This document shows, piece after piece, positions 1 to 64,000 of a DNA stretch of 64,000 nt (position 1 is its first letter; each line of letters opens with the position of its first letter). The stretch lies in assembly GCF_009914755.1 (NCBI RefSeq), contig NC_060929.1. One strand, 5' to 3'. The translations under genes and the position numbers were made by a program. This stretch comes from the human T2T-CHM13v2.0 reference genome, Homo sapiens. Below the pieces are notes generated by a model. That model was not told the origin of the DNA and ran no database searches. It worked only from the letters and a program-made list of their open reading frames with translations.

Positions 1-814
1 AAATAAGGTGATATAACAATATGTGATTTTAATCTAGCAAGAAGCTGAATTTATGGAGTTTCTTTCCCTATTGTAAAAAGTCAAATAAGATTATCTGATG
101 GTGTTCTAAATATCGGCAGGAACACATGATTATACCATATAATGTAAGAAATTCAGATATTAGAAAGGTATTTTTTAGTACATAGGTTAAATATCAATGA
201 TATGGTTAGTAAATTAAGTTATAAAAGTGTTCTTTTGTGTATTACAAGTATTAAAATAAAACAAAATTTTTATTTTTTAGTGTTCCAACCTTTTCTATCC
301 CTTTTAGAAATGTGCTTTTAGGCATTTCTTTTTCTTCTTCAAATCTAAAAAAGTATTTTATGCTAACCTGGAGTACCTAAACTAAATGTAATCCTTGGTT
401 ATATTTTGAAAAGGCTATATTTTGTTCTGTACAGAACTAGCACTCTCAGGAACCACATACCCTAGATATGAGTTTATAATTTTGGGCATGCACTATTATT
501 AGCCAACTCAAATTCTATCCAAAATAAATATGTTCCTGTTAGTGTTGAGTATGCCTTTTCTATCCCTTACTCTAGATTTCAAATAGCTAGTTATAATTTT
601 AATATTCTGTGAGCTTCCTATAAATAATGTCTGTGATTTCTTTGTAAAGTATCTGTATATACCAATCATGTATATATACTCATAAAAGTAAACTAACAGG
701 AGGAAACATGATCCTATGGCAAACATTGAGAGTAATAAATGTTTTTCCTCTATTCTTATAAGAGAATAGCTGTTTTTATAAATGTATCCATATGAATTTG
801 ATGTTAATTATTTA

Positions 815-1020
815 ATCCCACAAACATTTATTCAATATTTACATACCAGGTTCTGAGGATCCAGAAATGAACAAAACAGATGAAGTTCCTATTCCCATAG
901 AGCTTACATTCTAGTGAGAGGAGATATATATTAAATAGATAAACAAATGATTATTATATATCTGTTATTGATAAATTATATGAATAAGAGGAAGGCAGGG
1001 CACAAGAATAGAAGGAGAAT
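815..1020 (-). mobile_element. L2 LINE 3' fragment
   Basis: caaacatttattcaatattt...atgaacaaaacaga...gagcttacattctagtg resembles the reverse complement of the L2a 3' end; edges approximate. Confidence 0.65.
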
Positions 1021-3587
1021 GTAGTGCAACCATGATTAATTTTATGATCCAACAAATATTAATATAATGGTCTTTCTCCAGTTGGGTTTGCTCTCATAAC
1101 AAGTCTCCAGCTCAGTAAGAGTGAATTTTGTTTTGCCTAGAATATAAAGTGGAAGGAAATAACAAGGGAATTTTAGCCAGGGAAAGTGATTGATGTTCTA
1201 TGGCCTAAAATAGTTCCTAATGATAAAACATTAAGACTCCAATTCAACTAACACATATTGGACATAATTATATGAAGGAATTTAATTTACGTGTACATTT
1301 CCCGTTATATAAATGGTCATTTTGGTGCCTGCTATTCTTTAAGTAATTGTGATTTATACTCCACAAAACATTATGTGATCAAACAAGTTAACATTCTTAT
1401 CCTTGAGTCTCTTTTATTGCTATATTGTTGAATACACCATTACAAGGCAATGAATTTATTAGAGTAGTATTGATCCATGTGCTCTGTTTAGTTTGGTGAT
1501 TACTAAAATCACTGTTAACATATGGGTGAGTCTTAGTTTCCAAAAAGGCCCAGTGAGGAATTTATTTCTAAATTTTAGTTACTTTATTATTAGTAGCTTT
1601 ATCTTTACATTCAAACCTTTAAAATGACCCATTGTTTCAAATTAAACATTATTCTCAAAATAGTATTGCACTTCTTGATTTCACAAAATTTGTTTCGTTT
1701 TTTGTTTTATTTTGTTTTGTTTTGTTTTACTAATATATGGATGAGGGTGATAAAAATATTCTGGGTATTAAATCGTATCAAATTGTCTTCAACATAATCC
1801 ACCAAAAGGAAAATGATTAATAAAGAGATTTATTAACTGTCACCAATTTTTTAACTCATACTCCTTAAGTAGCTTATGTAGTTAAATAAAAAGTATGATT
1901 GTCATGATTTGTAATTACTGCTTTCAAAGTACACCAATTTATTTTCATGAGCTAAGTTAGTAAGCCTATAACTTCTCAAGATTCTCTTTGAAACAATTCA
2001 GTTATGACTACTGGAAAAAGAAGCAAATGTATCAAGAACAGCTGCTTTTTAAGGGCTAGTTTTTCTAGGTAAATATCTAATTTAAAGGGAACACATTCCT
2101 AAAATATTTATTTCCTACCCAATAATTCTGCATTCAGGAGCTCCATATTCTATAAGCTTTGGTTGCCAAAAAAAAAACTCATTTGAAATTTTAGTAACTA
2201 TATTTAGTACAGGATTCCATGATTGCAAAGCAAGCATACCACACATACCATCTCATTAGTTCTCCATATAATCCTTAAAACTATTTTAAATGTATTTTTT
2301 GAAGAGCTTAATTTGCCCCTGAATCTTCAGCTACTTAAGAGGACATTTGAAAAGGTGTGAAAGAGAATTTTTTCATTCTGTAACTGCAATATTCCTGTTG
2401 CACGATATAGAAAATAAATTAATATAATTTTCAAATGATAGTTGTAAAAACATGAAATATGGGCTTAATTTAATTATTTAATTGATGTCTTAAACATCAG
2501 TTTTTATTATGGAAAAAAACATGTTTATAGACATGTTTTAATTGTTGTCTTTCTGTATTTTTACTGTTCCAGAGGACAACAGAAATACCCCACAACTTTG
2601 TTTAGAGGATGGCATGAACCAAGACTCACATAGCAGAAATTATGCATATCTAAAACACATTGAATGCAGAAATTTCTAGACTATTTATTTTTGTTTTCCA
2701 GAAACATTTACATTGAATAAAATGAGCCATAGATGGTGACAAATTTTGTGTCACTCTTAATAGATGTATCATCTACTGTTTGAGGCCAAGAAATGAGTAG
2801 TTTCCATAATTAGTAAGGGAAATTGAATAATTGGACTGTGGTTTGTGAGGAGGTTTTTTTCCTCTAAGAAGGAAAACCATGTAATCTGTAAGTCACAGTC
2901 AAGTGGGTTTACTTGATTCATTCTTTTTAAGCACACAATTATCTCATGCTCATTTAACATAAGCTACAAAATAAATGTTCAAGCATGGAAGTTTTTCTCT
3001 TTCACCAGGAAATCTGAGTTTTTTTTTTTTAAATTTGACTTCAGAGTTTTCTTATAAAATATACTCCGTATTTAATTTTAACATAAATTTGGAGAAAGGT
3101 TAAGTAAAATAAAATTGTCCCCCTAATAAATGAAAACATTTGAGAGTCTATAAATGCATTATAACATTGTGAAAAGATAAAAATAATTTGATTCATATTT
3201 TCCCCTGAAGCAAAGATTTTATTTTGAATGAACACCATACAAAAATATTACATTCACAATATTATGACCTTATCCATTTTATTCCCACAATTTGTTGTAT
3301 AATGGAATGTGTTCTGGCTGGGCAAAACTTTCAAGTGTTTACAACTTGAAGATGAACTAAGCAAGTATATCAATTGCTTTTCAATCATTCATTCATTCAT
3401 CATTTCAGCTGATATCAGCTGAATATTGTGTCTCAGATGCAAGGGATATAATCATTAAAAAGACAAAGTTCCTGCAAAAAAGGAACTTGTAGACTAATTC
3501 CAAGAAGGAAATGGGCAATTATCACACTTAATTTGAACTTGAAGAAATTTTTCTAGTCAAAATTTTTTCTTATGATTTTCAATAATT

Positions 3588-4010
3588 GGGGGGAAGAAGA
3601 GAGACTGGTCAATGGGTACAAACAGTGAGATAGAAGGTATAAATCTTAATATTATAGCAGAGTAGAATGACTATAGTTAGCAATAATGTATTGTGTATTT
3701 CAAAGTAGCTAGAAGAGGGAGCTTGAAATGTTCTCAACTTGTAATGATCAAGTCAGGTTATTTGGGATATCATTCTAACATAGAAATGATAAATACTGAA
3801 GGTCACGGATATCCCAAATAATCTGACTTGAAATATCCATAACTTAAGTATTTATATGAGTATTGAGTATTTGCCTAAGTATCTTGAGTATTTGTATGAG
3901 TATCCAAATAACCCAATTTGATCATTACATATTCATGCATGACAAAATATCACACGTACCCCATAAATATGTACAATATTATGTATCAATACAAAATTGA
4001 AAAAAATAAA
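3588..4010 (+). mobile_element. L1MA-type LINE 3' UTR fragment, internally rearranged
   Basis: ttggtcaatgggtacaaa-like start, aatgtattgtgtatttcaaagtagctagaagag, tgatcattaca, aaaatatcacacgtaccccataaatatgtacaa and an A-rich end are typical of L1MA 3' ends. Confidence 0.85.
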
Positions 4011-6784
4011 TATTTTAATTCATCTGGATGTTTTTATTAACTCAATAAATTGGTATTAGTTTCCTCTGTCTAGTGAATGACATCCCTCAAAAATACCCAA
4101 ATATCCATTGTATCTGTTACTTTTTCAAATTTCTGACCCAAGGCTGGTTATGAAAAATGTTGAGTAGATCAATTTCTTCTTCAGATTCTAAGTGACTCAT
4201 CAACTTTTAAGATATTGTTGTAATCATCCATGAGCTTAAAGGAAGGGGAATTCAAAAGGACCTGTGGAGCCCTTTAGAAATCAGAAACTAGGAAAAATAT
4301 ATATAAGGATATCCTATAACACCAACTTTGGTGGATTATCATTGGTGTTAAATTTTTAGAGAATTTACAGAGTTCTGAGTACCATGAGGCACATAAAATG
4401 CATAAAACACTTTTTATATAGGAATCATTTAATGAATTGTATTTCCATGTATATGATATAGTACTTGACCTCTGGAAGTTTATTTTCTTTGAGTCACATA
4501 TGTAGCTATATATGTTTGTGTTTATGTATATGTGTACATACCCAAGTATATAAAAAATAGAGAAGTAAAAGTTCTAGGGTCTCCAGATTTTAACATTTCC
4601 AATAGTTTTGCCCGGCTTCTACAATAAAGTTGTAGCCCTTTCTCGATGCACTATTACCAAGAGTTGGCAGCAATAATATGTCTGATAGTATTATAAGTTC
4701 ATTCCCAGAAATACTATCTCAGAGAAGCACTAGCCTTGGACACATTGTTTGAGCATGGTAGATTATAAGATTATAAGAATAAAAGTGGGGCAAGGCAAAT
4801 TGGGTGTTAAGTATGATTTCACTTCTAGAAATATCCTAGTAGTTTTATGTTACAGCTATATAATTCTTAAATTTAGAATTTTTTTCACAATTTTTGATTT
4901 TTTAATGCATATTTTTGTTAATTTCACTGAAAAGTTTTTGTATAACATTGCGACTTCCTATATTATTTTATCATTACACATGATATTATTATTTCCAATA
5001 TTTTAAGAATGCACTCACACTTTGGGGAAAACACCACCTAAATTTGCTTTGCATCTGCATTGCTATATAATTTGTATTTTTGAGTAGAGTTTTACTTTAG
5101 CAATACTATAAGCAAAGAAAAGAGTACTTTTTAGCAATCCCTATATTTTTCATGGCTACAATCACTGCTTTCATAGCTATCTTTCTACTGTGTCGGTTAA
5201 TATTAACCCCTCTATACACCTCCCTACAATAGCATAATGCAGATATTAATTTTCTCAGGATGAACATTGAAGTTTGAAATCATTGATTGTAGTCACTATC
5301 TAGTCTTTAAATGAGAACATTAATAATGCAGACCAAAAGTGAGAAATAAGTTAAGTTTCCCTTTGATGTCACCAGTTTCTGCATTTTAAAAAATTATTTT
5401 CTTATCTTGGTGACACACCTTCCATCTCCAGATGCTTAGTAACTTAATGGTCTCATTACTGACCTTCTTACATTTATTCTTATAATGTTCAGGGAAACGA
5501 TCTATGGCATAGGTAACATCTATGTTAACTCTCTGCCAGGTATTTGCATTTTATTACATTATCATGTTTTAAGCCAATAGACTATGTTACTAAAGATGGT
5601 ATATATTTAGGTACTAACCTAAAATCTTTCAGAAATCAATAATTTGTGGGCAGTTATGTGTATAGGGAGAAACGGTTTTCTTCAGTGGTTCAGCAAGCAT
5701 TTATTTGGTATTCACTATGTGCAAAGTATTAAAATGGCTAGAAACATGGTATATTCCACATCACATGCAGTAACAGTACTTTGGCAACAGGGTCTCCATT
5801 ATACATTCCAAATTACCTTGATTGTTCTACTCATAGAAAAGAGTTGATTTAGCTATGCATACAAATTTTAACAATCTCATAATACTACACATCACAACTT
5901 GAATTTTTGAAAAGACATTGCAATTTTTCCCGCTTCAGGCCTACATGCAAGACTTACCTGATTTAATAGGAATGCTTGGCTTGTGTTCATTGTGAAGATA
6001 TTTTAGCCATATTACTTGATCTTTTGCTTATGGCATATTACTAAATAGCAGATTTGCCTGCTGCCATTTTCTCTGTTTTTGCTCCTAACTAAATAACTGA
6101 ACATTTAAAGGGGTGGTATTATAAACGGAAACTCAACACCTATGTATTTATATTTTGTTTGGAAAGGAAAAATAATGAAAATGACTAACAAGGACATAAG
6201 TTTATTACTTTCTGTCTTACTCTGCAGACTGAGGATGATTTTATGAAAAGGGAAACATGAATGTTTCCCAAGAAGATACATGTCTACTAAATCATAGTTG
6301 TGCCTACTAAATCTGGCTACCATCAGAAATGATACCCCTAAAAAACTATAGGAAAATTAGGGAAACTATTTTTCTCTGGACTGCGGGAAACCTGGTTCTT
6401 CAGCAAGTTGTAACTCTTTACTCTTCTGAGTTGGTTTATTCACTTTGAAATCATCTCTTGCTAATATTTACTCTTCAAGGGGATACTGTGATAGATTGCA
6501 GAGAGGGCTGCCTTTTTTTTTTCTGCTCCCATTACCTTCTACAGAAAGAGATGTGTTTCCTCTGCTTCCAACTGAAGTAATTGTCCCATTTATCACATAT
6601 TTCACTGTGGGGTAACAAATTATCTTACTGATAACTCACCTTACTAGCTACTTGGCTATATAAATATGCCCACTTTATAACAGTATTTTCTGAAAATTTT
6701 GATGGCATCCTGAGAGATTATTACAAGTATTGTAAGTACTTTCAGTAACTGTATTCTAGATGTCTGTTTCACAAACAGATTCTA

Positions 6785-7805
<1,021 letters not shown>

Positions 7806-8889
7806 TTGTCATTCTTCACTAAGTGATAACTTCTGCTAAATGGATAGACAAAGGATTGGGTTACAAAGAAGAACAGTCCCCAAAGTTATATTTAAATGAC
7901 ATGCTCAGAACGTGGTGTAGAAAAGCTGCCATGAATTATGTATGGGGCCTTTGCTTTCAGACCTTCACACAAATATGGGAAAAATGGTTTAATCAGACAT
8001 TGTAGCATTAACCATGGTCTGTTCATAAAATTGCATTATGAAAGAATCTATATGTTATTTTTTATGAATTGTGATTTCCTAATCATAATTTTGCATCCAC
8101 ATCCCTGATGCCAACATGATGCCATAAAACACAACTCAGCCCTCTCCTGTGTTAAAAGGTAAAAATTTTTCTTTGCTTTCCTTCACAAATACAAAAATGT
8201 TTTCCCAAGTAAGTTCTAAACCCAGTCTTCAGTCACTTCAAAGAACTGTTTGTACTTTAGGAAGAGATGTCTTGTTTTAATAAGAAAATGTAATTTATTG
8301 CTCATTCAACATATTAAGAATTCTAACTTGCCTCTCCTGAAAAAGTGTGGGAGTTCACATGCCTGGTAGCCCCTCCCCAGTTACTGGTAAGGCTATTTCC
8401 AATTTGTTTAAATGAACCATAGACAGGATTGCCATTATATGTATGAGGAGGAAATGGAAATTTACATTATATGAATTGAAAACAAGACAAAAAAAAAAAG
8501 TGTGTGCTCAACCAAAATGAAAAAAATAAAGACTCCATCTAATTTAATTATTCTTACTGAAAATTTCCTTAATAGAGAACAACTCTTTAAACTGTGCAAT
8601 ATCAGATAATGCAATTGCATTTTATGGAACAAATTGAAATGGATGATATTAGACTTCTACTGAGAGCAAGCTTTAATTTTAATAAAAGCAGTGTCAGGGA
8701 GAGTCTGAAGGCAACGGATGCCCTAAAGTAACATATAAGGGGAAAAGATGGGGTGGAGGGTAAGGTGATGCCACAGAAAGAGAGTGTTCTCTTGGATGAA
8801 TGTCCTTATTAGACTCATTAGTAAGGCATGCTAGGACCAGAGTGATTAGATTGAACTCAAATAATTCTAGACACCTCAGATTTACTACC

Positions 8890-9190
8890 ATGATTCATTT
8901 ATTCAACATCATTTATTGAGCTTCTACTATCTCTCTTTGTATTCAAGATAAAGCAGTGAACAAAATCAACATAACTCTCTGTTCTCAAAGAACGTACAAC
9001 CTGGACAATAAATATATCAGCTAAAAATATATTATGTCAGAATTAAAAGAGCTTCAGAGATAAAGAAAGCAAGGAAAGAAAGCTAGGAGAATGTTGGCGG
9101 GTTTCTAATTTTAAATTGGGCATTGGTGGAAGGTATAGAAAGATGAAGGAGTGAGCCACACAGCTTTGCTGGGGAAGGGCTTGTTGAAAT
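8890..9190 (-). mobile_element. L2 LINE 3' fragment
   Basis: attcatttattcaacatcatttattgagcttctactat...agcagtgaacaaaa...gaaggagtgagccac. Confidence 0.7.
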
Positions 9191-11339
9191 ATCTGAAAAG
9201 CATGACGCTGAATCCAATTTCACTCCAGCTACATACGTTGGCCCCCATTCATATTATGTATAGTTCAGTTGAATGCTGGGATTTATAACTCTGTTCGTAT
9301 AAATTCATGTGTCTATATGTAATACATATATGCATGTATATATATATGTGTATATAATTATAAAGAAATATATATTCATATTTATTTTGTAAATTTTGTC
9401 ACAAAAATTTTTTTCATGACAAAAATTTCAATTTATCTAATAGACAGGAATGAGGCATAATGCATTATACCAGAAAAAAAATCTCCTTTTCTTTCTACAG
9501 TATTATTCAAAATAAAAGTTATAAAGCTTATTAGAATGTTTTTTAGTGAGGGGTGTAATTTAGAGACAAAAAGAGAACACCAATTGTTTTATCTCATTAA
9601 ATCATTTTAAAAATAAACTCTCTAATTTACGAAGACCTACCAAATTTTATAATTGAGAACTATCTTGGTCTTTTAAACTTATCTTTATTTTAATTCTTCA
9701 GATGAAATGTATGACAATTCTGCAATATCTTCCTAGTTAAACAAAAAGCATGATATATATTTGTGAAATTCAAAGGACATTGTCAACCCCAATGGAGTTA
9801 GATTGGCCCACATTTGCAACGTCGTTTGTCTTCATAAAGACAGTCTGTCTGTTACACCTCATCTTGCACTCTGCAGAAATGCTACATGTAATATTAAGAG
9901 ATTTTTATAGAAAAAAAACATGCAGCTTAAGAAAAAATCCTTTCAGTAACAAATCAATGTATTCCAATACATCTACTCAGTAGCTGTAGCTTAACTACGG
10001 TTTGGGAGGTTTCATGAAAGAGAGAGAAGGAAATGAAGGCAAGAGGAGTGGGAAGGAAAATTAAAAAAAAAAAATGATACTGCCTAGCTACAAGCTGCAG
10101 AGGGAAATTAATATTCAAAAGGTTAAGGTGTCTGTGAAATGTGTGTAATGAGTAACACTCATAGTTTGTTACTATAGGTTCATTGCCTCTAATGTTGAGG
10201 ACGGCACATGGATAATTTACGATTCCCATTGTCCCCTCTGCAGGGATTAATTCTGAATTATTTATGTACCTATATACGCACAGAACTGAAACATTTTAGT
10301 TAAAGTCAGCCACTCACTCATAGTCTTGAAATTATGCAGCCCTTGTTGCTAAAAATGATGTTAGCCTCTTGTGATTTAAGTCATAACATTTTATTTTCGG
10401 TCCCACTGAGAGAGAAGGCATGCAGGAGGGGGGAAAGATATATTTTTCTAGGATAAATCTCAGAATGCATTTTTTAAAGATGTAAACAGATAATGGTAAT
10501 TTCGTTGAGTCAAATTATTGTTGTAGAGAGTATGTAAATAAACCTTTATTTAATTCGTGATTTGTGATTTTGTATTGGTTCACTCTAAGACTTGTTTTTA
10601 CGTGGGTATCTTTAAATATAAAGCCTCTGCATTTCAATAAAGGGAACTCCACCTACGTACTGATTAATCAAAGAATAAAATTTTATTTTTGGAAAAGTGT
10701 TCTAATCCATTCAGATTTCATACCCAACCATTTCATTTAGTCAACTGAATTCAGAAAAAGTACTGTTTCCACTTAAACTCCGGTGATTACTCACTGCTAT
10801 TAAAGACTCCTTTGATTATATCAGAATTAATTTTTTAAAATGCAGGTATTACCCCCCTTTCTCAAAAATAACAGATTGTATTCTGGACTGACAATGTGTT
10901 TCATAGGGGCTAACCTTATCAGCATAAGAATATCTTACAATTTTTAATGCATTGAATTTTAAACATTTCATTCAATATGCTTTTTTTGCAATTTTGGTAT
11001 AAATTATAGGTCCCCATATATTTAATCAAATTTCTTTAAGTGAAAAAATCAAAATGTCCCATATGCAATTATTTTAAGAGAAAAATCTGAATGGAAAAAA
11101 AAAAGTCTCCAAACAACTGACCCCAGCCCTTTGGAATTTAGACTGTCTAGTCTCTTCTGATCTTAGAATTTATGTCTCCCTAATAATTAAGGTGCATCTC
11201 AAGTAGACACGCTGTCACATACGGTATTGAGTATGAAAATAGATACGGAATTAGAAGTATTCAAAGAGCAAAAGAAAATATATATATATATGCACACATA
11301 TAAGACATCAATTTCTCTTTTAGCCTCCACCCCATACAA

Positions 11340-11860
11340 TTCAACAATTGCTAATAAATTAGGAGGAGGGGCATATTGATGTACTGCTTGACTATAACAC
11401 AAAGAAGTGTAGTTAGCAAAAAGCTGCAGTGGGTAATGAACAGTATTTTAACTCGGCAGTTTAACCTCCGTGTCTGTCAGCTGTGACCTTTTACCAACCC
11501 CAATGAGAGTCTGATTTCTCACTTTTGCTACTCACTGCTGGATGAGTGAATGTAGAATTTGACAGCGAGAGGTTTTACATGAAAAGGAAAGGTACTTAAA
11601 AAGCATGTTTTGTGATGATAGGCTACATTTATTCACTGTTCATTACGCTTGGTGCAGCAGCCGCGTTGGTGGATTGATTGGGTGTGAGCAGCTTGTCTGC
11701 TATGGAAGTGAAGAGGCGTTATTGACCTGCATGGGAGCTGAAGTGACCTCTAGATGACCCCCCTTTCACCTGAAATTGACCTTGAAAACAACGTAGGGTT
11801 CACTCCCATTTAAAAAGGAGGGAAATTCTTCTAACAGCATGTGAATTATTAGAATTGATA
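11340..11860. promoter_or_regulatory. Candidate enhancer with clustered nuclear-receptor (DR5/RARE), MEIS/PBX and E-box motifs
   Basis: Unique sequence with several retained CpGs; TGACCT/TGACCC/TCACCT half-sites at 11484, 11723, 11744, 11755, 11766, 11777; ctgtca/tgacag, gattgattgg, cagctg. Confidence 0.6.
11744..11760 (-). promoter_or_regulatory. Consensus DR5 retinoic-acid response element (GGGTCA-tctag-AGGTCA)
   Basis: Plus strand TGACCTctagaTGACCC equals RGKTCA-n5-RGKTCA on the minus strand; function untested. Confidence 0.6.
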
Positions 11861-14543
11861 TATTGAGCATTTCCTTTCCTTCCCCCGCCTTTTTTTTTTT
11901 TTTTTTAACTTTTACAAAGGTAAATGCTTGTAGGGGGTAAGGCAAGTGTTGGCTTTTAAATTTCTGGACTCTGCAGCTGCTCTGTTTGGTGTTTGTACAG
12001 ATTTATGGAGAGGGCCAACCAGACTTTGGACTGCTTGATGTAAAATTTTACCATTCATCATTATTGATTAGAGTCCACACTCTATGACAGAGCCCAAACC
12101 TTACTATGACAATTGCTATTTCAGTTGTTATGAGCCATAATGGGCCATAGGGATGATTTAAAGGAGCACAATAGCTATCTGTAATTACACATGAATAATC
12201 CATGAATTCTACACCACAATGCTTATGATCAGACCCTAACAACCAAGGCTTGAGACATTAATTCTTGTTCTCTTTTTGGCACCTGTGCCAAAAGTCACCA
12301 ATTTATGAAAATATAAGCACAACAAGCTTACCCTCTCGCATGTTCAAAGTTAAGTTTTAATTCTTGGTTAAAAATAGATAACACCCTTGGAAAGTGATAA
12401 AATATTGCATTTTCACAGATGGTTTTATCAGTAATTTAACTTGCTTCTTATTAGAAAAGAATGCCAATTATTATTTCATCAATTAGTATCAAGAAAATGT
12501 ATTAGAAACTAGGTATAATGGTGGACAGAATCAGATTTTACTTTAGTCTTTATTCTCATATTTGGCCAAATAAATAATTTGAGGAAAAAAATCAAGATCA
12601 TAGATTAGGTCCTATGATACAATGGAAATTTGATAGCTCTCATAGAAGCTTTACACTAACCTAGAAATATGTATGACATGCCTCAACAGTAAATTATTCT
12701 CTAATTTTATGTTAAATGAGGAGATGGAGAAACTATTTGCCCACTGAGCTTATGCATATGTGCAGCCCCTGAGGCTCAGGGTGCTGGCACAAACATATAA
12801 CACAAACTAATAAAAGATCACATTTATTAGTGGCTTCTCAAGATAGTCCCATATCCAGAACATATCTCGGAGAGCAGACCACCCTGTGGATATAATAATT
12901 TTAAGGGTATTTTTAGGAATGGCCAATTTTTCCGTTGGTACTTTCAGAAGACTCCAACACTTACAGATCCCAAACTGGGAAATCTATGCTAAGTTTTTGT
13001 AAGCTTGCTTTTTCTAGTTCTTAGAATTTTTGTAACCAACTGCTTGATTTACTCTACTTGGAGATTTTAATTTCCTGACAATTTATAAAGCAACTTTTGG
13101 CAGTGGTTTTGGTCTATCTAGCACATATTCCAGAAAAGTGTCCCTTCTGCCTGGTTTATGACAATATTTCAGTAGTTCAACCTATTTGGAGCATAATAGT
13201 GTTGTTTAACTCAGATGCATTTTTCATACGGTTCAAATATTTACATGCACGGTTACAGGCTTATTAGCAATCTGGTGAAGTATTTGTAAATCTGGATCAA
13301 AATTTTGACAGGATATTTATTGCGTTAACTTGACCTATTTTCTATCTAAAGCTCTATTCCATAATTCTTGTTTCATTTGATGTTAATCCTATGCATAAAA
13401 GACAGTAACGAGGATATTTGAACACAAAAATATTCTAGCATCCACACAGGAGGATTCTACTAATCTGATTTTGTTCCTACCTCCCCCAGTGTGTGAGGTG
13501 CTTACACCTATGACTGTTCAAAACTCCATGAAGCCCCAACTTAACCAATGCAAGTTATCTATTACATTTTATTTTCCTCCTCTCTCATTATGGTGATGAA
13601 CCCCTGCAAGGATCCTCAGCAGGTTAGGGGACTTGCAAATTGCAATTATTCTAATTTAGGATCATACCATGCTTTTTTTTTAATCCTTGGGAACATTTTT
13701 TTCTCCATTCAAATGCTTCTAATATTGAACTATGTTTTGAATATTCTGCTAAATGGGCTTCATGGCAAGACTGAATATAAATTTTAAAAAGTAACTGATG
13801 TAGAATTAAATAAAGGATGACACAAGCTTTTTACCTGTCATGTAAACAATTTTTTCCAAATATTATTTATTCTTAACCATTCACATTTATCTGTACATCA
13901 AACAAACACAAAGCAGGAATGTGTTTTCTTCAACAGCAAATTCTTTACAGAATGTCACAAAAATAAAGACTTGTAATTGGTATGACATTAGAAATCCATG
14001 TACTTATCTAGTCAGCCTCCATCTCATCTTTGTTCCTACCTCTCTATAAAGGATAAGGCAGTTTTGCCCAAAGGAAGAAATAAAAGGGAATCCTCGTTAA
14101 AAGGTACATTAACGAAAAAAGAACAGCTTTATTGGGGTATGTGCAGAAAGGGATGTTTGAGTAGTAAATGATAATTTACTTTTGAGGTATATTAAAAAAG
14201 GTTTAATCTTACTGATCATGAGTTAAATTGGATGTTTTAATCAGTTAGCGAGTGCCAAAAATAATTATGCCAGAGTGCTTAGTCTGCAGAACGTGTACAC
14301 AAAGCATATAAATCCTTTGCTTCCCCAGGGATTTCTCAGAATAACACACAACAAAAAGACAAAAGCGATATCAAACTCATATAAATTAACATTGCAAATG
14401 ATCTGAAAAATACAATAAATAACATGATCCCATCACTTTGAATATGTAGCACAAGGAAGGGTGTCCAACACAAATATAGGCATTAATCTCTTGTATCCTT
14501 CCTAAACTTTTTTCAGTAAACTTTTCTTCCATTTACTTTCTGT

Positions 14544-14560
14544 AGTTCAACTCAAGGTCA
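14544..14560 (+). promoter_or_regulatory. Consensus DR5 RARE (AGTTCA-actca-AGGTCA) overlapping a TCAAGGTCA ERR/NR5A site
   Basis: Direct reading: tgtAGTTCAactcaAGGTCAttcc; function untested. Confidence 0.55.
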
Positions 14561-15486
14561 TTCCTTTTATTGAGAGAGCTAGGCTGAGTGACCAAGCATA
14601 GAAATGTGTGTTCCTTTTACAAATAAATGTGAAAAATCAGATTATTTTCTTAATGAGCTTTTATTAGGAATGTAAAATAAAGCAGTTGGAACCAAGAAAC
14701 TTGAGAGGCCTTTGAAGTTCTAAAAATTCTATGATTTTAAAATTAATATTTACCAAAATTCAAAGTAGTTTTGCAAGATGAAAACCAGTATAGTAGATAA
14801 GCCAATGTTTAAAACCAACATTTAAAACTAATGTTTTAAAACTATCGGCATTAACACCTCTTGCAAATATCTTTTAAAAATGTATATTCTTTACAAAAAG
14901 GTTATTATTTTTAAAGTATATTTTCATAATCAGCTTTTAAAATTTTGTTTGTTGTGTGACTACTTTCTGAAATTTTGATATTATCTGAACAAAAGAAAGA
15001 AAAAATTGTAAAGATGAATTAAAAAGCTGTGGATAGTTAAGATTATTTCAGCTCTTACAAAGTGAGCTTAGATCTGAATTATTTCTAAAATACTAATAGC
15101 TAAAAAGGCTGAGATAGAACATGTGCTTTATTCCATTTGTATGAAAAATATAAACAATATGTATAATTGTGTTAAATTTGACACACCTCTTAAATTCAAA
15201 TTTAGATTTCTTTTTGACATATATGAATTAAGCACATTTTGGTAGCTTGAGTCAATTATAATAATATAATTTAAAAATAATATCTCCACCATTTTTGCCT
15301 GTTTATACCTTTAAAGTGCAAACAGATATCCTAACATAAATAATAAAATCTTTAGCCATAGGTTACCTTCAATCACTGATATAAAATATTTTTTTCAGTG
15401 TTAAAAATGATTAAAGTTCAGGTAGCCACAAAAAATTAAATTTATTTTAAATGCATGTTTCTCTTTAAATGATAGAATTCACCATA

Positions 15487-15493
15487 GTGTGTC

Positions 15494-15551
<58 letters not shown>

Positions 15552-15562
15552 CACATATATAT
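15487..15562. repeat. Compound (TG)n(TA)n microsatellite
   Basis: gtgtgtctgtgtgt...gtgtatatatat...atatacacagacacatatat. Confidence 0.95.
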
Positions 15563-15884
15563 TCAAGTTTGATGTAAAAGCTTATCATTTTTCTGGAGGT
15601 TGATGATTATTGAGAAAGCTGAAGGAAGAGTGGGCTGAGGTTAAGTGAATCATCAGTTATACATCTCATGCTTCTTCCATCATGTAACTTAATTGGTTTA
15701 CACTGATTTTGTACTGGAGTATTTAGGGACAACATAGGGGCTTTTCTGAAGATCAGAACAGCTGCTTGATTTGTTAATGAACAAAATTATCAGTAGCCAA
15801 TTGCTCACAGCTGAAAAACTGCATCCTCCTGGTTAGTCCACTGGAGAGGGAATTTTTCAAATGTGGCTTTTGTGTTTAACACAG

Positions 15885-16040
15885 TTGCCTATTGGGTGAC
15901 TTGGGTAAATCTGCTTGTTCCTTTAGTAACCTAGTTTCATTATATGCAAATTAGAATAGTCCAGACAATTTTTTACCCTTTCTGTAATAGATTTAGGATG
16001 AAATAAGATTAATTCTCTTTAGATCATAGGAACATGTGGC
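15885..16040 (+). mobile_element. MIR fragment
   Basis: gggtgacttgggtaaatc...cctagtttcattatatgcaaatt resembles the MIR core. Confidence 0.5.
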
Positions 16041-17039
16041 TCTGTTATCAATGATAACATGTGGCTCTGTTATCATTAACTTATGAGTTGTCAGTACTAT
16101 TTAGGAGGGTCGAAGAGGCCTTGGAGCAGCTTGTAAAAGTAGGGATCTCTAACATCAAGTGTGTACATAAGTACCCACATACACACAACACTTTTGCAAA
16201 CAATATGAGGGAGTACATATACTTCAGGTTAAGAGACCCTGCAATATAATTATATTGAAATAAACTTCCTTTAATACTCATAAGAATGCTAAGTTAGAGA
16301 GAAATGAGTCTTCTAACTAATCATATGGGAAATAACCAATTAGGTACCATGTTAAAGATCAATTAAATATTTTTCTCCAACTAATGGGCCAAATCAAATA
16401 GACAATATTGCAAAAGAAATATACACATTCATTTGCATTGCTTCTTCTAGTATCAGGATCATTGAAAGTCTATTTTGTAATTATTTGCAAGATGTATTAA
16501 TTTCATCTGATATGCAGTTTTCTTTTTTCCAGATTTTCAGCATAATTTCAATGGTCAGCTAAATCATGGAGATATATATATGTATATGTTCTAATGTTAA
16601 TTCTGGAAATGAGATTTAGAAGTGAATTCAATGCTCTTCAATGTGTTATCTATTATCTTCTCCTATTCCAGTTTTTCCTTAAACATTACCTGATGCAAAA
16701 GACTCTTCGAATGGCTGGAAAGTCAGAGAGTTTGTTTTTAAACTTCACTTGCTATGCAGTTAATATACTTCCATTCAGAGAATAGATACAAAATAATCAA
16801 TTGCTGAAATATGAAAGGTGATATCCCACTGAAGTTCTGAAAACAGATGATGATACTTCAGACAAAACATTTAAATGTAATAAAATTAAATTTTCAATTT
16901 CAAAAAATTTAATGTTATGATTAATGAACACATTATTGTTTTCCCATTTCCAGGAAATATTATCTTTGTTTATACAAAATAAGAATTCTGTTTGATTTCT
17001 TTGTATTTAACCTGAAATTTAAAAACATACAGAAAACAA

Positions 17040-19470
17040 TCTCCATGGTGGTCAAGCATTATAATCATTACCTTGCATATAACCCTTAATTTTCTTGCCC
17101 CTATCTTTATTCTGATTAAATCCAAATCTCTTCCTCCTCTGTCCCCACACTCATACTATTGAATCTGGCTAGTGAAAAACACTCCATCGTATGGACTGGT
17201 CTCATTTTATATTCATGTTCATGGCCTGCAGTGGGCCCTTAATGATGTCATGTGATAGTTAAATATGTCTTTAGTGCATTCACATTTCTATTCTCCTAGA
17301 CAAGTAGTTCACATCTTCTTACTCCTCAAGTCTCCACACCCTCTTTCTGTCTTGACTTTCAGCTAACGACATTTTTTCCCTTTCACTGAAAAAGCTGAAG
17401 CAATCAGAAGAGAACTTCCAAAGAATCTACCCTTCACATTTACCAGAACATGAATGCATATACTCTGCTTTCCTGCCTGATGTCATTTTCAAGGCCATTT
17501 CCAAGTTCTTTTCTAAATAAAACTCTGACTTTCACACAAGTTCCCATCATTCCCCTCTACTCAAGGACATAGATCCAGCAATTCTACCCATCCTTCACAT
17601 CCATCGTTCACTCTTTGGTGGACCTTTCCCATCAGAACACAAATATGCTGTTACTTCTCACATCTTAAGATGACTTTTTTTCATCTTTTGTTCCCTTTTA
17701 TGCAAAACTCCTCAACAGACTTTATTCTGTGTCCTCTCTTCTCATTCTCTATTATATTCACTCTAGTCTGCATTCTCACCACCACAACCTCTACCACCAA
17801 ATTCATCTCTTTTATTGCAACTCCCTGATACTCAATGCAATGATCACTTCCCAGTTTTTGTCCTATTTAACTTACCAGAAATCAACACAGTTGATTATTT
17901 ATTTCCTCTTCTTTGGTGCACTTTCTTCACCAGGTTTCTAGTTCGTGGTCTCTTAGTTTTCCTCTTACCTGACTGGTACCTCCTTTGCCATCTCCCTTAC
18001 TTCTTCTTCCTCCTTTCTCAAGCTTTTAATTTGGATCTTCCCTAGAACTCATTCTTTGATCTTCTCTTTTCCATATCTATGCCCCCTTCCTTGGGATCTC
18101 ATATAATCCCATGGCTTTTAAGTAGCATATGCACGCTTACAACTGTCAGTGTATATTTCTAGCTTAAATAACTCTCCTAAACAGATGACCTGACATAGTC
18201 ATGTAAATATCTACTAGGCAAATTCAATATATAACCTAATATGATCTCTACAAAAGCCAGTCTACCTACAGCCTTTTACTCCCTACCTTTTGACAGTTTT
18301 CATCCTTCAGTTATTCAGGACAAAAGCCATCCTTAAGTAATCTGCCAATCCCATCAGTTTCACCTTAAAACATTCAGAATCTAACCACCTCTTACTACCT
18401 CTGCTGTTACCATCCTGATCAGAACCATCATCTTCTCCCACCACCACTGCAATACCCTTCTAGCAGATCTACCTGATTTTTTTCTTCACCCCTGCAGTAT
18501 TATTACTACAGCAACCAGAGTGATCCTATAACATGTACTTGTGATCATGTCATATCACTATCCAAACTCAGCAATGACACTGTATTTCTCTTAGCATAAA
18601 GCCAAGATTCTTCGAATGACCTCAGAATCCTGATGTTAACTGGAGCTTATTTCATCTCATTTTCCATTACTTTTCCTTTTCGTCTTTATTCCATTCCAGT
18701 CACACTGAACCACTTGGTTTTCTTCATTGGAGTCTGTATTAGTCTGTTTTCACATTGCTATGAAGAAATACCTGAGACTGGGTACTTTACAAAGAAAAAA
18801 GGTTTAATTGACTCACAGTTCTGCATAGCTAGGGAGGACTCAGGAAATTTACAATCATGGTGGAAGGCGAAAGGGAAAGCAAGGACCTTCTTTACGGGAG
18901 TATAGCAGGGGGAAATGCCATACCTTTAAAGCATCAGATCTCATGAGAACTCACTCACTATCATGAGAACAGCATGAGGGAAACTGCCCCATTATCCATT
19001 CACTTCTGACCAGTTCCCTTTCTCAACATGTGGGGATTACAATTCGAGATAGATTTTGGTGGGGACACAGAGCCAAACCATATCAGAGTCATTGCTCTAG
19101 TTATTTCCTCTATCTAAAACATTCTCCCTGTCAATATTTATTTAACTAATACATTTTCTCCAAGTCTTTGCTCAAATCACATCTTATCAATGAGGCCTAA
19201 AAAACACATATAATGCTACATACTGAACTTCTTCCCCAACACTCTCAATCCTCTTCACCCTTTTCTAATTTGCCTTCATGTTCATAGCATTTATTATCTT
19301 CTGCCTCATTATATAATGTATTTATTTATTACATTTATGTTTAATGTTTGTTTTCTATTATCAGTTCAGAAGTTACAGGTCGTTTTTTGGTCGGTTGGCT
19401 TGTTGATGTATAACTGCTTCTTAAATCCATGTGTAACACTTACTCAATAAAAATTTGTTAATTTAATGAA
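17040..19470 (+). mobile_element. Long L2a LINE fragment, interrupted by a THE1 LTR
   Basis: Pyrimidine-rich L2 ORF/3' body (ggctagtgaaaaacac, ttcactgaaaaagctgaagcaatcagaagagaacttcc, cagcaaccagagtgatcct) ending ctcaataaaaatttgttaatttaatgaa. Confidence 0.8.
18735..19085 (-). mobile_element. THE1C-like (ERVL-MaLR) solo LTR
   Basis: tgtattagtc...gaaatacctgagactggg...ggggacacagagccaaaccatatca; perfect 5-bp TSD GAGTC (18730-34 / 19086-90). Confidence 0.93.
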
Positions 19471-19993
19471 ATGTGGTTGTAAAAAAGCATGAACCTAAAA
19501 ATACATATATATATATATTTTTTTAATATCCTTTTGAAAAAGTTCTTATTAAAAGTCTCAAAAACTGTATGTTTTGCTTGGCAAACCTTTATTTTAAACC
19601 TAAACATTTCAGTTAACTAACCCAACTGTTTCAATTCTTTAAATATTTATTAAATACTATCACTGTGATTGTAGTGTCTAGTTTCAGGGAATTCATAGGC
19701 AGAAAGCAGAGATATCTGCCATGGTAAAATATACTACAACATATGTTGTGGTAGAGTTACACACAGAATCTTCTGGGAGCATGGACCACCTAAACTATGG
19801 ACTTCTCCACTGACTGGAAATGCTAGTTAGTTGCCTGATTTTAACCTGACTGAAGCTTGGAGATTTATTCTTTGGAGAAATTCAACTGGAGAGCTGATAG
19901 ATTAGGAACATAACGAATGCCAAAAGGTAAATCTGACTTACTATACAGAAATCTGCAATACTAAAAAAAAGTTCATGTACTTACTAGTGAACT

Positions 19994-20060
19994 CACCCCA
20001 TCACCACCACCGCACCCCCCCACCCCCCACACACACACGGAGAGAGAGAGAGAGAAGAGA
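19994..20060. repeat. C-run / (CA)n / (GA)n low-complexity patch
   Basis: caccccatcaccaccaccgcaccccccccacccccc acacacacac gg agagagagagagag. Confidence 0.85.
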
Positions 20061-20702
20061 ATAAAGATCCTAAAACATATTCCATCAAGTCTATAGTTCT
20101 ATAGCTCCCAGAAAGAAGTCCTAAGTATTCTTTTCTGATTGAACTGAATAACCCTTGAGGAAAAACTGGGTGACATTTGAGGGTTTCTCCAACATAAATG
20201 ACATGTCTTTTCCCAATCATACTGGTATGAAATCAATTACTCAATAAGCTCTCACAATAGACACTGAGCTTCCAGATAGATTTTTGTGCTTTATTCTTAA
20301 ATAGATATAGGAAGACAAATTCTTCTAGAAATTTGAGGAAAATCTCTTATTGAAAAGGAGAGACAATTTTTACAATGAGAAATAAAAAGTAATATTTGGA
20401 GCCTAGGATAATTTCAAGGGGGTGGTGTCTCCCTTGTGTTAACCAAGATAAGGAATAGAGATTAGGGTTTAAAATCAGAGCAGGTTCAGGGGTGTCATTC
20501 AATAAGTCAGTGAGTTGATATAAATTATATGTTTCCTTCATGTTCAGTGCAGTTGCAAGTCATGGGTTATAGATGAAGAATTAGCAAGTTAAGTCTGAAG
20601 TTTCTATGTGATATTTAAATCACAATACATTTTCCTATGCATAGATCTTGGGTGCAAAGGAGTAGTCTAGGGTGGGAATGTGTATAGCTGGTGGTTGAAC
20701 TA

Positions 20703-21095
<393 letters not shown>

Positions 21096-21409
21096 TCAAA
21101 AAATCTATTTTACATCCAAGTATAAAGATAACATATGTTAATCAGAAAAGCACTCAAAAATAAAATTGGGGATTGGGAAACAAATGTACACATTTGTTCC
21201 TCCAGTACCGCCAGATAAAGATTTCTGAGACCTTGAAAAGTTTTTCTCTCTATATATTTATTTTAAAGTTAAATTCTACTTTTAAAGACTTTATATAACA
21301 CAAAGCTTTAATAAATTTTAGAAAGTTTAAATTATTTAATTAGTATATACACTTATTGATGAAATTCACTCTTTTCTATATGTTTTAATTCATGAAATGA
21401 TATACCTCT

Positions 21410-21826
21410 TGTATTAGTTTTTTTCACAATACTACAAAGAAATACCTGAGACCGGGTAATTTATAAAGAAAAGAGGTTTGATCGGCTCATGGTTCTTCAT
21501 GCTGTGCAGAAAGCATGATGCTAGAATCTGCTAGGCTTCTGGGAAAGTGTCAGGAACCTTACCATTATGGTGGAAGTTGATGGAGAAGCAGGCACATCTT
21601 ATGTGGCAAGAGCAGGAGCAAGATGGCAGGGGGAGGTGCTACACACTTTTAAACAACCAGATCTCACAAGAAATCATTATCACCATGACAGTACCAAGGG
21701 AGCTGGTGTTAAACTATAAGAAAATGCCCCTAGGATGCAATCACCTTCCACCAGGCCCCACCTCCAACACTGGGGATTACAATTCGACATGAGATTTGAG
21801 TGGGGACACAGATCCAAACCATATCA
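21410..21826 (-). mobile_element. MSTA-like (ERVL-MaLR) solo LTR
   Basis: tgtattag...aagcatgatgctagaatctgct...ggggacacagatccaaaccatatca, 417 bp; perfect TSD CCTCT (21405-09 / 21827-31). Confidence 0.93.
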
Positions 21827-21989
21827 CCTCTATAGATATACTCTAAGTATACATTCAGACCCTTGATATTTAAAGCTTGCCAATGGCAGACTACAAAGAT
21901 AGAGGGACAAATTTCTAACAAATAAAATATACTATTTAAACTAAAATTTAAAAATTATGAGTTAAAATGTATATCATACCAGGTGGAAT

Positions 21990-23340
21990 TGAGTAGCTTT
22001 CAGTAATCCAGTGTTCCCACAGAGAACAGCTAGGGAGAATATGACAAAATACTCAAAACATCTGTTTGAAGGCACTGGAAAACTGATAAGTCACCAAGAT
22101 TGGAGAGTCGAAGACACTAGAGAAGTGAGAATCTTGAGTGAGCCAGCTGACTTTTATAGTTGATTTTTATCATGGGACACTTGCCAGTTCTAAGGTTGGG
22201 CAGGAGTCTCAGAATTGGGCTTTGGACTAAAAGAGTGCTACTCCTAGGAAACAGAAAAATCAAAAGAACTAGTAATCCTTAGGGCTCCTTTCCGGTAAGA
22301 TTTCAAAGGTGGGTTCAAGTATATTACTGGGTTTTACCTTAGAAGAATGACTAAGTTACGGGACTGTGCAGAGCAGAAGACTAAAAGCTAACATTAAATC
22401 TCTAAAAAGTAGGTTGAGATTTTCACCAGGCTTTAAAAGTAAACGTAGAATATGAGATCTTCAAAAAAAATGAGACCCCGAAGGTCTCTCCATCTACTCA
22501 GTTGAAAACTCTCTAAGATCCAGGGTGAACCAGAGGTAGGCTAAGCCATATGAGGGCTGCAATGCAGCATCAAAGTAGCACAGTCTTTGATTTGTTTAAG
22601 GAGATTAGTTTTTCCCCCTTTTGTCTATCGAAGATAAATTCATCTGCAGGCTCCACAATTTTTATTAAAAATTTCCAGCACTCAATCAAAAATTACTTAG
22701 CACATCAAAGACAAAACCACATGCCTGAAAACCAAAAGAAAACAGAATTTAAAAAAAAAGATCCACAGATTTTCCAATTTTCAGTGCTAACAGGCAGGAA
22801 TTCTGAAATAATTATGATAAATATATTCACAAATATAAGTGAAGTGAAGATATATGAAAATGTTAACAGTGAACTAAAACCTTCAAAGAAAATCAAATGG
22901 AAATTCTAAAACTGTAAAATAAAATATCTGGAATCAGGAACATAGTAAATGGAAATAACAATATATTAGACACAGAAGAAGACAGTTCAACAGAATAGAA
23001 TAGCTCTAGGTCGATAGAGTATATCAAAATTGATAAACAAAGAAAAGGGGGGAATGGAAAGACACATTCACAGAAAAGTATTAAAAATGCGGGACAAATG
23101 AAAAAGCCTAACGTGTAAACTGGACTTGCAGAAGGAAAGGAGAGAGAGAGAGAATGGGTGCAAAACAATATTTGAAGAGATATTGACTGCAAATTTTCAA
23201 AAACGTATAAAATACACCAACTCATAGATTCAAGAAATATTGCAAATTCCATGCAGAATAATTACAATGAATATGATACCAAAGCACACCATAGCAAAAC
23301 TGCTAAAAAGCAAAGCAAACTAAAAATGAATCTTCAGAAA
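21990..23340 (+). mobile_element. Old L1M 5'/ORF1-region fragment
   Basis: A-rich strand with aatcaaatggaaattctaaaactg, ttagacacagaagaaga, aatatttgaagagatattgactgcaaatttt, atagattcaagaa typical of decayed L1M ORF1; 5' edge uncertain. Confidence 0.7.
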
Positions 23341-23344
23341 ATGA

Positions 23345-23995
<651 letters not shown>

Positions 23996-25021
23996 ATCCA
24001 GTTGAGAATTAAGTCCTAGGTCAATGGGTTGGATGGAAAATAGTAGTTAACTAAGAATCAGTTAGAAAAGTAAGATTCAACCCATTGGGCCTGTCTACCT
24101 AAGTACAAGTCTCAAAAGCATAACAAAGCAATGAAATAATTATAATTATTAAATAGTCTTGGGAAGTTATTAAATCAATACTACGGCCAGTGCAGGAGAT
24201 TGGTTTAAAAAAAAATTGTTTTAAACCTCGTAAGATTCTGGCTTTGGGGTATTGACAATGCTTTACCTAAAGGTAGTGAAGGATAAGTTAGGCAAGAATT
24301 TTAAGATTTAATGTGCTGTCTAAGAAACCAAAAAAGGGAAATATTATAATCATCTTTTGTTTTTAAAGTAATAAGCATATACAGTTTTATCATTCTTTAG
24401 CACAATGCTGCCAACTGCATAATTTTCTAGTTGATTTCCTTCTTTTCAGTCTTTCTAGAGTGTTTGACAGTTTTTAAATAATGGTATCAGAATTTGAGTG
24501 AAAATAGAAAACAAAATGTGAAATGCACAAGTCAATGGGTGTGTATATGTTTAGGGATAGAATTAAGATTTGCATTTTTTATTAAAGCATATAATTCTAT
24601 CCTATTTATAGGGGTTATAGATATGTTACATGATAAGAGATGTGACAGAAAAGCTGGTGCAGCAGCAATAATAGTAGGTGACATATTAGCAATATAACCA
24701 AGTGCCAACCAAAGTCTTTCACAGTTACTATGCCAAGACTAAAATAGAAATCAGACACATGTTTCTATCAGATGGGGTTCATTGGTAAGATGCAGCTGTT
24801 GCCTTCAGCACAGAAATTGAAGATAAATAGATTCATATTTTAAGAGGTTACAGTATCTTCTGATAATCTAAATGCAGGTTACATTTTTGAATAACAGGAA
24901 GCAACAAATAATATGAAGTTAGGTGATTTCAAATACCTTGTCGAGTTTTAGTGATTCTCAAAGCACACATCAGACATCTCTACACAATGATTTCTATTCA
25001 ATTCAATTAACTCTTACTAAG

Positions 25022-25784
25022 TACGGTAGAAGAGACTGATAGTTGCCTCCAAATATCCATTCTCTCCTTCTTCTTTAACAATAGAATCTCAATTTTTAAT
25101 AAGCTGACACGCTCCCAGCTAAAAGACTACATTTCTCAGCTTCTGAAGCAGATGTAGATATGTGACCAAGATTGGGTCAAAAGGTTATAATGGCCTGGGC
25201 GCGGTGGCTCACGCCTATAATCTCAGCACTTTGGGAGGCAGAGGTAGGCAGATCACTTGAACCCAGGAGTTCGAGACTAGCTTGAACAACATGGCTAAAC
25301 CCTGTCTCTACCAAAAATACAAATATTAGCTGGGTGTGGTGGCGCTGCCTGTAATCCCAGCTACTTGGGAGGCTGAGGCAGGAGGATCACTTGAACTCGG
25401 GAGGCGGAGGTTGCAATGAGCCAAGATCACATCACTGGACACCAGCCTTGGCAACAGAGCGAGATCCTGTCTCAAAAAAAAAATAGTTATAATGAAGTAT
25501 TATTTACTTGAAGAAGAGTAAATCCCTCCTCCTCCTGCTGCCTGGAATGCACATGTGACATCTGGAGTTCCACTAGTCATCTAGGATTACAGGGGCACAT
25601 CCTAGAAGTGACAGAGGGATGAGCTAAAAGGAAGCTGTTACCTGAAGCAACTAGTGGAGCTGTCAAAACAGCCCTGTTCTGCCTACCTCAGGGCATTTTA
25701 AACATGAGAGAAAAATCAACTTACTAGCTCACTATCATTTAGGATGGAGAGATGCAATATGCAGCCACACCTAAGCCTGATACA
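25022..25784 (+). mobile_element. MLT1J-like MaLR LTR, interrupted by an AluJ
   Basis: gttgcctccaaatatccattctctccttctt, cccagctaaaagactacatttctcagc, ctgcctggaatgc, ends gcagcc...cctgataca. Confidence 0.75.
25192..25483 (+). mobile_element. AluJ-type SINE
   Basis: gatcacttgaacccaggagttcgagac, ggaggatcacttga, gagatcctgtctc; TSD aaaggttataatg / aatagttataatg. Confidence 0.95.
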
Positions 25785-26949
25785 AGTAGATGTTAAATAT
25801 AGAAAGTGGTGTGTACTTGCTGTTGTATGAAATACAAAAGAGAAATAAAATTCACCTTTGCAAAGTGGAAATAAACTTAGAATTTAATGTGATGAGTGGA
25901 GGCATAGGCATCTTCGTTCACACTTTTCTTAGTAAGTGAAAAATGATGCTTTGGTCATAGGTATAATCCAATCACACCCCTCTGATCTAATTTAAAGAAG
26001 GCAATTTAGATTTAGTGTCTGTGATAATTAAGATCTCAAATGAAGACTAAGACTAAAATAAGTCAAGATCTCATTGGTTAAAATATCTGGACCACCATAT
26101 GAATACAGTAGATACGTGAAGAATAAACTCAGATCATCATGTTTATTCATTGAATTTATTCAGGACACTGTGCTATGTGGGAATACATGATCCATTAGAT
26201 TGTACAGTAATCAAATGATCACATAAAGATAAGCCTAGGTCAGTTGTAGACAGCACAAAATACCACACTAACCATTCTTCAATTCACACAGTTATGTAAA
26301 TCTGTTATAAGATTCCTTTAAAAATAAGATGTGCTAAGGACCATGATTCCTTCATTGAAATCACCACCAATATTGCAACAATATTGGTTCTTTAATTTGT
26401 GTTCCATTGACTAGCAACAAAAAACCAGAAATTCCATATTTACAACTCCATTATATCAGAAAATATGCCTGGAGTTTTAAGATTCATGCATAATTGTCTT
26501 CTCCTCCTGTAAGAACAATCCTTCTCTGAGTTTTTCAACAAAAAGTAAATTAACAGTAGAACACATCCTTTGTTCATGCAGGTTTAGAATTAATAAGTTC
26601 AGTTTGAGTGGAAATTTTGTAACCAAAGCATTTAAAAGCTTATTATAGTGAAAGAAATGCAGAAATACCTGTTCCAGCCAAATATTATGTACAGTATACG
26701 GAAAAAAAATTACCATTCTGCCATGGAAAAAATTTATATTTAGGTCACATTCTATAGGAGTTCCCTCCTCTAGACACGTTTAAACATACCCAAATCATAT
26801 ATCAAAGTAGGTATAGGAATTACACTTCAAATATCTACTATGGGCACCCCCATTTTGCCTTGAAAATTATGCTATGTTTCCTCATGCTCTAGCTCTGATG
26901 AACGTTTTTGTGATATCCTCGTTTTCATGCCCACTATTGGCTCAATGCC

Positions 26950-27797
26950 TCTGGTCTAATATTTAAGGATGCAGATTTTTTGCAACTCTCCCTATTCAAG
27001 AATTGGAGTCTATTTCCCCACACAATGCATCAAGACTAGTTTTGTGACTAGTAACAAATGTAATAAACTTGAAGTTCTGCAAGTTCTGGACACTAGACCT
27101 CAAAACATCTAGCAACTTCTGCCTTCACCCCCACTGACAATGTTGCCCTGAGACTGCCATGTGAAGAGGAGTCCATTAGACTCCTGGAGGATGAGCAGCC
27201 ATATGGAAAATGGAGGCTGCCCAGCCAACAGTCCGCGCCATATGCCAGATATCTGACTTAGACTATTTTGGCTGTTGTAGCCTAGCAGATTCTCCAGTGC
27301 AGAGGTCCCCAACCTCTGGGCACCAGACCCATACTGGTCCATGGCCTGTTAGGAACCACGCTCCACAGCAGGAGGTGACCAGTGGGCGAGAGCATTACAG
27401 CCTAAGCTCTGCCTCCTGTCAGATCAGCAGTGGCATTAGATTCTCATAGAAGCAGGAACCCTACTGTGAACTGCGCATGTGAGGGATCTAGGTTGTGCGC
27501 TCCTTATGAGAATCTAACTAATGCCTGATGATCTAAAATGAAACAGTTTCATCTCAAAACCATCTCCCACCCCCACCCCATGGCCTTGGAAAAATTGTCT
27601 TCTATGAAACTGGTTCCTAGTGCCAAAAAATTTGGGGACTGCTGCTCTAGTGGAATACAATTGCTTGAGAAACCAGCAGACAAAATCAGCAAATGAACTG
27701 TCCAAAATCGTAATAGATGATAATCATAACAGTAAATTTAGTGTTTTAAGCCCCTAAATTTTGAATTGGCTTCTTAGGCAGCAATAGATAATAGATA
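26950..27797 (+). mobile_element. MLT1 (G/H-like) MaLR LTR, interrupted by MER1B
   Basis: ggagtctatttcccc, gccatgtgaagagg, tgttttaagcccctaaatttt...gcagcaatagataa. Confidence 0.7.
27300..27644 (+). mobile_element. MER1B (hAT-Charlie) non-autonomous DNA transposon
   Basis: TIRs cagaggtccccaa / ttggggactgctg; tggcattagattctcatag body; 8-bp TSD ctccagtg / ctctagtg. Confidence 0.92.
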
Positions 27798-29414
27798 AGG
27801 TGCTTAATCATTCTCTTTCCCAACAGACCCTTGGATTAATGACCTGGGTTTGGACCATCTAGAATAAAATCTTTAGATGGCAGTCAGATCCACCTGGAAA
27901 GATATCTCTTTAATTCTTAAACAAAAACTATGTTAATTCTGTACTTGAAAATGGCCATAGAAAGATGAATAGACAGGGACAAAATTTATACCTTAAAGTG
28001 AACTACAGAGAATTTATTCAATAGATACTTTGAGAATAAATATAATGTACAATGTAAACTATATGGGCAAACATACCAGAAAGTATACAATGTTGACATA
28101 TAAAGTCTTGCGGTTCAGCAGCTACCCAGCTTTCTTCATTTGGGAATTGGTGAGATCTTTAACCAGAAGACCTCAAATAGTTTCTCCTTACTCATACTGC
28201 TTTGAATTCCACTCTTTTATCACAAAGGTTTGGTTTTAACCTATAAACACATTTTAATCTAATTTTCAGACTGACTTGCTGATTGCAGAGTAAGTTTGGC
28301 CTACCTGCAATTGCTAAATACCTAGTCTCAGTTTCATGGATATCATCAATCAAGATACCGTAGTATAAACTATTTCTGATACTGAATACCAGAAGACTAG
28401 TGAGTACATCCATGTAACTACAATAAGTGCTTTTATAACATGTAAGGATTTCTGCAAAATGTTTCCTTAAAAATGGCATTTGTGAAGTGACTGATGCAAT
28501 TATGACCCTAGAGGTATTACAGTGTTTCTGCCTTTCTATAGAAAAAAAAAAAAAAATTAATAGACTGAGTGTGACATTGAAGATTTCTTTACTCATAGGT
28601 CCTTTCTTTCTTAATTGTCCCTTTTTGTTTAAAATTAAGTGCTCCAAATTTAGATTCAAAGCATTTCACTAACTGCTCTACTTAAATCTTGCTACATAGT
28701 CATTTATGTTCACTTACAGATCATTTACAAAGTCTCCCAGCTGCTTCCCCTAACTAATTGTCCATGATTCCATATTAAAAACTATCTTACCACTGTTGGA
28801 CTTTTGTGAAATTCCAGTGTCTAGCTAAGTAAAAATGAAAACACTTTTAATAGCTCTCCTCTCCCACTTAGTAAATCCTTAAATATTTTCTCCTTTCATG
28901 GAATTCCAGGAATATGCTCCTCTATATGTTACTGGAAAATCGTGTAGAAAAATTTACATTTTATATAATTCTTCAGCCAAAATCAAGCTCAAGTAACATA
29001 AAAAGTCCAGAAATATAATGAAATTTTCATCAACGTAAACCACATTTTACATGTCCAATAATAGAAAGACAAGACTTCTCTTGCAAACCTTCACCCTGCA
29101 CATCTGGGCCAATTTATCAATCAATTCTGCCCCACTTGCTAAGTTAATTCAGTTAATTCCTATTTCTCATCAAAAGGAAGATATGGTACTTACTCCAGAG
29201 TAATGCCATAGTAATTTTACATAATGTCTGACTTTGATTTTTATGTTGTAATTTGTAACCCAGATTTAATCATTAGTCTCTGGACATTTATCTGAGAGGG
29301 CCTAAGAATCCACCTTATTCTCAAGTTCTAGAAATTGGTCCCTTCTTGGACTCCTATGTCCTCTGAGAACTAGGTTCTGCCTTTCTCCTGTCAGACCTTT
29401 CGGGGACTAGTGTA

Positions 29415-29767
29415 GAGGGATCAGTCTAAATTCATCCAGAGGGCAGGCAGAAACAGTAAATGAGACAGGCAAGATGTAAGACACTAGAGAGTTTTGGACT
29501 TGCATGTCCCAAATAAAAAGTACAACTGCTTTAGCTGTGACAGATTGTTGCCATATAAGAAAACTAAATCTGTTATTTTTTGGTCTTCCAATTATTCCGA
29601 GAGAAACCAGAAATCCATATTTATTCTGAGAAATTTTCCAATTTTTTAAATGTTGGGAACTAATGCAATAATAAGAACTTTGGTCCAAAATCACACAAAC
29701 ACACACACACACACACACAGTCCTGCAGTCAGAACCTTGGCCTAGGGGCTCCATTATGAAAATTCTT
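29415..29767 (+). mobile_element. MER102-like hAT-Charlie element containing a (CA)n repeat
   Basis: gattgttgccat...gagagaaaccagaaatccatattt...aattttttaaatgttgggaactaat. Confidence 0.6.
29693..29719. repeat. (CA)n microsatellite
   Basis: cacacaaacacacacacacacacacaca. Confidence 0.9.
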
Positions 29768-29849
29768 ATAAGAATAAAAATATGAAAAATGGGGAACTCT
29801 TTCTTGGCAGAAATGTAGAGATATTTTTGAGTTAGAAAAGAAATAGACT

Positions 29850-30011
29850 CCCTTATTGTTTTGGAGGCTGTCCTCTGCATTGTAGGATATTTGGCCCGAT
29901 CTATGTCTTCTACCCACCAGATACCAGCAGCACCTCCCCATCTAGTTGTTATGAAAAAATGATTCATAACATTCTGGGGCACCAGCATGGCCACTGCTGA
30001 GCATGCCCACT
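29850..30011 (-). mobile_element. MER20-family DNA transposon fragment
   Basis: ggctgtcctctgcattgtaggatattt...tctacccaccagataccagcagcacctcccc. Confidence 0.75.
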
Positions 30012-30019
30012 ATTTGAAC

Positions 30020-30240
30020 TATGTTCAAATTCTAGTAGTCCCATGGCTACTTATTTGCCATGTGACTTTAGGTAATTTATTTAAAATTTCTGTGCCTCAG
30101 TTTCTTTGTTTCTAAAGGAGAGTGATTATAAAAAATAGCAGGACTTACCTCCTAAGTACTTCATGAGTTAAATGAGCTAATTTCTATGAATCTCTTAGAT
30201 CAGTGACTGGTACGTAATAAATGCTATATATATGTTTATT
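30020..30240 (+). mobile_element. MIR SINE
   Basis: tgtgactttaggtaatttattt...ctgtgcctcagtttc...ttaaatgagctaat...cagtgactggtacgtaataaatgct. Confidence 0.8.
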
Positions 30241-31043
30241 GAATAAATAAATTTCTTATAAAGGCTCTGTCTTTGCATCATCTTTATAGTGAAAAGCTAG
30301 AAAGAACACAATTGTCCTTCATTAAGAATCCTAGAAATTCCCATAGGGACCAGGTAAAATATACAAATATATCAGGCCAGGTCACTAGATGAAAATTTAC
30401 AATGTAAGAGGAGTATCATGCCACAAGAAATTCTGCAAGAAAGCTTAGAATTATTCCACTTTTTTCCACTTTGCTATATGGTAGCTGGGATTGTTCAAAG
30501 AGAGATTCGAGCTCTCAGCCAATAATCCCCTTGCCAACTCAAGAAATGTGTATTTATCATGAGAGTGAATGGAATTATGCTGTTAAGACTATCTTTAAAG
30601 GAAACCAGAATTTTACCTAAAATAAGAGAAATACATTGTAAAGAAGGTTTTAACTTACTACTTTAGAAGCAGTCAGTCTTTTGATATATGAAGTAGTTGT
30701 GTCAATGGGTTAAAAGGAGTAGAAATTATCTCCTTCCCATTGTTTCTCTAGATTTTCAATATAGTCACAAGTGAAAAATAAGATATGTCAGAGATGTGAA
30801 TTCATAAAAAACAGGGAGGCCACCCATCACCTGCAACATCATCATGAGAAGTTACAACACTAAAATAACTAATTCTTATGGTCAATCTGCATTTCCCAGG
30901 ATCATCCTTGATAAAATCAAGATGTTAAGTTTTCTAGGAAGTTTGGGAATGGAGATAATACCTGACACTTATTGAATGTTACTGATAAACATTCATTGAA
31001 AATCCATTTTACTATCCACAGTTGTTAAGATTTGTCTAAGATT

Positions 31044-31240
31044 CACTGGCTCTCAACTGGGAGTGATTTTGCTCCCATGGGAACATATTGCTTGTCACAA
31101 CTGGATAGGGTGGTGCTACTGGCATCTGGTGAGTAGAAGTCAAGGATGAGGCCAAACATCCTACAATGCAGACGACAGCCCCCAAAACAAAAGAGTTATT
31201 TGATCCAAAGTATCAATAGTTTTGTGGATGACACGCCCTG
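31044..31240 (+). mobile_element. MER20 DNA transposon with a small internal deletion
   Basis: cactggctctcaactgggagtgattttgctccc...gtcacaactgg...tgctactggcatct...aaacatcctacaatgca...ccctg. Confidence 0.88.
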
Positions 31241-31344
31241 CAGTAGAGGGGGATGAAGCATAACCTCTAACTTGGCCTAAATGAGGAAACCAAAAGTTGC
31301 ATTTAACAGAGTTCCACTACATAATACTGACAATTTGTATTATG

Positions 31345-31580
31345 CAGCATAATCTGAAGCAAAGAACATAATTTTAGTTTTAGGCAAATCTGGTATAAAT
31401 CCTACCTCCTCCACCTATTACCTACGTGAGCTTGGGCCCATCTGTACCTTAGTTTTCTCATCTATAAAGCAGAGATATTGGTGGCATCTACTTTTCAGAG
31501 TAATTGTGGGAAATAGTAAGTCATTGTATGCAAAGTGCCTAGAATAGTGTCTGGCCCATGGGAAACACTATATATAATTT
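31345..31580 (+). mobile_element. MIR SINE
   Basis: ccttagttttctcatctataaa...tgtatgcaaagtgcctagaatagtgtctggc. Confidence 0.75.
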
Positions 31581-33654
31581 AAATGTTAAGTAAATGATGA
31601 ATGACTAAAACAGACATAAAATGCCTATCTTTCTATGTCAATTCCTCCTCTTTTAACCTTAGTGGTGAAACAGGAAATATGACATTGATTGTAGTCCTAG
31701 TGAGGAGCATAATTATTTTATAACATTGGATTTGTTCTTCTTCAGTGCATTTCATTGTACTACAGTATGGCTAATCTACAACTGTGTCTGTTTATGAAGT
31801 GTGTACTCTTTACAGAATGCTAAGTAATGCAAAGATGGATAACCTGATTCCTATGTCTAATTCCTATGTCTTCCCCCAATTCAGAAATTCCTAATTGTTG
31901 AAAATTAAACTCTGTCTCACGTGGAACATGTCCTGCTTTTTTTCCTTTCATTCATGGCTCAAATTCAAATAAAGGTCACATTTGACATCATCATAGCTCT
32001 ATATAATTGTATGCTGTGTTTGCAAAGAATAAATTTTTAGTGAAAAGATCTCAAAATCTATAATGTACCAAAAAGATATATACATTTGCCAATTGGTTTG
32101 CTAAATTGGCTGCTTGCATTTTTCTGAAATCTCTATTTTTCTCTGTCTTTCACCTTTACCAGCAGTCTTCTCAACAAAGCCTTATCAGATACTTCAGAAC
32201 ACTTTCCCTTCTCTGAAGGCTGAAATAAGAATTAAAAATTGTAGTGAAACACTCAGACATTGTGATGTTTATGGTGGAGTCATGTTCTCTATAATCGGGG
32301 CTTTAAGATTCATTGGGAATAAAAAATCTGTTTACTCTGCTGGAGGAATTAGGCTCTGTAGAAATTGTTTTAGTTCTCTTTGTTTATAATGATTTGTTAG
32401 CTCTTGACTGCAGAAATAATTTTGTTGTTTACATTAATCTATGGTGGCAGTATTAACTTCACATCATACATAAATATAATTATTGATCATTACCAGCTGT
32501 AATTCAGTGTTAGAATTACAGATTTACATAATTGTGCTATTAAGTATAAACTTGAACTTCATATCTGGGGTCACAAATAACTGGAGGCAGTAGAAATGGA
32601 AAATTCTGATTATATGTCATTCATATTTTAATATACACTGTTGCAATTTTGATCAGTGTTAATGTAAATATTTTTATGTACTTTACAGCAATGAGATGCT
32701 AATGGGTGGAAATTACAGCAATATTGATCTAGCTAATAAAATGTAATACATTAGTAAGAAAGGATATTTATTATATGCTTCAACTATTACTATACATCAT
32801 CTGCCTAAGGAACATGAGCTGCGTCACCAGCAAAAAAAAATGTTTGAACCAGACCCTATGAGCTTCTCCCCATTCACAATCATGGTTTTTCTGCTGAATC
32901 TTTTATGCTGATGTGGATTCAACAAGAGCAATGCCATTTCTAAAACATGCAACTATTCTCTCTTTATGTAATTATTGCATGGAAAACATTCTATAATAAT
33001 CAACAAACAAAGAGTGTCTAAAAATATTCTTTAAGATGCTACACATGTCTGCATTGTTTAAGTCTCAATAAATGTGCCATGTGTAAACTATATAGTAAGT
33101 CCTAATTTTTAATCTTAGAACTCAATGAGCTAAAATGCCTTAAAAAAAAAAATCCAATACTTTGCGAACAGAATTTCAAATGTAGCAATTTGGGCTTTGA
33201 TGTCAAAAACTCAGTAGACTTCTAACTTATTAACACTAAATTGAGATTTACTTTTTGAAGCTATTTTTTAAATTTATAAAATCAAAACTGAAAAGAAATT
33301 TAAATATTAGATAAATTACTAATAAATTACTTGTTTTCTATTACTAATTCATGTATTTTATTGAATTTTATGAGATTGCCATTGTCTTGCATCAGAATTG
33401 ATCAATTTCATTTGATCCAACCCAACTATGTATTTATCTATTGACCTATCTATCCATCTATATCAATCTACCTTCCTAAGTATTTTTTCTTAAAGGTAAT
33501 ACATACTCATGAAAAAAATTCCAAAATACACCAAAAGGTAAAAATAAAGCACAAAATTAGTCCTCCTATTTCTCCCTTATCCTCAACTCTTCTGCCCCAG
33601 TTTGATTTTTAGTTTTGATTGTATGAATGGTTCAATATTGTGTACCTTGCTTTT

Positions 33655-34335
33655 TTGCTTATTAAACATAAAACATTTTTCATCTTAAGCATATACTCAT
33701 GTGTAGTTCAGTAGTGTTAGGCACAATTTACAGTGTTATATAATCAATTTCTAGAACTCGTTTCATTTTGTAAAATTGAAGATCTATACTCCTTAAACAA
33801 CAACAAATCATTCCTTCTTAGCCTCTAGCTCCTGACAACCACCATTCCCCTTTCTGTCTTTATAAATTTGACTACTTTAGGTACCTCATATAAGCGCAAT
33901 CATACAGTATTTGTCTTTTTAGAACTAACTTACTTCACTGAATGTCTTTGAGGTTTATCCATGTTGTAGGATGATGCATCTTTTCCTTCCTTTTTAGGGC
34001 TAACTAATATTCCATTGTATGCATACACCGTATTTTCTTTATCCATTCATCAGTTGAGGAGCACTTGGCTTGCTTCCACTTCTTGGCTGTTGTGAATAAT
34101 GCTGCCAAAAGCTTGGGGGGACAAATGACTCTTCTAAACTCTGCTTTCAAATCTTTTGGGTGCATACTCAGAAGTGGAATTTTTAGATCACATGAGGATA
34201 CTGCTTTTAATACCTAATTTGTTGAGTGGTTTTATCATAAAAAAGTGCTGAATTTTGTCATGTGTTTTTTCCACTTTAATCGAGATGATCATGTGGTTTT
34301 TGCCTTCATTCTGTTATAGTAATGTGGTATATATT
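33655..34335 (-). mobile_element. L1MB-type 3' fragment plus a short ORF2 piece
   Basis: tttgactactttaggtacctcatataag..aatcatacagtatttgtc, aatattccattgtatg, tgtgaataatgctgc; then ctaatttgttgag...gagatgatcatgtggttttt. Confidence 0.85.
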
Positions 34336-34339
34336 AGGT

Positions 34340-35671
34340 TGTTTTATTTATTTATTTTTATTATACTTTAAGTTCCGGGATACATGTGCAGAACGTGCAG
34401 GTTTTATCTGCACGTTTAATATATTTAATCTAGAATTTATCCATTTCTTCTAGATTTTCTAGTTTATTTGCATAGAGGTGTTTATGGTATTCTCTGATGG
34501 TAGTTTGTATTTCTATGGGGTCAGTGGTGATATCCCCTTTATCATTTTTTATTGTGTCTATTTGATTCTTCTCTTTTTTCTTCTTTATTAGTCTGGCTAG
34601 AAGTCTATCTATTTTGTGAATCTTTTCAAATAACCAGCTGCTGGATTCCTTGATGTTTTCAAGGGATTTTTGTGTCTCTATGTCCTTCAGTTCTGCTCTG
34701 ATCTTAGTTATTTCTTGCCTTCTGCTAGCTTTTGAATTTGTTTGCTCTTGCTTCTCTACGTTCTTTTAATTGTGACGTTAGAGTGTCAATTTTAGATCTT
34801 TCCCGCTTTCTCATGTAGCCATTTAGTGCTATATATTTTCCTCTAAACACTGCTTTAGCTATGTCCCAGAGATTCTGGTAGGTTGTGTGTCTGTTCACAT
34901 TGGTTTTAAATAACTTATTTATTTCTGCTTTAATTTCATTATTTACCCAGTAGTCATTCAGGAGCAGCTTGTTCAGTTTCCATGTAGTTGTGCGGTTTTG
35001 AGTGAGTTTCTTAATCCTGAGTTCTAATTTGATTGCACTGTGGTCTGAGAGACTGTTATGATTTCTGTCCTTTTGCATTTGCTGAGGAGTGTTTTACTTC
35101 CAATTATGTGGTCGATTTTAGAATAAGTGCTACGTGATGCTGAGAAGAATGTATATTCTATTGATTTGGGGTGGAGAGTTCTGCAGATGTCTATTAGGTC
35201 CACTTGGTCCAGAGCTGAGTTGAAGCCCTGAATGTCCTTAATTTTCTGTCTCGTTGATCTGTCTCATATTGACAGTGGGGTGTTAAAATCTCCCACTATT
35301 ATTGTGTGAGAGTCTCAGTCTCTTTGTAGGTCTCTAAGAACTTGCTTTATGACTCTGGGTGCTCCTGTACTGGGTGCATATATATTTAGAATAATTAGCT
35401 CTTCTTGTTGCATTGATACCTTTACCATTATGTAATGCCCTTCTTTGTCTCTTTTGATCTTTGTTGATTTAAAGTCTGTTTTATCAGAGACTAGGATTGC
35501 AACCCCTGCTCTTTTTTTGCTTTCCAGTTGCTTGGTAAATATTCCTCCATCCCTTTATTTTGAGCCTATGTGTGTCTTTGCACGTGAGATGGGTCTCCTG
35601 AATACAGCACACCATTGGGTCTTGACTCTTTATCCAATTTGCCAGTCTGAGTCTTTTAATTGGGGCATTTA
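34340..35671 (-). mobile_element. L1PA (about PA7-like) LINE: extreme 3' end fused to the ORF2 endonuclease region
   Basis: ttattatactttaagttccgggatacatgtgcagaacgtgcaggttt (L1PA terminus) followed by about 1.25 kb of ORF2 5' sequence. Confidence 0.92.
34432..35671 (-). pseudogene. Disrupted L1 ORF2p fragment (APE-like endonuclease domain and downstream linker)
   Basis: Minus-strand translation LNAPIKR.RLANWIKSQDP.VCCIQETHLTCKDTHRLKIKGWR; ORF 34725-35078 has [28 protein letters not shown]...[16 protein letters not shown]; frameshifted. Confidence 0.9.
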
Positions 35672-36850
35672 TCTCATTTTGTATGCATATGGCTAGCTAG
35701 GTACCCTGAAAAATTGAATGAATATTACATTTTCCCCAAGTAATTTGAATGCCATTCTTATCATATATTTATTCTCCATATTTCTTTCATCTATATTTTT
35801 CCAAGGGCCAGAGCTTTATTTATTAAATTTTATTACTTTTTGGTTACTCCTCTTTAATATTCTCACTTATTGAAATTGTCTTATATATTTCTTTATGGTT
35901 ATTTATATATGTTCTATATAATAGAACATATATTCATATATTATCTAGCAGTTTTCTAATTGCTAAAAAATTTTCATTGATGTTTTCATTCATAAACATT
36001 GAATTTGTATACTAATTTAGAGATTATTGCCATTTTTATAGTATTTTAGTCTTGCTATTCTCAAATAAGGTAACATTTCCATCTATTTAAGTTTGCTTAT
36101 TTTTAAATGTTTATTTCATACACATTCTCTACTAATTTTACTCCTAAGTGTTCTGTATGAGCCTGTTTAGGCTTTCATTAAAAATATCATAAACTGAGTG
36201 GCTTAAAGAAAATGTATTTTGTCATATATTTGTCATATTTTTTCATATTTTTGGAGGCTAGAAACTTCAACAGCACGGATTCAGCAAGGTTTGGTTTCTA
36301 GTGAGGACTCTCTTCCCAACTTTCAGACAGCTGCTTTCTTGCTGTATCCTCACATGGTAGACAGAGAGAAAGCAAGTTCTCTGTTGTCTCTTCTTATAAG
36401 GACACTAATTCTATAGGACTAGGCCCCAATCCTTATGATCCATTTTAATTTCTTTCTTACTCCAAGTAAAGTCACACTGGAGTTAGAGCTTCAACATATG
36501 ACTTTTGAGGGAAGACAACACAGTCCATAGCATATTCATCTTTCATGTTACTATTATAAATGGGATGGTTTTCCATTTTGTTTATATAAGAAAGCCATAA
36601 ACTTTTTGTATCGGTTTTGTAATGAGAAACTCTGCTCTGTTGTCTTAATGTTTGTAATAGTTTTGGGGTAAAATATATTGGCTATTCAGGTATAAAGTCC
36701 TAAAATCAGACAATAATATTTCTTTCTTATTCAGCATTTTTACCTTATATATTTTTCTTGTCTAATTTCATTGCTTAGTACTCCAAGACCATTATTAAAA
36801 CATAGCGATGGAAATTGATACATTATTCATTATTCATAATGAACATATTA
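35672..36850 (-). mobile_element. Very old L1ME-type fragment, interrupted by MLT1A
   Basis: T-rich strand with cattgaatttgtatactaatttagaga, attataaatggga, ttcttgtctaatttcattgcttagtactcc. Confidence 0.5.
36154..36532 (-). mobile_element. MLT1A-like MaLR solo LTR
   Basis: tgtatgag...aaactgagtggcttaaa...tcttgctgtatcctcacatgg...cttataaggacactaat...cagtccatagca; TSD tgttc / tattc. Confidence 0.88.
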
Positions 36851-36881
36851 ATTCATTATTTTTTACATGAGAAGAAAATTA

Positions 36882-37164
<283 letters not shown>

Positions 37165-37170
<6 letters not shown>

Positions 37171-37280
37171 AAAGGAGAGAAAGAAAGAAAGAAAGAAAGG
37201 AGGGAGGGAGGGAGGGAGGGAGGGAGGGAAGGAAGGAAGGAAGGAAGGAAGGAAGGAAGGAAGGAAGGAAGGGAAGGAAA
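37165..37280 (+). repeat. Alu-tail-derived (GAAA)n(GGGA)n(GGAA)n compound microsatellite
   Basis: Pure-purine tract lying between the Alu body and the 3' TSD. Confidence 0.95.
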
Positions 37281-37719
37281 TTAGATCCAGACAAATTATT
37301 CCATGGTAAAGAAAATATATAAGGCTATTTTCAATAAAGAAAAAATACTGTGTTATTGGACACAACTTATTAAATACCTTGTTGTTACTATTATATTATA
37401 CTTGGAAGAAAAATAATGAGTAGAAAGCAAATACACATAGATTTTGATGATATTTGTAGATGCAGGGTTTTGGACTTTTCGTTTTAAAACCAGATTTTTA
37501 GAAGCAAATATACTTTTCATATTAAGAGAATCAGAAATACTAAAACAGTTCTTCCTCACTCATGAGAACAGTAAATATGGAAAATGCTTAGGTTAGACCT
37601 CTACTCAAAATCCATTTTATAGAAAGTGTTTTTTTTCCCCCTGTGTAATAATTATCTCTCAATTCTTTCAACAAATAAAAGTTAAGGGGATAAAAATCTC
37701 ACTGGGGTACTAATTCCCC

Positions 37720-38190
37720 ATCACAGAACAATTCTCCAGGTGGCCTTGTACCAACCCAGTTCTCTCCCCTTTCTCGCTTGTAGTTCTCAAGAATAGCTTT
37801 AGATTGTGGTGAGAATGCAACATCCTGAGATGAGGGGAGCTAGTCAGAACAACTCAGGCTCTCTTCCAGTCCCCACCCTGGAATCAGGATGTCCCTCAAG
37901 GCTTTAACCCAGCATGTCTTCTGACCCCCAAGGTATAAAACCAGAGTGGACAACTTTCCAGCACCCCTCAGCTTCAGTACCTGTAGAGTATGCACAAATG
38001 AAACTCCATCTGCCCTGAGCAGCTTTCCTGAGCCTTGTAAGACTGGTTCGTAATGTATCGTATGATTCTATTGTTCCTTGATGCCTATCTGTAAATAATA
38101 AACCTTCTTTAGGTAACTTCTGTATGTGGGTGTTCTGTCTCACTGGATTCAGACAAGTTAATAACCAGTGCACACTAAAACTGCTTAACA
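37720..38190 (+). mobile_element. ERVL-type solo LTR (LTR47-like)
   Basis: About 470 bp with TATA box ggtataaaa (~37932), aataaa (~38097) and end aaccagtgcacactaaaactgcttaaca; family name uncertain. Confidence 0.65.
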
Positions 38191-39399
38191 CTCATTAATC
38201 CCTCTATTCAGCATCAGTACTATTCTTTTCAGGCAATATTTTGTAAATCTATCTATAATTCATTCAACAAATAAATGACACTTGAGTCTTGCTATGTACT
38301 AGGCACTTGGACTAGGTACTAGATATATCAATAAAAATAAAAAGTGGTCCACAAACAACAAGAGTAGTTGTTTGAGCAGTGGGAGTAGCCATAATGACAG
38401 GGAAAAAAAAACAAAAAGTATATTACATTTCTCATAGCCTGAGCCTGTTAGTGGACACTGTGAGTATTTGAAATTGTTAAATCCAAATAAAGAGAGGTCT
38501 TCATGTACTGTAGAAATGTGGAAAACAACTCAACCTTTCTATAACTCAAAAACAAAGACACTTGTGAAATAGTCTGTAACATGATTCCTTTTCATGTTTA
38601 ATCTTTATCCATTGTTGAATCTTATTATTCATTTCATCTTACCCTGTGAATTTCAATGATCTTTGGTTGGCTTGGCTTGGCTTGGCTTTTGGTAATGCTC
38701 ATTTGATCACTTAATACATATAATTGGAGGAAGAAAAAGAAGTAGTTGAATAATCAAATAAAGGGTTATAGGAGAAAAGTTTTTATTGTTGCTGCTGCAG
38801 TTTAGTTTTCTTTGTTTTCTTGTATATATTATTTAGTGCTTCCTTTGTAAAGTCAGATAAAGATGGAAAATGTATTAACCTCATCTATTCCTTCTTTGTC
38901 ATTCTCCTTTATCCCCCAGGCAACTAGTTGCCAGCACCACCTGTCTCACCTATCTTCTCTGCCAATGTACTGGACAGCCATAATTAAGGTGGTACTAGTT
39001 TTCCAGATTGTGTGGGTTTGTAGTTTTTCTACTAATTCTCAAAGCCAATTACCCATATACCCTAAGTTCTAGCTTTGTCAAATACTTGCAGGCCTCCTGA
39101 CTGTTTTCTATGCCTATTTATCTGCTAGACTTTCTCTGCTTAGTATGTTTTCTCTACACTTAACCTTTTCTCACTTGAATCACCTCACATCCTCCAATCC
39201 CTTTGGCTACCCTAAAGTTTTTCTCTTTTGCTGTGAAATAAAAGTTACTCATTATATAATATTAAATTCAAGTGCCACTTCATCATTAAGCCTTTGCTGA
39301 TGACAATGTCTCTCAGATAACAAATATTGACCACCCTTTCCTTCATGTCTTACCTGTTAGTATTCCACCCCTCTTGTATCACAGTGCCTATATTTTTCA

Positions 39400-39520
39400 T
39401 TTACTCACTAGAGTGTATACTACACTAAGGCAGAAATTTTTCTGTTTTGTTTATTGTCGTATTTTCTAAAACCACGCCTGATATTTAGCAAGTGCCTAAT
39501 AAATATTTGTTGGATATTGC
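39400..39520 (+). mobile_element. L2 3' end
   Basis: cactagagtgta...aggcagaaatttttctgttttgttt...gcctaataaatatttgttg. Confidence 0.7.
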
Positions 39521-39691
39521 TCTGATTTGTTTACATGTTTATATCTTATTCAACTACAAGTGACCTGAGTCCAGAAGCCTAATCAGAATATAAATAAGTG
39601 ATTAATTAATGCTTATTGAAGTTGTTTTCTTAAAATAACCTAAAATTATTTCATAATATTTTTGCATTGAGACTATAAGACAAAGAGATTC

Positions 39692-40244
39692 TGTTACCAA
39701 AAAGGAGTCCAGATCCAGACCCCAAGAGAGGGCTTTTGGATCTCATGTAAGAAAGAATTCAGGGTGAGTCCATAGAGTAAAGTGAAAGCAAGTGTATTAA
39801 GAAAGTAGAGGAATAAAAGAATGGCTATTCCATAGACAGAGCAGACTCAAGGGCTGCTGGTTGCCCATTTTTATGGTTATTTCTTGATGATATGCTGAAC
39901 AAGGGATAGATTATTCATGTCTCCCCTTTTTAGACCATATAGGGTAAATTCCTGATGTTGCCATGGCATTTGTAAACTGTCATGGCACTGGTAGGAGGGC
40001 AGCAGTGAGGACGACCAGAGGTCACTCTTGTGGCCATCTTGGTTTTAGTGGATTTTAGCTGGGTTCTTTACTGCAAACTGTTTTGACAGCAAGGTCTTTA
40101 TTACTTGTATCTTGTGTTGACTTCCTATCTCATCCTGTAACTTAGAATCACTAACCGTCTGGGAATGCAGCCCAGCAGGTTTCAGCCTTATTTTACCCAG
40201 CTCCTATTCAAGATGGAGTTGCTATGGTTCAAATGCTTCTGACA
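39692..40244 (-). mobile_element. MER41A (ERV1) solo LTR
   Basis: Minus strand reads tgtcagaagcatttgaaccatagcaactccatcttgaatagg...ggggtctggatctggactcctttttggtaaca; 553 bp; near-TSD attc / tttc. Confidence 0.92.
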
Positions 40245-40709
40245 TTTCCAATAAATTTTTAAACTTCATTAGCCTTTAAAATTATTATTTTCCCCTTTTC
40301 TGCCAGGAAACACTAGAAATGCTCTAGAAATAGACAGCCTATGCTTCCTTCTGATAAGTTACCAGGAGCCCTTTCAGGAGGCTACTCAATGCTCCATCAA
40401 GGTACCATGCTCAACAACTCAGACTCGAGGATACAATGAGAGTTTATTATGGAGACAGACTATAATGAAACTAAAGAACTTTCTCTTTTTTATTTCTTCT
40501 TCAATCTACTAGCTCTCTGAAAAAAAAATATACATATATATGTTGTTTTCATCTCATATATACATATATATATATATAGGATGAAATCTCTACCTACCAT
40601 ATGGGGTTATTACCCAGCTATGTTGAGCCAAGAGAATATGACATCAAAATAAATTGTTCTTGATTAAATGCAACATCAGACATACACAAGTCAAGCAAAA
40701 GCTTTTTTA

Positions 40710-40897
40710 CTCTTAACCTGATTTACTTGCTATGTGAATTGCTGTGTCCTTTGCATTTAAAGTTTCCTCATTTGTAAAAGGAGATAATGATGCAGACCTC
40801 TTCACAAGATCACTGTGTCACTTAACTAATTAATACTGTAATTATAAAGTACTTAGGAAATATAGTGCACTGTACAAATGCCAAGTGTTGTTATTAG
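40710..40897 (+). mobile_element. MIR3/MIRc fragment
   Basis: agtttcctcatttgtaaaaggagataatgat...gcactgtacaaatgc. Confidence 0.7.
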
Positions 40898-43475
40898 AAA
40901 CATTTGAGTGCTCAGCTCATCTAGATTTACTACTTTAGCAAGGCAAATAATTCTAAACAGTAAGAAAGCCCCAACTATACATACTAATTAATTTAATTTA
41001 AACATTTATTATGTACTGTAAATATGCCTTGTTAAAATATGCATTTTAGTAAAGGCCACCATTAAAATCATGCTTCAGAAATTAAGTTGAGTTGCTTGAA
41101 GTCTACATAAAATGAATTCTACTTCAGCCTTTTTACAGTGACAGTTTAGATCACATTTATTTTACAATTAATTTCTCTGTTGGTTGTTTGATTAAGTGTT
41201 GATTGCCAGGTACTCAGCTATATGAATTTTTAAGTGAGACTAAAAGGAGGGAAATTAACACACTCCCTTTGTCTCTGTATTGAAACATTTGTAAAGAAAC
41301 AATACATTTAGCTGCTATGCTATTATTTTAGTCTAATATCCATTAGGGGATCTTTTCTGGAAAGGAAATGCCCTAGAGTGGAAGATGGAAGTTCGATGTG
41401 TGCTTTAGGGAAAACTTGATTTTGGCAGTGAAAGCTACATTCTCTCTATAGGTTAAATCTGCAGGTCCCCTAGTTGATAGAACATTAGCAAAGCTTAATA
41501 GAATCTATGTGTGGATCCTTATTGCAACAGTACATCAAAAGGCAAAACACAATGACTAATTCTCCAGATAAAATAGAGATTCTGTGAGGGTTGTTTTTTT
41601 CTTAAATGAATCCACTATTAAGAAAAAAAAAATGATTAGATGGTTCCAGGTAACAACATTTTAGTCACTGCAGTCAAAAGCCGAATTCTTATTTAGCTTT
41701 CTCAATTCTTTCCAAAAACTACAAGCTAACTGGTCCATTGGATCAATACCTAAACCTTTTTCCTCATAGAACTCAAAGTAGAATTGCTATTGCTAAGTAT
41801 AAAATACATTGCCCCCTATGGTAAACTACTTTCCAATCCTTGTAAGAGTCCACTTTTGTCAGAGACCTAAAGACCATATCAACAGCTGTAAATAATAATA
41901 ATAACAAAATATAAAAAGGAATGACATGAGGCTTTTCTGCCTTACTTTATATTCACAAATACCATCAATGAGAATTTCCTTAAGCCTCTAATTACTCTAC
42001 ATTTCCTAGGGCAGATTAAACAACTGCCTACACATTTTTTTCCATTGAAAACTACAAATAGGCCAATAAATGAAACCATCTCCCCACCTACAGACTCTTT
42101 TATAGCAAATACTCTCCTGTCACAAAACAGCTTGCTTTAGCAAATGACCACCCACTAGATATGGCCCACCCCTCTATCACTGTAAAATGAACTTTTGACT
42201 AGAGGAATCAGAATACATAGCTGGAAAGCAAACTTTAAGAAAGGAAACTTTGATCATATTTACTTCTTTGTCTCTTAGTCACCAGACCCATCAGGTAACT
42301 TCTAGTTTCTGAACAATCACAATGAAAGAAAAGCAATCTCTGTCACCATTTTGATTTACAAATAAAATGCATTTTTGAGATTAAAAGACAATGTACTGGA
42401 AAAGGTATTACAAGAAAAAGTACATTTTAGAAATATTAATTGTGGTTCCTAAATAATAGAATAAACATATTGATGTAATTCTTTCTGAATATTTCATAGG
42501 CATAGTAATCATAAAATAATCTGAAACACATTTACATATTTCTCTTTTCAGCTCCTCCCTATCATTTTATCTTCCGTTTAAAAGTAAAAGAATAGAATAT
42601 GTCAAAAGATATTGCTCTTGTGTCATTAAAATGGGCAGAAGCTATGGTCATCCATGCATTGTTAAGTAAATTTTAAAACTTAGCTGCAACAGTGACAATA
42701 TTAGTTATGAATGCAGTTAAGCCCTAAAATCGTTGAATTTTTTAAATATTTAATTTATTTTTAAAACACAGACTTATATATCAACCTTCCTTACAGTTCC
42801 AGCTCATTCTTATGGTCTTTTATACAAGCTTTTAATTTCATACAAGAAGATATTAAATTATTTGTATTTTTTAGTAACCTAGCATCTCCATTAATAGTCA
42901 CACTCCTTTTATCAAAAGTAGTATCTGAGGCATTTAAGGAAGAATTTATCATCGAATTCAACTGGGAATTTGAAACATATTCTTTAACAAAAAACAGAAA
43001 TTTTCAGTCAATAATAAATATTACACTTCTATTTTATTTGTCTCTATCAGTATCTGTATTTTATTTCTATTGTGATGGCTTATGATTGGTGATAGAAATT
43101 TTAGTGTTACTTTATAGTGATATCTTGATTTACAAATTACCCATAAGAAATCAACAGTGTCAAAAATCAAGAAGCCAAAACAATGATGTTACGTAACACG
43201 TTACTATTTGCAATTACAGCTGTATGACAAAAATACTTCTAAGCATAGATTCGTTGAGATAAACAGGGTAGGCCATAAGGAATCATGAAGTCTAATAATT
43301 TGTCTCTAGTTCAAAGCATTTTTTACCTGAAGGCTTAACTCATCTAGGAATAATCCTTATTTTATTTTCAAAATCCTATTACTCAATTAAAACAGGAATG
43401 ATCTGGTCATTTTTCAAGCATTATGTTGATTGGACTCATTACTCAATGATTTTCTTCTACAGTGATTGATTAAAC

Positions 43476-43531
43476 TGAGAACTATGCGGTATGTGACTTC
43501 CCATGAGAACTATGTGGTATGTGACTTCCCA
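43476..43531. repeat. 28-bp tandem duplication inside a MIR remnant
   Basis: tgagaactatg(c/t)ggtatgtgacttccca twice. Confidence 0.95.
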
Positions 43532-44296
43532 AGGTCTTGGAGCTATCAGAGCTGGGCTTGAACCCACAATTTTTTTGATTCCCCCATAATAAAGTTCAGG
43601 GCATCCTTAAGTAGAGGGGCAGAAATGCTTTTGTTTGATTGGTTACATTGTTTGACAGTGGTTCTGTGGGCATTTGGAAGAGAACCTAAAGACAAATCTG
43701 ATTAAAGTTTCAGGATCATTTGCTGTAGTGGAGAACGAGTTTTAATCTTTGATGAACTTCTCCTCTTATCTACTTTACTGTTTCTCAAAACATATGTACA
43801 TCCACCTCCAATCCTACTCCTCTCTTCCCATGCCAATTCTCTGTTGAAATGACCAGAATGATGGTACTTGGGCTGATTCTGGGGCTAACAGACATCCCCT
43901 TTTTCTGGTCCTTCAGCATTTCTGATATCTTGGCAGACATACTCACATTTTTATTTCTGTTAAGTGTCCCCTAGAAAAGAAATTTATCATTAGTAATCCT
44001 CTTTGCTGAAAAAAACCATTACTCTACTGGCATTTGTTTCTACCTTCCTAGTTATCCTCCTCAAGATTAATAAAATATATTGTACAACTTTTGTAGCAGT
44101 GAGATTGTATTCTACACACTGAAATGGAAAAAAAAATTAGAAAAGGCAGCAGCTATGGACAGATGGGTAATACACTCAAAACATCAAAATGAAAGAAAAA
44201 AATCTATAACGTATACTGACAGTATGGATACTAGAATCTAGTTCTGATTTTCATTTCTGACGCATTGCCAAGGCAGCCAAAAATCAACGAATTATA

Positions 44297-44416
44297 GGCT
44301 GGTTGAGTTGGTGCACAGGTGGCTGAGGCAAGAGGATTGCTGGAGCCCAGGAGTTCGAGGCCAGCCTGTGCAGCATGGTAAGACCCAGCCTCTTTAAAGA
44401 AACAAAACAAAACAAA
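44297..44416 (+). mobile_element. FLAM-type Alu monomer, internally deleted
   Basis: ggctgaggcaagaggattgctggagcccaggagttcgaggccagcctg...agaccc + A-rich tail; TSD aattatag / aattctag. Confidence 0.85.
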
Positions 44417-45302
44417 TTCTAGAGGTTTAACCTCAATTTCCCTAAGCCATTTCTAGGCCTGGTTTAAATTACTCTTAATTAAATCTACCTCATATGCCTC
44501 TATAAATCTCAGAAGAGCACATGGCAGGTGATATAACAGGAGAAAAAGACAACATGTGAAAGTGGGCTGGGAAGTAAGGAAGACTGAAAATGTTTCAACC
44601 TTCTGGAAACATATTTAGCAAAACTAAGACAACAGTATATTCTGTATAGCATGACCACTCTTCAGAATAGAATATTGTAAAACTATAAGGAAGTGGAAAT
44701 CATTCTAATGGTTTCTCTTCACCTTTTACACAGAGTCAGCTACAAATATCAAATACTGAACAGAACTTTGATTTTTCAAAAGTACATCAGAAGCCTGTGA
44801 AAATCATGGAAGAGATGGCAAAACGTCCTTGGGCAAACACCTTGTAGACTACTGACACAGCCTAATACTACTTAGGATGCAACCAACTCTTAAATTTCAA
44901 GGATGTACTTTTCCTCCAGGCGTGTTTTTGTAAAGAGGAGATAACTACTGCCTTTTAGATGGCTTTCGATTTGACTTTGTGGACTTCCTTTTCTCAATGA
45001 AAACTTTAATATGTAAAAATATATTTTCTTCCTCCTTGCATGTATTCTTGTATAATCCACTAAATCCAAGTTGTTAGTCTTTCTCCAAAAACCAATAGGA
45101 ATGATTATATAGTTACTCAGATGTAATAGTCAAGAGCTATAAAGAGTGTAGGATCAGTCAGTCCCATTGCCATAAGAAGTAAACAAGCTGGTTTTGAGAG
45201 ACTTAATTCAACTTCATCCTGTATGCTTAGTGTACCCAAAGCATAAGCAGATATGTATTCTGCTAAAATCAGATTCCTTGCAAGTAATGAAAAATAGAGT
45301 AG

Positions 45303-45560
45303 TAATAACAACATCAACAATAGTATTAAATATCATTTTGCAGTTCTGTACAATATGCTCATTCAACATAAGTATTTGTCTAATCTTCCAACAGCCCTGT
45401 ATGTCATTATTATCTTCTTTTTAAATAAAAAATACAATTTTATTTTTAAATAAAAAAAGAAAACTGAGGTTTGGAGAAATTGATAGCCTGAATTAATGTA
45501 CTAAATGGCAAAACCAGGATTCAAATTTACACCCTGTGTCTTCAATTTTCTAGCTTGTGC
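45303..45560 (-). mobile_element. MIR SINE
   Basis: taatcttccaacagccctgt...gaaaactgaggtttggaga...aaatggcaaaaccaggattcaaa. Confidence 0.7.
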
Positions 45561-46322
45561 TACTCCCTCATTTTCTTCTATACTCCTAGCTTAGTAAAGA
45601 TTGCTTTGGTGTCTTAGTGATAGATACGCTGCTGTCTCTAGAAGTCAGCATCATTTCCTTTATAAATTTATCTGAGACAAATTCTATGCTAGATATGGAC
45701 AAAAATATAAACAGTTTATCAATGTTCAATAAATTCAATATTTGTTGAGCACTTGTTGAATTTACATACATTGTCTTGGATTTGAAGTTATATAAAACTG
45801 CAGGGAGCATGAAGATGTTCAAGCTCAAGATTCAGACTTAAGAGATATTATTGATAAATGATTATTAAATATAAGCAGGCAGATAACATCTTCAACTGAG
45901 GGAATGTAGCAGAAGAGCAAAGAGGCCAAACACTGTGAGGAGCCACAAATAATGGACAAGGGAAGAAGAGGAGCCAAGGATAGGAAGTAGCTAACAAATT
46001 AGCCAATTAAACATCATTGGAATTTCTGTGTGTAAGTAACTGATCATGATACTAAGAAGAACACAAAGTAATAGAAGTCATAGTCAGCTTGATTCGTTTC
46101 CTAGTAGAAATTATCATCTAAAATAGAAAATGCTATCAAAAACACTAAGTGAAAATTAGCTTTTAATAAGTATTTATAAAATATGAGTGAAGATCAATAA
46201 ATAAATCTAGTACAGTTGTCACAAACATGCACAAGAATTTTAATAAGCTAGGGTACTTAAATGGTTTCCCAAGCTCCAATCCAGATTTATAGAATCCAAA
46301 TATCTACTTAAAGATTTTTCTG

Positions 46323-46493
46323 TCTTTCCTTCTCTTCTTTTTCTCTTTTTCTTTCTTTCTCTCTTTTCCTTTCCTTTCCTTCTTTCCTTTCCTTTTCTTT
46401 TCTTTCCTTTCCTTCTTTCCTTTCCTTTTCTTTTCTTTCCTTTCCTTCTTTCCTTTCCTTTTCTTTTCTTTCCTTTCCTTTCTCCTTCTTTCT
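46323..46493. repeat. 171-bp pure pyrimidine tract containing three 33-bp units
   Basis: Only C/T; unit tctttcctttccttttcttttctttcctttcct repeated exactly at 46381, 46414, 46447. Confidence 0.95.
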
Positions 46494-49400
46494 ACTTTCC
46501 CATATAATTCTGATGATGAGACAAGCTTGGGAAATGCCAGTTTAGTGACATAAACAGACACATATTTTGACAGGAATGGAATTTAAAATATTTTTAATAT
46601 TATCTAAAGTATTCATATAGTTTATTGGAAGAAATGGAATTTCACAGTTCTGGAAATTAATCGTTAGGTAAATAGATGAGTGAGCTTAAGTGAAAGGAAA
46701 AAAGAAGAAAGTTTTACAAATATAAGTATGCAATTAGGTTTCCAGTTTCCTATGCATTATCGATGGCATGCTATCTAGTGCTTACCTAAAAGAAGAAACA
46801 CAGATGGTAGACTGGCAGACTGGTAAGTCCTAATGATTATGTATCCAAACATAGAAGATGAGTTCATTGTGTGCTCGTGCTCTGTGTTCTGATACCTGAG
46901 GAAGTCTACCATTTTTTAAGTTGAAGTTTCCAGAATACTTCACCTTTATCTGAAAGCACTTAGGGAACACGGTTGTTGTTTTTGTTTAAAATAATTTTAC
47001 CAGTGGTACAATTTGAGATATTCTAATACCTATTCTGATAAAATTCAATACCTATGTCAGAAAATGTCACTGTGAGACCTATGCAGAACCCCAGAAACTG
47101 ACTAATTTTGTACAGAAAACTTGACTTGCTGTATGGTTGTCAAATAGTGTCTTATAAAGTATTAGATGAAGCAAAAGACAAACAAATTTCTTTATATATT
47201 CTTGCTTTTAGAACTTATATAAATACTGAAAAGAAGGTGTAAATGTTCGTGATACAATTCAGAGAACTGTATCTCAAGGAGATTACTTATTAATTTCAGA
47301 AATATATTTATGTGTAAACCATGGTAGAAAGTATCAAGTAAAATCCTGTTGAAATGAAAAAAAAAACAAAGTAAAAGTAGAAGATGTACCAGAACTAATA
47401 CAAGTAAAATAGATGGAGTAATTTTGGGAAGAACATTCATGAATTGTGGAATGTTTAAGATAAAAATGTTATTTAGCAAGAATCTGGTCCTTTTTAAAAA
47501 ATCATAAATTATGAGCATTAACAAGGACTATCCTATAAGTCCCTAGTGGTTAATTGGCTGTGCTTCAGGAATCCATTTATTATTTTTTTGGAAAACCCAT
47601 GTCCAATAATGTTGACAGTATAAAAGAATGGGGGACTTAGGAGGTAGAACACTTATTTAGTAGATAGAGGCAAAATGAGAATATTATCCCATTCTATTCC
47701 AATCTTCAAAATATCACCCTCCCCAGAAATTTCTCAACCAAATACTTTTAAATTGGATTAAACAGATTACTATACAGATTTTTTCATTTTTAATTCTAAC
47801 AATAGCTATGGATCATAAAAATAAAGGCTACTGGTTGCTCTTTCCCCAAAATACTGGAAGTCTGGAAGGAGAAAATGGCGAAGTGGAAAGCTGATTCTTT
47901 CTGCCCAGATTTGGGACATGAGTGCCCCATGTTTAATGCTTAAAAAAGAGAAAATAAACCTTCTCTACTATAGCCACTCTCATCTCATATTCTGGTGAAA
48001 ATAAGCAAATAGCCTTCCTTTGGAGACTAGCTGAAGAAAAACTCTAAAGCTCTCCCCCCACCATTCTTTTGTCCTCCTCAGATTAAGGAGCTCTTTGTGT
48101 TTGTTTTAAAGCAAGATGACTCAGAGACTACAAACACCATTTGAGATAAATTCCTGACAGAAACATCCACCCACGGGTCCATTCCCTTGATGCTGCCTTA
48201 ACCTTGCCTTCTTAGGTGAAAGTCACCTACAACTTTTCTACTACAACTTTATTAGTTGGATGAGAACCAAAAAACTAACTAGTTCAGAAATTATCTGAGT
48301 CAAGAAAAAAAAACAAAAAACCTGTTTTAACAAGTATATACTTGAGTACATGATGCTGCATGCAGAGATATAAACAAACAAACAAAAAATTATAATGAGA
48401 GAACTCACGGTGGGATACTGCAAATCCTTGTGGTGGATTGTTTTCTAGTCCCATGAAGGAATAATATAATCTCTATTGGTTTTTATTCTTACTTTTGTTC
48501 CTGTGTCACACGTATCAAAGTGGAACTTGAAAACAGTATGTTTTTTAATTAAAGCAACCAAAACTCTACACTTTTGTTCCCAGTGGTGATTCTAACATTA
48601 AGTCAGTATTTAGCACAGCTGTTCACACTCCATAAAATAAAGTTACCTGTCTGATAGAAACAATGCATTTTAAGCTTACATTTTGGGAGATTTAAATGTG
48701 TAACTCACAGCTCAAAAGACTTTAAGACATGAAATTAAATATAGTAACTCATGGTAAAAGGTGAAAAGTCCCTAGAAGCTTAAACCATAGAAAGGAAGCA
48801 TTAAGCTTTCAACTTGCATATTTAGAAATGAAACATCTAGACATATGTATTAGGAGAAGTATAATTATTTCTTAGAAGTTTTAATTATTGGTCACTAAAA
48901 CAAATTTGATTTCATAAATTAAAAATGTAACAATTATAAGTAGATACTGCACAAGTGAATCTATGTTATTCTTATAAAACATAAATATAATACTATTTAC
49001 TTATTCAGAAGTAATTTTCATATAGAATTATACATTGTTAAATTCAATCATCAGAGGTTTTGTGGTTGTTGTTATTTTTGATTATTTGTTTTTATTTTGT
49101 TTTGCTTTGCACTAAGTCCAAAACAAGGGTTATATGAAATTAAAAACATCTGGATACATATTATCATTACTTGCAGAAATTTAAATTAACATTTTATATT
49201 ACTCTAGATAAAATGATACACATTTTTATCTTTTGAATCCAATATTTTTAAGTTTTTGAGCAAATTATAATCCTATTATAAAAGTCAGAACATCTATTTT
49301 CTGTAGGATTATCCTAAATGCATTGAAGCAATAGATCTAGAATTTAAAATTTAGAATTAGAATTTACTATATGGATTGCCCATGTAAATTAGATACAAAA

Positions 49401-50384
49401 CAGAGATTAAGTGTCCTTTATCTCTGTTATTCCCATGTTGTACATTATTTTACAAAAACTTAGCTCTCAAAAATATTTGTAAAATTAAATATTTTTCTAT
49501 TAATATAATATTTCATACTTGATAGGATATAGTTTCTTTCCTAATAAGATCTTTAAATTGAGCTCAAGTGTTTTGTGTTGACTTGTTTCCATGAATTGTG
49601 TAGCTATAATTTAGTTTTTTGAAAGGAAACAATTTTAAAAACCAAAAACTGCATGACACATAAATTACCAAATGTTTTCATACAATAATTTAAAGTGTAG
49701 AGATCTAATATGGACAATTCATCTACCTATCCCACATAAAAATGACTTAAAAAAAAAGATACAAGCCATTTGTACAATATAAGTTTACAATGACTAAGAA
49801 AGCAGTCGACATTTTTTGTAGATTTCCGTCACGGGTACAAACAGTGAATATTGAATGAGAACAATGAGAAATGTAATGATAACTCTGGAGACTCACAATC
49901 TTGTAGTTATTTTATCTAACGTATTATCTTGGCTCCTTATAACCAATATATGTTCAAGATACACTACTATGTAGTATATTTCTCAAACAGGCCATGTGCT
50001 TACTTTACCCTAGCATCCATCTGAAACCTCATTTTCATTACCTAACACAATAATCTTTATTTTCTTTTCTGTGGAATCCGTTCTTTCTCCAGCAGCAGGA
50101 ATAAACTTCCTCATACACCATTTACAATATGTCAGTCCCTTATCAAGAAATATGCTGCCCCTCATAGTACAATAATATTACCAGAAAAGCCTAAAATTTA
50201 TAAGAGGCACTGAAGGGTATATAAACTAAAGTCACAAATATTCTGGCATTGATTGATTCATTCATTTATCAAATATTAACTGAGGTCCTGATATGTGCCT
50301 GGCAAAGTGAAAGTTGTGAAAGCTTCTAGCAATGAAGAAGTGAAGAAGAAAGCCTAGGTCTTTCCCTCAGGTAGCTTGCACTTC

Positions 50385-50954
50385 CAAATAAGCAACCTAG
50401 ACCACAGTTAACTCAGCCCAAGATTACCAGGAACACCTGCAGGTGAGCACGTTGTGTGTATTACCTGTTGCAGGGAGGGAGAGCATACGCCTTAGGGAAG
50501 CGTAGTGCATCTCAGTGAGAGCACATTAGACAAAAACTATTAAGGGATTTGTGCTCTAGTTGGGTAACACTGGGAGGAGGTTAAGGGAACAAGATCACTC
50601 TAGATTGAGTTCTGTCATAGAGCAGGGGTGATTTTATACCCTTGAATATCTCAATAAATCTTATCTGCAGGAAGGGCAGATTAGAGCAGGGTTAAAACTG
50701 TAACTGGTTTAGAAAAGCAGTAGCCACTCAGTAAGAAAGGGGATTGGTTGTTGTTTTGTGGATTACCCAGTGACCCATTTGCCCAGATGGGAATGTTCAG
50801 TGAGAATTTTATGTTCAACAGGAGAACAACATGGCTTAGCTATAAAAGTCAGATCAGTTTGTATTAATAATATTCTAATAATAATATTGAGGCTTAGGTT
50901 TGAGTGTCATAGCAGTTCTTAAGCATCAAAAGCTACTGCTTTTTTTCTCTCACA
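50385..50954 (-). mobile_element. ERVL-type LTR (MER76-like)
   Basis: Minus strand starts tgtgagagaaaaaaaagcag; body attacctgttgcagggagggagagc, aataaatcttatct.caggaagggcaga; family name uncertain. Confidence 0.55.
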
Positions 50955-51085
50955 GATTATACAGGAAATGAACAGAAAAAGGTGATAAATATTACTAGGA
51001 CTAATTTACATTATGTGGCCGAGAAGACCACTTTGTGAAGATAACATTAAGCTAAGACCTGAGGGGAGGTGATATGAAGAGCTTA

Positions 51086-51599
<514 letters not shown>

Positions 51600-51726
51600 T
51601 TATTCCAAGGATGGGAAGCATTAAAAGGCCATAGTTTGGGTATATAGAATAACTAATAAGCAACATTATGCTAGGCTCAGCCCATGCTTCATGCTAAGCC
51701 CTAACCCACGTTAGGCCCAAACCCAG

Positions 51727-52106
51727 TGCTATGGACTGAATTGCATTGTCACCAAGTTTATATTTTGAAGTTCTAACCCTGAGTACATCAGAATGCCACT
51801 GTATTTGGAGATGTGGTCTTTAAATAGGTAATTAGGTTTAAATGAGGTCATTAGGGTGAGCCTTAATCCAACAGGACTGATTTTCCAAAGAAAACTAGGA
51901 CACAGAGATATAAAGGGAAGATCACATGAAGAAACAGGGAGAAGATGGCCATCTGCAAGCCAAGGAGAGAGGCCTCAGAGAAACCACACGTACTGTTACT
52001 TTGATCTCACACTTTTAGTATCTAGAATTGTGAGAAAATAAAGTTCTGCTGTTTAAGCAACGTGGTCTGTGGTATTTTGTTATGACAGCCTTAGCCAGCT
52101 AATACA
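51727..52106 (+). mobile_element. MLT1B-like MaLR solo LTR
   Basis: tgctatggactgaattg...gtatttggagat...aaatgaggtcattagggtg...gaagatggccatctgcaagccaaggagagaggcctcag...ctaataca. Confidence 0.9.
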
Positions 52107-53134
52107 TTGAGATGTCAGTACAGCATCTTTAATACCCAAACCTATGAAATCAATGCTAAGTATCCACTGAATCAATGTCCGCTCTTGCTTGAAAAATAAA
52201 AGGTATCACAGTGGCATGCAAAAAGATCATTTCTCTAGGCTTCAAGTCCATGGGGAGCAGTTAGGACAAGAAAGTGACTATAACTCTTCTAGCTCAAAAG
52301 TGACGGGACTTATCAGAGGGACCATTGGAATCATACTTTCAAAAATGCAACTCTGTATTTATATTATATCTTTCTTCCAAGTAATTCAAAACACTTCAAA
52401 GACATTTTCATATCAATTCTCAGAGCACCCTGTGAAGGCAAGTAGGTGGGAAATATTATCATTCCTATTTGACATTTCTATACGCCTACTCACTTGATTA
52501 TAAGATCATTTTAACTGAATATATAATTTTTTTCAGAGAAAAGAATACATGCCCAAGAAAGAAAAGATGTTCATAAGAAAAAATAGTATAATTTTGGACT
52601 ACAGTTACTATCATGTGCTGAATGATGTGGAAATTTGGTGATATACACAATGACCATTGAGATTTTAATTTAGATATTATTTCTTCTTCCTTTTTTATAT
52701 TTCCTGAGAAAAAGGTAGAAATACTAGCAAAATGGCAGCTATATTTTTTAAATAGCACCAAACTGAGGATAATTGGTCTGTTTTAGTCTCATATTCAAAA
52801 TATAGTGTTTGTTGCACATTTAAGGAGAGTATTAAAATATTCTGAAGTCCAAAAACCTTAAAATATCAATTATTCTTATTTTTTCCTCTATGTAAAGTAC
52901 CAGGATATATGATGATTTATAATGAAAAATAGGTTTTTATCAGGAAAGGCAGTTTTAAACAAAAATGTAATTTCAAACTTTCTAACATTGAAAAAAAAAA
53001 TCACTCCAATGTATATCTTCCCTCTTTGAGAGGCTAAGGACAAACAGCCCTTATTTGTGTGTCTTCCTAATTTTGACAGCTTTATCTCATCTCACTCACT
53101 CTCATGCTTCCTAGCCTTCAGATTCACTGAACTT

Positions 53135-53400
53135 CATACATTCATTTACTTAATCAATAAATATTGGCTCATACTGTAAGGCATGGAGACAAAGTAGTGA
53201 ATAAGACTAAATAAGGTCCTTCCCTTCATGAAGCATACTTACAGCAGAGAAATAAATTTTAAAAAGCAAAATAGTTCAATATTATCCTAGATGTACTAGT
53301 GATAATAAGCAATGACATGAATGAAAGTGACTGAGTAGATGGAACTTTAAAAATGGTAGTTGAGTAAAACCTCTCTGAGAAGGTAAAATTTCTAAGATCT
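53135..53400 (-). mobile_element. L2 3' fragment
   Basis: ttcatacattcatttacttaatcaataaatattg...agtagtgaataagac...cctctctgagaaggt. Confidence 0.6.
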
Positions 53401-53547
53401 TTTAAAAATGCACCACTGTTTGGAGAGTTGAATTAACAATTGTTAATTTTTAATTAACAATTAATTAATTTTTAATTAACAATTGTAGGCCAAAATGAAT
53501 CCCTCAAATCTCAAGAATCCAATGCATCAGTTACAGGGCAGGTAATT

Positions 53548-53728
53548 TGGACTTCTAGAAAATTATCAGGGTCCAATGCAAAATGAAAATGTGAGACCCC
53601 TTGTTTAAAAATTGTTTAAATTTCAAGAGTAAATTATTTAAAATTTCAAGATGGTGGCAGTGAAGCATTAAACTAAGCATTGACCTGTCTATGCAGGGCA
53701 GGTCGTATGTTCATGAAGCTAGGCCTGA
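53548..53728 (+). mobile_element. MER45A-like (hAT-Tip100) DNA transposon
   Basis: tgcaaaatgaaaatgtgagaccccttgtttaaaaatt...tttcaagatggtggcag...gcattaaac...catgaagctaggcctg. Confidence 0.7.
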
Positions 53729-54937
53729 AGAGCCTAGACTACTATAGATTGGAAGTCTTTGTGGATCAGAGCATTGTAGAAGTTGAAGACATTAGGCTGG
53801 GGGATGGGCACTGCATGGTAGGTCTGATTATCCTGGTAATAAAAGACCTAGAAAACTGGGACTTCCACAAAATGTGTGATGAACAGAAATGTACATTCCA
53901 AGGAGGAGTGTGCCCTCAGTGAAAACAGGGAGGTAGGTCAGCCTCAAGACTATGTTCCCTCCTGCACCCGTAGCTGTATCCATGGCCCTGGAAGTAGTTT
54001 TGTAAAAGCATCACTTTCTTCCTTGCTTCAGAACTTTTGCAAATCTGTAATAAACCCCATCCACCACCTGACTCCATCCTGACTATGAACTCCAGGAAGG
54101 TAAGAGCTGAGTCTGACTTATTTTCTCCAGCTTTTAACCCACAGTAGATTTTCAATTATTCATTAAATCACCAGTGATTTAATTAATAGATAATTTCATC
54201 ATATGGTAGGTGACATTGTGGAAATTTTTAGAAGAAAATATAGCTGACACTTTTATATTACAAACTTTTGTTTGGAAAATAGATTATTAAAAGATTAAAT
54301 TCCACCTTCTCACCCTTTTTTGGTTTTGTTTGTTTACCTTGTAATAGTGTGTGAATAAATGTATTTAGCAACCTAAGGACAAATAGCATCAAATATCAAA
54401 CTTATTGACTAAATACCAAAACTAATTCCTAGTCTTCATTCCCTTAGTTATTTTTCTCCCACAAATAGGGCAGTTAGTAATTAACACAAGATTATAAAAA
54501 TATAAATGCCTAAGAGCTATTAAAATGTGATGACAGATCACCAATCCGATTTAACATTTTTCATGTAATTTGGTTGATCAGAGAAATGCAAGTCACTCAG
54601 AACATCTACTAAAAAGTACATAGTGAGTCCAAAGAAGGACAAATCATTTTTCTCATAAATTGCACAAATAGTTTAGGTTATTCAGAATTTTTGATCTAAA
54701 TTATGTTAGCATTCAACAACATAATTATTAACATAGATTGTCACTTACTGTCACCTTCGAGGAATCAGCCCCTACATTGCCGTCAGTATAAAACAAGAAG
54801 ATTAAATATATTTATCCAATATGTGGAATTCTGACCACTCACAGGTATTAGAAAAAGGCAATAATTTGGGACTTTGTTTCCCTAACTTGTCTCAGAATCC
54901 CATTTGGGATTTTTATTTTAAAATATACAGATTCCCA

Positions 54938-55235
54938 GTCGGACCTAGTAGCTCACGCCTGTAATCCCAGCACTTTCAGAGGCTGAGGTGGGTGGATCAC
55001 CTGAGGTCAGGAGTTCAAGACCAGCCTGGCCAATATGGTGAAACCCTGTCTCTACTAAAAATACAAAAAGTTAGCCGGGAGTGGTGGCATGCACTTGTAG
55101 TTCCAGCTACTGGGGAGGCTGAGGCAAGAAAATTGCTTGAACCCGGGAGTTAGAGGTTTCAGTGAGCCAAGATTGGGCATGGCACTCCAGCCTGGGTGAC
55201 AAAAGCAAATCTCCATCTCAAAAAAAAAAAAAAAA
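54938..55235 (+). mobile_element. AluSx/Sq-type SINE
   Basis: gatcacctgaggtcaggagttcaagaccagcctggcc; poly-A; 12-bp TSD tacagattccca (54926-37 / 55237-48). Confidence 0.97.
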
Positions 55236-55440
55236 CTACAGATTCCCAACGCCCTTCTTGCAGATACAATTTAAACATGTATAAAATGAGAAGGGAATAT
55301 GGTTTTCAAACACTAATTTAAAGTGTTGCTTATAACTGGATATTTATGGGGAAAATTGAGTTAGGCACTCAAAATGAACAAAACTGTTCACATATTTAAA
55401 GGGGGCTGATTTGAATACACAGGTCAATCCGCTTCTGATT

Positions 55441-55561
55441 GAAAAAAAGAAAAAGAAAGAAAGAGAGAGAGAGAAAGAAAGAAAGAAAAGAAAGAGAGAG
55501 ACAGAAAGAAAAGAAAGAAAAGAAAGAAAAAGAAAGAAAAAGAAAGAAAGGAAGAAAGAAA

Positions 55562-55618
<57 letters not shown>

Positions 55619-55664
55619 GAAGGAAGGAAAGAAAGAGGAGAGGAGAGGAGAGGAGAGGAGAGGA
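55441..55664. repeat. 224-bp polypurine (GAAA)n/(GGAGA)n compound repeat
   Basis: All A/G except one C at 55502; pure (AAAG)n core then (AGGAG)n. Confidence 0.96.
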
Positions 55665-56101
55665 CCCACTAAAAAGATTCTAGTCAAAAACTTCTGGTTC
55701 TTTGATAGAATGACTATACTAATAGTTATGATTAGTTTCTATTTAGAATGTCTTCTTTTCTTATACATTATAACTTTTCCCTACCTTCAGTCAAGAGTTA
55801 ACTGGGTTCAAATTTCCATAAATGTCTGTTTCCTGGATGGACTGCGGTGTATATTCAAAAGTAAATTCTCTTGCCATACCAGGCAGTATTTTCTGGACAT
55901 GGCAGCCTAGGAAGCCTAGGTTGTGCTTTCTAAGCCATATGAGACAATAACTTGCCATTACTCAAAATATGCAGTTGGCATGGATATGCAGGCATAAGTG
56001 ACTTCTCTCTTCTTTCCATAAATATATTCTAACAACAATGTTTGTTTTCAAACCTTTTCTACCAACTCATATTAACCTATGAAGAAGAATCTGGTTCATT
56101 A

Positions 56102-56406
56102 TTTTGTTTGTTTGTTTGTTTGTCTTGAGATGGAGTCTCTCTCTGTCCCCCAGGCTGGAGTGAGGTGGCGCGATCTCGGCCACTGCAACCTCCACTTCCC
56201 AGGTTCAAGTGATTCTCCTGCCTCAGCCTGCCGAGTAGCTGGGATTACAGGTGTGTGCCACCACACTTGGCTAATTTTTTGTATTTTTAATAGCGGCGAG
56301 GTTTCACCATGTTAGCCAGGATGGTCTCCATCTCCTGACCTTGTGATTTGCCCGCCTCAGCCTCCCAAAGTGCTGGGATTACAGGCGTGAGCCACAGTGC
56401 CCGGCC
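56102..56406 (-). mobile_element. AluSc8-like SINE with a (TTTG)n tail
   Basis: gttagccaggatggtctc.atctcctgacct.gtgat combined with S-type caacctcc...ggttcaagtgattctcc; TSD tcattat. Confidence 0.95.
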
Positions 56407-59279
56407 TCATTATGTTTTTATATGTATTTGTGAAAGCTTCTAACAGAATTGTATCCTAATACACTTCTCTCAAACTGTCAGCATCCTGGACATCCCTGTT
56501 GGACAACACCTTGAAGGGCTATACGGTAAGAATAATTAATTTTCAATTTATAGGCATCTGTTATCAATGAAAAAGGAGCAAGAACAAACCCCCAAACTAT
56601 AAGCCTCATTCCTGTAATATCATTCCTAGTGCCAGTTTAGGCACTAATCAAAAGAATTTCATTAGGTAGATTCAACCAATGTCTAATATTTTATAGAAAA
56701 TGCTGACAGAAATTAAGTGGTTTGCCATGCAACAGTTATTAGTAAATCTGGTATTTATGACTCAGACGTCTCAAGTTTCCAGTATATTACTCAGCAACTA
56801 TACATTTCTTTCTCTTTTTGTATGTGTCAGTCCCATGCTGATGTTGTTGTGACTGAACTTCTGCAGTGAAATCAATGTATCTAACCTTCAAAGACTGACA
56901 ATCATATCCTGCTTCCTCCTAGACTTTTCACTTTTGAAAATATACTATGGGCTTCTCTCCCATATTTTCTCTGTACTATAGTAGGCTCTTTTCTGGTAAT
57001 TTCACTTCTTAGGAATATTAATGGCATAAAATTATGACAATCACTGCCATTTTTTTCTTAAAATGCAGATTGCCAGGTTTAGCAATTGCAGATTGGATTT
57101 GAAAGAGAAGAGATTCAAATGCAGTAATCCTGCCAGAAGACATAGCTCCTTCACTGATTTAGAATCAGCGAAATGTGTGACAGGAAAGACTATGTTGGAA
57201 ATAGGGTTTGATACATGTTTCAAGAGCAAAATTGAAACTACCCTCTCATGGATTGCAGCTATAGATCACTAAAGAGATCTTCGCATAAGCAAAAGGCTGC
57301 AGGCCCTGCCTTCTCCTTCATCCTTCTCAGGGTGGAAACATCTATTTCAAAATTAGATGTGTCAAATCTTTCACAATTCATTGCTGAAGTACATGCCTAA
57401 AACTGTCTCTTATTGAAAAATATATTAATTATATTTCTGCCTTTTTATCATGTAAATTTAGAGCTCATGAAAGGAACCAGATGGACAGCTTTTGGGAATG
57501 AATCCTTCCTTTGATTAAAAGACAAGGAGGAAAGTTTCTACATGCTCCATCTCTGAAAAGCTTCCTCCTAAAACTTTTAGCACTGTTGAATTAGTTGGAA
57601 ATTGTGAACACCATGTTTTTGTTGTGTGTTTTGAATGCCAAGATTTTGTTGTGTGTGTATATGTGTGTTGGTGGGAGGGGTGGGGACAAAGAGGGAATAA
57701 TTGTTAGTGCCAACAGCAATCTTAAGTTTTCTTATAAGTATTATCTTGATTGGTCTTTTGGACCTTTAAAGATGAAAGTATTTTAATTAATTAAACAGCA
57801 TCCCATACATCATGTGGATGTAAAACTATAAAAACTAACAGAATACAACTCTTAACATTTCAAATGTACTTCTTCCTGTTCTGAAATCTCTAACTCATCT
57901 TACTAGATTGAATTCACTTTTTCAAAATATTAATCACTAATAACACATCAGACTACTAGGAATATGTATTTGTTGTTTTATTTCTTTTATGAAATAAAGA
58001 TTTATTGAACACTTATTTTATGTCAGCCCCAGTATAAGAAGATGATGCAATGGTGAATAAAAAGGCACCAGTTATACTCTGAGGACACTGGTATTCTAGT
58101 CCAAAATGCAGACAGGCCAATGTCAGGAAACACACAAGATACTGAGATACCAAATTAAGGAGTTAACCTCAGTCATATTTGGGAGACAGAAAACATGAAA
58201 ATGGTAGATATGAGAATTGAAGATCTTGGAAGCAGTTGACTTAGCTAATCCAGTTTGGATAATGGCTGATGGTGACATTTGGGGGTGTTTTTAAATGAGT
58301 TGGTTTTAATATTTCATATTAAAATTCAGAAATTCATAGCTTAACCTTGTTCATTAGATTTTGGTGTTAAGAAGTTACTGCTGGGGTATCTAGAAAAATA
58401 CATACATTAATATAGAAATGCATATAAATGAACTACAGTAAGGAAGCCCTTGAGGAAATAAGAGGACAGACTCACTACCATGTAGAATATCTCTTAGCAA
58501 GGTATTGATATTTAAAAGATTACTAACATCTTGCAATTTGTCTTGGAGTATGGTTTCTACTTAGCTTCCTTCCTTTTCTGGTCACATTGGTTTTGGGGCA
58601 CTATCTAGCTAAGTCGACAACTATAAAACAAAACCAAAGTCTAGGCTTAGATTAACATTTTGGCTTATTGATCTTGCAGTAAAATAGATCTACTGGTATT
58701 ACAAATCCTATTTATCTTACTTGATGGAAGTTCTGTTGTTTTTCCTGGCTAATTATTAAGATTAGTTGAATCTAATATTTTGTTCTCAGGTATTGACAAA
58801 ATGCTTAATTGGCAATTTGGCTAATTCTGTTGCCTGCTTCCTCCGAAACAGGAAACTGAAAGTTTTTACTTGGTTACTGCTATCCTTGGTTTATAGTCAG
58901 GCTCAAAATCTTAGTTCTCAAGTATTAGCTTTTAACCCAGCATTAAAATAGAAAAAAATACACACTGATATTACACAGTATTCAGTCTTAGTTTTGTTGT
59001 TAAGAATCTTTTTCTAGAGTGACATAACTTTCATCAATAGTGATTTGAGATGTAGCAGCTTTAAAACATTTTTCCACATTACAGAATTACTCTGCTTTCT
59101 AACATGATATGGTTTTAATTTTGAAAAGAATTTCACAAAATTTTTCTCCAGTTGAATTGATTTTCATGGTATTAAGTATGGAAAATTATGCTTCTTTTGG
59201 ATTAATTTAATCAGCATCATCTTGGAACTCTACATTTCTTAAAATGTTGATTATTTTCTGCAAAGCCCTCCTCTCCTAC

Positions 59280-59412
59280 CCAAACTTCTCGAAAGCTCCA
59301 TGTAAGAAGGGACTTTTACTATCTTGTTCATCACCATATTTTCAACACTTACAAAGACTGACTCCTAATAAGCTCTCCTATTTTATTACTTGAATGAATG
59401 ATAGATGAGTAA
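59280..59412 (+). mobile_element. L2 3' end
   Basis: aagctccatg...gggacttttactatcttgttcatcacc...ttgaatgaatga. Confidence 0.6.
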
Positions 59413-59717
59413 GTGTGGGATGTATATGTAAGTATAAAGTCTACAGCCATTACTCTGGGCTTTCATTATGAACAGCATAAAATGATTAGGAATTTTTTTT
59501 TGTAATGCTGATGGAAACTCGTCTTTTGCATTGTGTTTTAACTTGTTAGCAGTATGCTCAACATTTTAATTTGTTTTTTGTATTTATACTGTGAAGAAAT
59601 CAGTCTGTATATCAACCCTTTTAGTAAAAGCCGAAACTTAAGTCTGCATAAGCAGGTGACATTCCAAGAGCACAAGGCCATTAAGGATACAGAGCTGGGA
59701 ATCACTGGAGTCTTTAG

Positions 59718-59940
59718 AGAGAGGCAAAGTAGTGGTTAAGGATGTGGACTTGAGAGCGGACTGCTTGGAGTTAATCTAGGCTCTGCCTTTTATAAGTGTG
59801 AGCCCTTGAGCAAGTTACCTAATCTCTTGGTGCTTCAATGGACTCATAATAGAGTTATTGTGAGGATCAAAGGAGTCAACATGTATAAATTGCTTAGAAC
59901 AGTGCCTACCAACTAGAAAACACTCAATAGATACCAGTGT
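59718..59940 (+). mobile_element. MIR SINE, core partly deleted
   Basis: gtagtggttaagg...gactgcttgg...ggctctgcc...ttgagcaagttacctaatctc...ttgtgaggatcaaa...gcttagaacagtgcct. Confidence 0.85.
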
Positions 59941-60619
59941 TTATTCTAGCCACGGGCCCTTTCTACCCTGGGCTAGAAGGCAAGTGGTTTCTTCACATTT
60001 TTCTTTATAATTTGTCTTCAAATACATGTACATATTCTATGAAACATCATAAAGCATGGCAACTTGTGCTTGCTCTAAATGCTGTACTTTAAGTACCATA
60101 TTATTTTATATAAATGTAAAATAAAATCTTTTATATTTAGTTTTATTATATCTATCATAATTCATAGGGATTTGTACATTTTCTTTTAAATTTAAATATC
60201 CCCTATCCAGAAAGGAGTGATACACAGAGAGAATTCACTCCAAATCAGTGATGAAGTAGAAGTTTATGTGAAGTAACAAAAGGCATTGCATCTCTCGTAT
60301 TAGATAACTCGCTGTCAAGTGCCAATCTGCATCTCTAGGGACGAGGTTCCCAGTTCATCTCTGAAATAGAAAACGTTGCCCTAAATTTTTATTGATTTTG
60401 GTGACAATAACTAACAGCTGCAAAATTGTCTCCCAGGAATTAGAATACCATGCCAGAGATTTATACTACTTGTACTTTCTCAAAATTAGCTGAAACCCAT
60501 ATGAGGACTTCAAACTAAGTTAGGGAAGAAATAGATTATTTCAGTCACTATTGCTAAAACTGAGTCATAAAGGTAAGAAGTAGAGTTGGATTTTTTGCAT
60601 AATACTTATACAGAACTAA

Positions 60620-60923
<304 letters not shown>

Positions 60924-61866
60924 TTAAGTTAAGAATTATTGAAGTTTAAATTAACATGAAAACCAAAGAAGTACTGAAAAAAAATTAGGTGAATGTTTTT
61001 ATAACCTTGGAAGAGGGAAGATTTCCTAAGCATAACGTCAAAAAGAAAAACCAATTCAAAAATTTAATAGATTTGATTACATAAAAGTGTAAAACTTTCA
61101 TATCACAAACAAATATTTAAAATGTTAAATAGAAAAAATTATAAACAATATTTGAAAACTATATGAAGTATGTATTATTAATAATGTTAATCAATAAATA
61201 AATCTTACCAAGCAATAAATTAAAAACAAACAACTTAATTGAAAAAATGATAATGGTAAACAAATAGGCAATTCACAAAAGAAGAAATGCAAATGAACAT
61301 GCAATATGTAAAGAGATGTTTAACCTCTCCATGTAGATACTAGAAATTAATGTAGCACTGTATTAATATTTTAAAGATAGGCTTAGATTTAATAAGATTG
61401 ACACTATCCATTTCCTTCTAAGGGTAAGGTAAATGTCTATTCCCACTATATAAAGATGAAATAAAAATTGGTACAATGTTTCTGAGGACAATCTGCTAAT
61501 AGAAAAATAGATATAGATAGGAATAATACATAATTTTATGTATGAATATATACATAATTTTGCTACTTTCAGAATTTCAAATTATAGGATTTTAATTTAT
61601 GCAAATAAACAATGTGTAAAGATATATAGATATACATATAAGAAAAATTGAGAAAATGATATATCTATATACCTTCACACATTGGTTTGGTTATTCGCAT
61701 AAATTAAAACATTCTCGTTATTTACAAGTATGTAAAAAATGAAACACTAGAAAAATAATTAATTATTGTATACCTGTACAATAGTGTATTATAGTTCATC
61801 AAAAATGGCGATGTAGCACTATGCTAAAGTAGAAAATGTCCATTGTATATGCTCAATAAATATGCA

Positions 61867-61869
<3 letters not shown>

Positions 61870-61897
<28 letters not shown>
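61870..61897. repeat. (TG)n microsatellite
   Basis: About 14 uninterrupted TG units. Confidence 0.95.
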
Positions 61898-61982
61898 AGT
61901 AAACCAGCATATGTATTATGGGCCTTTATATTCATTAGAGAAGGCTGAGAAAGTTTTATATCAACATATATATTCTTAACCA

Positions 61983-62415
61983 CTTTATCGGGTATTTATA
62001 TCATAAAATTTACTGATTTCAAATATACAATGCAATGGTTTCAGTAACTTTACCAGGTAGTGGTAAAGCCATCAGTATACATCAATTTCAGAACATTTTA
62101 TTACCCCCAATAACCTTCCTCTTGCCCTCTTAAAGTTAGTTAATCCCCTTTCCCATTACCAGTCTTTAGCAACCAACAATCTACTTTCTGTTTCTATAAA
62201 TATGGCTTTTCTGGACGTTTTATATAAATTGAATCATGCAGTATGTGATCTCGCATTCTGGCTTTTTTCACTTAGCATGTTACTTTTTAAGTTCGTTTAT
62301 GATTTAAAATATGTCAGTGTTTGTTCCTTTTAACTGGTGAATAGTATTCCATCATATAGATATTACACACTTTGTCTAATGGACATTTAAGTTGCTTTTG
62401 GTTGGGGATCATTAT
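61983..62415 (-). mobile_element. L1MB7/8-like 3' fragment inserted in the older L1
   Basis: caatttcagaacatttt, gcaaccaacaatctactttctgtttctata, tggctttttcacttagcat, gaatagtattccat. Confidence 0.8.
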
Positions 62416-63512
62416 TTACACGCCAACATGTTAATAATAATTATCTCTGGATGTTGGGATTATAAATGCTTTTCACTTTCTTCTACATACATTTCTCTGT
62501 GTGTTTATGCCTTAATAATTCAGGAGGGAGAATTAGGATTAAAGCACTATTTTTAACAGGGCTTAATATAAAATGATGAAACAGCAGGTTTGTTTAGAAA
62601 TTTAGATCCCAATTGAATTGTTTTGCATGGCAATTATTTTCTGCATCCTTACTCCCCTGCATGTTCAAGACATTCTGCTGATTTTCTGTAGAAGGCTAAA
62701 GAACTGAAAAATTTGTAAATTTTCCAAAATTTATCTTAAAAATAATACCATAATAGTTAATTTCCTTGTTGAAGAGGAATTGACCCAAACACCATTTTTT
62801 AAACTTAGCTGCTACTTTAACTTTTACTTGTAATTATTTTATTAAAAGTTTTAGTGTTTTAAGGAGAATAAGTTGAATGTATATACATAATGAATATATA
62901 TAACATATATGTACATAAACATATTTATAATGATTTATATCAAATATATAATACATAACACATTATACCCTATAGAAACATGTAACAATAGAAATATGAA
63001 ATACAGAATTTTTCTTAATAGTGGTAATTTGAAAAGATATCATGATTCAGTTATTCTGAATAGTTTTGATGTATTACAGCATTTTTAAAAAATCAGTTAT
63101 ACTTCTTATCCACAAATACTAATTCATCACATACTTACTGGTTCTTTTATATGACAGAAATTTACTATGGGAGTGAGATCGCACTGTTACTGCTCTCAGA
63201 GAACTTTAAAGAGGTAACTTGTAAAAAATTAAATTTCAAAATGATGAGTTAAGGCTAACAATAATAAGAAATAGCAAGATTTACTTGGCTCTCACATATT
63301 TTGTGTTGTGCTGAAATCGATTACAAAAATCTAGTTTATACAGAATCTACATGGTAAGTCAATAAATTCCTCACTAAAAATGAGTGGATCTTTTGTGTAG
63401 TTATTGTTATATTTTTATTATATCATCATCATCATCATTTTAAAATTTGAAGAATCTGCATAAAGTTTGGAACAAGTGTTTCTTTTGTAAAACCTGCCTT
63501 AATTATGCAACA

Positions 63513-63671
63513 CAAATGTTTGAAAGTGTGAGAATTACCAAAATGTGACACAGGGACACAGTGTTGTTGGAAAAATGGTGCCAATAGACTTGCTTGATGC
63601 AAGGTTGTCATAAATCTTCAATTTGAAAAACACACAATAATTGTAAAGCACAATACAAAGAGGTATGTCTA
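63513..63671 (-). mobile_element. Tigger1 (TcMar) 5' terminal fragment
   Basis: gagaattaccaaaatgtgacacag...ttggaaaaatggtgccaatagacttgcttgatgca...gaggtatgtct matches the reverse complement of the Tigger1 left end. Confidence 0.8.
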
Positions 63672-63911
63672 TGCAAATGGATTTGGGTCAAGGGATTAAG
63701 AACCTCAAAAACCCAAGTTCTTATGTCATCATTAATATTTAATGCATTGCATGAGCTTTAAAATATTAAGCATTCAAATATGTGAAAGTTTACTTGGAAC
63801 AAGAATTCTCTTTTTTCAATGAAAACATCACTGAAAAAATAGTAGGCATTTTTCTAGCTGATGGTGTATGGCCCAAGCATATCTAAAGTGATTGTGCTTG
63901 CCTAAAGCCTG

Positions 63912-64000
63912 GGCCAGGCGCAGTGTCTCACGCCTGTAATCCCAGCACTTTGGGAGGCCTAGGCGGGCGAATCACGAGATCAAGAGTTCAAGACCAGCCT
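63912..64000 (+). mobile_element. AluSg-like SINE, cut by the window end
   Basis: ggccaggcgcagtg.ctcacgcctgtaatcccagcactttgggaggc...atcacgag. Confidence 0.95.

What the first reader, a model, noticed from the sequence alone, without database searches (positions are those of the whole stretch)
11723..11802. Four nuclear-receptor half-sites at exact 11-bp periodicity: three chained DR5 elements
Seen: TGACCT(11744)-ctaga-TGACCC(11755)-ccctt-TCACCT(11766)-gaaat-TGACCT(11777). On the minus strand this is AGGTCA-n5-AGGTGA-n5-GGGTCA-n5-AGGTCA. The spacers differ, so it is not a recent tandem duplication. Extra half-sites sit at 11723 (TGACCT) and 11797 (GGTTCA), and the last site extends to TGACCTTGA (ERR/NR5A motif). 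Known: RGKTCA-n5-RGKTCA is the classic RXR/RAR element. Inference: roughly one-helical-turn phasing would let two heterodimers bind side by side on one DNA face, forming a composite, possibly cooperative retinoic-acid switch in non-repeat DNA.
Basis: partly seen in the sequence, partly recalled or inferred. Interest (0 to 1): 0.8.

Follow-up and report, generated by a model that had tools for sequence, protein, structure and literature searches.

The report
Fish-conserved four-site receptor element near NR2F1
Four evenly spaced nuclear-receptor half-sites sit inside a 70-base stretch kept from pufferfish to human far upstream of NR2F1, so they probably form a hormone-receptor docking site in a long-range enhancer, though no binding has been shown.

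Summary
Window 11744-11782 reads TGACCT-n5-TGACCC-n5-TCACCT-n5-TGACCT, with extra half-sites at 11723 and 11797.

- **Not a repeat or RNA:** it is single-copy and not a tandem repeat, known RNA or ORF.
- **Not chance:** no chain of four appeared in 400 Markov simulations of the window. Among the 100 listed of 102 genome-wide three-site chains, 10 loci reach four sites. Nine are minisatellite arrays; this is the only one with unrelated spacers.
- **Conserved:** window 11743-11812 is identical to CONDOR element CRCNE00008155, a human-Fugu conserved non-coding element. It belongs to a roughly 900-bp cluster of such elements in CONDOR's NR2F1 region. It lies about 872 kb upstream of the NR2F1 DNA-binding exon, in a desert shown to regulate Nr2f1 in rodents.
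- **Caveat on the motif:** the third site, AGGTGA, fits RGKTSA but not RGKTCA, and overlaps a CACCTG E-box.

Best reading: a conserved composite nuclear-receptor element in DR5 register, with RAR/RXR the leading candidate. No occupancy or retinoic-acid response is shown. Published Nr2f1 retinoic-acid elements lie elsewhere. I class it as a new variant of a known kind, of moderate interest.

The parts
11744..11749 (-). Half-site H4, AGGTCA on the minus strand. It is the 3' site of the only strictly canonical DR5 (H3-H4).
11755..11760 (-). Half-site H3, GGGTCA on the minus strand.
11766..11771 (-). Half-site H2, AGGTGA on the minus strand. It fits RGKTSA but not RGKTCA. It overlaps the CACCTG E-box (11767-11772) and a TTC-n4-GAA palindrome (11765-11774).
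   Evidence: E-box and palindrome read directly; factor names recalled
11777..11785 (-). Half-site H1, AGGTCA (11777-11782) with its 5' extension, reading TCAAGGTCA on the minus strand. This is an extended monomer-type site.
   Evidence: assignment to ERR/NR5A recalled, and names ESRRB/NR5A2 monomer motifs
11797..11802 (+). Fifth half-site, GGTTCA, in the opposite orientation, 14 nt from H1 and inside the conserved element.
11723..11728 (-). Sixth half-site, AGGTCA on the minus strand, 15 nt from H4 (21 nt start to start). It lies outside the conserved element.
11743..11812 (.). CONDOR conserved non-coding element CRCNE00008155 (70 nt, human-Fugu), identical to the window.
   Evidence: Additional file 7 of PMC3261376
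11332..11520 (.). Neighbouring element CRCNE00008153. Its first base differs from the window. It holds CTGTCA and TGACCTTT, both kept in the zebrafish copy.
11551..11604 (.). Neighbouring element CRCNE00008154, which contains TGACAG.
12097..12143 (.). Neighbouring element CRCNE00008156.
12158..12207 (.). Neighbouring element CRCNE00008157, which has a zebrafish copy in Additional file 9.

Best explanation
The four phased half-sites are the core of an ancient conserved non-coding element (CRCNE00008155). It is one block of a roughly 900-bp cluster of fish-conserved elements, about 872 kb upstream of NR2F1 inside that gene's regulatory desert. The most likely function is a composite nuclear-receptor response element within a long-range NR2F1 enhancer. 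On the minus strand the order is AGGTCA-n5-AGGTGA-n5-GGGTCA-n5-AGGTCA. An 11-nt centre-to-centre spacing is about one helical turn, so all four sites face the same side of the DNA. In DR5 register the element can take RXR-containing dimers. RAR/RXR is the leading candidate, either as one dimer on the canonical GGGTCA-tctag-AGGTCA pair or as two dimers on sites 1-2 and 3-4. That would give NR2F1 a direct retinoic-acid input from a distance. Shown: the sequence, its uniqueness, its conservation and its genomic setting. Inferred: which receptors bind, how many, and the target gene.
For: The pattern is real and non-random.

Genome-wide, 10 loci among the 100 listed of 102 three-site chains reach four sites. 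Nine are tandem arrays with near-identical spacers; this locus alone has unrelated spacers. No non-array 4-chain appears among the 100 listed of 122 hits at 4-nt spacing.

Window 11743-11812 equals CONDOR CRCNE00008155. CONDOR keeps only elements conserved in at least four divergent vertebrates including Fugu. The IDs 8143 and 8215 that bracket it are labelled as NR2F1 region.

The best zf-C4 hit in the genome, the NR2F1 DNA-binding exon, is at C5:94069339, which is 871.6 kb away. The desert between Nr2f1 and Arrdc3 regulates Nr2f1 over more than 800 kb in rodents, and deleting 535 kb of it lowers Nr2f1 by more than 80% in mammary gland.

RGKTSA is the accepted receptor core, and most RAR/RXR-bound elements are composites of more than two half-sites. 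Conserved RAREs with AGGTGA or GGGTGA half-sites exist, as does a three-site composite at Tshz1.

Nr2f1 is RA-dependent in mouse trunk and in zebrafish endoderm (5.3-fold up with RA, 7.8-fold down with BMS493). The Nr2f1 promoter has no consensus DR2 or DR5.

Window 11200-11900 has the highest CpG retention of the unmasked DNA in the window, with observed/expected 0.42-0.48 against a median of 0.14.
Against: I could find no RAR, RXR or any other occupancy data for this site.

In E8.5 mouse trunk the only RARE reported for Nr2f1 within RA-regulated chromatin marks is a DR1 near exon 1.

In F9 cells RAR-gamma and RXR-alpha were not seen on the Nr2f1 gene. Only the gene region was described, so this says nothing about the distal desert.

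nr2f1a appears only in the expression tables of the zebrafish RAR ChIP-seq paper's held supplements, not in its site tables. No zebrafish or lamprey copy of this element is in the CONDOR-derived files.

Site 2 is non-canonical and overlaps an E-box.

The target gene is inferred from position and from CONDOR's region label, not from contact data for this element.
Confidence: 0.45

Rival explanations
1. It is a conserved nuclear-receptor element, but the occupants are orphan receptors and there is no retinoic-acid dependence. Candidates are NR2F1/NR2F2 dimers (autoregulation), an ERR/NR5A monomer on TCAAGGTCA, or NR4A/RXR on DR5.
For: [quoted passage not shown] Its human copy lies 266 kb away at C5:93463819-838. 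Site 1 reads TCAAGGTCA. describes composite elements as hubs shared by RAR/RXR, ESRRB, NR5A2, COUP-TFs and GCNF. The neighbouring element has a zebrafish-conserved TGACCTTT. No RA-linked data exist for this site.
Against: NR2F dimers prefer DR1 (stated, from the passages of PMC3681674), and there is no DR1 here. A uniform 5-nt spacing kept three times is the hallmark of RXR heterodimer geometry rather than of monomer sites. That COUP-TFs are promiscuous across spacings is recalled, not tested.
Confidence: 0.25
2. The element is conserved for factors other than nuclear receptors, and the half-site chain is a by-product. Candidates include an E-box factor (bHLH, ZEB or SNAIL) on CACCTG, a STAT-type factor on TTCACCTGAA, or unknown factors reading the whole 70 nt.
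For: The conserved element runs 30 nt beyond the chain and includes the spacers, as expected if the whole block is read. CACCTG and the TTTCA-CC-TGAAA palindrome overlap site 2. Neighbouring elements carry MEIS-type TGACAG/CTGTCA motifs. There are no receptor occupancy data.
Against: About 0.22 RGKTSA sites are expected in 70 nt and five are present, giving Poisson P about 4e-6. Four of them are on the same strand with identical spacing. From the RGKTSA site density, my own estimate of the chance expectation of such a chain anywhere in all 6693 CONDOR elements (about 0.78 Mb) is of order 1e-5. The element starts one base before the first half-site.
Confidence: 0.2
3. It is a chance or relic arrangement with no present function, for example an ancient 11-nt tandem duplication whose spacers have decayed.
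For: The periodic structure is what a decayed 11-mer array would look like. Units 3 and 4 share 7 of 11 bases (read). Five sites within 60 nt occur in 2-3.5% of simulated windows. The scan looked at very many windows.
Against: Conservation between human and Fugu and at least two other vertebrates is incompatible with neutral decay. TRF and repeat searches find nothing. No 4-chain occurred in 400 simulations.
Confidence: 0.05

Closest known systems
Classical DR5 retinoic-acid response elements (for example Rarb GGTTCA-ccgaa-AGTTCA, Hoxa1, Dhrs3, Meis1/2 as listed in PMC7259794 Table 2)
   Same: Direct repeats of the receptor core with a 5-nt spacer, conserved across vertebrates, near RA-regulated developmental transcription-factor genes. 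GGGTCA-tctag-AGGTCA here matches the consensus exactly.
   Different: Known elements have two half-sites, or two separate DR5 as at Dhrs3. Here four sites share three consecutive 5-nt spacers. One site is AGGTGA. The element is about 872 kb from the gene, and no RAR binding or RA response has been shown.
Composite hormone response elements or 'nuclear-receptor hubs' in RAR/RXR ChIP-seq regions (Chatagnon et al. 2015, PMC4446430, passages read) and the Tshz1 DR2+DR5 three-site element
   Same: More than two RGKTSA half-sites with shared middle sites. At Tshz1 the shared site is also a GGTGA-type hexamer. These elements are proposed to be read by several receptors.
   Different: The reported composites mix spacings (DR0/DR2/DR5/DR8). 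A homogeneous chain of three DR5 was not described in the passages read.
CRBPII-type RXR response element and RXR tetramers on four consecutive half-sites (PMC3167614, Table 1 and passages; details of the element recalled)
   Same: Four same-strand half-sites at constant spacing, and a precedent for higher-order cooperative receptor binding.
   Different: That element has 1-nt spacers (recalled) and is read by RXR homo-oligomers. Here the spacers are 5 nt, which places successive sites on the same DNA face.
Mcs1a conserved COUP-TF motif in the same gene desert (Smits et al. 2013, PMC3681674; abstract, passages, Tables S1 and S3)
   Same: A fish-conserved distal element of the Nr2f1 desert carrying nuclear-receptor half-sites, and looped to the Nr2f1 promoter in rat.
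   Different: It is a different sequence (a DR1-type motif), located 266 kb nearer to NR2F1 in human. It is absent from this window. Our element lies 93 kb beyond marker rf7 and was not examined in that paper.
CONDOR fish-mammal conserved non-coding elements (PMC2020477; PMC3261376 Additional file 7)
   Same: The element is itself an entry (CRCNE00008155): single-copy, non-coding and clustered around a developmental transcription-factor gene.
   Different: The database records conservation only. In the papers and supplements I read, no motif content or function is given for this entry.

Membership tests
DR5 retinoic-acid response element (RAR/RXR) | Two direct-repeat half-sites of the receptor core separated by 5 nt | tested here: met
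   11744-11760 fits RGKTCA-n5-RGKTCA. 11755-11771 and 11766-11782 fit only RGKTSA.
DR5 retinoic-acid response element (RAR/RXR) | Bound by RAR/RXR in vitro or in vivo | not testable with these tools
   No ChIP or binding data were reachable. The papers read report no site here.
DR5 retinoic-acid response element (RAR/RXR) | Confers retinoic-acid-dependent transcription | not testable with these tools
   This needs a reporter or deletion experiment. Only the RA dependence of the presumed target gene is documented.
Fish-mammal conserved non-coding element (CONDOR) | Sequence conserved between Fugu and mammals (at least four vertebrate genomes), non-coding | tested here: met
   There is a 70/70 identity to CRCNE00008155. 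There is no ORF beyond 82 codons, no Rfam family and no fold signal. The Fugu sequence itself was not seen.
Fish-mammal conserved non-coding element (CONDOR) | Belongs to a cluster in synteny with a developmental regulator gene | tested here: met
   Neighbours 8153, 8154, 8156 and 8157 lie within about 900 bp. IDs 8143 and 8215 are labelled NR2F1, so the label for 8155 is inferred from ID order. The NR2F1 DNA-binding exon is 872 kb away.
Composite hormone response element | More than two core half-sites, each within 9 nt of the next | tested here: met
   Four sites have 5-nt gaps.
Tandem repeat / minisatellite | Whole units, spacers included, similar to each other | tested here: not met
   TRF at minimum score 30 finds only a poly-T run. 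Spacers share 1 of 5 bases pairwise. This contrasts with the nine array loci.
Dispersed repeat / transposon-derived copy | Other copies in the genome | tested here: not met
   The 201-nt and 1101-nt queries hit only themselves, apart from poly-T. Very old, diverged families could be missed.
RXR tetramer element of CRBPII type | Four consecutive half-sites with 1-nt spacers | tested here: not met
   The spacers are 5 nt. The family's spacing is recalled; 'four consecutive half-sites' is.
Extended monomer site (ERR / NR5A type) | TCAAGGTCA-type extended half-site | tested here: met
   11777-11785 reads TCAAGGTCA on the minus strand. The consensus is recalled and occupancy cannot be tested.

The most novel reading that the evidence does not exclude
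This is an ancient (human-Fugu) quadruple-DR5 'retinoid rheostat'. Two RAR/RXR heterodimers, or a bridged higher-order RXR complex, load cooperatively on one face of the DNA. That would give NR2F1 a switch-like, direct retinoic-acid input from about 872 kb away. It is the only non-array element of this architecture in the human genome, and it would help explain how NR2F1 responds to RA without a consensus DR2 or DR5 in its promoter.
Probability: 0.15. Interest if true: 0.75.

Novelty: new variant of a known kind. Interest (0 to 1): 0.5.

Why it matters
NR2F1 (COUP-TFI) is a classic retinoic-acid-induced developmental regulator, and how it receives that input has been debated. One study found no consensus DR2 or DR5 in the promoter and raised the possibility that it is a secondary target. 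A later study proposed a DR1 near exon 1. A deeply conserved chain of DR5 sites in the gene's long-range regulatory desert is a concrete, testable candidate for a distal receptor input.

The same desert modifies mammary cancer susceptibility in rats through Nr2f1.

The architecture is also a natural test case for cooperative loading of neighbouring receptor dimers: four sites, all on one helical face, and unique in the genome outside minisatellites.

If the sites prove irrelevant, the element remains an ordinary catalogued conserved element.

Tried and rejected
- **Tandem repeat:** TRF and the repeat finder give nothing beyond half-site matches.
- **Dispersed repeat or paralogue:** whole-genome DNA searches hit only self plus poly-T. 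A 24-nt core pattern with up to 3 mismatches gave 5 non-self hits against 3 for the reversed control, none on chromosome 15 near NR2F2. The two DR5-like hits, on chr9 and chr6, have unrelated flanks.
- **RNA gene or structure:** there are only sub-threshold Rfam hits, and fold z-scores are +0.39 and -0.38.
- **Coding exon:** the longest stop-to-stop frame is 82 codons.
- **Identity with the Mcs1a COUP-TF element:** rejected. That motif is absent from the window and maps 266 kb away. The rf6 and rf7 primers are absent from the window, and rf7 maps 93 kb away. Whether the mouse 535-kb deletion covers our element could not be settled, because its coordinates are only in a figure.
- **Spot silencer (PMC5117235):** it lies about 49 kb from Nr2f1 and is unrelated.
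- **In print:** the 17-nt DR5 and its complement occur in no main text of the searched library. They are also absent from the VISTA, cneBrowser, lamprey and zebrafish files of PMC3261376 (this assumes those files are not line-wrapped) and from the held supplements of PMC1896008 and PMC2781166.
- **Mammal alignments:** PMC4302572 used only elements of at least 100 nt, so this 70-nt element is not covered.
- **Control spacings:** the 6-nt control was swamped by telomere-like repeats and is uninformative.
- **Other attempts:** A first simulation script timed out and was re-run in a lighter form.
- **Fugu sequence:** it was not found in any file I could read.

Full report
**1. Observation**

The window reads, on the + strand, TGACCT (11744) ctaga TGACCC (11755) ccctt TCACCT (11766) gaaat TGACCT (11777). 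There is a further TGACCT at 11723 and a GGTTCA at 11797. On the minus strand this is TGAACC-n14-AGGTCA-n5-AGGTGA-n5-GGGTCA-n5-AGGTCA-n15-AGGTCA.

One qualification applies. AGGTGA does not fit RGKTCA, so under the strict consensus only 11744-11760 is a DR5. The other two DR5 need the wider core RGKTSA. That wider core is the one used in RAR/RXR ChIP-seq work (PMC4446430, passages). Conserved RAREs with AGGTGA or GGGTGA half-sites are listed in PMC7259794 Table 2.

**2. Is it more than chance?**

- The window holds 220 RGKTSA sites, and this is its only cluster of four or more same-strand sites within 60 nt.
- In 200 order-1 and 200 order-3 Markov simulations, an equal-period chain of four or more never occurred. 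Chains of three or more occurred 2 and 4 times.
- Simple crowding is less rare: five or more sites in 60 nt on either strand occurred in 7 and 4 of 200 simulations.
Across eleven spacings the wide definition gives about 0.6, so the pattern alone is suggestive rather than overwhelming.

The genome-wide counts sharpen this. The three-site pattern has 102 matches in the genome, against 42 for the reversed control, and 100 of them were listed. Ten loci contain adjacent matches, meaning four or more sites. Nine are arrays with near-identical spacers. This locus is the only one whose spacers are unrelated, sharing 1 of 5 bases in each pair.

At 4-nt spacing there were 122 matches, 100 of them listed, and every four-site chain lies in an array. 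The 6-nt control was dominated by telomere-like repeats and says nothing.

**3. What it is not**

- TRF at minimum score 30 finds only the poly-T run at 11890-11906.
- The repeat finder finds only 8-9-nt matches built on the half-sites.
- The 201-nt and 1101-nt regions are single-copy apart from poly-T hits.
- Rfam gives only sub-threshold hits.
- Neither strand folds better than shuffles.
- There is no notable open frame.

**4. What it is**

The 17-nt canonical DR5 occurs once in the supplements of Parker et al. 2011 (PMC3261376). It is in Additional file 7, the CONDOR set of 6693 human elements shared with Fugu. The entry is CRCNE00008155, 70 nt long and identical to window 11743-11812.

The element begins one base before the first half-site. 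It contains all four chained sites and the inverted GGTTCA, and it excludes the site at 11723.

CONDOR derives its elements from Fugu-mammal multiple alignments. It keeps only those conserved in at least four divergent vertebrates including Fugu (PMC2020477, passage). I did not see the numerical identity threshold or the Fugu sequence.

Flanking entries map to the window as follows:

| Entry | Window position |
|---|---|
| CRCNE00008153 | about 11332-11520 |
| CRCNE00008154 | 11551-11604 |
| CRCNE00008156 | 12097-12143 |
| CRCNE00008157 | 12158-12207 |

The chain is therefore one block of a roughly 900-bp cluster. The zebrafish file has copies of 8153, 8157 and 8158 but not 8154-8156, and the lamprey file has none of them. 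In 8153 the motifs CTGTCA and TGACCTTT are kept in zebrafish.

Independently, window 11200-11900 is in the top 1% of the window for CpG count and CpG observed/expected (0.42-0.48 against a median of 0.14). The other top windows are masked repeats.

By my own estimate from the RGKTSA density, the chance that any of the roughly 0.78 Mb of CONDOR elements holds such a chain at one spacing is of order 1e-5. The coincidence of chain and conserved element is therefore not accidental.

**5. Setting**

The best zf-C4 match in the genome is a complete DNA-binding domain at C5:94069339-94069545 (+), with a near-equal twin on C15. I take these to be NR2F1 and NR2F2. The names are recalled but fit several results. 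CONDOR labels the bracketing elements 8143 and 8215 as 'NR2F1'. The rat Mcs1a study places its markers in the desert between Nr2f1 and Arrdc3, and those markers map at C5:93.29 and 93.46 Mb. The chain is 871.6 kb upstream of the NR2F1 exon.

In rodents this desert regulates Nr2f1. A 535-kb deletion lowers Nr2f1 by more than 80% in mammary gland. A fish-conserved element loops to the promoter over about 820 kb and carries a conserved COUP-TF motif (PMC3681674; abstract, passages, Tables S1 and S3).

That motif is a different sequence from ours. It lies 266 kb nearer to NR2F1 in human and is not in this window. Our element lies 93 kb beyond marker rf7. I could not establish whether it falls inside the mouse deletion.

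**6. Mechanism**

Five receptor half-sites in 60 nt of a fish-conserved block, four of them in one orientation with identical 5-nt spacers, point to nuclear receptors as the readers. DR5 is the geometry of RXR heterodimers, above all RAR/RXR. This is established knowledge, and one search also states that DR5 was the top motif in zebrafish RAR peaks.

An 11-nt step is close to one helical turn. All four sites therefore face one side of the DNA, and so does the 11723 site, which starts 21 nt from 11744.

The simplest model is one heterodimer on the canonical GGGTCA-tctag-AGGTCA pair. The bolder model is two heterodimers on sites 1-2 and 3-4. RXR oligomers on four consecutive half-sites are a precedent for higher-order binding (PMC3167614, Table 1). 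Composite elements of more than two half-sites are common under RAR/RXR peaks and are proposed to be hubs shared with COUP-TFs, ESRRB, NR5A2 and GCNF.

NR2F1 is RA-dependent in mouse trunk and in zebrafish endoderm. Its promoter lacks a consensus DR2 or DR5.

**7. Evidence against the retinoic-acid reading**

- I found no occupancy or activity data for this site.
- The published Nr2f1 RA elements are a DR1 near exon 1, conserved to fish, and a region 2.4 kb upstream of the RefSeq start.
- The E8.5 trunk study, which looked within RA-regulated chromatin peaks, lists only that DR1 for Nr2f1.
- The held supplements of the zebrafish RAR study mention nr2f1a only in expression tables.
- Site 2 is also a CACCTG E-box and the centre of a TTC-n4-GAA palindrome. 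Site 1 reads TCAAGGTCA, a monomer-receptor motif. The factor assignments for these motifs are recalled.
- The conserved element spans the spacers too, so comparing half-site and spacer conservation within mammals may not discriminate. Distant species are needed.

**8. Verdict**

The element is real, non-random, single-copy and deeply conserved, and it is already catalogued as a conserved element, though without any motif reading in what I could search.

My odds are:

| Reading | Probability |
|---|---|
| Composite receptor element with RAR/RXR input | 0.45 |
| The same element read only by orphan receptors | 0.25 |
| Conserved for non-receptor factors | 0.20 |
| No function | 0.05 |

It is a new variant of a known kind, a homogeneous chain of three DR5 inside a distal enhancer. 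Interest is moderate, because it offers a concrete test of how NR2F1 receives receptor input.

Noticed in passing
window 14544-14560 (+): There is a second strictly canonical DR5, AGTTCA-actca-AGGTCA, whose 3' part also reads TCAAGGTCA. It is unmasked, 2.8 kb from the chain and 93 nt past the end of CRCNE00008158. It is not in any CONDOR element.
   Followed up: partly
window 11476-11492 (inside CRCNE00008153): CTGTCA (MEIS-type), a CAGCTG E-box and TGACCTTT lie side by side. CTGTCA and TGACCTTT are kept in the zebrafish copy and the E-box is not.
   Followed up: partly
L037 (G000:C9:20377833-20377856, minus strand): TGACCTGAAATTGACCTTGAAATA matches window 11766-11787 at 21 of 22 bases and forms a canonical DR5, but the flanks are unrelated. 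This is chance or convergence. The neighbouring gene was not determined.
   Followed up: partly
L032 (G000:C5:93463819-93463838, minus strand): This is the human copy, with 1 mismatch in 20, of the rat Mcs1a COUP-TF motif. It lies 605 kb from the NR2F1 DNA-binding exon, whereas the paper gives about 820 kb in rat. The rat interval between this motif and marker rf7 is also longer (251 kb against 173 kb in human).
   Followed up: no
window 55004-55017 (+): The DR2 AGGTCAGGAGTTCA lies in a masked repeat. It is probably an Alu-borne DR2; that family assignment is recalled.
   Followed up: no
whole window: Only 9% of the window is masked as repeats (hub annotation), GC is 34% and CpG observed/expected is 0.16. 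At least six CONDOR elements fall between 11332 and 14451. This is typical of a regulatory desert around a developmental gene.
   Followed up: partly
genome-wide: The 4-nt-spacing control is dominated by one dispersed sequence, TCACCCCTGGTCACCTGCTCTGACCT, present on many chromosomes. It is presumably part of an interspersed repeat family and was not identified.
   Followed up: no
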